DNA of 62,868 nt, the filler included, from Globobulimina sp. (taxonomy: Eukaryota), in the NCBI GenBank assembly GCA_003354225.1. It is 31 parts of 31 records of this genome, joined end to end, with 100 filler letters (N's around TTAATTAATTAA, not from the genome) between each part and the next. Parts side by side here need not be neighbours in the genome. Positions count along the whole stretch, not along the records: positions 2,033 to 3,964 come from PIVH01010451.1; 30 more parts are not named here. One strand, 5' to 3'. The first letter of the stretch is position 1. Every line of letters starts with the position of its first letter. Shown piece by piece: positions 1 to 62,868 of this stretch. The notes under the pieces are model-generated. The model was given only the letters and a program-made list of their open reading frames with translations, was not told the DNA's origin and did not search any database. A program made the position numbers and the translations under genes.

Positions 1-252
1 CAACAGTTTGTTTACGACACTGTTTAGATGGACTCTGAAAAAAGTGCAAGTTTTACAATATTCAAAAACAATATATAAGATACTGTTCAGCAAAACTTAG
101 TATACCGAATATTGTTTTGATACGTATATCGCATATTCGCATTTCTGCCTTTGACTGTAAAATTTTAAAATCTGTTTTCCATCTTTAGATAATTCTCGAG
201 CAACAATTTTAATTGTTTTATAAAGACTTACTATTAAACTAATCCAATAAGA

Positions 253-699
253 ATGGTTTGTTGTCGACCGTGCTATAAAGGTCCGTGCGGATTTATAACT
301 TTAGTTATTTGGTGGATTCTTGGTGGATTTGTAGCTGGTGTTGCATGGTATTTCCTTGGATGTCTATTGTGCTGTTTCCCAGGTATTGGTAAATCATTGC
401 GTAGAATTGGATGTTTAGCTTTTGATCCTTTATCAAAACAAGTGGAGGTGCAGTTATGTGACGATGAATGCGTTGTTTGTTGTTTATGCGAAAATTGTTG
501 TAATGTGGTATGGATAATATTTTGTGGGTGGTGGTTATTTTTGGTGCATTTATTGTGTGCAATTTTATGTTTACCATTAATGCTTTGTTGTATGCCATTT
601 TCATCCATTCACTGGAAATTTGCAAAGCTATCATTATGGCCAGTTGGTCTTAAATTATTTCAAGAAAACAAACAAGAAACACAACAATCTTTTGTTTAA
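253..699 (+). CDS. Cys-rich YccF-domain (inner membrane component) protein
   Basis: Two hydrophobic repeats resembling the YccF consensus: VIWWILGGF...LAFDP and NVVWIIFCGWWL...WKFAKLSLWPVG. Confidence 0.7.
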   Translation: MVCCRPCYKGPCGFITLVIWWILGGFVAGVAWYFLGCLLCCFPGIGKSLRRIGCLAFDPLSKQVEVQLCDDECVVCCLCENCCNVVWIIFCGWWLFLVHLLCAILCLPLMLCCMPFSSIHWKFAKLSLWPVGLKLFQENKQETQQSFV

Positions 700-991
700 T
701 AACACAAAAACATTAATAATGACAAATCAAATTATTAATCCGTGTGCGTAAGGATTGCATGCGATGATGTATCATAATTTAATTTTAGTTTTCCAAATTA
801 TTGCTTAGATCGAGTTTTTGTGCAACAGCAATTTTTGCAATGAATTTAGTGTTTGATGCTGTCTGTTTAAATGGATTTTACTTCATAATCAATTGCAAAA
901 TATTTCTGATTTGTTGCTTATTTACAGAAATTAAAAGAAATCTAAACTTAAAATCTGTAAAAGTGCCAAGCTGAAATCAAATACCCGAGAC

Positions 992-1713
992 ATGTCAACT
1001 TTCCTTTTCTGCATACTCTTGTCTCAATTAATCATTACAGCCACTTTATCTGGTTCGTGTAGAGCAGTTTATTACAATGGTCATCCTATAACTCCTCTTG
1101 GTATATTTGCTTTACGTTCTCGGAGCACTCCGTTAAATTCAAAAAACACATACAAAATGGATTTATATTTTCAGGTATTTGCGGAGTAGCATACAGCAAC
1201 GAAAATGGATATTCTTCCACAATTTATAGGTGTTGGAATAAAACAGCAGTGGTTGAAGAATTATATTCCGGCACAGGTTGTTCCGGCGACTTAGCAGCGT
1301 CAAAGATTGTTTATAATGATTCATTTTATACATTTGATTGTGATAATAAAATATTATGTGATTATACAATGATAAGATCATATGTTGATGTTTCATGCTT
1401 AAACAAAGGAAGTTATAATAATATTCCTATTGTTATTAATGAATGTTCATTTAATTCAAATAAACAAATATCTGTTAAATACGTATGTGATAAATCGTCA
1501 GTTAAAGCATTAAAATATAACACATCTGATTGTTCTGCGAAGCAATATTATCAACAAATACTTTATCAAAATGGTGAATGTGGTGCGGAATTAAACAATT
1601 ATTATGAAATCTCATTATGTGGTAATTATCAGATTGATAACGATAATTACGCGAATAGGATAAATTTATTTATTACTATTTCATTCATATTTATTCATAT
1701 TATGAGCAATTAA
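992..1713 (+). CDS. Secreted Cys-rich surface protein, possibly GPI-anchored; intron 1101-1174
   Basis: Signal peptide; removing the GT..AG intron joins the two ORFs in frame (PITPL-GICGVAYSNENGYSSTIYRC); hydrophobic C-terminal tail. Confidence 0.7.
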
Positions 1714-1932
1714 TTTCAGATTAAAACGGATCTCTGTTGTGTGCAGGTTACTTTTTTTTTGTTTTTTTTTGATTTTGTGCAACTCCTTATCGTCGCGTCA
1801 GCCTTTTTACAGTATAAAATCAAGAATCCGTTATGGATTTGACACAATCTGTGAGCCTGCAGATGGAATCGGACTTGCGTTCAGATTGAATCGTGCTTAA
1901 CAAAACTTAGAAGTGATCAGGAAAATTTGATA

Positions 1933-2032
1933 NNNNNNNNNNNNNNNNNNNNNNNNNNNNNNNNNNNNNNNNNNNNTTAATTAATTAANNNNNNNNNNNN
2001 NNNNNNNNNNNNNNNNNNNNNNNNNNNNNNNN
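1933..2032. other. Artificial contig linker (first of 30 identical N44-TTAATTAATTAA-N44 spacers)
   Basis: Identical 100-nt spacer recurs every ~2030 nt; TTAATTAATTAA puts stops in all six frames; contig lengths fall monotonically 1932 to 1930 and sum with the linkers to 62868. Confidence 0.99.
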
Positions 2033-2392
2033 CTTTTTTTATTTTGACGATCAAAACTAACCTTTTTTTTTCTTCTACTCTAAGAACCCATATACAAGCA
2101 AGGAATACTAATAAATAGTGTACACAAACAATACCTCAATATATTAATTTTCAGAGATAGTGCATCATTAAGTCACAATAACTCCAATAAATGATAGCAA
2201 ACTGTCAAACCAAATTGTTGCTATCACAGAAACGAATGTTGCTATATCTCACAAATGACGATAAAATGCAAAAGTATGCAATGTAATAAAACATTAAAGG
2301 ATATCTCATGTCAAAGAAGAAAACAAGAAAAAAAAAAGAAAAAGACTAATAAGTAATAATATTAATACAGTTCTGCTAATATCAGCGAGATA

Positions 2393-2584
2393 TTACTGAT
2401 TCGATTTTCTTTTATTTTCTAATTTTGCCATCAAACGATGTGCCACATCTCTCCAAATTCCTAACGGTGTCATATCATGTCTCGCATCCAGATCTTGCGG
2501 TGTTTTGTAAGTCGGTTCAAAAATTCTGTATTCATTTTGATTTGAGGAAGATGTTGAATTTGATTTGTGTTTGGATTTTGATTT
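2393..2584 (-). pseudogene. C-terminal coding fragment cut off at the left TIR of a transposon
   Basis: The ORF (KSKSKHK...WRDVAHRLMAKLENKRKSNQ*) has no ATG at its 5' end and begins at the element boundary. Confidence 0.35.
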
Positions 2585-2964
2585 CACAGTGTGTCAACCC
2601 CCATTCGCTGAACACCAGAACCGAACACCAGTGTTCGGTTTTTTAAATTCTAAATAGCTCCTGCAATATTTGCTTGATTGTAATGTTACTTTGCACGCAT
2701 TGACATTATGATACTAGGATGGTCGTTACGTGGGGGATTTTGAATATTTTCATTTGATCTTGAGAAACGCTGTCATGACTTCCATGGTAGTCACTCAAAA
2801 ACTTAAGCACTGAAAATTTTGAACATTTTGACAATTGTAAACATCTAAAATCAGCAACATTTTTTTGTCTGTCAGATGAGTTAACTGTCAGATTTAGATT
2901 TTATTTTCATGAAATATCAACTTTTGAATATGTATTTGTCACACATTGTAATATAAAAAAAAAT

Positions 2965-3013
2965 ACAATGGCCAATTCATTACAATGGTCAATTCATTAC
3001 AATGACCAATTCA
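2965..3013 (+). repeat. About 3 x 17-bp tandem repeat (ACAATGGCCAATTCATT)
   Basis: Near-identical units visible directly. Confidence 0.85.
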
Positions 3014-3112
3014 TCGATGCCAAATTTCTGTCTCATTGCTTGCCGTTACCACCACATAGATTCGCGATTTCTGCCTCATTGTTTGCCCCAATCACAATAT
3101 GTTTTTCTTTAT

Positions 3113-3153
3113 TTGTTTGCGCCCGAAATTTCGGGCGCAAACAACCAAACTAA
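3113..3153 (+). mobile_element. Helitron-like 3' terminus (GC-rich palindrome followed by CTAA|T)
   Basis: Perfect 32-bp palindrome TTGTTTGCGCCCGAAA|TTTCGGGCGCAAACAA (3113-3144); the GC core ends 11 nt before CTAA (3150-3153), which is followed by T. Confidence 0.55.
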
Positions 3154-3712
3154 TTTGTTTACAATAAAAGACTTCGTATGCGATAAAATGGATTGTAAAG
3201 TGCATCACAATATGATATTGAACAGAAATAAATAAGATTTTCTTTCATCTGTTTCTGTATTTTTATCAATATTGCTGTTATTTTTAACATATAGATAGAT
3301 GTTTAAAACAATATTCACCATTGCAATTGTCTTTGCATTGACACATCAAGCAGGTGAATACTTAATTTAAATCTGACACATTGTATCAAATATAAATCTG
3401 ACACATTGTAGCATTGGTGAGTAAAACAATTTAATTTTTTTTCAAAAATTGCATATTTTTGAAAAATTGTTATTTTCAAAAAATGCATAATGGCAGATAT
3501 ATATACCCACAGTACAAAGTATATGCATGCTGTAGTACTCAAGCTGGCGAATATTTTTATAGTTTTGGAAATGCAAGAAGATGATAGCAAATTCGTCATG
3601 AAAGATTATGCACAGCATTGAAGGAGAAATGCGATATGACATTTTTAAAGGGAAAAATCAAAAAAATCGATATTTTTTGGTGTGTTCAGCGAAGGGGGGT
3701 TGACACACTGTG

Positions 3713-3964
3713 TCTTCCATACACTACTTTTAAATTATTGTTTTTGAAAAACTCAATTAATACTGGTGTTTTTTGCTTCATTTTTGAACCAATTCCAATT
3801 TGTTGGTTATCATTCCAACCGTTAACATATAGCAATCCGTCATCTGTAATCCATAACAAATTGCTGGCCAAGCCACCGCCAAAAATATCTTTGATGTTAC
3901 AAATATTGTGATTTATTCTGGTTAAATTTACACCGTTTTCTCGATTATAGAAGCCAGCACTGAA
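3713..3964 (-). pseudogene. RCC1-repeat protein fragment truncated by the TIR element
   Basis: Frame open from the contig edge; LLWITDDGLLYVNGWNDNQQIGIG...TPVLIEFF is an RCC1-like repeat; it reads into the TIR and stops. Confidence 0.6.
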
Positions 3965-4064
3965 NNNNNNNNNNNNNNNNNNNNNNNNNNNNNNNNNNNN
4001 NNNNNNNNTTAATTAATTAANNNNNNNNNNNNNNNNNNNNNNNNNNNNNNNNNNNNNNNNNNNN

Positions 4065-5500
4065 ATACTATCTTTGATGGCTTTATATTATGGTGGTTAT
4101 GTAAAGGAACTGCAGCGAGCAAAATAGAAAACAAATACATTCCGCTGCTCGGCAGAATTGCTGATGCTTTCCAAACATTATGGATCGACAGATTAGCTAA
4201 AAACGGCAGAAGAGAAGCTATACAACAAATATGTCTGTTACTTTTTGTGTACACGTCATCTGCTTTAATCAGAAACGTTTATAGCTATTTGTACGTTTTT
4301 GTACACAGTGCGCCACGTTACGGATACCAAAATGCCACCGCTTGTGATTTTTCCTCAAGGGACTTGTTCAAAAGTTGGTGTTCTTACCACATTTAAAAAA
4401 GGTGGTTTTCTCTCGGGTTTACCAGTGCAGCCAGTCGGTATTTTAGCCAATGTGTTACATTTTATATACCAGCACCAATCAAATATATAACTATATATAT
4501 AGCACTTGATTGGTATTGGAATACGCATTCAGATTTATCATTTTTAAATTCTGCAGCCTTTGAAATGTTTTATTCGATGTGTCAAGTCATTAATTTTGTG
4601 ACTGTTCAATTCTTGGATGTCCATAATCCCACAGAAAGAGAAAAGAATGATCCTATTCTGTATGGACATAATGTGAGAGATAAAATCGCAATGAGACTGG
4701 GTGTAATATGCACAGCGCATAGTTTAAGTGATTGGATATTATTAAGCCATGCAAAACAAAAAGAGAGTAATTTTAATACAAGTAATTTTATAATGGAAGA
4801 TGTGACGGAGCGCTTGTTATTTGAAGCAAGGACAGTAACCAAATTATTAGACAAATACAATGAATTAGATGCAAATAATGATGGATATATTGATTATTTA
4901 GAATTTTGCACAGCTTTTGCAAGGGATCCACATACAAATGGAATGAAGAATTTATTCCGTTTGTTTACTACAAAGTCCATATGGGATGAGACTGAAATTG
5001 CAAACTATTTGGATTATGATTTGATTAAAGATAAAAAAATTGGTTTTGAGGAATTTTTAGTTGGTATTTCAGTGTGTTTTGTGGACTCAATGATTGAGGA
5101 TGCTGTCAAAGTAATGTTCGATGGTGTTAATGTATCAAATGGCCAAAGCATAATGAAACAATATGTTGTTGAGGCTTATCAGAGGTCGAAACATTCAGAT
5201 TTATATCGGAATGATATGAATGCGAAGGATGATGATGGCAAATATGATATTTATGATCAAGAGATGGAGGCGTTTTGTAGTGTGATGTTTGAAGCAGAGG
5301 ACGAAAAAGTTGATTTTCAAACATTTTATGGTCGAGTTTTATCAAACAATCAGAAACATGCAGTTCATCATTTTTTACAAATGACAATTACATTCAGATT
5401 AGGCATTAAAATGAAAGAATCGGATTTTATTAACCAGGATAAAATAACTGTTAAAGTGAATTATGGAAACGTTTTTAGATCACAATCGTTTAGAAAATAA
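4065..5500 (+). CDS. Lysophospholipid acyltransferase (LPCAT1/2-like) with C-terminal EF-hands, 5' partial; introns 4233-4308 and 4438-4502
   Basis: TIFD at the contig edge (end of motif I), WIDR, VIFPQGTC, FKKGGFLSGLPVQPV; EF-hand DANNDGYIDYLEF; splicing restores one frame. Confidence 0.85.
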
Positions 5501-6122
5501 AAAAGAAAAAACTATAAATGTTTTACCGTACTGATTGTATATATAATTAATTGTTCCATTCGTCAATGTTTTTTTTTTAAAAACAAAAATGTCATTTTAA
5601 AATAAGATTACTAGCTCACAGAAAACATCAATATCTAAACTTCACAACATGGCAGATGCGAGGATTGTTGGGCTTTGTTGCTCAAATAACAATGACCGAA
5701 ATACCACCAATATTATTCAGAACCTACGCATGCCCAATTGAAGAGTAGTTTGATTAATTTATTCCATTTGTTTCATATTGTTATTCAATGTATATGGGAT
5801 TTTCTTCATATCAATTTTCATTGTGATGAGAAGATATTATTTATTCTGCATGGTCATTATCAGACATCATACAGACAATGTCGCTCAACCCTTTACTCGA
5901 ACCATTTCATATACATGACTTACTTCTTTGAAACGGAATCTTATGAATTTCTCATAACTACACCGGGTTATCGTACCCCACGCTTGTGTTTGTTAANNNN
6001 NNNNNNNNNNNNNNNNNNNNNNNNNNNNNNNNNNNNNNNNTTAATTAATTAANNNNNNNNNNNNNNNNNNNNNNNNNNNNNNNNNNNNNNNNNNNNTGAT
6101 ATAAAAAATGTGGGTAATTCTG

Positions 6123-6261
6123 TATTATATCCTTTTCAACATAAATATGATTGATATAATTAAACATTTATTCGATTAGTCTAATAAATATAGACTGTAG
6201 ACGGATAAAATTAACTGAATTATCGACTTTGCTTTCAATTCAGTTAAATGCACTAATTCTA
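6123..6261 (+). repeat. Dispersed ~140-bp repeat with an internal hairpin (copy 1)
   Basis: Near-identical to the reverse complement of 59602-59744; 11-bp stem at 6211-6221/6237-6247. Confidence 0.9.
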
Positions 6262-6436
6262 TTTACCATCATCAGTATAGTCGGCTTGTTTTTTCTCATC
6301 GTCAAGAGAGTCAACCATTTTTACAATGTCATCCACAATTTGAAGAGCTTTATTGGTTGACATGATAAGACTGGCAAAAAAAAAAAAGTGAGGTTATAAT
6401 AATATAAACTAAATAACTACACATTTTTTTCCAATA

Positions 6437-7948
6437 ATGTCCGCCAAAAACAATCGAAAACGACCACGTGCTGAATCTCTCGATGATAATCAAATCAATC
6501 AATTGACTGCAATGGGTTTTAAGACGCAACAAATTGATGCCATAAAAAACAATATTGACAAAAATGATCCATTTGTCAGCGCACTTGCATTATTGATTGA
6601 AAACAATGCCAAAAATGAAGAAAAAGAACCAGCACAAAAAAAAAGGAAATTAATCGAAGAAAATGTCGAGAACACAAACAACAAAAACCATAACAAAAAC
6701 AACAAAAATGATGAACCAAAAAAGAAAAAAACATTTGCGCAATTAAGAGAAGAAGAATTTGTAAAAGATAAAATTAAATTTGATAAACTTGAAAATGAAT
6801 ACAATGAATGGAGTGTTAATCAAAACAAATTAACGCAGTCATTCTCAAATATTCGTGATCATATTAGCAATTTATATGACCGGCGACCCCAAATTCCCGA
6901 CACTTCAAATAAACCAAAAACAATTGAAAACTTAACATTTGAAGTGGCTCAATTAAAAGAGCTAATTATTTGGTCATTTTGTTCCATGAAAAATCATTTA
7001 AATTTTTGCACACAAAAATTAGATGAATCATATTTAGAAACACAAATAAAAAAACAAGACGTTGCAGAAAAAAGAAGAAAATATTATGCAATGAAAGACG
7101 AATTTGAGTCAGAAAAATATGCATTGACATTGTTGCAAGAACAGGTTAAATCTGGTACTAATAAAATGACATTAAAGGAGCATAATTTATTCATTATTGC
7201 GACAGCACAGCATTGCAATAATGATATTGTTAAAAGTGAAGGATTTAAAATATTGAATAATAAAATCAAAGCAATACAAAATGAGGAAAAAACAGAGAAA
7301 AACATAGAATTTGAGTGTGAAATATGTTTTACAGCAATGGGAAAGTTAGAAGAAATATTAATATTTGACGAATGTTATCATTTTTATTGTGTCAATTGTT
7401 TGAAATATACATTAAAAGTAAAAATTGAAGATCGCAATATGAAGGAAATAAAATGTCCAACAGCAAAATGCAAACATATTTTGAATCATGTTGAGATTGG
7501 TTATATTTTATCGAAAGATGAATTTGAAAAATATGATAAATATTTAACAGATAATACATTGATATTAGCGAAAGATTGTTGTTTTTGTCCAAGAGCAGAT
7601 TGTGGGACTGCAATGTTTGGTTATTCGGATTCTCCGATGTTAACTTGTCCGAAATGTAAGAAACAGTTTTGTTTTAACTGTGGAACGGAAGAATGGCATA
7701 AAGGGGTTACTTGCGATGCATTTGCAAAATGGAAAGAAGAGAATGGAAGAGGAGATACAGAATTTGCGGAATGGGTGAAACAGCAGGACGCAAAACCTTG
7801 TCCTCAGTGTAAAGCAATAATTCAAAAGGTTGATGGTTGTAATTTTATACAATGTGCATCGTGTCAAACAGGAATGTGTTGGCAAACTGGATTAATCGCT
7901 GGGAAAGATGATGGACAATGTGGTGGTGGCCATAGTTGTCACTTTTAA
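6437..7948 (+). CDS. RBR (RING-IBR-RING) E3 ubiquitin ligase with N-terminal UBA-like domain and coiled coil
   Basis: QLTAMGF (UBA); RING1 CEIC...CYHFYCVNC...CPTAKC; IBR CPRADC...CPKC..FCFNC..WH...C; RING2 CPQC..IQKVDGCNFIQC. Confidence 0.92.
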   Translation: MSAKNNRKRPRAESLDDNQINQLTAMGFKTQQIDAIKNNIDKNDPFVSALALLIENNAKNEEKEPAQKKRKLIEENVENTNNKNHNKNNKNDEPKKKKTFAQLREEEFVKDKIKFDKLENEYNEWSVNQNKLTQSFSNIRDHISNLYDRRPQIPDTSNKPKTIENLTFEVAQLKELIIWSFCSMKNHLNFCTQKLDESYLETQIKKQDVAEKRRKYYAMKDEFESEKYALTLLQEQVKSGTNKMTLKEHNLFIIATAQHCNNDIVKSEGFKILNNKIKAIQNEEKTEKNIEFECEICFTAMGKLEEILIFDECYHFYCVNCLKYTLKVKIEDRNMKEIKCPTAKCKHILNHVEIGYILSKDEFEKYDKYLTDNTLILAKDCCFCPRADCGTAMFGYSDSPMLTCPKCKKQFCFNCGTEEWHKGVTCDAFAKWKEENGRGDTEFAEWVKQQDAKPCPQCKAIIQKVDGCNFIQCASCQTGMCWQTGLIAGKDDGQCGGGHSCHF

Positions 7949-8134
7949 TAAATACATCCATAAAATCAATTAAATACAAATTTAATAGTTTGTGGTGATT
8001 GTGACTGTGTAATTTATTTCAAGAATTTNNNNNNNNNNNNNNNNNNNNNNNNNNNNNNNNNNNNNNNNNNNNTTAATTAATTAANNNNNNNNNNNNNNNN
8101 NNNNNNNNNNNNNNNNNNNNNNNNNNNNGCCATG

Positions 8135-8509
8135 TCAAATAATGTTATATATCGACGAACAATCCATAGCATTATAATTAAATGGTTTTTCATTGAAATT
8201 ACAATGTGTATGAATATATTCATCATTTGTATGAATTGTATCTGTTGGATTTACTAAATTATTATCAACACTCATTGGCGCTGAATTCATCACAAAACCA
8301 TCACACTCAAATGCATTATTTATGTCTTGACTGCAATAATTGTTACAATTACATCCAAAAGAATACGTAGCACAATTACAACCAAAACTGCTTTCCATAC
8401 AATGGGTCATTTCTGGTCTAACTGCAGGTACATCATCATTAAAATTTATATCTTCATTATACTGTACAAACATAATTGGCAAACTTAGAGAAACAAAATA
8501 TAACAACAC
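8135..8509 (-). CDS. Hypothetical ORF; possibly the frameshifted continuation of 8485-9705
   Basis: Same strand, overlaps the upstream ORF by 25 nt; duplicated SFGCNC motif. Confidence 0.3.
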   Translation of the reverse strand: MLLYFVSLSLPIMFVQYNEDINFNDDVPAVRPEMTHCMESSFGCNCATYSFGCNCNNYCSQDINNAFECDGFVMNSAPMSVDNNLVNPTDTIHTNDEYIHTHCNFNEKPFNYNAMDCSSIYNII

Positions 8510-9705
8510 ATAACTGCTGTTGGCGCATATCCATATACATTATTATTTACACTAAAATAATCCTTTCCAATTCCGGACTGTGACTGTTCCTGATCCTGCT
8601 CCGGCTCATTAATCTTGTCATTGTCATCATGTTTCGATTGTATAAGTATACGTTGTATATCAGTCTCCAACCCAACACAATGTTGTCTCAAACTATTACA
8701 CACCTCAATATTTTCATTACTTTTCTCTTCCAATGTATTTACTGACTCCATTAATACATTAAATGTCTCCTTTTCGATATTCACTCTCTTACCATCATCA
8801 CTGGTACAATTTTGCCCAATAAATTGCATAACGTCCATCATATTCCCACCATATCTTACTACATTAAGTACATTTACATCTACATCATCACCCATTAATT
8901 TCTTCTCATTTAAGATCTCAAATGTTTTCCGTTTTTGATACAATATAAATAATTGTTGATATGCTTTCTTTTTCTCTGCATTAAAATAACCGATAGCCTC
9001 TTCCCGATGCGATGGGAACTGATCAATATAGGCGTGATTGCCTGCATATTTCTGAAACATTTTAGTGGTAATATTAGATTTATGGCTAATAATACTATTA
9101 TCACATAATAAATTCACTCGCCGTCCTTGTTTAGTTACACGTAATCTACATTGACATAATTGCACCAAATAAGAATACATTAATATATCATAGAACAATG
9201 ATAAACACTGTTGTTGCATGTTGCGATAATCTGACGATTGCGCACATGTTTCGGCGTTAACACTGCTGACTGTATACGTATTGCAACTGAATAACAGGTT
9301 GGATATATTATTTGCATAATGCTCAGCACAATCAATCATAAATGGATATAAGGTACGCGAATAGTGTTTGGCTCTGCTGCCATTGATCTGGTTCTTTGCT
9401 TTGTGTTTATAATCTTTTAAGGTCGATGGTAATTTATTTCCAGCTCTCATCCTCGAACTTAATCCCTTCCAATTTAAAACCAAACGTAAAGATTCATTTA
9501 TTGAATCATTTGTTGATGGTGTGTATGGTGGTAAATTAATAAAATCACGAGATTCTGATTTAAATGCTGCGATATATTCGTTTTTTGTGCATTCATTTAC
9601 TATGTGTTGCCATTGGAGTAAACGTGAATTTATATTTTCTGTTTCTGTTTTCTGTATATATAAATTGGTGTGGGTATTAAAGTATATTTGGATTTGTGTG
9701 TACAT
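8485..9705 (-). CDS. Hypothetical protein (406 aa) with C-terminal coiled coil
   Basis: Long open frame in AT-rich DNA; no recognised domain. Confidence 0.55.
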   Translation of the reverse strand: MYTQIQIYFNTHTNLYIQKTETENINSRLLQWQHIVNECTKNEYIAAFKSESRDFINLPPYTPSTNDSINESLRLVLNWKGLSSRMRAGNKLPSTLKDYKHKAKNQINGSRAKHYSRTLYPFMIDCAEHYANNISNLLFSCNTYTVSSVNAETCAQSSDYRNMQQQCLSLFYDILMYSYLVQLCQCRLRVTKQGRRVNLLCDNSIISHKSNITTKMFQKYAGNHAYIDQFPSHREEAIGYFNAEKKKAYQQLFILYQKRKTFEILNEKKLMGDDVDVNVLNVVRYGGNMMDVMQFIGQNCTSDDGKRVNIEKETFNVLMESVNTLEEKSNENIEVCNSLRQHCVGLETDIQRILIQSKHDDNDKINEPEQDQEQSQSGIGKDYFSVNNNVYGYAPTAVMCCYILFL

Positions 9706-9954
9706 TTGTAACTGTTACCAAACTATGAGTTCATTCTTTGTTTTGTGGATCCAGTTTTCCATTGTTTTCTGATTTTTATAGAGTCAGTAAAACCTTTTAT
9801 ACTTGATTTTAAACTTTAGAAGTCACTTCAAGATAACGCAATCACTCAATTAACAGTATTCATTTGTTTACTCCCATAATTTCATGACGGGAATAAACCA
9901 GATGTTTATATATACATTAATTAAAATGATACATTCATATAACAAAACAAAATG

Positions 9955-10027
9955 GGGGTACTGGCGCAATCGGAAGCGCGTAACGTTCGCAACGTTAAGG
10001 CACCGGGATCGAAACCCGGGTACTCCA
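9955..10027 (+). tRNA. tRNA-Ala (anticodon CGC)
   Basis: Cloverleaf: acceptor GGGGTAC/GTACTCC with G3:U70; D-stem GCGC/GCGC; anticodon stem TAACG/CGTTA with loop TTCGCAA; T-stem CCGGG/CCCGG with loop ATCGAAA; discriminator A; T-run downstream. Confidence 0.95.
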
Positions 10028-10162
10028 TATTTTTATTCTTATTATACTTTTCTTTTTTTTNNNNNNNNNNNNNNNNNNNNNNNNNNNNNNNNNNNNNNNN
10101 NNNNTTAATTAATTAANNNNNNNNNNNNNNNNNNNNNNNNNNNNNNNNNNNNNNNNNNNNGT

Positions 10163-12019
10163 CGAAGATTTCTTAAATATTTAATGTCTTTACCAATTCC
10201 TCAATTTAAAAATATTAAAATTAATGAAGAAATTTTGAATTCTTTGCCTGAAGGAGGAATTCCCGAATTCATTGTATCAAAAAAATGCATAAATATTTTG
10301 TCCGGTTTCACCGCAATAAAATCAAACTTAAATATCAAATCATACGCGAACATGGCAATAAATCTGACATTGCACAAATTCCACGACAATTTAGAGAAAT
10401 TCCCAACAATCGCGGACGTGGAAGAGGCCGAGGTCGAAACCATAGATACAAACCCTTCCAATCCCGATATAGATACAAAAACATCGGAAGAAGGCGTGGT
10501 ATTTCACGTGGCCGAGCCCGTGGAACTGAAAAATGTCAACGCCGCGGACGTGGACGAGGACGCGGAAGAGGCCGTTATTCAAAACAAATCCGTGGATATA
10601 ACCCACGGCGTACGCGATATAGACGGCGTTATAGCAGATACTCAAAAAACGCGCGCAACAAAAGACAAATATATTGATAATGGTCATATTATTTGTCATT
10701 TCGATATGACCATTAAAATACACATTAGCTGCTATAATATCGTCGAAAATATCATATTAAATGTCATCAAAACGCATTCATCCAAATACCACAACCGATC
10801 TACCACAAAAATTAATAATTTATGTCCTCCGCTACATAGAATCCTTAACATGTCAACAAAAGAACGCCTCTCCACTATAAATAATAAGAAATACATCAAA
10901 TCACAAAAATTAGCATTTAAAAAATTAGTTAAAATATATAATAAACAACATCTGAAATATCTGACTATTAATAAATGCACACTTCAACAAACAATGGATT
11001 TGAATGACAAATATCAACAATTTTTAGATTATATTAAATGTAAACAATACAAACACCTCAAAACTCTGCGCGTAGTCAACAAACCAACCGCTTCCATCGA
11101 AGATATCCAAATATTGAGTAACATCAATAACATTTTCCCAGATCTATATATCGGAAATTCCGACAAAAATCTGGGTCCAATTATTAATATAAAAAATGAT
11201 TGGAACAATCTTAACATTGATACCATTGAAAAATGCAAATATTACAAAACAATCTCAGTCAATGAACAAGAAACGACTTGGATTACTGATGAAATATTAG
11301 TAAATATCCATCATTTAATATTGGAAATTTTAAAAAATGAAAATTTCAAACATTTATTTGTAAATCGCAAGCGAATAATTAATAAAATACACACAATTTT
11401 CTATAATCTGCCTACACATCAACCAATATCGAAGGCGCACAAATTTAATACTGATAAAACACCAAAATTAGCCGCCAGACCACTCATTAACTGCGAGAAT
11501 TGTATATATGTTCCCACGTCGACGTGGAGTGGCGAACATAGCCACAAATTACTTTTATTAATTTGTAAGAAGTTTAATTTTTACACAGACAAATCAAATG
11601 TCATTGAATTAACATCTATGATTTTCAAAACTAATCAATTTATTTCAAATAATAACATCGATGTAAATGATTTAATATTAATCAATGCAGACATGAAAGA
11701 TATGTACAACACGCTTTCATGGACTTATTTAAAATCTGCCATCACATTTTGTAGAAATTATTTAGACGACAATGAATTCCCTGACATTGAATTTGAGTGT
11801 CACCTAAAAATCATAAACTTACATCAACACAACACATATTTCACCGCATTTAAAGGTAAATATTTAATTCAACAATCAACACAAATACAAGGATTGGCAG
11901 GAGCCGGTAAGCGATGCCGACTCATTATTACTTGCGCTGAAATTATGAATAAAAAACGTATCCAATTACTATATATTATGCTTATTGCATTAATGTGCAA
12001 AACAAATGATACTTGGTGA
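10163..12019 (+). mobile_element. Penelope-like retroelement reverse transcriptase ORF, partial and probably decayed
   Basis: PLE-type motifs SDKNLGPII, PISKAHK...RPLIN, ADMKDMY, NTYFTAFKGKYLIQ...QG; the ORF stops at a TGA near where the YxDD motif is expected. Confidence 0.75.
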
Positions 12020-12318
12020 TATAAGATAACTTTTAGCCACCATTCACGTGGTAAACTTTATTTTTGCTCATTCCTTCAGGATGTTGAGATACNNNNNNNN
12101 NNNNNNNNNNNNNNNNNNNNNNNNNNNNNNNNNNNNTTAATTAATTAANNNNNNNNNNNNNNNNNNNNNNNNNNNNNNNNNNNNNNNNNNNNTACATTTA
12201 TATCGGTAAGGGATATTGTTGTTAAGGTATAAGTAGAATTTTTTGCATTTTTCACGTAAATTAATAGAATTATATGTTTTTTGTCTGTGATAATTAGCGA
12301 TTACATCATGATCAATGG

Positions 12319-13092
12319 TTGAAAATCTTGCGGTTTTGGCATAAAGTGAATGAAGGATTTTTCTGTAAACATTTAATTGCTTCAGGTCAGATATCGAGAA
12401 ACGATCAATTATGTATTTGCGCCATGATAAGTAATCTGATGAATGAAAAGACAAATTTTAAAAATAAAAAATATGACACGCGAATTCCAAAATATATGCA
12501 GAAATTGTTTAATGTGTTGGGCGGCAATGGATTTTTATGGATTATTCAGGGCGAATATGATTTATTTATTCCAAAATTAAAAAAATATCTTTTGGATTCC
12601 GCCTCTCCATTTATTGCATATTTGAGCAAATATAAATATATCACAGTGAGATATGCGCAAATATTTAATTGGTTTGTTAATTCAATTGATATCAATCAAT
12701 TATTTTTAAATACACGTCCATGGATAAAATCTGATAAATATAAAATATTTCTCAACGATTCAAGCGATTATTTATTATTCCATTTTGAAGCACAAAATAA
12801 GGCAAAATCGAATTTATTCCGAATAAAATTGATAATGGATTATAAACAACCATATGTGTCGAGTATATCGTTTGGCAATGGATTATTTATTGAAAAATTA
12901 CAATTTGATAATTATAGTTATGGGGAATTAACGCAACATAAATCTTTTAATATGTCTCTTCATTCGTTATTTAAAACAGATTTATTAAAAGAAAAAGATA
13001 TTCAAAATGGATTTAATTTAAAATTACAAATTCAATTATTTTCTATTAAAAATAAAAATGGAGAGTTAATTAATATTAATCCACATCAATAA
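12319..13092 (+). CDS. Hypothetical protein, 5' partial (probable upstream exon)
   Basis: 257-aa open frame; candidate intron at about 12227-12297. Confidence 0.55.
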   Translation: MKILRFWHKVNEGFFCKHLIASGQISRNDQLCICAMISNLMNEKTNFKNKKYDTRIPKYMQKLFNVLGGNGFLWIIQGEYDLFIPKLKKYLLDSASPFIAYLSKYKYITVRYAQIFNWFVNSIDINQLFLNTRPWIKSDKYKIFLNDSSDYLLFHFEAQNKAKSNLFRIKLIMDYKQPYVSSISFGNGLFIEKLQFDNYSYGELTQHKSFNMSLHSLFKTDLLKEKDIQNGFNLKLQIQLFSIKNKNGELININPHQ

Positions 13093-13430
13093 ATTATAAA
13101 TCAATCCCTTTTTTTTTCTTTATTTTTTCATTTGTTATAATTAAATATTTTTTTTAATGAAATTCTTATTTTTATAGCTTTAGATTCTTATTCATTTTAT
13201 TTCATCAAAAAAAATAAAAATGTATGTTTTTTTTTGTCCTTTTTTAATATTGTTTTTTTTTTGTTTTTTTTATTCACATATAATTGATTATGTTTTATTT
13301 ATAGTCATTATTTTAATGTTCCTGTTTGTCTTGCCATTACATTTATTTTAAAGAACTCTTAATTTTATATATCATAATATTAATTATATAAAAAAACGCG
13401 GAGAATCGCGTAAGTATTTTTTGAAGATGT

Positions 13431-14124
13431 CTAATAAATATCGATTGCAAAATTGACTGATCCTAACATTGAAGTGTCAAAATTATTTGGTATCACCACT
13501 TTGTTTGAAGTTTTTTGTATCAAATCAATGTAATAAACACCACTTGTTGTTAACACGACAATTTCTGTCCCATTACTATTTACATCACCACTGAAATATT
13601 TATCACTTATTGGAATTACTGAAACCACCTCCAAATTAATACACGATGTAACATCCAAACTAGTTTCATCATAGAATAATTTACCAATAAGCCATGTTTT
13701 ATTATCTTTAGTGATAAAATATGAATACAATTGTAAACTTACATAGAATGTATCAATCACACCATTACCAAATGCACATTGCGCATCACCATAAGTTGAA
13801 ATTGTTTGTAAACTGTCGTCATAGATCGCATATGTATAATTTGCTCCAATATTTCGATAAAATATAATCAAATTACCAAAATTTTGAAATATACCAGTAA
13901 TTATGGAATAATTTCTTGCAACAAATTCGTCGGATACGGGTATTCTATAAACATGTGCTCTTTGCTCGATGGGGGACTCAAAAACCCAAAATATTTCCAT
14001 CAAATAGTTTTTATTTGGGTTATAACTGATTGTAACAGCACCAGCCGGGAAATCCATTAATTGCAAGCAATAATAATTGACTGTCTGATTTGGATATGTC
14101 GCGACCATATACCGATCGCCCGCT
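13431..14124 (-). CDS. Hypothetical protein, probably extracellular, 5' partial
   Basis: 225-aa ORF starting next to the contig edge; rich in aromatics, several N-x-S/T sites. Confidence 0.5.
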
Positions 14125-14446
14125 NNNNNNNNNNNNNNNNNNNNNNNNNNNNNNNNNNNNNNNNNNNNTTAATTAATTAANNNNNNNNNNNNNNNNNNNN
14201 NNNNNNNNNNNNNNNNNNNNNNNNGACTCGATGTAGATAAATATATTTGCATACAAACCCCTTTAGAGATCCTATACACTCGATCATAGGATCCAAGCAC
14301 TCGAACTCAAGGCGAATTCGACCGGATAAATTCCAAAGGTCTAGTATAGCTCCTCCCTTTTGTAGTGATTTGTCATTTACACACAACCGAAAAACAACTG
14401 TATATACAGACCAATGTTGAACCATCCAATGACTGGACAGATGTCG

Positions 14447-15168
14447 TCAAAATTTCTGGAGAAGTTGTACTCGTACTCGTAGGCGTTCAGGTCGGGAGTC
14501 AGTGATGGACGATGTGATTGGAGATGCAGTCGGTGATACCAATGTAAATTGTGTTGGTGACATAGTGGGTGCTTCTGTCGGCATTGGTACTTTATCAAAG
14601 CATAAACTGCTGATATCATTATACTGCGAAATAAATGTAATATGCGATGGCAAAACAAATATAAATACGTTGACATTTATTAATATTAAATCAAACACAG
14701 CAAACATAAATCCATGAATGCCCTCAGACATAGAGCCAAACATTTCACTCTGAGCGCATTTGCCACAAAATAAAATTAATAAACTTATGATATCTAATAC
14801 TCCTTCCACTGTATCTAAAATTAATATTGTTTCAAACTGTCCCTTTAAATCTAACAATGTCAGCGTAGTATCGTCAGAATAACATCCATTGTCATACAAT
14901 GCAAATATAGCATCCACCAAATTTGTGGCACTGATAAGTACAACGATTGTTAATGTAATCACAATATCAATAAAACTACCAATGACTGTCAGAAAAAGCA
15001 CAGGTTTCTTTGCATAATTAATTGCTGCTTTATCTGATTTTTTATCCTCTTCTTCGTTATCTGATTTTTTATACTTCTTTTTATATAAAATTATAAATAC
15101 CAACACCGACATAAAAACAAAAAGATAATCGCTAATTAATGATGCGATGTTTTTCGAGGCTGGGCAAT
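14447..15168 (-). CDS. Multi-pass membrane protein with a Pro/Thr-rich tail
   Basis: Four hydrophobic segments; the frame extends upstream to a CTAATCAG acceptor; PT(x)xP repeats. Confidence 0.55.
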
Positions 15169-15172
15169 CTGA

Positions 15173-15250
15173 TTAGTTACTAAGTAACTATTTAGTTACT
15201 ATTTAGTAACTATTTAGAAACTATTTAGTAACTATTTAGAAACTATTTAG
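15173..15250 (+). repeat. 11-bp minisatellite (TAACTATTTAG), about 7 copies, probably intronic
   Basis: Visible tandem units next to the predicted splice acceptor. Confidence 0.85.
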
Positions 15251-15394
15251 TCAAAACACCGCCACAGTCACAGTCGTCGTAATATCATAATTATTATTCC
15301 CATACCCATACAAAAGCAAAAATAACATATATTAAATACCAGAAAGTAAAAAAATACAAATAATAGAAAGAAAGAAACGAAATAGAAATCAAAA

Positions 15395-16006
15395 TCAACT
15401 ACTAATTTCTTCATTTTTTTGACAATCATCACATAAAATTTCATATTCTTTATCTTCTTTGTTTGCTAAAATACAATCCCAATGATACCAAAAACCACAA
15501 ATTCCATCGCATCCAACTTGTACACCATCCTTATCGCATACTTGACACCAATTCGTATTCAAAATGTATAATAACACTTTACTTGTAATATTATTACGAT
15601 TATAATCCGTATCACATTCCTCATTATATTCATCTATTAATTTATCAATTTGCACTTCAACTTCATCCAATTTTGCAATGATTTTTTGTGGTTTATGTTT
15701 CAATTTAATCCCACTAAATTCTGTAAATATTTTCATCTTTTTTCCCGTTGATTTTTTCTTTTTTTTCTTTGCTTTTTTCTTTTTTGATTTATTATTATTT
15801 TTGTTATCAATTTTTTTCTTTTTTGTCTTTGATTTTTTCTTTTTTGATTTATTATTATTTTTGTCATCAATTTCCTCATTTAATATTGCAGCAACATCAA
15901 CAATTTTCTTTTTTTTCTTTTTTCTTTTTTGAATTGGTTTTGCAAATAAATCCGTATCAATAATATGTTCAGAAGGTGCCGGTGTTGATCTGTGTATATT
16001 TAACAA
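15395..16006 (-). CDS. Lys-rich protein with C-terminal PHD finger
   Basis: CQVC...VGCDGICGFWYHWDC...CDDC (C4HC3); 60-bp internal duplication in the poly-Lys region. Confidence 0.75.
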   Translation of the reverse strand: MLNIHRSTPAPSEHIIDTDLFAKPIQKRKKKKKKIVDVAAILNEEIDDKNNNKSKKKKSKTKKKKIDNKNNNKSKKKKAKKKKKKSTGKKMKIFTEFSGIKLKHKPQKIIAKLDEVEVQIDKLIDEYNEECDTDYNRNNITSKVLLYILNTNWCQVCDKDGVQVGCDGICGFWYHWDCILANKEDKEYEILCDDCQKNEEISS

Positions 16007-16332
16007 AACGAAACAAAATTCAGTACATACGTACTGGTTGAAATAAATAAAAATAAATACATGAAAAAATGATTTTTTATTTTTTGAATAATTATATTTT
16101 TATCTAAATTGGCAAAATCAGTAATTTTATAAATATCATTAATAATATCTATATTCNNNNNNNNNNNNNNNNNNNNNNNNNNNNNNNNNNNNNNNNNNNN
16201 TTAATTAATTAANNNNNNNNNNNNNNNNNNNNNNNNNNNNNNNNNNNNNNNNNNNNAAATATAACTAAAATTAATTTAAAAATTATAATTATGTAAACTT
16301 TAAAGTGATTTTTGAGTATAAGTAACTGAACA

Positions 16333-17535
16333 ATGGCAACTGAAACAATGGCAACTGAAACAATGGCAACTGAACAAGGACAAGTAAAGCACAATCCAGA
16401 CGATGTCGACATGAAAGAACAATCATTTCATTCATTTGGAGGTGATGATCAATTGCCAACATCCAGTTCATTCCAGTTATCATCACAAGAACAGTATCTT
16501 AATGATAACCGCAATACAAACAATGTGGCCTTAGTCATTACGCCATGTAAATCATCAGAGCCACAACCACAAACACCATCAATTCCAAACACTCAATTAC
16601 GGAATTTAACCATTTCAACGCCGATTGAAAACAAGACAGAAAACAAGGAAAACAAGACAGAAATTGAAGAAATAGAAAGCAATACAAACAATGCAAAGAC
16701 ACATCATTCATTAATAAATGATGCAAATGCATATATTTCAATTATTGATAATAAACGTTTGGCAAAAATATCGCAAATAAATGCAAATAAAACATATAAT
16801 CGAATACAAGCAAAAGATGTGAATAAATTTAAGAGTGAGATTCAATCAATTTTGAATAATGCAATACATCGAAAAAAGAAAAAATTGCAAAACAATGATA
16901 AAAATAATAAAGTATCGGATGACGAAAAAAAGAATAATGCGAAGAATAAGAGCATCCCAAATAAGTACAAACTAGCCATCATAGAAAAGGCATTGACAGC
17001 GTGTTATGCCCAATTAGTAAATTTAAATGAGCGCTTTTTACAGCCGGCGCAAAATACGAATCACATCAAACCGCAAAGTAATAAACAACAAATGTCAGAA
17101 AATAAAAAGGAAATAAAAATGCAAATTAAAGCTATTAAAACGCAAATTAATGAAAGAAAAGAAAAATTAATGGATCAGATTCAAATGTTAAATACGTTGC
17201 GATCAAAAACAAAAGAAATTGAAATCGAAATACCACAACAAGTTAAAAATAAAATGGTGAAAAATATTAATTATAATAATGAGAATAATAATAATATTAT
17301 TTCTCCATTGAAACAAGAGCGAACAATGGAGATTGATGATAATGAGAATAAGAATCGTAATATTCGATTGTCGATGGCCTCATCGATTGAATCAACCATT
17401 CACGGCGCAGTTTCATCGGACATTTTTGATAAATTTAATCGTAAACAAATAAAACAGAAACTAAGTTTTACTGCAATGCAAAATGTATCCAATGGGGATC
17501 CAAACTGGCTACAAACAAATGATATTGACTTGTGA
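16333..17535 (+). CDS. Hypothetical coiled-coil protein (400 aa) with N-terminal MATET x3 repeat
   Basis: Long ORF; a 15-bp tandem repeat provides three in-frame ATGs. Confidence 0.65.
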   Translation: MATETMATETMATEQGQVKHNPDDVDMKEQSFHSFGGDDQLPTSSSFQLSSQEQYLNDNRNTNNVALVITPCKSSEPQPQTPSIPNTQLRNLTISTPIENKTENKENKTEIEEIESNTNNAKTHHSLINDANAYISIIDNKRLAKISQINANKTYNRIQAKDVNKFKSEIQSILNNAIHRKKKKLQNNDKNNKVSDDEKKNNAKNKSIPNKYKLAIIEKALTACYAQLVNLNERFLQPAQNTNHIKPQSNKQQMSENKKEIKMQIKAIKTQINERKEKLMDQIQMLNTLRSKTKEIEIEIPQQVKNKMVKNINYNNENNNNIISPLKQERTMEIDDNENKNRNIRLSMASSIESTIHGAVSSDIFDKFNRKQIKQKLSFTAMQNVSNGDPNWLQTNDIDL

Positions 17536-18677
17536 TTTGATGATTTTTTTTGACTCATTTTGACGCATAATAAACTATTTAACTCTTTGGGTGATGGACA
17601 GATCGCTTTAAAAAGGCTTTGGGATCGCCAAACATACACATTTGACTGAGATTTCCTTTTTCCGACAAACATGTTGCGACATCTTCACCGATCGGAGATA
17701 GGCCTTGTGAACGGATTCTCGTATATTTATTAAACCTAAATAATTAGAAAACACGTGACATAGCATCACAAAACAAATTACAAAACACAGCAAAAAAGTT
17801 TAATTTGTAAATTTGGTCACAAAACACACAAATATATAATTATATTACATCCTAATCTGATAATCATCTGATCTACAAACTACATTTTGATATAATTAAA
17901 GCATTTTCTTTTTTTTGAATTTTCCAATGTTGTTTACAAATGGCAGTTTGAAATTTAATAAAATTTGAACAAAATGAATATGCGTTATTAATACCAGTCA
18001 AATATATTTTATTTAGTTCTGAATAGTTTAAATTGTTGATTTTTTCTAAAATTGATGTTAATAATGGTATGTACTGATTGTTAATATCACCGATTGATTG
18101 ACATTCAATCTCTTTTATATGTTTAAATATGCAATTAATTCGATAAAATGATAATAAATTATTTACACTTTTATTCTCCAATAAAATGNNNNNNNNNNNN
18201 NNNNNNNNNNNNNNNNNNNNNNNNNNNNNNNNTTAATTAATTAANNNNNNNNNNNNNNNNNNNNNNNNNNNNNNNNNNNNNNNNNNNNAAGGTAATAAAT
18301 TGTTCACAATGCAGTGAATGCACTATCTCCGATTTTTAAAATTATTTGTCTAGAAAAATATAGAAACTTTGAAAAAGTTAAATTGTGCATTTGGCGAATA
18401 AATGTGTCAGATTACATTTAGTCATTACATTTTTCACATTTCCATAATATCGATGTATGACTTGCACATAAACGAAATTCTGTTTTACATTTAGGACATC
18501 TAATCAATCCATGATGTTTATCTTTATTACAAACAAAATTAAGACAGTCGGCAAACTCACATGCTACAAATCCATGATATAATTCACCAATATCTTTTAA
18601 TTCAGTATCCCATTCCGCACGTTTTTTCCAATAACTAAAACAATCACATTTAATATCAATATTACAATCATCACATT

Positions 18678-19325
18678 TTAATTTAAATGATCGTCAGAGT
18701 CATTAGGTTCACCCATAAAATATTCATGATGTTGGCAACAAGTTTCCCAACTTTGTGGATCTGTATTTTCGGCGCAAACAAGGCATACAAATTCTCGACA
18801 TGATTTACAATACGAAAACTCACTAAACCCACATCCCAAGCCTTCATGATCCATTTGCTCCTCACATATGTTAAATCTTTTGTTACAAACCGTACATATT
18901 TGATAGTTTGGAATATAAATTGTTGCGCCACATTTACAATTATTCGGATCTAAATTCTCAGCACATTCCATACATATTATCCAACATCGGTCATCAACAT
19001 CTGCGCTAACACAAATTCCTTCATATTTCCCAGTCCTCAGTTGACTGTATAATATACCAATATTCTGATCACAATGTCTACATTGATGCCATTCTCCAGT
19101 TGCATATTCAGCTATTTCTTTACGTATTCCTCGTGGTAAAATATTAACAACAGATGAATTCTCAATTGATTTGGATATGCGTTGGAAATCGTGCTGATCA
19201 TAGTCAGAATATTCATAATTTGTAAATATTTTAGATGATTCAATAGCTATGTTATTCATTTTTTGTTTTTTCGCAGGTGGTTCCTCGGCTTGGTCATTTG
19301 CATCTGTTTCAAGTTTCCGTTTCAT
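18678..19325 (-). CDS. Cys-rich (multiple CxxC) putative zinc-binding protein with NLS
   Basis: PPAKKQK NLS-like motif; CRHC, CMEC, CTVC, CKSC, CLVC. Confidence 0.65.
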   Translation of the reverse strand: MKRKLETDANDQAEEPPAKKQKMNNIAIESSKIFTNYEYSDYDQHDFQRISKSIENSSVVNILPRGIRKEIAEYATGEWHQCRHCDQNIGILYSQLRTGKYEGICVSADVDDRCWIICMECAENLDPNNCKCGATIYIPNYQICTVCNKRFNICEEQMDHEGLGCGFSEFSYCKSCREFVCLVCAENTDPQSWETCCQHHEYFMGEPNDSDDHLN

Positions 19326-19422
19326 TCTCGACTAAATTGATAGATCGAAGCGATTAATTCACAGGCGGGATGGTTCCGAGTTAAGATTTTGTGGATGTAA
19401 AAACTTTATTGTTGGTTTTACC

Positions 19423-20220
19423 ATGGCATCTGATGCTCACAATGATATTGAAGATTTAAAACCAAAGGAAACACCAACAGCTCAACATTTTGATTCTTGT
19501 GATGTAACAAAAAAACCAAAATTGCCCATTACACCCAATACATTTGATGATAAAAACCGAAGTTTATGTGAATTATCCACATTAAATGGAGGCATCCCCG
19601 GATCACATTCAGTTTACATTAAAACATGGGGTTGTTCGCACAATTGGAGTGATTCTGAGTATATGGCCGGATTGTTAATGGAAAATGGCTACAAAGTAAC
19701 CTTTGAGGATTCTGACTCATTCGATGCAAACATATGGATATTAAACAGTTGCACCGTCAAAGGAAGAGCACAAAACCTGTTTGAAACTGCACTAAAAAAG
19801 GCAATAACATTAAAAAAATACGTAATAACTGCCGGCTGTGTCCCCTCTGGTGATAAACATAATAATTTATGGTCCAAGGTATCCATAATCGGAGTACAAC
19901 AAATTGACAAAATAGCATACGTCGTCGCACAAACCTTAGCTGGAAACACTGTGCAATTATTCAAAAACACTAAAAACGAAAATAAAAAAACTCCGCCAAC
20001 CTTATCAATGCCTAAAATGCGAAGAAATAAATTTGAGGAAATCGTACCAATCAACACAGGCTGTTTAAATCAGGTATGTCATATTCATATTTTCCTGAAC
20101 TTTCCCCACAAATTCTATCATAATGCCATTATTTGTGCATTGTATAGTGTACGTATTGTAAGACCAAGCATGCTCGCGGCGATCTGAAATCCTATACAAG
20201 ACAAGAAATAATTGATCGAA
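19423..20220 (+). CDS. CDKAL1: tRNA t6A methylthiotransferase (CDKAL1/MtaB family), 3' partial; intron 20074-20147
   Basis: KTWGCSHNWSDSEYMAG, LNSCTVK, AGCVP; splicing gives the radical-SAM motif GCLNQCTYCKTKHARG. Confidence 0.92.
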
Positions 20221-20320
20221 NNNNNNNNNNNNNNNNNNNNNNNNNNNNNNNNNNNNNNNNNNNNTTAATTAATTAANNNNNNNNNNNNNNNNNNNNNNNN
20301 NNNNNNNNNNNNNNNNNNNN

Positions 20321-22198
20321 CAATAACAGATATACACAAATTAAATGAAGGCTGCCACAAACCAGTGATATCCGCAATTCATGGCACCGCATTAGGCGGC
20401 GGTTTCGAAGTTGCTCTCGCCACTCATTATAGAATAGCAACAAGTCGCTCCTTCATTGGTTTACCCGAAGTGAATATCGGTATATTGCCAGGTGCCGGAG
20501 GTACACAACGATTGCCTCGTTTGGTTGGGCCAATGATTGCTGCCGAAATTATTTGTTCTGGCAAACATATTCCTGCTCAAACCGCACACAAATACGGTAT
20601 CTTGGATGATATTGTTCGTGTCGATAAACATGAAACTTTATCTGCGGAACGTTGTAAATTACGTGAAAGAGCAATCACATTTGCATTAAATGCTGCAAAC
20701 AATGATATTTCATCTCGAATTGTATCGAAACGACAGTGTCCTAAAATGGATAAACTGTTTTATGAAAAGGTATGATTAAAATAATACGTTTGCAGTGCAG
20801 TGAAAAGGCAACGTTTGTCAACAGCTTTCGGCTCAGTTTGCGAAAAAAAGGAAAGGTTGGCTATCTCCGCAATTATGTTTGGAATCAATTCGTGCGGCAC
20901 AAAATGCATCGACTTTTGAAGAAGGTCTAATCGAAGAACGCAAAAATTCGTATAAATTGGCGACCGGACCACAATCTCGAGCGTTGCAACATTTTTTTTT
21001 TAGTCAACGAATGTGTGCAAAAATACCCAGTATTGATAAGAATTTGCGCGCTTTGGACATTACATCAGTTGGAATTGTTGGTTGTGGTACGATGGGTGGT
21101 GGCATTTTGATGAGTTTTATTGAAGCAAATATCCCGGTGATTGTGCTAGAAATTGAACAAAAATATTTAGACAAAGGCTTAGCAGTAATTAAAAAACGTT
21201 GGATGAGACAAGTGGCAAAAGGCAGATTATCAAGGCAAAAATACGAAAAATATATCAGTTCAGAATTATTAACACCAACATTGAGTTACAATGATTTTGC
21301 AAATGTTGACATTGTGATCGAGGCTGTATTCGAAAGACCAGATATTAAACAGAAAGTATTTAAAAAATTAGATGCCGTTTGTAAGCCGTCATGCATTTTA
21401 GCGTCAAATACGTCGTTTATTCCGATTGAAATTATGGCGCAAGCGACAAAACGAGCAAATAAGGTGATTGGCTGTCATTTTTTTGCTCCGGCAAATAAGA
21501 TGAAATTGATAGAAAATGTGAGATTTGAAGGTGGCTCGGACGATGTTACATGTTTAACTGTGCAAAAAATGGCAAAGCGCATTGGCAAAGTTGGTGTGTT
21601 GGTGGCTTCGTGTCCCGGCTTTGTCGGTAACAGAATGGCATCGCGGAGAGGTATGGAAGTGGAGCAGTTATTGTTGGAAGGCGCGACACCAAAACAAATA
21701 GATTTTGTGTGTACTGAAGTCGTTGGCTGCAAAATGGGGACGGTGCAAACGCTCGATTTGAGCGGTTTGGATTTATTTTATAATGCTAAAAAAGTTAAAT
21801 CCATTGCCGATAATTTGGTGTCTAGTTTTAATCGAAGAGGACTAAAAAATGGCAAAGGATTTTACGATTATCCAAATTTATCCAAAGGTGACAGAACAGC
21901 AGTTTCGTCCGAGATTGTTCACGATGTAATTGTAGAATTGGCAAAAAAAAAGAAAATTGAAAGAAGAAACATTTCGAATCAAGAAATTATGGAACGATTA
22001 TTTTATACATTAATTAATGAAGGATTTAATGTTTTGTCGGAAAATATTGCATTGCGTCCATCGGATATTGATATTGTGCATATTTTTGGTTATGGCTTTC
22101 CAGAATATCGAGGAGGGCCAATGTATTGGGCTCAGAATGAAATCGGATTTAAAAACTTATATAATGCATTGTCAAAATATTATACCAAATATAATTAA
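20321..22198 (+). CDS. Bifunctional enoyl-CoA hydratase/3-hydroxyacyl-CoA dehydrogenase, 5' partial; intron 20770-20824
   Basis: ALGGGFEVAL, LPEVNIGILPGAGGTQRLPR; GCGTMGGGI, IEAVFE, ASNTS, HFFAPA, GFVGNR, GYGFPEYRGGPM; the intron joins the two ORFs in frame. Confidence 0.93.
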
Positions 22199-22352
22199 AT
22201 TGTCGACAAGCGACGTAGACTCCTGGGTAGGAATTAATTTATTTCCTCAATTNNNNNNNNNNNNNNNNNNNNNNNNNNNNNNNNNNNNNNNNNNNNTTAA
22301 TTAATTAANNNNNNNNNNNNNNNNNNNNNNNNNNNNNNNNNNNNNNNNNNNN

Positions 22353-23477
22353 AATGTGCTGATTCTCATCGGAAATTCACCAAATAAATGTGGCTCCTCA
22401 TCTATTAATCATTGTTTATCCGCTCCACTTCGTCAATTAAACTATAAATATATCGGAAAACGAGAATTAGGTTATTGGGATCAATGTATATATGCCCACT
22501 TGACTGGTGACAAAGGCTGCAATTTCACAGAATATGTTGAAAAGTGGATGGATGTTGATTCTATTCAGCCATCTTTCGATGAACAATTAATATTATTTGA
22601 AAAAACGCCGCGTTATATTCGATATTATCACTCCGCGTATTTGCTCAGTTATTATGCACATATTTATAATATTTATTTTTATGTTTCATTTCGAAATCCA
22701 ACGCATAGATTGTGGTCACAATGTTGGATGCATAGAAGACATATTTATGATAAAAATGATCAAAAATCTATACAAGAAATGGTGAATCAAATAAACAATG
22801 AAATTGATACATTTTCAGACAGATACCCAAAATATCAAAAAGTATTAAGTTTCATTCAAATATCACAACCCAATGAAACATATGAACATAATGTGATTGA
22901 TGAAGCAAAGTTAGTTCAATTATGGATCGATGCAAGTTATGATTTGTATAATAATATTTATTGGAATATTGATTCGAAACAAGATTTCATTGAAAACTTA
23001 TGGAGCCACAAAATAAATCCTGTTCAAATGTTAGGATTAATTGTTGGTTGTTACTATCCTCAACTTTTAATGTGGTATCATACATTTAAGTCATTCAATA
23101 ACAAGAATGGAATTGCTGCAGTCAATGTCAGTGATAGATTCAAAATTGTTCAATCAGAGTATATTTTCAATAACGGATTAACTATGTTCTTCAAGCAACT
23201 GTTGTTATGGATTGATGGTTATCAAAATAAGACTAATCAGATTGAAAAATATTTCGATCCGCATTTGGATAACACCTATTTTGAAAATGCGGTTCCTTTG
23301 TCGCATAATGGTTTGCGGTCAAGCTTTGTGCCACAAAATATTAAAATTGATGAAATAGCTTTGGGGCAAAAATTGGATAATTTTTATCAAGATTGTAATG
23401 TTCGATTGTATTGGTTTTTACAACGTCATCCTGAATTATTATTGATAAAAGATATCGATCATGAATTCCATTTTTAA
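22353..23477 (+). CDS. Sulfotransferase-like protein (heparan-sulfate ST-like), 5' partial
   Basis: PNKCGSSS (5'-PSB), FEKTPRY, FRNPTHRLWS (3'-PB). Confidence 0.75.
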   Translation, partial: NVLILIGNSPNKCGSSSINHCLSAPLRQLNYKYIGKRELGYWDQCIYAHLTGDKGCNFTEYVEKWMDVDSIQPSFDEQLILFEKTPRYIRYYHSAYLLSYYAHIYNIYFYVSFRNPTHRLWSQCWMHRRHIYDKNDQKSIQEMVNQINNEIDTFSDRYPKYQKVLSFIQISQPNETYEHNVIDEAKLVQLWIDASYDLYNNIYWNIDSKQDFIENLWSHKINPVQMLGLIVGCYYPQLLMWYHTFKSFNNKNGIAAVNVSDRFKIVQSEYIFNNGLTMFFKQLLLWIDGYQNKTNQIEKYFDPHLDNTYFENAVPLSHNGLRSSFVPQNIKIDEIALGQKLDNFYQDCNVRLYWFLQRHPELLLIKDIDHEFHF

Positions 23478-23487
23478 AATATATAAC

Positions 23488-23529
23488 TACGAATTGTAAA
23501 CATAATACGAATTGTAAACATAATACGAA
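23488..23529 (+). repeat. 18-bp tandem repeat (TACGAATTGTAAACATAA), about 2.3 copies
   Basis: Visible directly. Confidence 0.8.
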
Positions 23530-23760
23530 CAGTCAGGAATCCCATCCACTCCACGTGCAAGAGTTTGAATTTTATTAGTCTCAAAATACTTTAGCTAGAA
23601 AGTTTTGAACTTAACAATGAGTTCCGATAGATAACCCACTCCCCACTGTTCGAAAACGTTTTGAAAAATCCAGCATCGGAAAGTCCTAATGTTTTCCTTC
23701 CAAAATATGTGAATTGCGTTATGAATTAGATGCGTTCTGAATGCAAAGAGAAGATGACTG

Positions 23761-24284
23761 TCAAGAGTATATTTTCTCGCATGCATAATAACTATCGGTC
23801 CCTTTCAAACTTTGTTTGATTTCATTCCAATTTATGATTTTCTGATAACATGGCATTGGATGTTCTCTTTCTCTTTCTGTATATTTTGGTTTTATTTTTT
23901 TAAATGAACTGTCGAGTCCAATAAAGTAAAGTAAAGAATTCCAATATGTTTCTGAATATTTCCCGATCAAATCTTCATAATAAAATTGTTTATATTTGAT
24001 CGAATCTGGATATAATCTCAATAATTTACTCAAATATTCACGATTTGTATCGATTTTGTGCACATATTCTTTTGCTAAAATCGGATCTAATTTTAATTTT
24101 TCAACTTTTGTATAATTTTGCAAATCATTTGCATGTTTCCTAAGTACTAATCCTGGATCCATTGTTTTCAATCTTTCAATGGCCTCCGCCTGATAACTCC
24201 AAAAAGATGAAATCGTTGAAAGTCGAATTAAATGAATCACACTCAATGAATGACAATGAATATAATCCACAAAAATACAAAATA
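23761..24284 (-). CDS. Sulfotransferase-like (Stf0-type) C-terminal part
   Basis: VIHLIR, FYYEDL...LLYFIG, KIINWNEI motifs. Confidence 0.6.
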
Positions 24285-24384
24285 NNNNNNNNNNNNNNNN
24301 NNNNNNNNNNNNNNNNNNNNNNNNNNNNTTAATTAATTAANNNNNNNNNNNNNNNNNNNNNNNNNNNNNNNNNNNNNNNNNNNN

Positions 24385-26316
24385 TGTAAATGTAAAGATA
24401 AAAAGTCTTTTGAGTCAAGGTTTTTATCACCACTTTCTCCTTCAACCGCCGCCTTTCCTTTTGAAGCATGGGTCCGTTGTCCGAGTCGTTGCAATCGTGC
24501 AACATCTAAGTCCTCGTCAGTGTCAGTGCCATCGGTCGAAGATTGATCGTAGTCGAAATTGGCACCTGTAGTCGCATTATATTGGTTATTGTCAATGGTG
24601 ATACGTAGAGCATGTCGCAATTCATATTCATTTATTATTGGCGGCTCGGGCAACGGGCCATGATTAGTATGGTGGTCGCGCGCTGACTGCGCATTATATT
24701 GAGCATTATTTGAATGGGATGCGGCAATCTGATATTCCTGAGATGCTGCAATCTGTTTTTGCGGCGTTGATGAGTTTGTCGATGATGAGTTTGTCGATGA
24801 ACTGCAACATGTCATCGAATCGCAGCATTCGTCATCATTTAGGATGGCATTATAAAAAGAATCAAAGTCATTATTCGTCGATATCGTATCATTCAGAGCA
24901 TTATCGTAAACATCATGGCATTCATCATTACAATTTATAGCATGGTCCACAGCAACGGTACGTGATACCGGTAATGGATGGGACGCATAGAATATGTCGC
25001 TATCATAGCCAGTGTCACACAATCCATTGGTTATGATTTGCGAATGAAAGTGAGAGAGATACAGTGCCTCAATGTCATGGGTATGTATTTTACGTCTCTC
25101 TCTGTCCTCATCCACCACCACTCCCTTTGTACTATCTCTATATAGGCCGTTGCGGGACAGGTAGTCCGCGATAATATTTTCGTAGCCAGGCACATAACTG
25201 GCGGTAAAGTCGTATTCTTGGAGTCGTACCGCCCAACGATAGAGCTTCCCAGCTCGAAAATTCTTGGCGCGGTTGAATAATTCACGCAAATTCTTATGAT
25301 CGGTGTGTACATGAAAGTGGTTGCCGAGGAGTAGATAGCGCCACTTTTCTACCATGAAAACAACAGCGAACACCTCCTGTTCACTTATATGCCAATTTTG
25401 CTGTGTTGGCGTGAAGGATTTCGACGCAAATTCAATAGGATGGAACACGCCGTCGTCATCGTATTGGCCCACAACGGCACCGATCCCATTAATACTCGCA
25501 TCACAAAACACGTGTATTTGGCGCAATGGGTCTGGATGGATCAGAATGTCCGCATTCTGTATTAAGGTTTTTAAGGATTGGAATGCGTTTTTACGTATTT
25601 CTGTCATTTCGTACGGTGTCCGGGCCTCTAATAACTGGTATAATGGCTTGGCAATATCATGCAAGTCCGGAATAAATTTGTGTAAATAGGCCACCAGACC
25701 CAGGAAAGTCTGCATTTGTGCCTTAGTGCATGGCTCTGGCACGTTAAGTACTTTCCGTTTATATTTATCTGTGGGTCGATAGCCATATTTATCCACAAAA
25801 TAACCCAAATACTCAGTTTCCTGCGCCGCGAAGATGCATTTATCGATTCGCAGCTTGATATTATTGGATTTTATTCGTTCAAAGACAATTTTTAGATGCT
25901 CCAGGTGCTCCGCAATGGTATCGCTCAAAATGGCGATGTCATCAATATAAACAACAACAAAGTCCAAGTCCGCAAATATCCGTTGCATAACACGTTGGAA
26001 CACGGCCGGCGCGTTTTTCAGACCCATTGGCATCACAGTCCATTGGTATAACACACCGTCAAACTCAAAGGCGGTGAGTGGCTTAGTTTCATCGTCCAAC
26101 GGTATGTGCCAATATCCGGCCTTCATATTCAATGACGAGACATAGCGTTTTTGCCGGAAACTCTGCAATAATTTGCGGATATTAGGTATCGGGAACTTGT
26201 CCGCCTTCGTGAGATGATTCAATGCGCGGAAATCGAAGACAAGCCGGACGTCGCCGGTCTTCTTAGGTCGCGGAAATAAGCTCGAACGCCACTCACTGTG
26301 GCTTTCCTCGATACGT
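24385..26316 (-). mobile_element. Ty3/Gypsy LTR retrotransposon pol (RT + RNase H), partial
   Basis: RLVFDFRALN, MPMGLKNAPAVFQR, YIDD, FLGLVAY, CDAS, SEQE, TDHKNL, ADYLSR; higher GC than neighbouring contigs. Confidence 0.95.
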
Positions 26317-26416
26317 NNNNNNNNNNNNNNNNNNNNNNNNNNNNNNNNNNNNNNNNNNNNTTAATTAATTAANNNNNNNNNNNNNNNNNNNNNNNNNNNN
26401 NNNNNNNNNNNNNNNN

Positions 26417-28123
26417 GATCGTATCACAAATCAGCGACAAAGGGTTCATAGTCAGCCGCGGGAAAAAGCGATTGTGATAAGTACGTAATCCATTTTTGAT
26501 CATAGACGTCTGCGATTTGTTTAATGCTTTGAAAAAAGATTTGTTTGTAAACGTCTTCAGATCCAATGGGTGTTCGTCATCGACAGAGACTCGGTCCACG
26601 ATATCAATCAGCAAAGAGCTTAAATCCTTTTCTGTCTCTTTGGTTAATAAGAAATAGCGCAATAAGTCGCGATCATGCTTGATAATGCCGGGACATTCCT
26701 GCTCCATATATTGACTGAAGATCCTCTCGTCTTCTTTGCTGAAAGTGGAGGGTTTAAATATAGGAACTAATAATTCATACTGACATTTGCTAATATACTG
26801 TGTTAATAAGTAGCCAATGGACGGGTATTCCTCTCGCAATTTGGGGCCATGAATGACTTCGTTAAATGCCATGAATTCTTCGTCGCATTTCTCCTCTTCG
26901 CAGAAGGTGGTGAATATATTTATTATTTGATTGCTGATACCGTTGCAGCGCAGACATTCTTCGATATCTTCCACAGAACGACCCACTTTCTTCCTCATTA
27001 TGGAAGTGGGGACCACAAATAGTTGCAAATTGGGTAATGTGTTGATCTCTGTTGCTGTGAACTTGTCATCGTATGCTTTATATGCACGCCTATGGCCACC
27101 TGCTGTGACAGCCATGTCATTGGCTGTGATGCGACTGTTAATATTCATATCTGTATACGTCGAGTTTCGTATATGTGCACTTTTCAAACCTAATATATTG
27201 CGTAAACTATTTACAAATTTGAATGCTTTGCTGCTATTCCAATCAAATATGGATGCGATATTTTCAATGATGCCGCTGTCGCCTTCTTCAAACACTTCAA
27301 TATCATCAATTAATTGGTCTTCGCCATATTCCTCGTCCTTGCAGAAACGGACAAATTCATCCAATTCATCATTGGTGTATTCATTCAATCGCTTCAACGC
27401 TGATTTTATTTGATTTAAATCGCCGGCATGTACTGCTATATATTCATTGTCATCATTGCGTTGTGACTCATTATTGAGGTTCTCTGCAGATATATTATTA
27501 TTGTTATATGCTTGTAATTGATTAATAATATCTTGAACCAGTGATGGATTGGAGTCAAAATCTAATTGTTTGTCTAATGTGATTAACAAATCTTTGATCT
27601 GCTGAGGATTGGATGGGTCCATATCAATATCCATTGGTAGTTGCAAAGAGGAGGCTGGCTCTGGCGACTCTCGCTCGATAATCTGTTTAATGGTTATCTG
27701 TCGCGGTAAGCCACTCCATTCCAATTGTTTTGCATCATCATATTCAATTTGTATCTCTTGTTTGCTTTCTGGCTTATTATTGGCATTGGAATCATAATAA
27801 GATTGCGGGGTGATGAGTTTTCGAAGTGTGAGCAGTTGACCATCTTTATTATATTTATGGTCTTTAAGCCATTGCGATATTGACGACTCGTCCTCTGTGT
27901 CATTTATGTCATCAATTAATGCATCAAAATCAAACTGATCATGACGTATGTTTTGTTTTTGTATATATAGTGTTTGTTGTGAGTTTTTTCGAAACACAAA
28001 ATATCGAACCTCTTCCTCTATAGCCCATTCTTGAAGGTCATTAGCAACATTTTCACTGATTTCTTTCGATTCTGCCAATTGTTTCCAAACATTGGATAGC
28101 TGAGAGTACTGAGACTCTGCCAT
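26417..28123 (-). CDS. Hypothetical protein with repeated acidic EE(Y/F)xxDxLIDDI modules, 3' partial; probable in-frame intron 27935-28009
   Basis: Long ORF; a 75-nt GT..AG segment interrupts the first module. Confidence 0.65.
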
Positions 28124-28448
28124 GGAATTTTAGTAACTTTAACGTTTTTTTTTTTTACTACAATTAACTTTTTGGTTTGCTTTTTGATCTTTGTACACAA
28201 CAGTGTCTTATTACTATTTTTGAAACGGTGTGGTATTTTTTTTTTTGCAAATAATGTAAATTTACCAATTTCCCTAAAAACTGGAATTTCCGAATATTTC
28301 AAAAATGAGCAATTTTGCTAAAATGCAAAAAAATCAATATTTCGGAATNNNNNNNNNNNNNNNNNNNNNNNNNNNNNNNNNNNNNNNNNNNNTTAATTAA
28401 TTAANNNNNNNNNNNNNNNNNNNNNNNNNNNNNNNNNNNNNNNNNNNN

Positions 28449-29039
28449 AAACTTGTAAGGCCAACATATGATTTTGAACAGGAACATAAAATCAAAGAAT
28501 ATTCCTCCACTCATTCAAATTATACATATGCAGACATGACAAAGTTGGATAAGGACATTGCTGCCAATTTCAATCATAGTTCCTTCATAAATGAATTCGA
28601 TTTAACAACACAGCAAAAAGAGCTCGTAAACTTATGTACGAAACATGTTATAATTACTGGTATTGCTGCGGTATATTTTTTTATTCGTTTCAGTTACCGG
28701 CAAGTTGCATTTTGCATAGATCAACATACGAATATTGCAGTTATTTGGATGGCTGCATATGTTTCGAGGACATTCATATTTGTGACCAACGGAATTGCTG
28801 TTTATTTTGGTTTTGCCTTTTCATCAAAATTATATTGTACAATATTTGCGACATGCCATGTTTGTGTATTTCGATGTTGTTCAAGAATGGCGAAAAAAGA
28901 GATTGCCAACACTGCCATGGATAAAATTGTTAAACAATATAAGAATGAACAAATGATCGAATTGAAAAGCGACAGCATTGCGAACAGCCATGATGGTTTG
29001 GGCACAATTTATGATTCAATCACAATGACCTCAGAGTAA
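28449..29039 (+). CDS. C-terminal part of a multi-TM (GPCR-like) membrane protein
   Basis: Two TM segments followed by Y...CHVC..RCC tail. Confidence 0.5.
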   Translation, partial: KLVRPTYDFEQEHKIKEYSSTHSNYTYADMTKLDKDIAANFNHSSFINEFDLTTQQKELVNLCTKHVIITGIAAVYFFIRFSYRQVAFCIDQHTNIAVIWMAAYVSRTFIFVTNGIAVYFGFAFSSKLYCTIFATCHVCVFRCCSRMAKKEIANTAMDKIVKQYKNEQMIELKSDSIANSHDGLGTIYDSITMTSE

Positions 29040-29123
29040 AAAATATGAGTTACATATTTTCAGATAAAAAACTTTCTAGTTTCAATACCTAGCTTCGCAC
29101 ATCTTTTGTTATAATCGTGTATA

Positions 29124-30206
29124 ATGACGTCCTTATCCTCCATACATGCCTCGCTCTCGAACCACACAGACACCGCCGAGCCTTTACACAAAGCACAAAG
29201 ATCATATTCATGCAGTTTAACTTTGAAAGCACAGTCTCGCCGCCGCGAATTGCTCCAAATCTGTGTAAATACAAACAACAAACCATTAGTGTATGAGTGC
29301 GATGATGAACCATATCATCGGATTTACATTTTTGATTTTGATGATACAATATTTCCAACTTCAATCATTCAAAAAAACATCAAAATCTGGGACCATACGG
29401 AATCGTGCACCATCGCGGAATACAAACAATGTTTGACATTATATATCACCATCAAAAAATGTGTGGAATACATAATGAATTTGCAAAATGAGTTAATTAC
29501 GAAATACGGCGCAAGCAATATCTCCTTCATAATCCTGACCAATGCTTCCGTTGATTGGTTAAATGAAATCAAACGCGACCATTCCTCGTTAATCTCGCAA
29601 TTAATCATCAAATTGGAGTCCTTTATCCCTATCATCAGTGCCAAGGACGCGTTTGAATCGAAATACGATGACTGGTATTCTGAGTGTTGCATCATCGCAA
29701 AAACAGATTCATTGACAAATTATTTGCAAGCTCTGCAGATAAATAATAAAATACCGGTTGTATACAGCATTGGTGACGGCAAAGCAGAATATTTTGCGTC
29801 GAGAGAAGCGTGTTCAGAAAGCTATGGAAACGATTATATATTACAACGGATACAGTTGAAATCCAATCGAAAAGCAAAAAATAAAAGTTTCAAAGCATTG
29901 GATAAATTCTACGACATTCTGGCTGATACCAAACAGTTTTTGTGTCATAGTAACGAGGAATTAGAGTATATTGCGGAGGGTATAAGTGATACAAATGAGT
30001 GCAGTGAGGATGATATGACTAATATTAGTTGGTTGGGTATTTGGGGACTTGGTTCGGGAGTAGTTGATTTATCTACATATCCCTTTTATTCTATTGTAAA
30101 TTATACTGTAATTGTGAATAAAATTTGTGTAAAAATTATAAATTATCTGTTATTTATTTGTGGTATTTGGCCATTTTCAATACTTGTTTTTGTGCTATTG
30201 GACTGA
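29124..30206 (+). CDS. HAD-superfamily hydrolase-like protein
   Basis: IFDFDDTIFPT (motif I), IILTNA (II), K (III), SIGDGKAE (IV). Confidence 0.75.
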   Translation: MTSLSSIHASLSNHTDTAEPLHKAQRSYSCSLTLKAQSRRRELLQICVNTNNKPLVYECDDEPYHRIYIFDFDDTIFPTSIIQKNIKIWDHTESCTIAEYKQCLTLYITIKKCVEYIMNLQNELITKYGASNISFIILTNASVDWLNEIKRDHSSLISQLIIKLESFIPIISAKDAFESKYDDWYSECCIIAKTDSLTNYLQALQINNKIPVVYSIGDGKAEYFASREACSESYGNDYILQRIQLKSNRKAKNKSFKALDKFYDILADTKQFLCHSNEELEYIAEGISDTNECSEDDMTNISWLGIWGLGSGVVDLSTYPFYSIVNYTVIVNKICVKIINYLLFICGIWPFSILVFVLLD

Positions 30207-30906
30207 AGCAAAGATGTGGTAATGTTTCGTTTAATGGTAACGGTTATTATCTTTGGTAACTGTTGCCATAACTATATAAGCATACGGGTATGTAGGGTTT
30301 AACCCCCAAAAACCAAACTTGGCACTCCAAATCGCATATTTGTACTGGGGACAAATTTTGAAGTAGGCATTGGCGAAAANNNNNNNNNNNNNNNNNNNNN
30401 NNNNNNNNNNNNNNNNNNNNNNNTTAATTAATTAANNNNNNNNNNNNNNNNNNNNNNNNNNNNNNNNNNNNNNNNNNNNGACAGCCGCAACACCACAATG
30501 TTGTGAAATTGTTTGCGGAATTGGAAGTAGAAGAGGCCGACAGTCTTTCTCGACCGGACCCGTCCGTGTTGGTCGCGGCAATGGAGCCATCCCAGCAGAA
30601 GTTGGCCGTCGGGGCCATATCCGCCGGCATTCTCTTGGGGACGTCGGTTATTATTAGCTTCCTCGGTTTCGTGGAAAATGTGCTTCCTTTTGGGTGGTTC
30701 GATTTGTACGTTTGCTCCTAAGGAAACAATCAGCGAAATCAAAAAAGCGTTTCCGTTGCGTTTCCGTTGCAATTGTATACAACAGCGTATGCAACAAATT
30801 TATGATCGTAGAAAAAAAAGAAATAAAAATGTCATATTTTCTTAAATCCCCCAATTTCCAATTTGCTTTATTTGTTTTGTTAATTTTTTGATAAAATTTT
30901 TCATTT

Positions 30907-32410
30907 TCAACGTCTGTTATTGTTTCTATTGTTTCTGTTCTGTCCTGGATTATTTGGGTCATTTTGCTGCCCATTCCAATTATTTCTCTGTCCATTCCAG
31001 TTATTTTGGGATCGCGGCTGCTCATAACCTTGATTCCAATTATTTTGATGGCCATAATGTTGTGGGCCATTTTGCTTTTGTCTCTTTTTTAAGGGATTAA
31101 TTAAATGCATATATTGGCCACATGTTCCATTTAAATGCTCTCCCTTTCCACAGTATCCATTGTACCAATAATCAAAACATTTTCCTTTATTCAAATCAAA
31201 CGGGCATCGACCTTTCGGTCCGCCCTTTTTTGTCTTAATCTGCAATCTGTCAATCAATGCATCCACGACATTCTGGTCAATTATGTCGTAAGTCATTTTT
31301 TTCAATTCTTCCATTGCAAATATTTGCTCTCTTTCTTGTTTCTTCATCTTTTGTTCATTTCTCTTATTTATTTTGTTCAAAATCCGATGTAATAATTGCT
31401 GCAATTTTTTTGCTGCATCATTCAATTCAAAAAATTCTCGCTCTGCGATCCAACCAATTGTTTCGATCAAATCTTCCAATCTCAATTGGGCCAAAACCTG
31501 GCTCTCTAAAACCTCTCTCATTTCTTTCACGGTTTCATCCGGCTCATTTTCAGTGGCTCTGAGTTTATCAATTAATGCCTCTGTCTTTTCCGCTGTTTCT
31601 TGCTCCATTAATTGCGGCTGGATCTCTTTTAAAAGGGCTATGATTGCCTTTGTGTTTTCATCTGGTTCGCCATGCTCGATGGCCTTCAATTTCATGATCA
31701 TTTCATCGGCTTTATATTTCAATTCTTGTCTCATTAATTGTGGCTGCAAAGCCTCTGTCAATGCCAATAATGCCACTTGTTTGAATCCTGGCGCCTTGGC
31801 ATCGAATGGGACCCGATCTTCCTGGGCTTTTTTCCCTTTATTACATATCGCGCATCGCGCCCTATTCACTTGGAACGCGTTTATATTATTTGCCAAATTT
31901 GCTAATACATTTGCTGAGGCATATAATTCGACTAAATGTTTCTTCTGGATCTCTGCGTTCAGGACTTTATTTACGTTATACGCAGCCACGATTTTTGTGG
32001 ATTTCTCGATTTCACCGTATTGGTTTTTGAGGGATCCTGATATTGTTTGGATCATTCCGCCCATTTTATCGACTGCGGATGACATCATTCCCCCCATCAT
32101 CTAAAGTGTATATATGCGACTTTGCGTATGTGGTCGCTCAAATTTTTATAGATTTGCTATTCCGTTCCGTCTGGGGGTTGACGTCACGGCCTATCTCATG
32201 GTTAAAAGTAAGTGCTTTTTATTTAACTAAACTTGATATCCCTGGCGGGATTGCTGCTGCATCAAATTCTGTATTTGGTCACTTGATAGCGGCTGTTGGT
32301 CCGCTTCTTGTTGCCGTCTTTGGCTCTCTTGCTGATTGCATAATGCTTCCAATTCCTCACTGATATTCCTCGCCTGGTCGACCTTGATTTGCCGCATAAA
32401 TATCGTTCTT
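30907..32410 (-). CDS. Coiled-coil protein with CCCH-like zinc finger and N/Q-rich tail, 5' partial; intron 32101-32232
   Basis: Upstream exon ...QQSRQGYQ spliced to MMGGMM; CFDYWYNGYC...C....H; two ~45-aa internal repeats. Confidence 0.6.
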
Positions 32411-32684
32411 NNNNNNNNNNNNNNNNNNNNNNNNNNNNNNNNNNNNNNNNNNNNTTAATTAATTAANNNNNNNNNNNNNNNNNNNNNNNNNNNNNNNNNN
32501 NNNNNNNNNNGATTTGTGGCTTTATGAATTCCAATGGCATTTCATTAAGCAAAGGAAAAATAAAAAAATGTGTCATTACCTTTGTAGCAAACCAATGTTT
32601 GGATAATAATACATCTTTAGTCACTTTTTAAGTGGTTTATAATTTACATCTTTAGTCACTTGTAACAGCAGTTAATTGTTGAGA

Positions 32685-34441
32685 ATGTCCCACCATCATC
32701 ACGAACACGGAGGTGCGTGCAGTCATGATCACTCCCATGATGGTCATGACCATGGTCATGGTCATAAAATAAAAAACAAAGACAATTTAGAGTTACCAGC
32801 AGAAGCGGATATTGATTTAGATGCAATGCATCCCGAAGTTCAAATACCAATGCAACAATATCCTTTAACAGAACAAGAATTACGTAATGACTTCGTGATG
32901 TTGACCGAAGATGGTGGCATTAAAAAGAAAATTCTTAGCGAATCCAAGGAAAAAGATCTAGGAACACCACCTACAAATAGCCAAATAACCTGCCATTACA
33001 CTGGAACATTACCAGATAATAATGATGAAAAATTTGATTCTTCTCGAGATCGTGGCGAACCGTTTGAATTTAAAATTGGTCAATCGAAGGTTATCAAAGG
33101 TTGGGATATTGGTATTGCTTCGTTACGTAATTGTTTTTTTTTTATTTTTTTTTATGTTTTTGCTGACTGAGTGCAAGGATCATAAATAAAATCATCATAA
33201 TTACATAAAATTGTATACGTACAGGATGAGCAAAGGAGAACGTTGTATTTTACGGTGTGCAGCGCCTTATGCGTATGGTGAGAATGGATCGCCTCCAAAA
33301 ATACCTGGCGGAGCAACGCTTGATTTTGATGTGGAATTAATTGATTGGGATGATTGGCAAAGTTGTGATGGTGCCGATGGACAAATAAGCAAAAAAATAG
33401 TGATTGAAAGTGAAGATTTTGGTGATAATATATCTGCAAATTCAAAAATAAATCTTTCATATCGTATCTATTATATTGACAATGGTATTGATCACATTTT
33501 ATGTGAAAGAGGCAATTATGATATGACTGTGGATGATGATGACAGATTTACGGAGGCAATGCATATCGCTGTAAAATCGATGAAAAATAACGAAAAATCT
33601 AGATTTAAAATATTAGATGAAAAGTTATTAAATCTTGACGAGGTTTATGTTGATACGAATGACTTAAAAGAAGAGGAAAATGATAATAATAAACAAAAAG
33701 CGCCACCAAACAAAACAACATTTTATGAGATGGAGATTCATTCCGTGGTTAAAGGCAAAGAGAGCTGGAATGCCAAAAACGAAGAGAAAATCGAAGAGGG
33801 TTTAATATACAAACAAGATGGAAATGCATTATTTAAACAAGTGCGGTTTTTGGGTGCGATAAAAAAATATAAGCGCGCATTGGATTGGGTGGACTGTGAT
33901 TTTAGTGATGACGAGTTAGCACAGAAAAAGGAGGAATTAGTTGTCTCGACGAATAATAATTTAGCATTGATTTGTATCAAAATGAAAGATTGGCCCGCCG
34001 CCATCGAGCATGCCGGCATTGTGCTGTCGAAGGACGCCAACAATGTCAAGGCGTTGATGAGAAGAGGTCAGGCCAGATTGCAGGAGGGATATTTGGATTT
34101 AAGTAAGAAAGATTTGAAAAAAGCCGCCTCATTGGATAGGAATAATTCGTATATTAAAAGGTTATTAAAAATATGCACGCAAAGACACAAGGAATATGTT
34201 GAAAAACAACAGAAATTATATGCGGGAATGTTTGGCAAAAAAAAGGCTAAAAAAAAGAAAAAGAAAACAGATGTACAAGTACAAGATGTGGAAGATAATA
34301 AGACTGATGTACAGGTTGCAGAGGTTGCAGAGGTTGCAGAGGTTGACGTTGTCAAAGATGAGCAAAATAAAACTGAAACGACTGTGCAAGAAAAGGGTTT
34401 TTCTGTAATGGATGTAGACAGTGATAAAGCTGTTAGAGTTT
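32685..34441 (+). CDS. FKBP-type peptidyl-prolyl isomerase with TPRs (FKBP4/5-like), 3' partial; intron 33122-33224
   Basis: HYTGTL...[13 protein letters not shown]...[16 protein letters not shown]...[25 protein letters not shown] motifs KQDGNALFK and [11 protein letters not shown]. Confidence 0.93.
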
Positions 34442-34541
34442 NNNNNNNNNNNNNNNNNNNNNNNNNNNNNNNNNNNNNNNNNNNNTTAATTAATTAANNN
34501 NNNNNNNNNNNNNNNNNNNNNNNNNNNNNNNNNNNNNNNNN

Positions 34542-35306
34542 CACCAAATCCCCTTCATTCAGACTAACATTGTAATGCAATGACTTGGCCATATTTATTG
34601 CTTGAGGCACGTAATAATTTTCTAAAATTCCATGTAATTCTCGCGTTACGATATCCGATTCAATGATGTTGTCATTTATGTATTTTATTATCAGTGCTTT
34701 CAATCCAATAAACCCAAACTTTCTAAAAGCATCACCGCCGACAATGCGAATGCTTTGAACTGTCGACATACCTTTTATTACCGCTAAATGTGTTTGTATT
34801 TTGTGATTTTGCCATTGATCAAATAATAGGTTTTGAACGTTTGTTGAAAGTTTAATTAAATATTCTTGTTTTATCTCAAATAATACGGGATGTGGCTGTG
34901 GTGGCAGTCCTATACTGGCAATACACGTATTGTTATATGTGCTGATTAAAGCATTGCCGCCGACGACAGACATAACCACCGCTACATTATCATATAAATC
35001 AATATTTGATAAATACACAGGTCCTGTTCTAACCGCTACATTATTATTTAAATCAATATTTGATGAATACACAGGTCCTTTAATGATGACTATATCACCG
35101 ATTTCAAACTTTTTTGACAATACTTTCTGATCTTTATGTGATACATTGGATGCATGAGCTGGTTGATAGGATTTGAATTTGATACGTTTGATGAATTTGA
35201 TACGTTTGAATTTGATACGTTTGTAGATGCTTGAATTTGATACGTTTGATGCATTACATTGGATAATACCAATCAAAAACGCATACAACAAAAACAATAA
35301 CTCCAT
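34542..35306 (-). CDS. Secreted hypothetical protein with internal repeats, 3' partial
   Basis: Signal peptide; 54-bp duplication (GPVYxSNIDLxxNVAV x2); 15-18-bp repeats. Confidence 0.55.
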
Positions 35307-35409
35307 TTTAGAAAGTACAAAAAAGCGATGATAAAATGTGCCTTAAGTAAGCACTGAAAATTTGTAACAAAAAAACAGCGCTGTTCTTGAACGAGCATTG
35401 TGTTCCGAA

Positions 35410-36472
35410 ATGTTATCACTTATATTACCAACAATACTAATTCAATCTACATTGGCAAATAATTGCGCAGCCATTCAAATAAACTCTGCATATGAACCTG
35501 TTCCATTGAATCTATGTTCATTCGACTCCAGTAATTTTATTGGAGATGGCCCATTTTCATCTGGTTATTATTGCAGCGATAATAATAATAATACTGTGAT
35601 TTATAATGCTTATAATACAACTGCTTGCAGCGGAGATCCATATTATTCATATTCATATTCATGTACATCTGACAATAATCCTTTATACTGCAATTGTGAC
35701 AAAAACGCTGATAATTGTTCAACTGCAATAAAATCATACAATGACTGTAACGATACTCATCGATATTACTCAAAAATTTTGGTTTTGGATCTATGCGTTG
35801 AGACTGATAACAGCACCGCATCATCGCAAACAATAAAATGTGGTTCGAATAACTTGAAATATATTGAATATGACGCAACTGATTGCAATCATGGTTCTGT
35901 GCTTGATGAGCACACCAATTTCATTTATGAATATTGCAACAATTGTGATGTATGTAGCGGATATTGGAATATTCAATGTACAAATATGGACTTATCAGAA
36001 ACACTAAGTACATATCAATTGATCTTAGTCATTATCTGTCCGATTGCATTGTGTTTCTGTGTATGTATTGTGTCATTGGTATTATTCAAACGCAGCAAAC
36101 GTATCAATGCTGACAACAAATTATCGATATCGCCAGAGGCAGAGCCAAAAGGTGTAGCAATGGAGAAAGTCATGGAAATTGTCAAATATGTGGACAGTGA
36201 CAATAGTAAACCACAACCGCCTGAATATGAGGATGTTGAGCAACGAAAATTGAGTTTGAAAAACCTAATTCAAAAACATAATTACTATGAAACACACAAT
36301 TATGTGGAAATTGAGCCTGAAGTCGTGCATTTGTATCATGATAATGTAACTTTGGGAGATACGCATATCAGTACAACAGTACCTATATTGGTAGTATTCA
36401 TAGGTTTGATCTCAATAATGCCAGGTATTATAATTGTACTTTGTGTAAAAAAAGCACCTAACAGATCAATAA
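35410..36472 (+). CDS. Cys-rich membrane-anchored surface protein, same family as 992-1713, 3' partial
   Basis: Signal peptide; shared Cys spacing; TM segment LILVIICPIALCFCVCIVSLVLF. Confidence 0.7.
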
Positions 36473-36572
36473 NNNNNNNNNNNNNNNNNNNNNNNNNNNN
36501 NNNNNNNNNNNNNNNNTTAATTAATTAANNNNNNNNNNNNNNNNNNNNNNNNNNNNNNNNNNNNNNNNNNNN

Positions 36573-36883
36573 TTGTTTTGGCTCTCAACATATTCACTAT
36601 TTGTTTTGAAAAAATCTAGAAATTGCGGAACAGCGTCGATGGAGTAAACATTGCATTTGCCGATATCCGCAAATATCAACGAATCATATCCCAAACCACA
36701 ACCCAAGTCCAATACATTTATTTTTTCTATATTTTCCTCATTACCATTTTTTAAACAATATCCATTTATGATTGTACGCAATAAACCAGATATTTTCGGC
36801 ATTTTACTCCAATTTGAAATGCATTTATCTGCATATTTTATGTATGCATTGATTGTACGGTGTGAATAAGTTGCTGGTCTCAT
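36573..36883 (-). CDS. Class I SAM-dependent methyltransferase, 3' partial
   Basis: VLDLGCGLG motif I and VYSID. Confidence 0.75.
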
Positions 36884-37112
36884 TAATATTTTATATTGCA
36901 ATCGGACCAGAGCCTTTATTTGATAATCAAAGATAATCAGAGAACGTTTTTTGTGACGACATTGTGTAGATCTTTTTATTAGTAAAAAAACAAACTTCAC
37001 TCCGGATTGTAACAGGTAAATCTCCGCAACGTTTCTACGATTTATGTTCAATTAATCAGACATAAAATCCACAATTAACAATTAAACAAAGTTGACAAAA
37101 ACAATTAAAAAT

Positions 37113-37508
37113 TTAAAATGTTGTCCACGATCCAAAATCACCAGCACCACTTTGATTATTTTTTGTGTTGTTTGCATTTCCATTATTTTGTGTTGCTTTA
37201 TTTGAACCACCACCTCCAAAAATCATATCCAATGGATCCATGGCCATGGCCTGATTTAAATTACTGGTCACCGGTGGTGCCGATGCAGAAAGTATATCCT
37301 TTGCAATATTTACATTATTTAAATTATTTGCATTCTGTGTATTATTTGATAGATTTGGTCTCTGTTTTTTAAGCTGTATTACTTCTCTTTGTAATGTAGT
37401 TATTGTTGATTCATCTTTCCTAAGTTTACTTTTTAAGATTTTGACATCTCGAACAAGTGTATCATATTTACCACTTAATTGACGCACTTGCTTTCTTAAA
37501 TCGTCCAT
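37113..37508 (-). CDS. Small coiled-coil protein
   Basis: Heptad-like N-terminal half, low-complexity tail. Confidence 0.55.
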   Translation of the reverse strand: MDDLRKQVRQLSGKYDTLVRDVKILKSKLRKDESTITTLQREVIQLKKQRPNLSNNTQNANNLNNVNIAKDILSASAPPVTSNLNQAMAMDPLDMIFGGGGSNKATQNNGNANNTKNNQSGAGDFGSWTTF

Positions 37509-37580
37509 GATACTACTACTTAGTACTCAACTTAAGTTTCACCCAAAACACATCACTCACCATATTATCACCACACCGAC

Positions 37581-38329
37581 ATGAATTCTCAATCACCACA
37601 CATGGATTCTCAATTGCACTGCATTTCAGATTATCCAATAAACGGTAAATCAAGAAAAATCTGTAAAATAATATCAGGAACACTCTCAGCCAAAATATCA
37701 AATAAATTATTGTCCAGATTTCGTCAAAAATATGCAGAATTAGTATATGTCGAAAAAAAAATAAATGAAAATGTAACCAGTGGTCATTATGAAATGAGAT
37801 TATATAAAAATAAAAATGCAAAGAAAAAAAAAGATTTATACTGCTTTATACTCAATCCAATGACAATGACATTTTACGCAAATAATGTCAATTCAAAAAA
37901 ACATCCATTCACGTTTAGTTTGCATTTTTTCCGTCATATCACATAATATTCGTCCACTTTGATAACAGTTTTGTTTGTTCGTCCAATGATATATCGATTT
38001 GTTTCAGTGTTCATACAAAATATGAGCGGACGGGATGGATTTCTGTATTACAACAATTACAGTGGCAGTACCAACCAATTATAAAAAGCAAAAATAAATT
38101 AAATAATTTGGATGATATACCATCATATTCAAACACCACACCATTAGGCTCAGTAAATTATGATCATGATTATGAGATAGATAACAATGATAATGATAAT
38201 AAAGATTTTGATATAATCGAATTCGATAATAAAGATTTTGGAAATATAACGCAAAATAATTCAAATATTAATGGAAGATGCACAATTTTAGATTTATTGA
38301 ATAATAATTTAAATAGCATAGTTTTATAA
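37581..38329 (+). CDS. PH-domain-like protein; intron 37913-37968
   Basis: Splicing joins the ORFs in frame: ...KKHPFT-FVCSSNDISICFSVHTKYERTGWISVLQ, a PH-like C-terminal helix with the conserved Trp. Confidence 0.6.
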
Positions 38330-38603
38330 CGTATTACATGTATTTTGGGTGTTAAAAGTTACATAATTTTATTTTTAAATATTAATAATTATACGTACTC
38401 TCCCCTTTTTTTGTTGTTTTTGCACATATTATTTTTTTCCTGCTTCAATGGTCATTTTCATCGTAAAATTGATCATTTTTTTTTAAGTATTACTTCGATA
38501 TAANNNNNNNNNNNNNNNNNNNNNNNNNNNNNNNNNNNNNNNNNNNNTTAATTAATTAANNNNNNNNNNNNNNNNNNNNNNNNNNNNNNNNNNNNNNNNN
38601 NNN

Positions 38604-40389
38604 CATTTGGAGCGGCGCCATAAAGACCAACTGCATGGCTAAGCCCAGGAAGACACTCCATCCGATTTGCTGATATAACAAATAAATGGCAATTCCAATT
38701 TGAAACGGCGCACTGATCAACATCCAGCAGTATGGAAACACATCCCTGTAAAGTGTTTATTTATTATACATAAAAAAAAACAGATAAAAACGAATTAATA
38801 TTATAATAATATACAAACCGCATTTTGCGCACATCCACGGTGATAATGTTCATCATTTCGCCCTGGGTACGCTCCCCACGCGCTCCTTGCGTCAATTTCA
38901 ACGCTTTCTCGTAACACGCTGACATCAACGCGCTGCGCACACGCATTCCGGTACGGAAACAGCGGTGGAAATACTGCGCCAATATGAATGTGGCACACAG
39001 ATAGACGAAAAACAGCAATCCGGCATACATATAGGCCTCATTCACGTCGGCCTTCTCGCCAGAATCAAATTTCTCCGCATCGGATAAGTAAGCACTTAAT
39101 ATTAAAGGTCCAGCGTATTGGAAACAATCATAGATTAATTTAAGCGGACCAGCTTGAAAAAAGGGTCCACCAAAAGCACTTAATAGAGTTTTGATTAATG
39201 ATGGTTTATATTTTGCATCTTCGTCAATTTTAATATGTTTTGGCATTGAGGTTTGGTCCGATTGTTGTCTGCGTAATAATGGTTCAGTTAAGACTTGAAC
39301 TGATTGCTGATTTGATTTCTCTTCCTGTGGTTCATAGTGCGTTGCAGCATAATTTGCATTTTTTTGCCGCGCAGACTCCAGCTGTTCTCGCCAAGATTTA
39401 TAGAATAATTTTAATGTTTCGTGGGAATGATCCATTGCTCTCAAATAGGTCAAATCCTCCATTTCTAACGGCCGTTGATATCCGGTCACAAATACACCAC
39501 TCAACCAGTTGAACGTTAATATGCTTAATAAATTAGCGTTTTCTTCGGTTGTTTTGTTATATTTTCTTAGCATTTTATCGGCTAACTGACTGTGCCCAAT
39601 CTCGTGCTGTTCGTTGACGGGTTGTAAGGAGAGCTTTGATGGATAAAACTGCGAATCATAACACATTCCAAGTTGAGATTGAGTGGGTTTGAGCAATATG
39701 GTGCGCAATAACAATATTGCAAATGGTACGAGTTGGAAGAGTTGGATATAAAAAACAGCATTTGTATGTTGTGTGTGATTGACATATTTGGCAATCAGCA
39801 CAGATTCAAAGTGTTTGAGAGATAAAATAAATTGAATGACCCAGAACCAACGTACCAAAGTTGACGGTGCTTCACGTAATCCATAGAAGATAACATATCG
39901 ACGTTCGATATAGAATAAGCATGTAAATAATATCTATTTATGTTAGAAAATGAAAGAAAGTTCACACATTATACATATATAATTAATATAAGATACCCAT
40001 GCTAGTAACTCCCAGCACAATGTAAAAATGAGCCAATTTAAATGATCATTGGAATTGGTAAACGGAAGAATAATCGCAGTGCATAATTCGTAGGAAAATC
40101 CTAAAGTAAATAGGACACATAATACAAAATCAAAATTGCATACTCCTCCGATCATTTTGTTGTGTTCTAAATCTGTGGATAGCACAGAGACACGGTGTTG
40201 GATTTGAAATGGTTTTATATTCGTTTTGCTTTGGTATATGCGGTATAAACGAACAATGGCAAGTATGATAAATATCAAATTAATTGGGGCGAATACGAGC
40301 CATCCTTGGGCACAAGGCGTCAGATCGTTGTTATCTGCATTCTTGGGTCCCCAGCCTTGCTTGTCATTGCAAAAAGTATCGAGAAACAT
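38604..40389 (-). CDS. ABCC/MRP-type ABC transporter, N-terminal part; introns 39934-39996 and 38746-38818
   Basis: TMD0 LTPC; EENANLLSILTFNWL; GYQRPLEMEDL; GMRVRSAL...YEKALKL; GEMMNIITVD; SAPFQI. Confidence 0.92.
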
Positions 40390-43107
40390 CGAGAAAGGAT
40401 GATCAGATGACTAGGCTGACTAAAAAAATACTATCAAAAATCACTATACAAAAACAATAAAGGACCATAATGTGGATTTGTTTAACCATAATAATGGTGT
40501 TTAAAATAGCCTGCAGTGAGAGTAGTGACTTTTANNNNNNNNNNNNNNNNNNNNNNNNNNNNNNNNNNNNNNNNNNNNTTAATTAATTAANNNNNNNNNN
40601 NNNNNNNNNNNNNNNNNNNNNNNNNNNNNNNNNNATCTATAATCTTTTCAGTTTTCAGAGTCACGATATTCGTTGTCCACATGTAATGGCGAAGTCGTTG
40701 TGTTTATTACTGTATTCATTGCTACAGTCTATAGTATATGATTACGACTTGATGGTATGAATTGGACATATTCGCCGTCGATATCCATCGTAATAAAAAT
40801 CACTGTTTCTAGTAATTGGGTCAAAGATAATGCGAACTGTTTCTCCTTTTTTACATTCAGCTAATATGATTTACTTATCACTCAATTAATACAGAGTATT
40901 TATTTCGGTTAAAACAATCGGATTATATTATTTGATCTCTAGGCCCTAGCTTTTAGATTACAACACTAACAACAATGGCGACGTCATGCTGGATAAAGTT
41001 TGAATTTCTATATGATAAATCTCTGCTTAATGCTATGATGGTAAATCATTTGCGGTACTAACACTCATTCAAGATCCAATCACGATCACAATATAAATTG
41101 CCAGTACAATTGTTTTTGCAAGAAGGAAGTATTATAACTCCATAAGATTAATTAAAGGGACTCCACATAGAACCACGACGAAAAAGTGTCAGGTGTTGGA
41201 TAATAACTTAAATAACAATGTTTATTATAAAAAGAAAATGATTGTAATTGCGTTTTTGTTTTTAATGTATTGGTGCTGGGTTATTAATAAAAGTTAAATT
41301 GATTGATTATATCTATTGCGTTTGCTCTCATCAGACAGAAACTGATATATTGGGAGCATAAAGAACCATTATTCATATTAATTTCCGTATACGATTTATT
41401 GGTCGAATATTGATATTTCCGTGCATTAAATGTGTTATAAAAATTCTTGATATTTCCGTGCATAAAATATATTATAAATTTCTGTGTGTTTCTTTATTTT
41501 TCTGCAAGATATTTCTAATAGAATCCATGAAATGTTTTTATTCATTTTTTAATGAAAAATGTATGTGTTAATTGAAAATTGACAAGTGAAACAAAAATTT
41601 TATATGTTGTGATTGGATGGTTCTTGGTTGATATATATATATATATAAATATTTATTTTCACCCCTGAGTTCTTTCGATTTATTACACTCAATCCAAATA
41701 TGACTGACATTCATGGGTCTTTCCTGGATACAAAACCAAAAATGGAATTGACTGGCATGAATGAATATGACGGTAATGAATGATGGAATTGAGCATTCTG
41801 GTCCTGGTAGAATCACTCATTTATTTTGAGATGATAAGATGCTTTTTTTGATTGTTGGGCCGTAATCTCCAATAAAAATGCAGCATTTTCAACATTACAG
41901 TTTGATGAATTTTGATAAAAATTGCGAATCACAGATTAATGGTTTGTGGCCCAGCAAATATATGTTTGATGTTATAAATGAAGCAGAATGACATTACTTT
42001 TGTTGAATTTGAATTGCAATTTGTCAGCCTATTACCAGTCAATGTGAATCATTGCAAGTATTCATTCAAGCAGTCATTCTGTTTCAATAATAAATCTTAA
42101 GATATTAAATATCAAACCAAAAACATTTAGTGCTGATTCACTGGAGGAACGTAAAGATATTATGTGAAAAATATCAAAACGAAATATTGTGTGCAAGGAT
42201 TAATATTACACACGAAAGGGAAATCAAAATAGAAATAAACTGTTAAGATGAAAATCACCATGAGCACAGTCAGTCTCTATATTTTGCGAAATAAATCTTA
42301 AAATAAACAGCACCATCGAATGCAAGACCCTCGAATTAGTGTAAAACAAGTCTTACATGATTGCCTCTGAAAGCTGTTTTTTTTGATGCTAGAAGTACCA
42401 ATGTTGGAAAATTAATGTCAAGAACTTAGTGAAAATCAGAAAATGGAATATATAGTTTGGTGGTGTTGAAAAACACCTGGTAAAAAATAAAAAGAATAGA
42501 ATTTAATATTTACAAAGATAAAACAAGATCAGATGTGATTTACAAATATTTGATTTAGTTTCCTCNNNNNNNNNNNNNNNNNNNNNNNNNNNNNNNNNNN
42601 NNNNNNNNNTTAATTAATTAANNNNNNNNNNNNNNNNNNNNNNNNNNNNNNNNNNNNNNNNNNNNTTGCTTCATTCATTTTTTCTGTTCGTGACCGCCGT
42701 TCCGAAACAGTTGCAATGTGTTCTTCAAATCTTTGAGGGAACGCGGTTATGGCACATTTATTGCCTTTTTTATTTGCTGTACTCGCATAAAAAAACTCAA
42801 TAAAGCTATTTTTATCTGCATTTACTAATTCCATCCATTTACATTCATCAACAACTAATAACTGCGCTAAATAATTCATTTTCTTCTTTTTTAATGTGCT
42901 TATTGACCATTTTCGATCTTTCATATTGCTATATTTTGTATATTGGTTTTTGTGTAAATGGTATTTACCATTTTGCTTATAATGCACAAAAACAACAAAT
43001 AACATCATACCTTGGATTCTGCAAAAAAATTAAATTGCTCACACACTTTTAAGATTGAAAAATGTGATGAATGTTGATGTTGACTTTGAGAGTTATCTGA
43101 ATTGAAT

Positions 43108-43157
43108 AAAAGTAGAATTTAAAAGTGGAATTTAAAAGTAGAATTTAAAAGTAGAAT
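43108..43157 (+). repeat. 13-bp tandem repeat (AAAAGTAGAATTT), about 4 copies
   Basis: Visible directly. Confidence 0.8.
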
Positions 43158-43315
43158 AATGGTATTATATTATAAAAAATAACATAATTGTTGAATTTAC
43201 GAACTTTGTGTAAATGTGCGTTGTTGAATATAATGGATGATAACACCCGAGACTCAGCCAGTACTCACATACAAAGATCCTGTTTTTTGCAAGATGTCCT
43301 AACCATGTCTTCAAA

Positions 43316-43446
43316 ACACTGCCAAACTGTATCACGCATTCATAGATCACTCCCATCATAACACTGCCAAACTATAACACGCATGCATAGAGCACTCCCA
43401 TCAAAATACTGCCAAACTGTATCATGCATTCACATATCACTCCCAC
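43316..43446 (+). repeat. 45-bp tandem repeat, 3 diverged copies
   Basis: Units start at 43316, 43361 and 43406 (A(C/T)ACTGCCAAACT...CACTCCCA). Confidence 0.85.
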
Positions 43447-45540
43447 AGTATTTATACATAATTAAATTCATAATTTTAGGCTCACAAGTTATAAATCAGC
43501 TACATTTTAGGCTCATAAATCAGATTTTAGACTCACTTTTTTGTTCTGAAATTAATTAAATGTCAAAATGGAGCAAATTTTACATCAAAAATGGATATAA
43601 ATGGTGATGGTGTGTCGTAACAAAAAATCGAAATATGCCAAAAGTTGCAGAATAATGATACAAACAACGGACCATTAATAATATATTGTAATTAATGTTT
43701 AACTGTCGGAGGTCTATTTACAATCACTCCAACATCTGACCCTACAACAGATCCGATCGTATCATCTGACTCAGAGAGAGTGCAGATTTAGCATTATTTG
43801 CACATAATGATATTGATAATCAGCAGGTGGATAAGGGAGAGGATGGTAATAAATATCGAATATAATTAAACACAAAACAAAAATACAAAACAAACACATA
43901 GCCATACATTATTAGATTGGAGCAGTTCATCTCGACACCATATATAATTATAACTGCTGTATATATTTTGTAGCAATACGTCAATTATATTTTGTATAAA
44001 CAAAGAAAAAGAGATAGTATTTTTTAAGTTTATCAGAATTAATTAGTATTACAATCACAATAATCAGGATATACGACTCGATATAATGTCATCAAAAAGA
44101 AAAAGCGACATTTTGCAATATAAACATACCACATTGGCATGCTTTGGATAATAATGTATTGATTCTCGCATACCATATTTTGTATAGTTTATAATAACAT
44201 CATAAATTAAACTGAAGAATGAATAGAAAATTAAAATGTATTAATTACTTCCTATCAGAACTCATCGGGGTGCTATCATCCACATTGTAGTGTGTCGTAA
44301 GTAGCTGATTCAATGATCTCTCATCATTCCAAATAAATAACATATTATACAACATACCATATTATAAACACTGTTTATTTTAAAAAGAAATTCCGATAAA
44401 AACATTTCAAAAAATCAGATAACAAAAAAACAAAAAAAAATGGTAAAAAATGGGTTGTTCAGTTTAAGCGCGGTGTGTTGTTCATTCATATTGTTTCAGA
44501 TATCGGTATAAATTTATTCATCATTCAAAAAAACACACAACAAAGACATACCACATAATATCACCCCAATCATCACAGACACTTTATATTGCTCAGNNNN
44601 NNNNNNNNNNNNNNNNNNNNNNNNNNNNNNNNNNNNNNNNTTAATTAATTAANNNNNNNNNNNNNNNNNNNNNNNNNNNNNNNNNNNNNNNNNNNNAAAA
44701 TTCCTAAGGGAATCTTCGCTGTGTAATATATTATATGGTCAATATATTAGCTGTAATCATATATATTAGCTAATCATATACGTATATCTTATCGGGAACA
44801 CTACTGTATGCGATAATATGAGGACCTACAAACGGAAATCTCACAGAGATTATTTATATATTTATTATATTACAAATATAAACCAGAAATACTATTATTT
44901 AATTGTTATATTTATATATTACAAATGGTGACAAAAAAAGGAGTAAAAAAAATAAAAAAAAACCTTTTTCAAATTGAAATAATCCATCATCGGCATAATT
45001 TTCATATCTATCTAAAACTTTTGAATAAATAATATTTGATTTTCTTTTATATTTTAATAAACCATCATATTTATATCTTTTTTTATATTCGGTTTGTACA
45101 ATATCTAAAATTAATCGAGTTTCTTATTTAAATTTACATTCTTTAGATTTCTTGCTTTTACATGATATATTGTACATGTTTAAATATCAAAAACATTAAA
45201 ATAAACAGAGTTTGACACGTTGATAAATGAAGGTCATATAATAATTTTACATTTTGATATTGTTTTGCTACTCTCTGTTTTGTAAATATCCATATATCTT
45301 TTCTAAATGTTTTTGGTTGATTAATCAATATAACTTTATTTCCCATAATATATCGTAAAATTTCTCTTTTTAATGCAAATAAATCATATAAAATAGTTTC
45401 ATCTGATGAAGGAATAACAATTTTCCATGGTGTACCATCACATTTTTGTCTTTTATCATGTACCATTGATATAAATTCATCTCTTCCTTCCATAAACCAA
45501 TTTTTATTTGCAATGAAATCCGATTTAAATTTGGTATCAC

Positions 45541-45680
45541 CATAATTACATAATTCAGCGAATGTCGATATCATCTCCATTTATAATTGTCATATCATAA
45601 TTACATAATTCAGCGAATGTCGATATCATAATTACATAATTCAGCGAATGTCGATATCATAATTACATAATTCAGCGAAT
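45541..45680 (+). repeat. 31-bp repeat, 4 copies (three tandem, one offset)
   Basis: CATAATTACATAATTCAGCGAATGTCGATAT at 45541, 45596, 45627 and 45658 (last copy partial). Confidence 0.9.
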
Positions 45681-46596
45681 TGTCTTCCTCCTTTACCATA
45701 ATGTAATTCTAAAAATGTTTCATTATTTACAACTTGATGACATATAATATCTATACATAAAACATATCATTTTATTATCATTCTTTTTTAAAATTTTAGC
45801 ATTTAATTCATCAATTTCATTTTTTATTAATTCATTTTCGTTTTTTTCATTATAATGATGAGCACATTGCAATTTTGCGCAATAATCACAATCAAACTCA
45901 AAACTAAAACATTCATCATCACATCCTGTAACATATCTCGCTCTCTCATTTTCTGAATCATTATCTGTTTCTAATTCAATTTCTGTTTCTAATTCATCAT
46001 CTAAATTATTATTTGTATCTTTTGGTAATAAATAATTTTGTAAATTTGTTTTATTTAATATTTTTATATTATTTTTATCTAAAAAATCTGATGATAGTTC
46101 TTGTTCTTCATCTTCTTCATTGGAATAATATACTTCTTCTGATTCCTCAGAGTTTTCTTCATTTTCACTATCATCGGTTGAATATAAATCTCCACCATAT
46201 ACAAACCTGAATCTGCACCATATACATAACCTTCAGCTTCATCACATGATGAATCATTGAAATCACCATTTTCTACATCGAATCTATTTAATGCCACTTT
46301 TTTAAATGTAAAAGTTAATAAATCAGCAATATTTTCTATAAAAGTTGGATAATATTTAATTAAATCAACATTTGACACCAATATATCACGAAAATCATTT
46401 GATATTAATTGTAAAACATTCCATGAATTTAATAATGATGATATTTCATTTAAATGTTTCGTAGCTTCAGTCAAGTACTCATGTGGATTAATTAAAAGTA
46501 CTCATCCCACTCATCCCACTCCTCCCCTGACTAGATTATAAAATTTATAATTCATTTGAAAAATAGTCCTCCACATAGGAATTAGATAATGCTGAT

Positions 46597-46627
46597 AAGC
46601 ACCTAGCTCAATTGGCAGAGCATTGGT
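46597..46627 (+). tRNA. 5' part of a tRNA gene or tRNA-derived SINE, cut by the contig end
   Basis: TAGCTCAATTGGCAGAGC is a canonical A-box/D-arm (GCTC/GAGC stem); the anticodon is not in the window. Confidence 0.5.
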
Positions 46628-46735
46628 NNNNNNNNNNNNNNNNNNNNNNNNNNNNNNNNNNNNNNNNNNNNTTAATTAATTAANNNNNNNNNNNNNNNNN
46701 NNNNNNNNNNNNNNNNNNNNNNNNNNNCAAAGTGT

Positions 46736-46776
46736 CAACTCAACTCAACTCAACTCAACTCAACTCAGCTCAACTC
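46736..46776 (+). repeat. (CAACT)n microsatellite
   Basis: About 8 copies, just upstream of the ATG at 46809. Confidence 0.9.
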
Positions 46777-46808
46777 TTAACTGCTAATTAACCTCACTTA
46801 GTCTTTAA

Positions 46809-48658
46809 ATGGCAAACAAAGGGCCTGCTCTCCAGGCTGGTTATGGAAATGGAGGAATTGAACCGATGGATCAATTCGATAAATTATCAGATAAGATTTC
46901 AAATAGTTTAAAAAATTTAGAATTTACACGGGATATGTTACGTCAATTAGCAGACAACGAGAGAAAATCTGCAAAATCCATAGCAACCATATTGAATCAG
47001 AAAAATAAATCATTGCGATTTTCCGTGGTAGATCAAGCAATACAAAATTATTGGAAAAAACAAGAATCAAATCGTCGACATTTTGCAGAAGCATTACAAA
47101 CAAAAATCGTCGATGAATTACACAATTTTATATCAGCGGCAGCCGATAAAAAAAAGAAATTAACCAAAGAGAATAGCAAAATACAGAGAAATTTTATTGA
47201 ATGTAAGAAAGAGACGATCAAATTAAAACAAATCGGTTTAAAAGAATGGCAAAAATTAGAAGAACAAATAAATAAAAATGATCAACATAAGAAAACCAAT
47301 AAATTGCAGAAGATCAAAGATTTAAAGCCGCTCCAAGATAAATGCAGTAAAGCTTTTAATAAATACGAATTATATATACTTAAATTAAATGAATTAGAAC
47401 AAATTAATCACGAACAATGCATCCAAATTGGCAAAACATTGCATGAATCGCAAGAATATGCTTCAAATCGATTATCAATGCATTATAATATGACAGTTTC
47501 GTCAAAGAAATTTATGGATGATTTTATTGCCAAAAATAAATCCATTGTACAATCGAAAGCGCCGCCATTAAATGATATATTATGGCGATGGCTGACATAT
47601 CCTAAAAACCACCAAGCTGTCACCACTTTGCCTTGCAGCAGCAAGCAAGTGTTGAATAAAAATGAAATCGGACAGCAATTTAAACGAAGGGTTGGCAAAG
47701 ATTACCAAGAAAGTAAATATTTACAAGCACCCATTGTTCACAATGAAAGTAAGGAAAATGCGAGCAACACTCCGCGGTCTCCGCAGCAGAGCAATAATAA
47801 CAACAACAACAACAAAATAAGCAAAAAGAAAAAGAAAGAAAAAAAAGAAAAAAAAAAGAAAAAAAAGAACAATGTTCCTGTTGCTGTTGCTGTTGCTGTT
47901 CCTGTTGCTGTTGTTGATGATAAATGGGACGTTGATTTTGGTGATGTTGATTTTGGTGATGATGGTCAACAAATTGACGATAAGGATAAGGATAAGAATG
48001 TTTTTGAGAATAAGGAGAGTGAGCATAAGGAGAGTGATAACAATGCGTTTGATAACACTGCTTTTGGTAACACTGACTTTGCTAACAATGACTTTGGAGA
48101 TGATACTTTTGGGAATGACAATACTGACACCTTTGATATTGATAATAAGGAGAATAAGGATGACAAAGAGAAGGACAATGCAGATGTTGATAACAAGGAT
48201 GCTAATTTTAACAATTTCGGCTTTGATGATAACTTTGCGGATTTTAATGATGGCAATAAAGATTTAGAGATTGTCAATGATAATGCAACCAATGGAGCAT
48301 CCTTTGGTATTGATAGCCATTGGAATACAAATTTTGATGAAAATGCCTTTGCAGTGACTGATAATAACAACAATAATGCCAATAATCAACAAGACATAGA
48401 TGCATTGTTTGCAGCATCTGAAGCAAATGATATATTCGCAACAACAACAACAACAACAACCACAACAATCAATGGCGATGATAATAATAATAATAAGAAG
48501 AAAAAGAATGATGCGCTATTTCCTGATGATTTCGGTGGAGATGGTTTTGATTTTGATGCGGTTGAAACAAGGAATGATGTAATTGACGCAGGAAAAGGAT
48601 CGGATAATGATATAAATATAAATATAAATAGTGATGGCGGTGGAGGTGGAGGTGGCTT
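46809..48658 (+). CDS. F-BAR-like coiled-coil protein with acidic DxF-rich disordered tail, 3' partial
   Basis: Helical N-terminus (LADNERKSAKSI...RRHFAEALQTKIVDELHNF); many DF/DxF motifs typical of endocytic adaptor ligands. Confidence 0.55.
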
Positions 48659-49269
48659 NNNNNNNNNNNNNNNNNNNNNNNNNNNNNNNNNNNNNNNNNN
48701 NNTTAATTAATTAANNNNNNNNNNNNNNNNNNNNNNNNNNNNNNNNNNNNNNNNNNNNGACTAAATGATAAAATACAAATACTCAAAACATTCTATTTAG
48801 TTTATACAGAAATCTTTGCACAAGTTCTTGATATAAACAGATTGGACATAAACAAAATAAATGATAAACACAATGAAATCATGCTGACAGAGATAGAATC
48901 AGCTGCAGCCACAGTTTGATTATATAATTACAACAATGAGTGTCAGTGCTTTCATCTTCATTTTCCTCAACAATTGTGAAGTTGTTTACTTTCTGCAATT
49001 TGACATGTGGACTGCGACATGAAATTGCACTAGTTTTGGAGAAAAACTTTCTGAATTAAGCTCTTTGATAATAATGCATTTCCTCATTTATACTAATTTC
49101 TTCAAAATAGATTCAAATGAAAGTTTTTGTTTATAAAAATACGGGGTAATAAAATTAAAATTATATATATAATCAATTTCACATTTTTCACATTTTTCAC
49201 ATAAACAATGATCAGCTAACTCACAATGTCATATTTTTTGGGGAAAAAGTAAAAAAGTAAAAAAATAAT

Positions 49270-50217
49270 TTAATATTCACGTTCCTCACTGGCGGTAAGT
49301 ACTGTAAGTTGTGCATGATCGTCATATGCATTTTTCGCCACTTCCACATCATCCACATCCTCCTCCTCATCATTGGCAACAACATGCTGTACGGATTGCG
49401 TATAAATAACATCTTTTGCGACTTTTCTCAACTTTTTTATTTATTATTTGCTGTACGTTTAAATTTATGTAAATATAAAATAAAAATATAGAAAAACCTT
49501 TTTATTCCAGAAATTATAAAATAAACAAGAACCAATCAACGGCAAAGTGACCACCGTAAGCAATATCGCAATCACATGAAAATAACTTATTTTATGATGT
49601 TTTGCGTGCGGATCATGGGCATATTCATTATAATCAGCAGCGATTAACACAGCCGCATCGTTAGAACATTCCATATCGAGTGTATATTCTCCATCGCTCT
49701 CACTCTCACTCCCACTCTCACCATTTACCGCGATATAATATACCCCGACTGGCAAATTTGTAGCATTCAATTTCAGACAGTTTGCAGAATACGCACCGGA
49801 TTGCTTCACTTTAAACCTTCCGCCAAACATAGAAATCACCAAACTATCAACATAGAACTTGGTATCCGTACACGTATCAAATGATACCCACTCCATTCTA
49901 TCCACTACATTGAATTTATAATATTGTGTGGATGCATCGCGCATCATGCCCGACACAGTGATGTCGCACGAGACATCACTCTCTATTTCCAATATTAATT
50001 CACTCTCAGCTGTAATGGTACTGCTATCATTGGAACAGCCCATAAATAACGAATAATTGCTCGCGGCGCACGACGCCGAAAACAATCTGTACGCTCCAGA
50101 GGTAATGTTATTAACTGTCAACGTCGCACATTCATTGCTATCAAATGCTTCGACCGCGGTCATATCTGTATATCTGGAAACTGCTTCCCATTCAGTTTCA
50201 AATTTGTATAAATCCAT
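49270..50217 (-). CDS. Single-pass membrane protein with repeated extracellular beta-domains, partial
   Basis: Modules YYKF...FDTC...LPVGVYYIAV...GEYTLDMEC; TM helix; acidic last exon that appears frameshifted in an A-run. Confidence 0.55.
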
Positions 50218-50788
50218 TTGATTACAATCACCGCTCTGACTCTCTCACCGCTCTCACTCTGACAGGATTGGAATACGACCCATGACTCGTCAGATGTGAT
50301 GGAGAAATCGTATGAATTATGTACATCTGCATAGCCGTAATTGCCATAATAATGCCCTTTTTCGATCGTATTGCAGGTGATTTCAGATCCTTTTAATCGT
50401 AAAAGAATAATGTCATAAACGGAAATTACAACAATATATCAGATCAGATACCTGTTGTTAGAGTGAACAGAACTGACAACATAGACATAGTTGCTTGCTT
50501 TATGGAGGCCATGCTTGTCTTCAGTTGGTGTGGTAGGGGAATGTTTTTTAAATATTAATGTAACAATCATGCTTGTAAAAATACACTGAAATGTCCTTTA
50601 CTTATATCTTTATACCGTATACGTTTTGGTTTATTACCATTGGTGATCACTTTCATATGATATTTCATGACACATTTGATAACACCGCNNNNNNNNNNNN
50701 NNNNNNNNNNNNNNNNNNNNNNNNNNNNNNNNTTAATTAATTAANNNNNNNNNNNNNNNNNNNNNNNNNNNNNNNNNNNNNNNNNNNN

Positions 50789-51018
50789 TGCGCACTTTCA
50801 AATGGCATATTACCACAAAGCACGGTCCACGCAATATATCCAAAACTGAACGCATCCGCTAACCTCGGATCACATTCTTTTCGTTCCTCAATTTCCGGTG
50901 CGCGATATCCATCTTTCCCGGGCAATAAACGCGAACGTATATGTTTGGTATATACATACTTCAGATTTGAACTTTGTTTTTTTTCTTCACGACCACTGCG
51001 CACTTGCACTTGCTTCAA
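50789..51018 (-). pseudogene. Protein kinase C-lobe fragment (subdomains VIII-IX)
   Basis: GKDGYRAPE...ADAFSFGYIAWTVLCGNMPF; no room upstream for subdomains I-VII. Confidence 0.55.
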
Positions 51019-51060
51019 TTCATTTAAATTGTCTTGTTACACTTTACAGCACTGACTGAC

Positions 51061-52581
51061 TCATTCAATGTCGACATGTTTAACTATCTCCATCTTACTC
51101 TTGAGCCACTCAAATAATTCAACAATAGTAATATATTCAGTTTGATTGGTATTGATGGCCATCCATAACACCTCGGTTTCTTTATCATTTAAATTTAATT
51201 TTTTACCAAATTGTTTAAACTTATTATACTCCAAATGTCCACAATTATCGACGTCCAGTTTTTCAAATAACTCCACTGCTTTTAATAATAACTTCCATGC
51301 CGTATGCTTTTCAATATGTTTCTTGATATCATTTGCTTTCGAATTCATATTCTCATCGCATAAAAATTCAACAAATTCATGCAAACTCACTTTATCGATG
51401 TCATCATTGCACTTTATGGAAAACACTTGATCGAAATCACAATGCTCTGTAATCTCTACAATATCCAAAAAGCGCTTTATTTCATTTCGTGTCACATGGT
51501 TTCCCTGCTTATTCCCATAAAAACACTCAACTACTTTCTTTAAATTTGTTTTATAATTCTCACTGTCAATGGACGAGCTGCTATAACTCGTATTTGATGC
51601 ATCAGTATCACTATAACTGTCACTCTCTGTTTTTGCCTCACTGTATTTACTATTCGTTTCTTCCGAGTACACACTGGTTTTCTCAAATTGTTCATTAATA
51701 TCTATATGATTAGATTTGTACTGATCGATTATATCCAATACATTGTATTTGTGAATAAAATAACAATGCATTGTATCCAACAGATCAATATAAAATTGAT
51801 TTGTATCTTGCTCAATGTCGCGTAAATTATGTTGGACAGATTTGTTGCATTTATTTGCATCGCATTTGATAAATTTACTGATCCGTTTTTGAATAAACAG
51901 ATAATTGCGTTGTTGAGTAATATCATTACAATTTAAATGCTCGGATATTAAGTGATGATAATCCGAAATTGCAGTGGAATATGTATCGGTGCAATGAGAT
52001 ACTAATTCCTTTGTGTTGTCTATGTCCGTTGTTTCGTAAAAATGCAAAACCATAGCAACTCGATTCAATGCAGCACATTTTTTGATGGGACAATTGAGAG
52101 TGTCTGTTTGCATTTGTTTAACTGGCCCTTTTTCTTCACCGTCAGTGTCATCAACAAATCCAAGCAGAGATTTTGCTGTGGTTCCATTTTTTGTAAATTG
52201 ATTAGATAGCACTTTTAAATATATTTTATTGAATTGACTGAACCTATTTCCTTCTTCGTAAATATATTGAACAATAATTTCATGCGCATCGATCCATGAC
52301 ACGACATTTTTAGAGTATGTGACCAAAATATGAGCGTGCGATGGAAGTTGTCGGTGCTCGGCCAGATATTTGCATAAAAAAGTGCCAGCTGCATTGCATT
52401 TGGTGAATTTGGTTTCTTCTTCATACATATATTGAGCAATGATATCATGGGCATCCACCCACGACACTGCATTTTGAGAATATTTGACCAAAATACCAGC
52501 ATGGGATGGAAGTTCCTCATGTTCTGACAGATATTTGCATAAAAACGTGCCAGCGCCATTATTAACTCTTGAAAACATCAA
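51061..52581 (-). CDS. Protein with duplicated ~54-aa N-terminal module, Cys/His-rich middle domain and C-terminal EF-hands
   Basis: AGTFLCKYL..H..LPSHA x2; DYHH, HCYFIH; EF-hands DVDNCGHLEYNKF and NTNQTEYITIVEL. Confidence 0.7.
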   Translation of the reverse strand: MMFSRVNNGAGTFLCKYLSEHEELPSHAGILVKYSQNAVSWVDAHDIIAQYMYEEETKFTKCNAAGTFLCKYLAEHRQLPSHAHILVTYSKNVVSWIDAHEIIVQYIYEEGNRFSQFNKIYLKVLSNQFTKNGTTAKSLLGFVDDTDGEEKGPVKQMQTDTLNCPIKKCAALNRVAMVLHFYETTDIDNTKELVSHCTDTYSTAISDYHHLISEHLNCNDITQQRNYLFIQKRISKFIKCDANKCNKSVQHNLRDIEQDTNQFYIDLLDTMHCYFIHKYNVLDIIDQYKSNHIDINEQFEKTSVYSEETNSKYSEAKTESDSYSDTDASNTSYSSSSIDSENYKTNLKKVVECFYGNKQGNHVTRNEIKRFLDIVEITEHCDFDQVFSIKCNDDIDKVSLHEFVEFLCDENMNSKANDIKKHIEKHTAWKLLLKAVELFEKLDVDNCGHLEYNKFKQFGKKLNLNDKETEVLWMAINTNQTEYITIVELFEWLKSKMEIVKHVDIE

Positions 52582-53252
52582 TCACAATAAATGAGTTTCC
52601 GAAAGTCTGCGTTGAACATATCATTAAAGTGCGAATTTGCATTGTTACAGTTAATGTACATGTACATAAAATATGTTAATAAAATAAATAACCTAGATGT
52701 CGGCTAGCGACATTGACTNNNNNNNNNNNNNNNNNNNNNNNNNNNNNNNNNNNNNNNNNNNNTTAATTAATTAANNNNNNNNNNNNNNNNNNNNNNNNNN
52801 NNNNNNNNNNNNNNNNNNATCCACGTGAAATGTGTCCATAGATGTTAAATACTATTCTTAATGGGTAAACTACATAAACTGCCAAAAGCAATATCCATAA
52901 TGCACCGATAAAATATGCGATAAACGCTTTTTCAATCGCAATGTCTAAATCCTTCATCATATCGCAGTATGACACAAGTCACAGAAACATAAATGTTCTT
53001 TAAAAAACAGCCAATATTTAATTCATCGGATTTTAATCTACAAAGTTTGTTTTCCGGAAAGACACAAATTTACACGGATTGGTTTGTTTATTTCTAAAAA
53101 AAAAGCTAATAAATCAAATGAAATTAAAATTCACACATTAAAATGTATCAAAAACATTGAAACAAAAAGAAAAATGAAACTCACATACAAGCAATGGAAA
53201 AAAATAAACACTAAAATAAAAACAGTCACTAAAACTAGCACACACTATAAAA

Positions 53253-54299
53253 CTACAAATGATTATATAACTTAATTAATTTCTTCACCGATCGCGATTT
53301 ACTCGGAGTGCGAATATCATCGTCAACGCTATCATCATCATCCATGCATCCATGGCCATGGGTTACTGTATCAAGTGTTAAATATCGATCCTTATAATTA
53401 TTATCATTCCCAACCGGATTAAATGTATCCTCCTCATCCTCATCCTCCATCTCCTCACCACAGACATCATTATTTTGCGTGTTTGCATCGCATGGATTTT
53501 TTTTAAATTCATCACCGTAATTACTTAACGGCGTAATTGTATGCGTTATCATCATCTGATTGTTCGCAATCTCCCTTTCCTTGATTTTGATTTGTAACTC
53601 CTGGATCATTTGGGACTGCTTTGTCTGTGACTGCTTTGTATGCGTTTCATCCATAACCACATCACACTGCACCTCCATTGCCGTAGGAACCTCATAATTG
53701 ACTCTGTCATACTCATTACCTGTATTCTTCCGTAATTTTGATTTCCGTTTGGTATGACACACAAAAATAACGCCAACGCAAACGCATAAACAAAACATGC
53801 CACTCAATACACCCGCAAATATTATCAATCCGCCGATGGTGTTTGTGTCCACCTCGTCCACTGCGGCAATGTTATTGTGGTTCATTATGGTATTGGTGTT
53901 GAGGTCAGTTATTGTGGTGGCGATGGGCGATTTTGTTGGTGTTAATGTGCTTTGATAATGAAATGTGGTGCGGTTCTTTGTTGGTGGTGTTGTTGGCGTG
54001 GCAGCAGTAATAATATGAATATGATTGTGTGGGTTTTCTGCGGTGATGTCCATGTTTGTACATCCTGTGCTTCCGACACATATCAGATTGAAATTATCAG
54101 CCGATGAAAATATGGATGTGCCATTACAGGAGACACAAGTTAGTGTACATGACGAAGCTATTGATGTGCAGTTGTATGTGATATCAGTACATGCATTTGG
54201 ACAATCCCAATTACAGCCAGATGGATCGGTGCATGTTGTTGGTTGACTGGTGGTGATGTATAGATATGTTGATAGCACACTGCAAGCTAAAAGTAACAT
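53253..54299 (-). CDS. Type I membrane protein (signal peptide, Cys-rich ectodomain, Thr/Pro stalk, TM)
   Basis: Sequence composition and hydrophobic segments. Confidence 0.65.
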   Translation of the reverse strand: MLLLACSVLSTYLYITTSQPTTCTDPSGCNWDCPNACTDITYNCTSIASSCTLTCVSCNGTSIFSSADNFNLICVGSTGCTNMDITAENPHNHIHIITAATPTTPPTKNRTTFHYQSTLTPTKSPIATTITDLNTNTIMNHNNIAAVDEVDTNTIGGLIIFAGVLSGMFCLCVCVGVIFVCHTKRKSKLRKNTGNEYDRVNYEVPTAMEVQCDVVMDETHTKQSQTKQSQMIQELQIKIKEREIANNQMMITHTITPLSNYGDEFKKNPCDANTQNNDVCGEEMEDEDEEDTFNPVGNDNNYKDRYLTLDTVTHGHGCMDDDDSVDDDIRTPSKSRSVKKLIKLYNHL

Positions 54300-54344
54300 G
54301 GTTCAGTCTTTGGTGAAAAGTTTTTTACTTTGTTTTAAGAGAAT

Positions 54345-54748
54345 ATGGATAAGAAAGAGAATGAGTTGGAGACATTATTACAGGTTGAAGGTCGAGGTTG
54401 GAGAGTTGAACTATTTGCAGATGAAAAGAGTATATTAAATGTGTTGTATGCATACTGCGGTGCTGTTTGTCGAGAAGCGGTGGAATTAGGCTGTGATCAT
54501 AATGATTGTGAGATATTCCTTCATTGTAAGCAATGTTTAACAGATTTGATAAAGAATAATAACGGGAAATGCCCCATAAATAATCATCAAAATGCCATAA
54601 TAACTCGAAGCAGAGCGACCCGACGATGCATATCCAAATCAATGGTATTCTGTCCATATTCGGTTGAATTTAAAGCAAAGGACAAAGTTGAAAATACAAA
54701 TAATTTTGATGAGAAAGAAGGAATTTTGAGGAATGGCTGTCATTTCAA
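54345..54748 (+). CDS. RING/TRAF-like zinc-finger protein, 3' partial
   Basis: CGAVCREAVELGCDH...CKQCL...CPINNH...VFCPY...GCHF. Confidence 0.65.
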
Positions 54749-55265
54749 NNNNNNNNNNNNNNNNNNNNNNNNNNNNNNNNNNNNNNNNNNNNTTAATTAA
54801 TTAANNNNNNNNNNNNNNNNNNNNNNNNNNNNNNNNNNNNNNNNNNNNCATTTTGGAAAAGATCAACATAGCCAGTTAACCGATCGTAGGCAGTATTTGA
54901 TTTCGACAGGCCATTTCCTAAATGATTTCTGCGTATATATTAAATAGCATATGTATGTATGTATTTGTTTTTTTTTGTTTTGTATATTAAATATTGCAAT
55001 TTACCGAAACAAAGCTTCTGCTAATGTTAAACCATGAGTTTGATTCACAATTAAAGTGATTATCAATATGGAATATTGACAGATACTTTTTCTGTGCATG
55101 ACTCAGTTAGATTTTCAGTTTGGTCAAATCAACTCAGATCAAAATGCCAAGAAAAAGTATATACAAACACATTAAATGCATTGCACAAAATACAATGATG
55201 ACAATTTTCGTCCAAATTGCTAAACACAATTGGTCAATGAACAAAACACAAGCAATTCCTATAAA

Positions 55266-56778
55266 TTAATCACTCGAAATTAAATTGTTTTTCGAATTCC
55301 GATAAATGTTTAACGAATTCGAATATGAATATTCCAAATTGCTTCCACCAGAATCAATTTCATCGGAATCTGTTATGGATATTTCTGGTTTAAATATTGT
55401 ATGTTTCTCCACAGAACTTTGATCATCTGTACTATGATAATCATCATTGTCTTCATTATCTGAATTAGACAAATCTATTCCAAGCACTCTAGCACATCTT
55501 TCGAAATTTGACTCATGGTCGTTATTCTTTTTATATTTACGATAATGTAACAATTTTCGCCGTAATATTACACCCATTTCTTTTGTTCTCTTGCCTTGAT
55601 TTCCTCCATACGGTACAAACCTGCTTGAAATCAATGAATTGAGTTTATTGGCAATTTCAATATCAAAAGTCGCAACAATATCGCGTACAAAATGTTGACA
55701 ATTATTTGATACCACATTATATTGAGAGTGAGAATTATTAGTTAACCATTTACAAACTATAACACCAATCTCATCACATGATACTGGATTAGCGAAATAT
55801 ATTCTTTTTAATACAGTCCAACTTTGATTCAAATGTCGTGGTTTCAGAGAATCATCGCGAGGCCAATAATACCAAAACAATCTTCTATCCAATCGAGTAT
55901 TTTCTAATACGTTAGTCCGTACTATCCCATGCATTTCGTTATACGCAGAGAATTCAACAGTCATTAACTCACTCTCTCCTTCAAACTTTAATGCCCAATG
56001 ATTAAGCTTTGTATTTATAATTTTTATTGGCCGTTTTGCTATCCACAATGTATGAAAAAGTTTACTTTCTGTTTTAATTAACTTTGATGGATCACGTATA
56101 TACCGACGGTTTAATGCATCAATTGATTTAATTCTATCTCTTGCGGTTATTTTAAAATAATTACGTATTTCATTATCATGAATTCTGAGTTCATCATAAA
56201 GAAATTCCTTTAAACACAGTAAGGATGAAAATATTCGGTGTAAATAGTCTGCATATTTCTTCAGATCATCGTCAGACATTTCTTTCCCTCTTACTGGTAA
56301 CTTTGGTTTTGCTATCAATATCTCTTCGGTTTGCATTGATTCAATCAATGCCTTACCTCTTTTCTGTAATGTCTGTGGCAGTGCTTTAATTTATATATAT
56401 TTTACAAAAATTAATTGCAACAAATACAATATTAATGTTACGTACCAGTTGGATAACAAGCATTTGAATTTGCAAAATAATCATTTTTAGTGTTATTTGA
56501 ATTAACATACCGATCAATATTCTGTAACTGTTTGTATACAATGTTAATTGGACAATAAGCATATATATAATCACTATAACAATTTTTGATGTCATACTTC
56601 GATTTCATTTTCGTTTTATCATATTGTTTAAATCGAAACCATATATTAATAATGTTATTCGTTGGCTCATAAGCTTCATATGACATTACTTGTGTTAATG
56701 TTCGAGGTAAAATACAAACAGATATCATTAACTGCTGATCAACAAACACTTTTTCACACATTTTAATAGCCTCTGCAT
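55266..56778 (-). CDS. Permuted papain-fold (PPPDE/LRAT-like) peptidase-domain protein, 5' partial; intron 56384-56445
   Basis: NHWAL (His) precedes YNVVSNNCQHF (Cys); the intron joins the upstream ORF in frame. Confidence 0.65.
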
Positions 56779-56878
56779 NNNNNNNNNNNNNNNNNNNNNN
56801 NNNNNNNNNNNNNNNNNNNNNNTTAATTAATTAANNNNNNNNNNNNNNNNNNNNNNNNNNNNNNNNNNNNNNNNNNNN

Positions 56879-57349
56879 CATTCTAAAATTTAACATATTT
56901 AATTTATTGAGAATAAACCAATCAAATGTGTTTGCAGAATCCGTTGTAATCCATAAACGCCAATTGCTATCATTAATATTTTTATATTCCATCAGTGTTG
57001 TCTCTTTATTATTATTTGGATCACCAAATGGATCAGAAAACGCATCAAATGTTGTTTTAGTATCACAGACACCCTTTTTTTTTTGAGAGAGAGAGGAGAA
57101 TTCTAATTCGGAATCTAAATCTTTTTTCTTTTTCTTTTTCTTTTTATCTTTTTCAACATTCTTTATTTTGATTGGTTTTGCTTTATAATACACGCCATTT
57201 ATCGCTTTCTCAAAAGCATTTTGTACATGATACTCCTGTGGAAATTCATCAAGTAGTTCATTACGTAAATGTGGTGCCAGTCTGATTGCACGGATATTAA
57301 AAACAAATGTGCTCAATAAAACAAGTATGAAGCAACGCTTCGACATCAT
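56879..57349 (-). CDS. Secreted hypothetical protein, 3' partial
   Basis: Signal peptide; frame open to the contig edge. Confidence 0.5.
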
Positions 57350-57429
57350 CTGTGATTGTGAGTTGTTTTTGCTGACATTTCATTCTCTAAATTATGGTTT
57401 TCGATAGTTAACCACCATTTGATTCGCCA

Positions 57430-58710
57430 TCAAAAAAGTTTACATAATGTTATGATGTTAATTTTATAAATTAAACACTCAAATATTAAAGTCATCAATT
57501 CGTGTCGTATCATCTCCTTCAAATAACTCATCACTGAGATCACACATTTTTTTGTTATCTTGGAATTCTTGTCTTGTGATCTTATTGCTTTTCCATTTAG
57601 AAATAGGCTGTATACCAATATCTGTTTCGTGCTTCGTATTAGCAGTTGTTTTATCTTGTTGTTGTTTGGAATAACAATAATATATTCAATTATACATAAC
57701 AAAATTAAAAAAAAAAGAATGGAAAAAAAAATTAATAATAACGCCCAGTGTGGTACCATCAACAATAACCAATCTTCATTTCCTCCCAACTGCGCATCTA
57801 TTAATTGATCCCATTCCTCTCTCAGATTAACATTATCAACGGATTGCCGATGCGTTACAGCTTTCCATTGGGAATTGTTTACTTGCAAAATATCAATTTG
57901 CTTTTGTAACTGCTCCATTTGGTTTTGTTTGCCATATTTTACCTCTTTCAAATCCCAGGTTAATTGCATAAGTTTACTGTTTGAATCAGCTCTTCTTTTT
58001 GATAATTCCGCGTCATTTATCTGCTTGATTTCTCGCAAACGTTGTTGTATATCAACAATTATGCGATCTTGTTTGCAATATTTGGGGCTCAGTTTTTGCT
58101 TTAAATCATGTATAAGTGTTTCTTGTCGTTGAATTTCTTTGTGATAATTTGAAATTGTGAGCTCTGTTTTGTTCGCATTATACGCATCCATTACCATTTG
58201 TACTTTTTGTGTTTGTGCTATCAATTGAGACTCACATTCTTTTTTAAAATCATCAATGGAATGAATGATCTCATTGTTCAGAATATACACTTTATTTCCA
58301 TTTGGTTCATTGTCAAAAAGTTCATCCATTTCCACAAAGAATAATCGATGCGAGTTTCCACGCGCTCTACTCCACGCGTGGGCCCCTTTATTCACAATAA
58401 TCCACGTGTATTCATTGTACTTTTCAGTGGTTACTATTAAATACCAATCTGTTTTTGCTTTATTGTATACGATAATGTGATTCTGTGTTAATTTAAACGG
58501 TTCAAACGTGTCATGCCAAGTCTTTAGCCAATTAAATCCGATAAAATCATAAAAGCCATTTACAGATTTGTATTGGGAATGTTGAATTTTGTATTGTTTG
58601 GTGAGATTCAATTTCTTGAACCAAATTTTATCAATTATTGGGTCGAAATTAAATTCTAGCTCTAATGTTACAGGTGCTGAGTCTGCAGACACACTAATAT
58701 TGTCCATCAT
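57430..58710 (-). CDS. Coiled-coil protein with a C-terminal TM segment
   Basis: 426-aa ORF with heptad region and hydrophobic helix. Confidence 0.6.
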   Translation of the reverse strand: MMDNISVSADSAPVTLELEFNFDPIIDKIWFKKLNLTKQYKIQHSQYKSVNGFYDFIGFNWLKTWHDTFEPFKLTQNHIIVYNKAKTDWYLIVTTEKYNEYTWIIVNKGAHAWSRARGNSHRLFFVEMDELFDNEPNGNKVYILNNEIIHSIDDFKKECESQLIAQTQKVQMVMDAYNANKTELTISNYHKEIQRQETLIHDLKQKLSPKYCKQDRIIVDIQQRLREIKQINDAELSKRRADSNSKLMQLTWDLKEVKYGKQNQMEQLQKQIDILQVNNSQWKAVTHRQSVDNVNLREEWDQLIDAQLGGNEDWLLLMVPHWALLLIFFSILFFLILLCIIEYIIVIPNNNKIKQLLIRSTKQILVYSLFLNGKAIRSQDKNSKITKKCVISVMSYLKEMIRHELMTLIFECLIYKINIITLCKLF

Positions 58711-58908
58711 TGATTGACTAAAACAGAAAACAGCTGAACAATATATTCAGATAGACAACCCCATCCCACTGTATACCGAATATTTCTGTTACAATCCCAA
58801 CAAACGAGNNNNNNNNNNNNNNNNNNNNNNNNNNNNNNNNNNNNNNNNNNNNTTAATTAATTAANNNNNNNNNNNNNNNNNNNNNNNNNNNNNNNNNNNN
58901 NNNNNNNN

Positions 58909-60724
58909 TTATTCTTATGTAAAATATGGTTATTATATTTCAAACAACAGTATCATACAACACTTGCCTCACAAACATGGCAAAAAGTAATAAATGCTCG
59001 GTTTAATTCGTGGTTCATTACAAATAAAAATAAATGGGGCAATGATGCCTTTATATTGAAATGAACGATCATTCCCCTATTTGTTTGTATAGCAATTGAG
59101 TTAATTTTATTATATTTACATTTTCATATTCATTCCATATTAATAATATCCATAATATTTTCAATTCCAATTTTTATATTTTATTACAAATTAAAAGATT
59201 TTTACGATGTTTATAAAATTAAAAATGAAATATATTATCAATGTGTTGTAATGGCAGTTATTTTTACAATTTATTTGATTCAATTTATGGTAGAATTGAT
59301 TTCCGGAGAAAATCATGGCGGTATAAATACATTAATAGCCATAGTAATTGGTGATTTTACACTTTTTTTAATGTCAATAATATCTTGTGCATATCCGGTA
59401 TATTTACATAAATCAAGAAAAACAGAAAGTGCCTTGATTTTACAAATGACAGCAACATCATCCACACCAAGGCGCGTATGTACTATCGATGGAATGCTAA
59501 AAGTAATATCTACGTATCATGGATTTCAAGCTTTTATGACTCATTTAGTTAAGTATAACATAATAAATTAAGCCTACATTGTGTTGTCTTACAGTATATA
59601 TTAGAATTAGTGCATTTAACTGAATTTTTTGAAAGAAAAGTCGATAATTCAGTTTATTTTATCCGTCTACAGTCTATATTTATTAGACTAATCGAATAAA
59701 TATTTAATTATATTAATCATATTTATGTTGAAAAGGATATAATAAGTCTTTGTCGTTTATGAGTCAGAGTCAGAGCCGAGCCGAGTGTAGTGATCGAGTG
59801 CCATGGGTTTGGTTAGCTGATAATAATAGTAAAGTCACTGGGCTCACTCGATCACTAAAACCATGTCAACTCGATCACTACACCCTGACTCTGCTCGGCT
59901 CGACTCCGACTTTCACTCATAAACGACAAAGACTTATTAGATTTTAGAACCTTGATATCGTTGCATGGGACGAATAAAATTGTACTGAATTAGTGACTTT
60001 GCTTTCGATTAAATATAAAAAGGTGACAGAATACGCAACAGAAACTTTATTTTTCGTAACGGAGTTGATTCAGATTAAATATGAATTTCAAAGGAAACAT
60101 AATAATATATTAAAATTACCAAAATATATAAATAATGACGATGAATATCACATAATTGATTTTAGTGCAGAGCTAAATGAAAATTGTTTAAGTAAAGATG
60201 CTGAGTTAAAAAATAGCAGTACCGTTGAAATGATGGCAGCGTCCTCATTTTTATTCACACCACAAGGCTCTATTTTGTGTAGAATAAGATTACCGACTGG
60301 TATTCCAAGAAGTGAATTGTTGAATATACATCGAGTCTCATTTAAAAATCAATTGTATGGATTATATTTAAAATATATTGAACATGATTGTATTCATGAA
60401 ATTAATATATCATCGGAGGTAAGAAATATTATCCAAACCTATTTTGAAAAGGATGCGGTAGTTAATCAAAGTGGCGATAAATCAGATTGTATGATATTTA
60501 ATATTATGGATGCGGCGTGTATTGAAGTTATAAAAATAATGTTTTCTTCTTATTCGAGATTTGGTAGGGACAAAAATGTTCCATTAAATCAAACGTCCGA
60601 TGCTAATTTTATTAGTTCCGAATGGAACAATGTTGCAATCCATACCGATTTATCTTATTCTCCATTCAAAGACACATGTAATATTATCTCCGTAAATATT
60701 TTGAACAATTTTGTAAATGTGTAG
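58909..60724 (+). CDS. Multi-TM (7TM-like) RGS-domain protein, 5' partial; intron 59548-60022; in-frame TGA at 59062-59064
   Basis: Spliced GFQAFMTHL-VTEYATETLFF...LYLKYI...EINISSEVR is an RGS box; TM segments lie upstream in the same frame. Confidence 0.75.
59602..59744 (-). repeat. Dispersed ~140-bp hairpin repeat (copy 2), intronic
   Basis: Reverse complement of 6123-6261. Confidence 0.9.
59745..59934. mobile_element. MITE (~190 bp) flanked by TA
   Basis: Perfect inverted repeat 59740-59764/59915-59939 (includes the flanking TA); inner inverted repeat 59785-59799/59869-59883. Confidence 0.85.
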
Positions 60725-60938
60725 AAGAAGATAAATATATTATTATTTTTTTATTGTGTGTGTTTTGTTGTGATTATTATAAGTAAATTAAAACTCCTCT
60801 CCCTATACAGTCTAAATATAAAATATTATCTGATATTGNNNNNNNNNNNNNNNNNNNNNNNNNNNNNNNNNNNNNNNNNNNNTTAATTAATTAANNNNNN
60901 NNNNNNNNNNNNNNNNNNNNNNNNNNNNNNNNNNNNNN

Positions 60939-61031
60939 ATATCCACCACCTCCACCTTGATTATAACCACCGTCGCCGCCACCACCACCGCCTTGATTGT
61001 AGCCTCCACCTCCTTGCCTTCTCTGTGTCAT
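60939..61031 (-). CDS. N-terminus of a Gly-rich protein (GGGGYNQ repeats), 3' partial
   Basis: MTQRRQGGGGYNQGGGGGDGGYNQGGGGGY runs off the contig edge. Confidence 0.5.
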
Positions 61032-61373
61032 ATATCAATTCATATATCATTGTACGTGTTTTGTGTTTGATAATATGATGGGAAAATGAGATGTATTTTC
61101 GTGACTAAACATTTCTGTTATATCCTTGATTGTAATCTCTATTATAACTCATTATGAATCAGTTGCGTTTCGAATACGATTGGTGACACAAATCTGTTAT
61201 TTCAATGTCAAATACGAATTTGAGTGAATTTGTATGTCTCCACCAATTGTAATGCTTTCCGGAGTGCTGACTCGAAAGGATGGTCGTCGATTGCTCGAAA
61301 AGATGAAATTTTTTCAGATGAAAGCACCCAAAAACTAGAGCTTTTTAGTAACACTGTATTTCACGCCAAGAGA

Positions 61374-62001
61374 ATGGCATTCAAGTTGTTTGCAGGGAAA
61401 CGTAATATAGGGGAACAAAAGTGCATATACACTCATGTAATACGGTCCATTGGACCCTATAGAAACTATCAATATGGTGGCAAAGAAAATAATTGTTAAG
61501 TACATTGATCACCGCATTAATGGTTTATTATAATGCATGTTTTTCTTATTAGTCTATAACGAGACTTTGTCGTCATATGGAATTGACACATCGCGCCGTT
61601 GTCGCGGACAAGTATCGTTTTGGAATTATTATAAATCTTATGGTGAAATAATAGATGATTTGACTGGGGAAGTTTATTTTTTTCACCACAATGATATTTT
61701 GGGCAAGCAAGGATTTCGCGATTTATTTCTATGGAGAAATGTTGAATTTACGCCATCACGGAAACATAATTTTGAGTTAAAGGCAGAAGATGTGATTGAT
61801 TTGGGAGCATCGTCATATATGCCACCAACTGGAGTTAGTGAAGCAATTAATTATCCAACCACTCATTTAGAAAATAAAAATCAATGGGATTCCATACCGA
61901 CATGGTACCATCCAGTGAGAAAAAGTCATGCTCCTCTTTGTGAAATGCCACGCGTCAAACCATTGATGTATCGCGACGCTAAATGGACTGGAAAATATTA
62001 G
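61374..62001 (+). CDS. Cold-shock (OB-fold) domain protein; intron 61495-61552
   Basis: GQVSFWNYYKSYGEI...VYFFHHNDI...GFRDL...VEF resembles CSD RNP1/RNP2. Confidence 0.7.
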
Positions 62002-62083
62002 TAATTTCTTGTTTTTTCCGCTTCTACAAATCTACTTTAGCTTAAGTTGATTTTTTACACATTTACAGTTTTAACTCTAAAAA

Positions 62084-62868
62084 ATGAAAGCCAAGCAAAA
62101 AGGGTCAGAATCACCAATATCGTTCGCAGATTTGTTGGAAGTATCACAAGAACCGCCGACTGAACCTCCATCTCTGCCAGCTTTGAGAAGTGAAGATACA
62201 AATGACAATGATAGGAATTCGAATGATGAATTATTGACAATGCAATTATCAGATATTGATGAATCATTTTTAAATAATACAATGGATTCTTTTTGTCGGA
62301 ATTTCAAGAATAGCGTTCAAGAGCAATTTTTAAGTTCAAGAGAGCGGTTATTTCGCCAAACAGAGAATGAGATAAAGTCAATCACCAAAATGTATCAAGA
62401 AACATTGAATAATAAAGAATCTGAATTAAATAAATTAAAAATCGATCATAGTAAATTAAATGAAGAATTTAATAGTTTAAATGTAGAATTTGGTAAAATG
62501 CAAACAACATATTCCGAAACAAAAAAAAAATTAAATTGTGTTCGTCAATTAAGTCAAACTGTGATGAAATGGAAAAATGAATGTGATAAAAAAAGATTTA
62601 TTGTGAATTATGTAAATAACACAATAATCCCAAATAAAAATAAAATAAAAATGCAAAATATATATTATTTTTGGAAAAATAAAGCATTCACACAACATCA
62701 CAATCGTTACGATGAAATATGGCAAAAAAGATTGGAAACTGTTTCTAAAAAAATTATTGAACAGTATGAAAGGAATATAAATAGTTTAAGAGATCAGTTA
62801 GATGCTAAGACATATGAGTTACAGCAATTACATAATGACCGAACCCAACAACAGCAAAACATGAAAAG
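62084..62868 (+). CDS. Coiled-coil protein, POC5-like centriolar protein (tentative), 3' partial
   Basis: Open from ATG 62084 to the window end (absent from the ORF track because it has no stop); MKWK...YFWK...WQKRLE...YE...QNMK spacing resembles POC5. Confidence 0.5.
   Translation, partial: MKAKQKGSESPISFADLLEVSQEPPTEPPSLPALRSEDTNDNDRNSNDELLTMQLSDIDESFLNNTMDSFCRNFKNSVQEQFLSSRERLFRQTENEIKSITKMYQETLNNKESELNKLKIDHSKLNEEFNSLNVEFGKMQTTYSETKKKLNCVRQLSQTVMKWKNECDKKRFIVNYVNNTIIPNKNKIKMQNIYYFWKNKAFTQHHNRYDEIWQKRLETVSKKIIEQYERNINSLRDQLDAKTYELQQLHNDRTQQQQNMK

Follow-up and report, generated by a model that had tools for sequence, protein, structure and literature searches.

A 1128-bp insertion with CACAGTG-headed terminal inverted repeats, probably a non-autonomous DNA transposon, at an RCC1-repeat gene of Globobulimina sp.

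The 1128-bp segment described here is most probably a non-autonomous cut-and-paste DNA transposon (class II, with terminal inverted repeats, TIRs) or the relic of one, a reading to which we assign a probability of about 0.7. It is bounded by 31-nt TIRs that start with CACAGTG, the heptamer of the vertebrate V(D)J recombination signal sequence (RSS); its content is non-coding, its right boundary is exact as judged from an empty allele of the interrupted gene, and partial diverged copies of it are present in public sequencing runs. It is a real non-autonomous TIR element, whose superfamily is assigned only to the broad group with CA...TG termini, and it has the appearance of a relic of an ordinary cut-and-paste transposon. 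In the mechanism that we propose, a DDE transposase encoded elsewhere in the genome would act on the element in trans, binding the 31-bp arms and perhaps the subterminal GAACAC repeats, cutting at the CAC...GTG ends and reinserting the element, and one copy would in this way have inserted itself into a coding exon of the RCC1-repeat gene. The missing target-site duplication (TSD) would most likely be explained either by the contig joining the ends of different copies or by a rearrangement that came with the insertion. As the evidence stands, the case documents an insertion polymorphism that disrupts an RCC1-repeat gene. It also serves as a caution, as a heptamer match is by itself insufficient to call a RAG-type element.

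The window, i.e., the whole stretch of DNA that was analyzed, comprises 62,868 bases and is not one locus: it is a concatenation of 31 unrelated contigs, each about 1.93 kb long, with linkers of the form N44-TTAATTAATTAA-N44 between them, and the element sits on the contig at 2033-3964 (1932 bp). The G+C content is about 30% across the whole window, the genes of which use the standard code and have ordinary GT-AG introns of about 28-95 nt. On another contig, a housekeeping enzyme has its best database relative at 69% identity, followed by EukProt protist entries at 56-61%, which points to a poorly sampled eukaryote and is compatible with a protist. The share of the contig's sampled words contained in the public runs is 85% for run X1, 22% for X2 and small for X3-X5; X2 comes from another study and is labelled as another organism, and X3-X5 come from the same sample as X1. 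There are no RNA runs among those listed as sharing words with the contig.

Terminal arms and interior of the element

The arms match at 30 of their 31 positions, with the sole mismatch (A vs C) at arm position 19. Both the length and likeness of the arms and their common CACAGTG start, which had been described in a sequence-only reading of this DNA, were borne out by our reading of the sequence and by an inverted-repeat search. When up to 3 mismatches were allowed, the 31-mer was found at 2 places in the window, namely the two arms, and 2 matches were reached in 0 of 100 shuffles; the window's 31 contigs hold no second copy of the TIR. Self-comparison of each of the 31 contigs yielded one other inverted pair, a weak one (64 nt at 77%), and in the single-strand fold of the element pairing is seen between the arms only. 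No Pfam family was recognized in the 7 internal frames of the element, no tRNA was found in it, and the Rfam matches to it were all sub-threshold, none attaining the gathering score. The lack of a Pfam family, together with the right edge confirmed by three other runs, supports the earlier description of the segment as a non-autonomous, TIR-bounded, transposon-like insertion.

As to the enzyme, the window contains 73 frames of at least 110 aa, 51 of which were scanned (the 22 omitted ones mostly overlap a longer frame). Neither a RAG1-core nor any other transposase domain was present in these 51 of the 73 frames, and for them the earlier remark that no transposase is visible holds. A retrotransposon reverse transcriptase, located on another contig, is the sole mobile-element protein found in the window frames scanned.

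The interior of the element is a mosaic, in which an inner repeat is nested and the end motif recurs three times (Table 1). Close to the left arm, the last two GAACAC(C)A copies form a 22-nt hairpin at 2619-2640 (self-inverted match 91%), and the GAACAC(C)A repeats are possible transposase-binding sites. The inner repeat, which has inverted ends of its own, was found in other runs without the outer arms (X2 contigs covering 2904-3122 and 3191-3409 and an X3 contig starting from 2886); we propose that it is unrelated, or distantly related, to the outer element and nested within it. An exact search of the window for the 12-nt end word YACARTGTGTSA gave 5 matches, every one of them within the element: one at each end and three in the interior, the latter on the minus strand. 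When up to 1 mismatch was allowed, the count was 10, the expected number being 3.06, and none of 100 shuffles gave as many. The three interior copies may serve as additional binding sites, or they may be the termini of related elements nested here. In the runs the interior splits into many repeat pieces, with depths from 1.27 to 247.7. The deepest-covered short segment is the palindrome (X1 depth 247.7 in the bin 3073-3137), which is therefore probably a widespread repeat module.

Table 1. Positions of the element, its parts and its flanks, counted along the whole window.
Feature	Position	Strand	Evidence and details
Whole TIR-bounded element, non-coding repeat mosaic	2585..3712	.	1128 bp; arms and domain/RNA scans
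Left TIR, begins CACAGTG	2585..2615	+	Self-comparison; X1 contig 2287-2611 crosses the flank-TIR junction with 0 differences
Right TIR, begins CACAGTG	3682..3712	-	X1 contig 3440-3874, 0 differences; X2, X3 and X4 diverge at 3712/3713
Subterminal GAACAC(C)A repeats	2609..2640	+	Sequence reading; two direct copies and one inverted copy
Nested inner repeat bounded by inverted ends of its own, TGTCAGATTTA.../...TAAATCTGACA	2886..3410	.	Inverted pairs I3 and I6
Internal end-motif copy TACAATGTGTGA (motif YACARTGTGTSA)	2939..2950	-	Exact motif search
Internal end-motif copy TACAATGTGTCA, first of a 25-nt tandem pair	3374..3385	-	Repeat and motif search
Internal end-motif copy TACAATGTGTCA, second of the tandem pair, at the inner repeat's right edge	3399..3410	-	Repeat and motif search
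Three tandem 17-nt units TACAATGGCCAATTCAT	2964..3014	+	Tandem-repeat search
G+C-rich perfect palindrome	3108..3149	.	Inverted pair I4; 3113-3144 is 100% over 32 nt
Right flank, RCC1-repeat reading frame	3713..3964	-	Truncated at 3964, where the contig ends, and at 3713, where the element begins
Left flank, open frame of 63 codons and a stop, Lys/Ser-rich start	2393..2584	-	Frame reading
GATTTT microsatellite adjoining the left TIR	2550..2584	+	Tandem-repeat search

The interrupted gene, the empty allele and the missing duplication

The right flank of the element contains an RCC1 repeat (Pfam PF00415, E 8.8e-07), the match to which extends over positions 1-38 of the 50-position profile and breaks off at the edge of the element; for this fragment, the protein search yielded no scored relative in either the "longer" or the "near" length class. 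The left-flank frame belongs to no Pfam family. Compared with 1.84 billion representatives, it gave 6 matches with E <=0.001, the best of them to a repetitive protein of 2002 aa, matched many times at 29-31% over 26-28 aa; an RCC1 domain is present in 0 of the 6 matched proteins, which is uninformative as to whether the left flank is part of the same gene. Both flank frames are in register across the element on the minus strand (1128 = 3 x 376); since such a register has a one-in-three chance, we gave it no weight.

The junctions could be compared with the contigs of the public runs. X1 contigs cross both of them with 0 differences (2287-2611 and 3440-3874). Contigs from X2, X3 and X4 match the right flank at 3713-3920 (4 differences in 208 positions), 3713-3964 (4 in 252) and 3713-3762 (0 in 50), respectively, and all three leave the window at 3712/3713 and enter one identical other sequence. 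By this divergence the right end of the element is fixed to the base. As read by hand on the minus strand, the sequence that the three contigs enter keeps the RCC1 frame open for 10 more codons (...VYGR/SGFRYNIVIC, the slash marking the boundary), and an uninterrupted allele or a close paralogue of the RCC1 gene would look like these contigs. A sister haplotype or strain seems to lack the insertion, a hint that the element moved fairly recently.

As for the left edge, no empty site was found among the run matches listed. Matches of about 30-35 nt ending at 2578-2584 in X2, X3 and X4 were considered as a left empty site and rejected, given their differing continuations and their location in the GATTTT microsatellite, which draws spurious 35-nt matches from other runs with unlike sequence on both sides. 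The empty-site sequence revealed at the right edge does not match the left flank of the element, nor is it present in any other part of the window. No TSD of any length from 2 to 9 is present at the two flanks of the element: GATTT and TCTTC have 2 of 5 positions in common, TTT and TCT 2 of 3, and TT/TC and ATTT/TCTT are also unlike. Considering that the two flanks, as the empty allele indicates, do not come from one site, the TSD of the original insertion is unreadable at this contig. The absence of a TSD and an empty site unlike the left flank mean that the contig is not a simple gene-plus-insertion; the 1.9-kb contig may unite the right end of one copy with the left end of another, as a product either of assembly or of recombination between the copies; alternatively, the locus may have been rearranged.

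No run contig listed spans the entire element, and it is the original assembly that places the two arms on one contig. X2, X3 and X4 are without contigs on 2618-2747 and 3463-3657, and hence without any on the arms, which is not evidence of absence. In X1, the depth of the left flank is 4.56 vs 22.7 for the contig that starts from 2582, and the two overlap by exactly 30 nt. This step in depth, calculated from bin sums, points to at least one further context that would enter the left arm, and such an entry would share the three T's that precede CAC. At the right end X1 gives one context among the matches listed, the contig 3440-3874 running through unbroken. The same run contains diverged partial copies of 2640-2763 (16 differences) and of 3440-3605 (11 differences and 11 gap letters), both followed by sequence unlike the window; a second complete copy is absent from the run matches listed.

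These data also bear on the possibility that the structure is not mobile, being either an assembly artefact of a repeat-rich, unevenly covered genome or a one-off rearrangement with inverted ends. The short contig (only 1932 bp, in a window that is a string of such contigs), the lack of a listed contig spanning the element, the very unequal depth of its interior, the two flanks not derived from one empty site and the absence of a TSD are all in line with this explanation, which we nevertheless regard as improbable: each junction is contained in an independent run-level contig with 0 differences, the similarity to the other allele stops at the last base of the arm, and a like end caps an inverted-repeat element on an unrelated contig (L002, see below). 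Moreover, the arms are 1066 nt apart and the sequence between them is non-palindromic, which would be unlike an amplification fold-back.

Highly improbable, in our opinion, is a set of readings in which the element is of the Tc1/mariner type, with CAGTG ends next to a target TA, or is a ciliate IES-like or intron-generating sequence, precise removal of which restores the gene. CAGTG is the classical end of Tc1/Tc3, and the length of 3 x 376 nt with flanking frames in register on the minus strand would suit this set. These readings were rejected on the following grounds. The TG next to the right CACTG is missing from the empty allele (...CCAGA/TCTTCC, with the slash at the boundary), which assigns the TG of CACTGTG to the element instead of to a target TA, and the target is without TA. 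Joining 2584 to 3713, as in IES-like excision, keeps the frame yet does not recreate the empty allele. As to an introner, the hand reading revealed no GT...AG pair in register at the ends, and the first AG beyond the far end, near 2532, would shift the frame; the standard code and the ordinary introns of the window's genes also argue against this set of readings.

The RSS heptamer and the superfamily of the element

The termini of the element carry limited taxonomic information. Ends of the CA...TG type are common to EnSpm, Mirage, Chapaev, Transib and their relatives and hence do not separate these families; judging by its ends, the element would belong within the EnSpm/CACTA-Mirage-Chapaev-Transib group, and the placement goes no further. 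We tentatively put the reading that it is one of the EnSpm/CACTA, Chapaev or Mirage elements or their kin (Plavaka, ESTA, Lanisha), i.e., of CMC elements that make 2-4 bp duplications and have subterminal repeats bound by the transposase, at somewhat short of even odds. Transib is less common in microbial eukaryotes than CMC families are, and this was counted in favor of the CMC reading. On the other hand, a duplication of 2-4 bp is absent here (TTT vs TCT, 2 of 3), and positions 4-5 of the ends are AG, in the place where classical CACTA ends carry TA. The short GAACAC repeats that adjoin the left arm conform to a CMC element, as do the CAC...GTG termini, which are those described for fungal EnSpm families in the available part of PMC12730594. 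With EnSpm/CACTA-Mirage-Chapaev and their allies the element shares 5'-CA...TG-3' termini and short repeats adjoining an arm, and the same part of that source gives CA...TG ends with TSDs of 2-5 bp as characteristic of the whole EnSpm-Mirage-Chapaev-Transib ("CMCT") group. The odds left over by the CMC and the Transib/RAG-like readings go to other superfamilies or to an artefact.

The sequence-only reading had emphasized the likeness of the ends to RSSs, and this claim stands in part: the exact heptamer CACAGTG is present in both arms, but the nonamer part fails. The left arm continues after a 22-nt spacer with ACCAGAACC, which agrees with the RSS nonamer ACAAAAACC at 7 of 9 positions, and the right arm after a 24-nt spacer with ACCAAAAAA, which agrees at 6 of 9; the earlier scores and spacers, making no 12/23 pair, were thus reproduced. 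In this A+T-rich window the background per position is 0.40% for agreement at 7 or more of 9 positions and 2.2% for 6 or more. With six spacers allowed (11-13 and 22-24), a word of this kind is expected by chance with a probability of about 2.4% in the case of the left arm and of about 13% in that of the right one, the spacers and thresholds having been picked post hoc. Chosen after the fact and with a free spacer, the two words are mildly unusual. They fall outside the conserved arm, the arms ceasing to match at that very place, and the left word has G at position 5. An A-rich nonamer located at 12 or 23 nt and having A at positions 5 and 6 was found in neither arm. Read in this way, the likeness to immune recombination signals would depend on the first seven bases: the heptamer is identical with that of the V(D)J RSS, whereas the spacers (22 and 24), the nonamers (7/9 and 6/9, with the left mismatch at an essential position) and the context (ends that are inverted repeats of one mobile-looking element of a microbial eukaryote) are different. 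In the literature that pairs CACAGTG with transposon terminal inverted repeats, the subject is RAG, RSS or Transib throughout, and the 13-nt end word does not occur in the literature searched.

According to the part of the Transib description available to us (Kapitonov and Jurka, 2005, PMC1131882), the superfamily is defined by a 5-bp duplication, a transposase of about 700 aa and a 38-bp end consisting of CACAATG, a 23-bp variable spacer and AAAAAAATC, with heptamer positions 1-3 and nonamer positions 5-6 being essential. Of these defining features, the heptamer alone is found here. The reading of the element as the non-autonomous partner of a Transib/RAG-like enzyme, which would imply a heptamer followed after about 23 nt by an A-rich nonamer, nick-hairpin cutting and a 5-bp duplication, seems to us unlikely. 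It is favored by the heptamer, which is exactly that of the RSS and agrees with the Transib CACAATG at 6 of 7 positions including the essential CAC start, and by the arm length of 31 nt, near that of the 38-nt consensus TIR of Transib and of the same order. Non-autonomous copies are known in this superfamily (PMC1131882, available part). Further points in its favor are the nonamer-like words with their low background (7/9 and 6/9 at spacers 22 and 24, 0.40% and 2.2%), the word AAAAATATC in the right arm, which agrees at 8 of 9 positions with the Transib nonamer (same part of PMC1131882), though its spacer is 28, and the internal end-like motifs, which read TACAATG. The host range poses no difficulty, since RAG-like elements have been reported from a protist and Transib from bacteria (PMC10462144, available part).

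These points are opposed by the absence of the 5-bp TSD, by spacers of 22 and 24 in place of 12/23, and by the course of the similarity between the arms: they agree along the "spacer" and cease to match at the "nonamer," that is, where the nonamer 23 nt away belongs in Transib, and a needed nonamer predicts the reverse. The G at position 5 of the left word stands at one of the two nonamer positions reported as essential, and the target is not G+C-rich, in contrast to Transib as it is described in the same part of PMC1131882. No RAG1-core or other transposase domain was seen in the 51 of 73 frames scanned, and CA...TG ends are not specific to Transib, as far as the available part of PMC12730594 goes. 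The proposal that an undescribed Transib/RAG-like family is present in this genome is thus unsupported, given the absent TSD, the failing nonamer and ends that are not family-specific. The narrower version, in which the element is a recently active non-autonomous partner of an undescribed Transib-/RAG1-like transposase, with the RSS heptamer contained in the wider end word YACARTGTGTSA, which the element repeats internally, we consider more doubtful still.

RAG-like elements of the ProtoRAG/RAGL-B type offer another comparison. In the available part of PMC10462144, their TIRs consist of a heptamer followed by a conserved TR2 of 9-10 bp with an adenine-rich start, and a nonamer is not part of them. 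Our element is similar in that its arms are conserved right after the heptamer and have no convincing nonamer; it differs in having TGTCAACCCCC after the heptamer in place of an adenine-rich TR2 and in lacking RAG1L/RAG2L genes, a 5-bp duplication and the length asymmetry of about 10 bp (PMC10462144, the same part). Should the enzyme nevertheless turn out to be Transib/RAG-like, the element would add a microbial-eukaryote family with the vertebrate RSS heptamer at its ends, the filled and empty alleles in one sample would be signs of recent movement, and the family would be useful for tracing the evolution of RSS-type ends. Since RAG-like elements of a protist and Transib of bacteria have already been published (PMC10462144, available part), such a result would extend the known picture and not change it.

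Relatives outside the window

Relatives of the ends were sought in metagenome, genome and viral contig collections. The 31-mer TIR, with one N, gave 0 matches in all three, and the 18-nt end CACAGTGTGTCAACCCCC gave 0 matches in the genome and viral contig collections and 2 in metagenome contigs (L001 and L002), a number that is within chance. The match in L001 lies inside bacterial ORFs and has no inverted partner, and was discarded as a chance one. In L002, a non-coding contig with 39% G+C, the 18-nt end marks the outer tip of a foldback element (524 to ~903), which is about 390 bp long and has 155-nt arms that are 93% alike; the other tip reads TACAGTG...GTCAA, and no duplication is visible. 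L002 is similar to our element in that the first 18 nt are identical and placed at the tip of an inverted repeat, and neither of the two has a visible duplication, but the similarity ends after 18 nt and the arms are much longer (155 nt). We consider L002 to be a probable distant relative, as argued from the position of the match and not from the number of matches. The ends of L002 are without an A-rich 9-mer at 12 or 23 nt, which counts against the Transib/RAG-like reading; if the element were nonetheless a partner of a Transib-/RAG1-like enzyme, the 18-nt end shared with L002 would signify deep conservation of a binding site or horizontal transfer. An 18-mer of the inner repeat matched 14 loci in viral contigs, none of which are alike beyond the 18 nt, and these matches, too, were attributed to chance; 13 of the 14 loci have identical flanks and represent one phage gene, and the remaining one belongs to a giant-virus bin.

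Deeply covered segments and flank variants in and beside the element

In runs X1 and X3, two public sequencing runs of one sample, short segments within 3008-3137 of the TIR-bounded element (2585-3712) reached a depth of 226-248, the flanks standing at 5-12. The repeated TGCCTCATTG motif lies in this part of the element together with the G+C-rich palindrome, and the segments around the two probably represent a very abundant short repeat of the genome. To the right of the element, at least two variants of the RCC1-repeat flank (3713-3964) occur, which are about 98.4% alike when contigs of the runs are compared with the window. Two differences from the window, 3779 C>A and 3845 T>G, are common to X3 and X2 (the latter run from another study), despite the different organism labels that these two runs carry.

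Other inverted repeats

Self-comparison of each of the 31 contigs revealed, besides the TIR of the element, a sole inverted pair (Table), which may represent an ancient TIR element from a different family. The metagenome contig L002, which is apparently non-coding and has a G+C content of 39%, harbors a foldback element; at its left tip, this element repeats without a mismatch the first 18 nt of the TIR of the window element.

Table. Repeats and open frames in the window and in contig L002
Feature	Position	Strand	Characteristics
Second inverted pair	35237-35298 and 36048-36107		64 nt long, the two copies 77% alike and separated by about 750 bp; ends TTGATACGTTTGATG
Foldback element, about 390 bp	L002, 524 to about 903		Arms 155 nt, 93% alike
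Open frame with reverse transcriptase and RNase H domains	24387-26315	-	643 aa
Open frame with YccF inner-membrane domain	238-696	+	E 7e-16
Long frames without Pfam family	10163-12016, 46809-48656, 26417-28129, 57433-58746, and others		

Coding content and composition of the window

The window (1-62868) consists of 31 contigs, unrelated to one another and each 1930-1932 bp long, which are strung together by linkers of the form N44-TTAATTAATTAA-N44; genes on either side of a linker are not genomic neighbours. The reverse transcriptase and RNase H domains are of an LTR-retrotransposon type, and the contig bearing their frame has a higher G+C content, about 39%. For many long frames (400-618 aa) among the window frames scanned, a threshold as lax as E 0.5 brought no match in Pfam, which agrees with the lineage being poorly sampled. 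One more frame contains a YccF domain, better known from bacteria.
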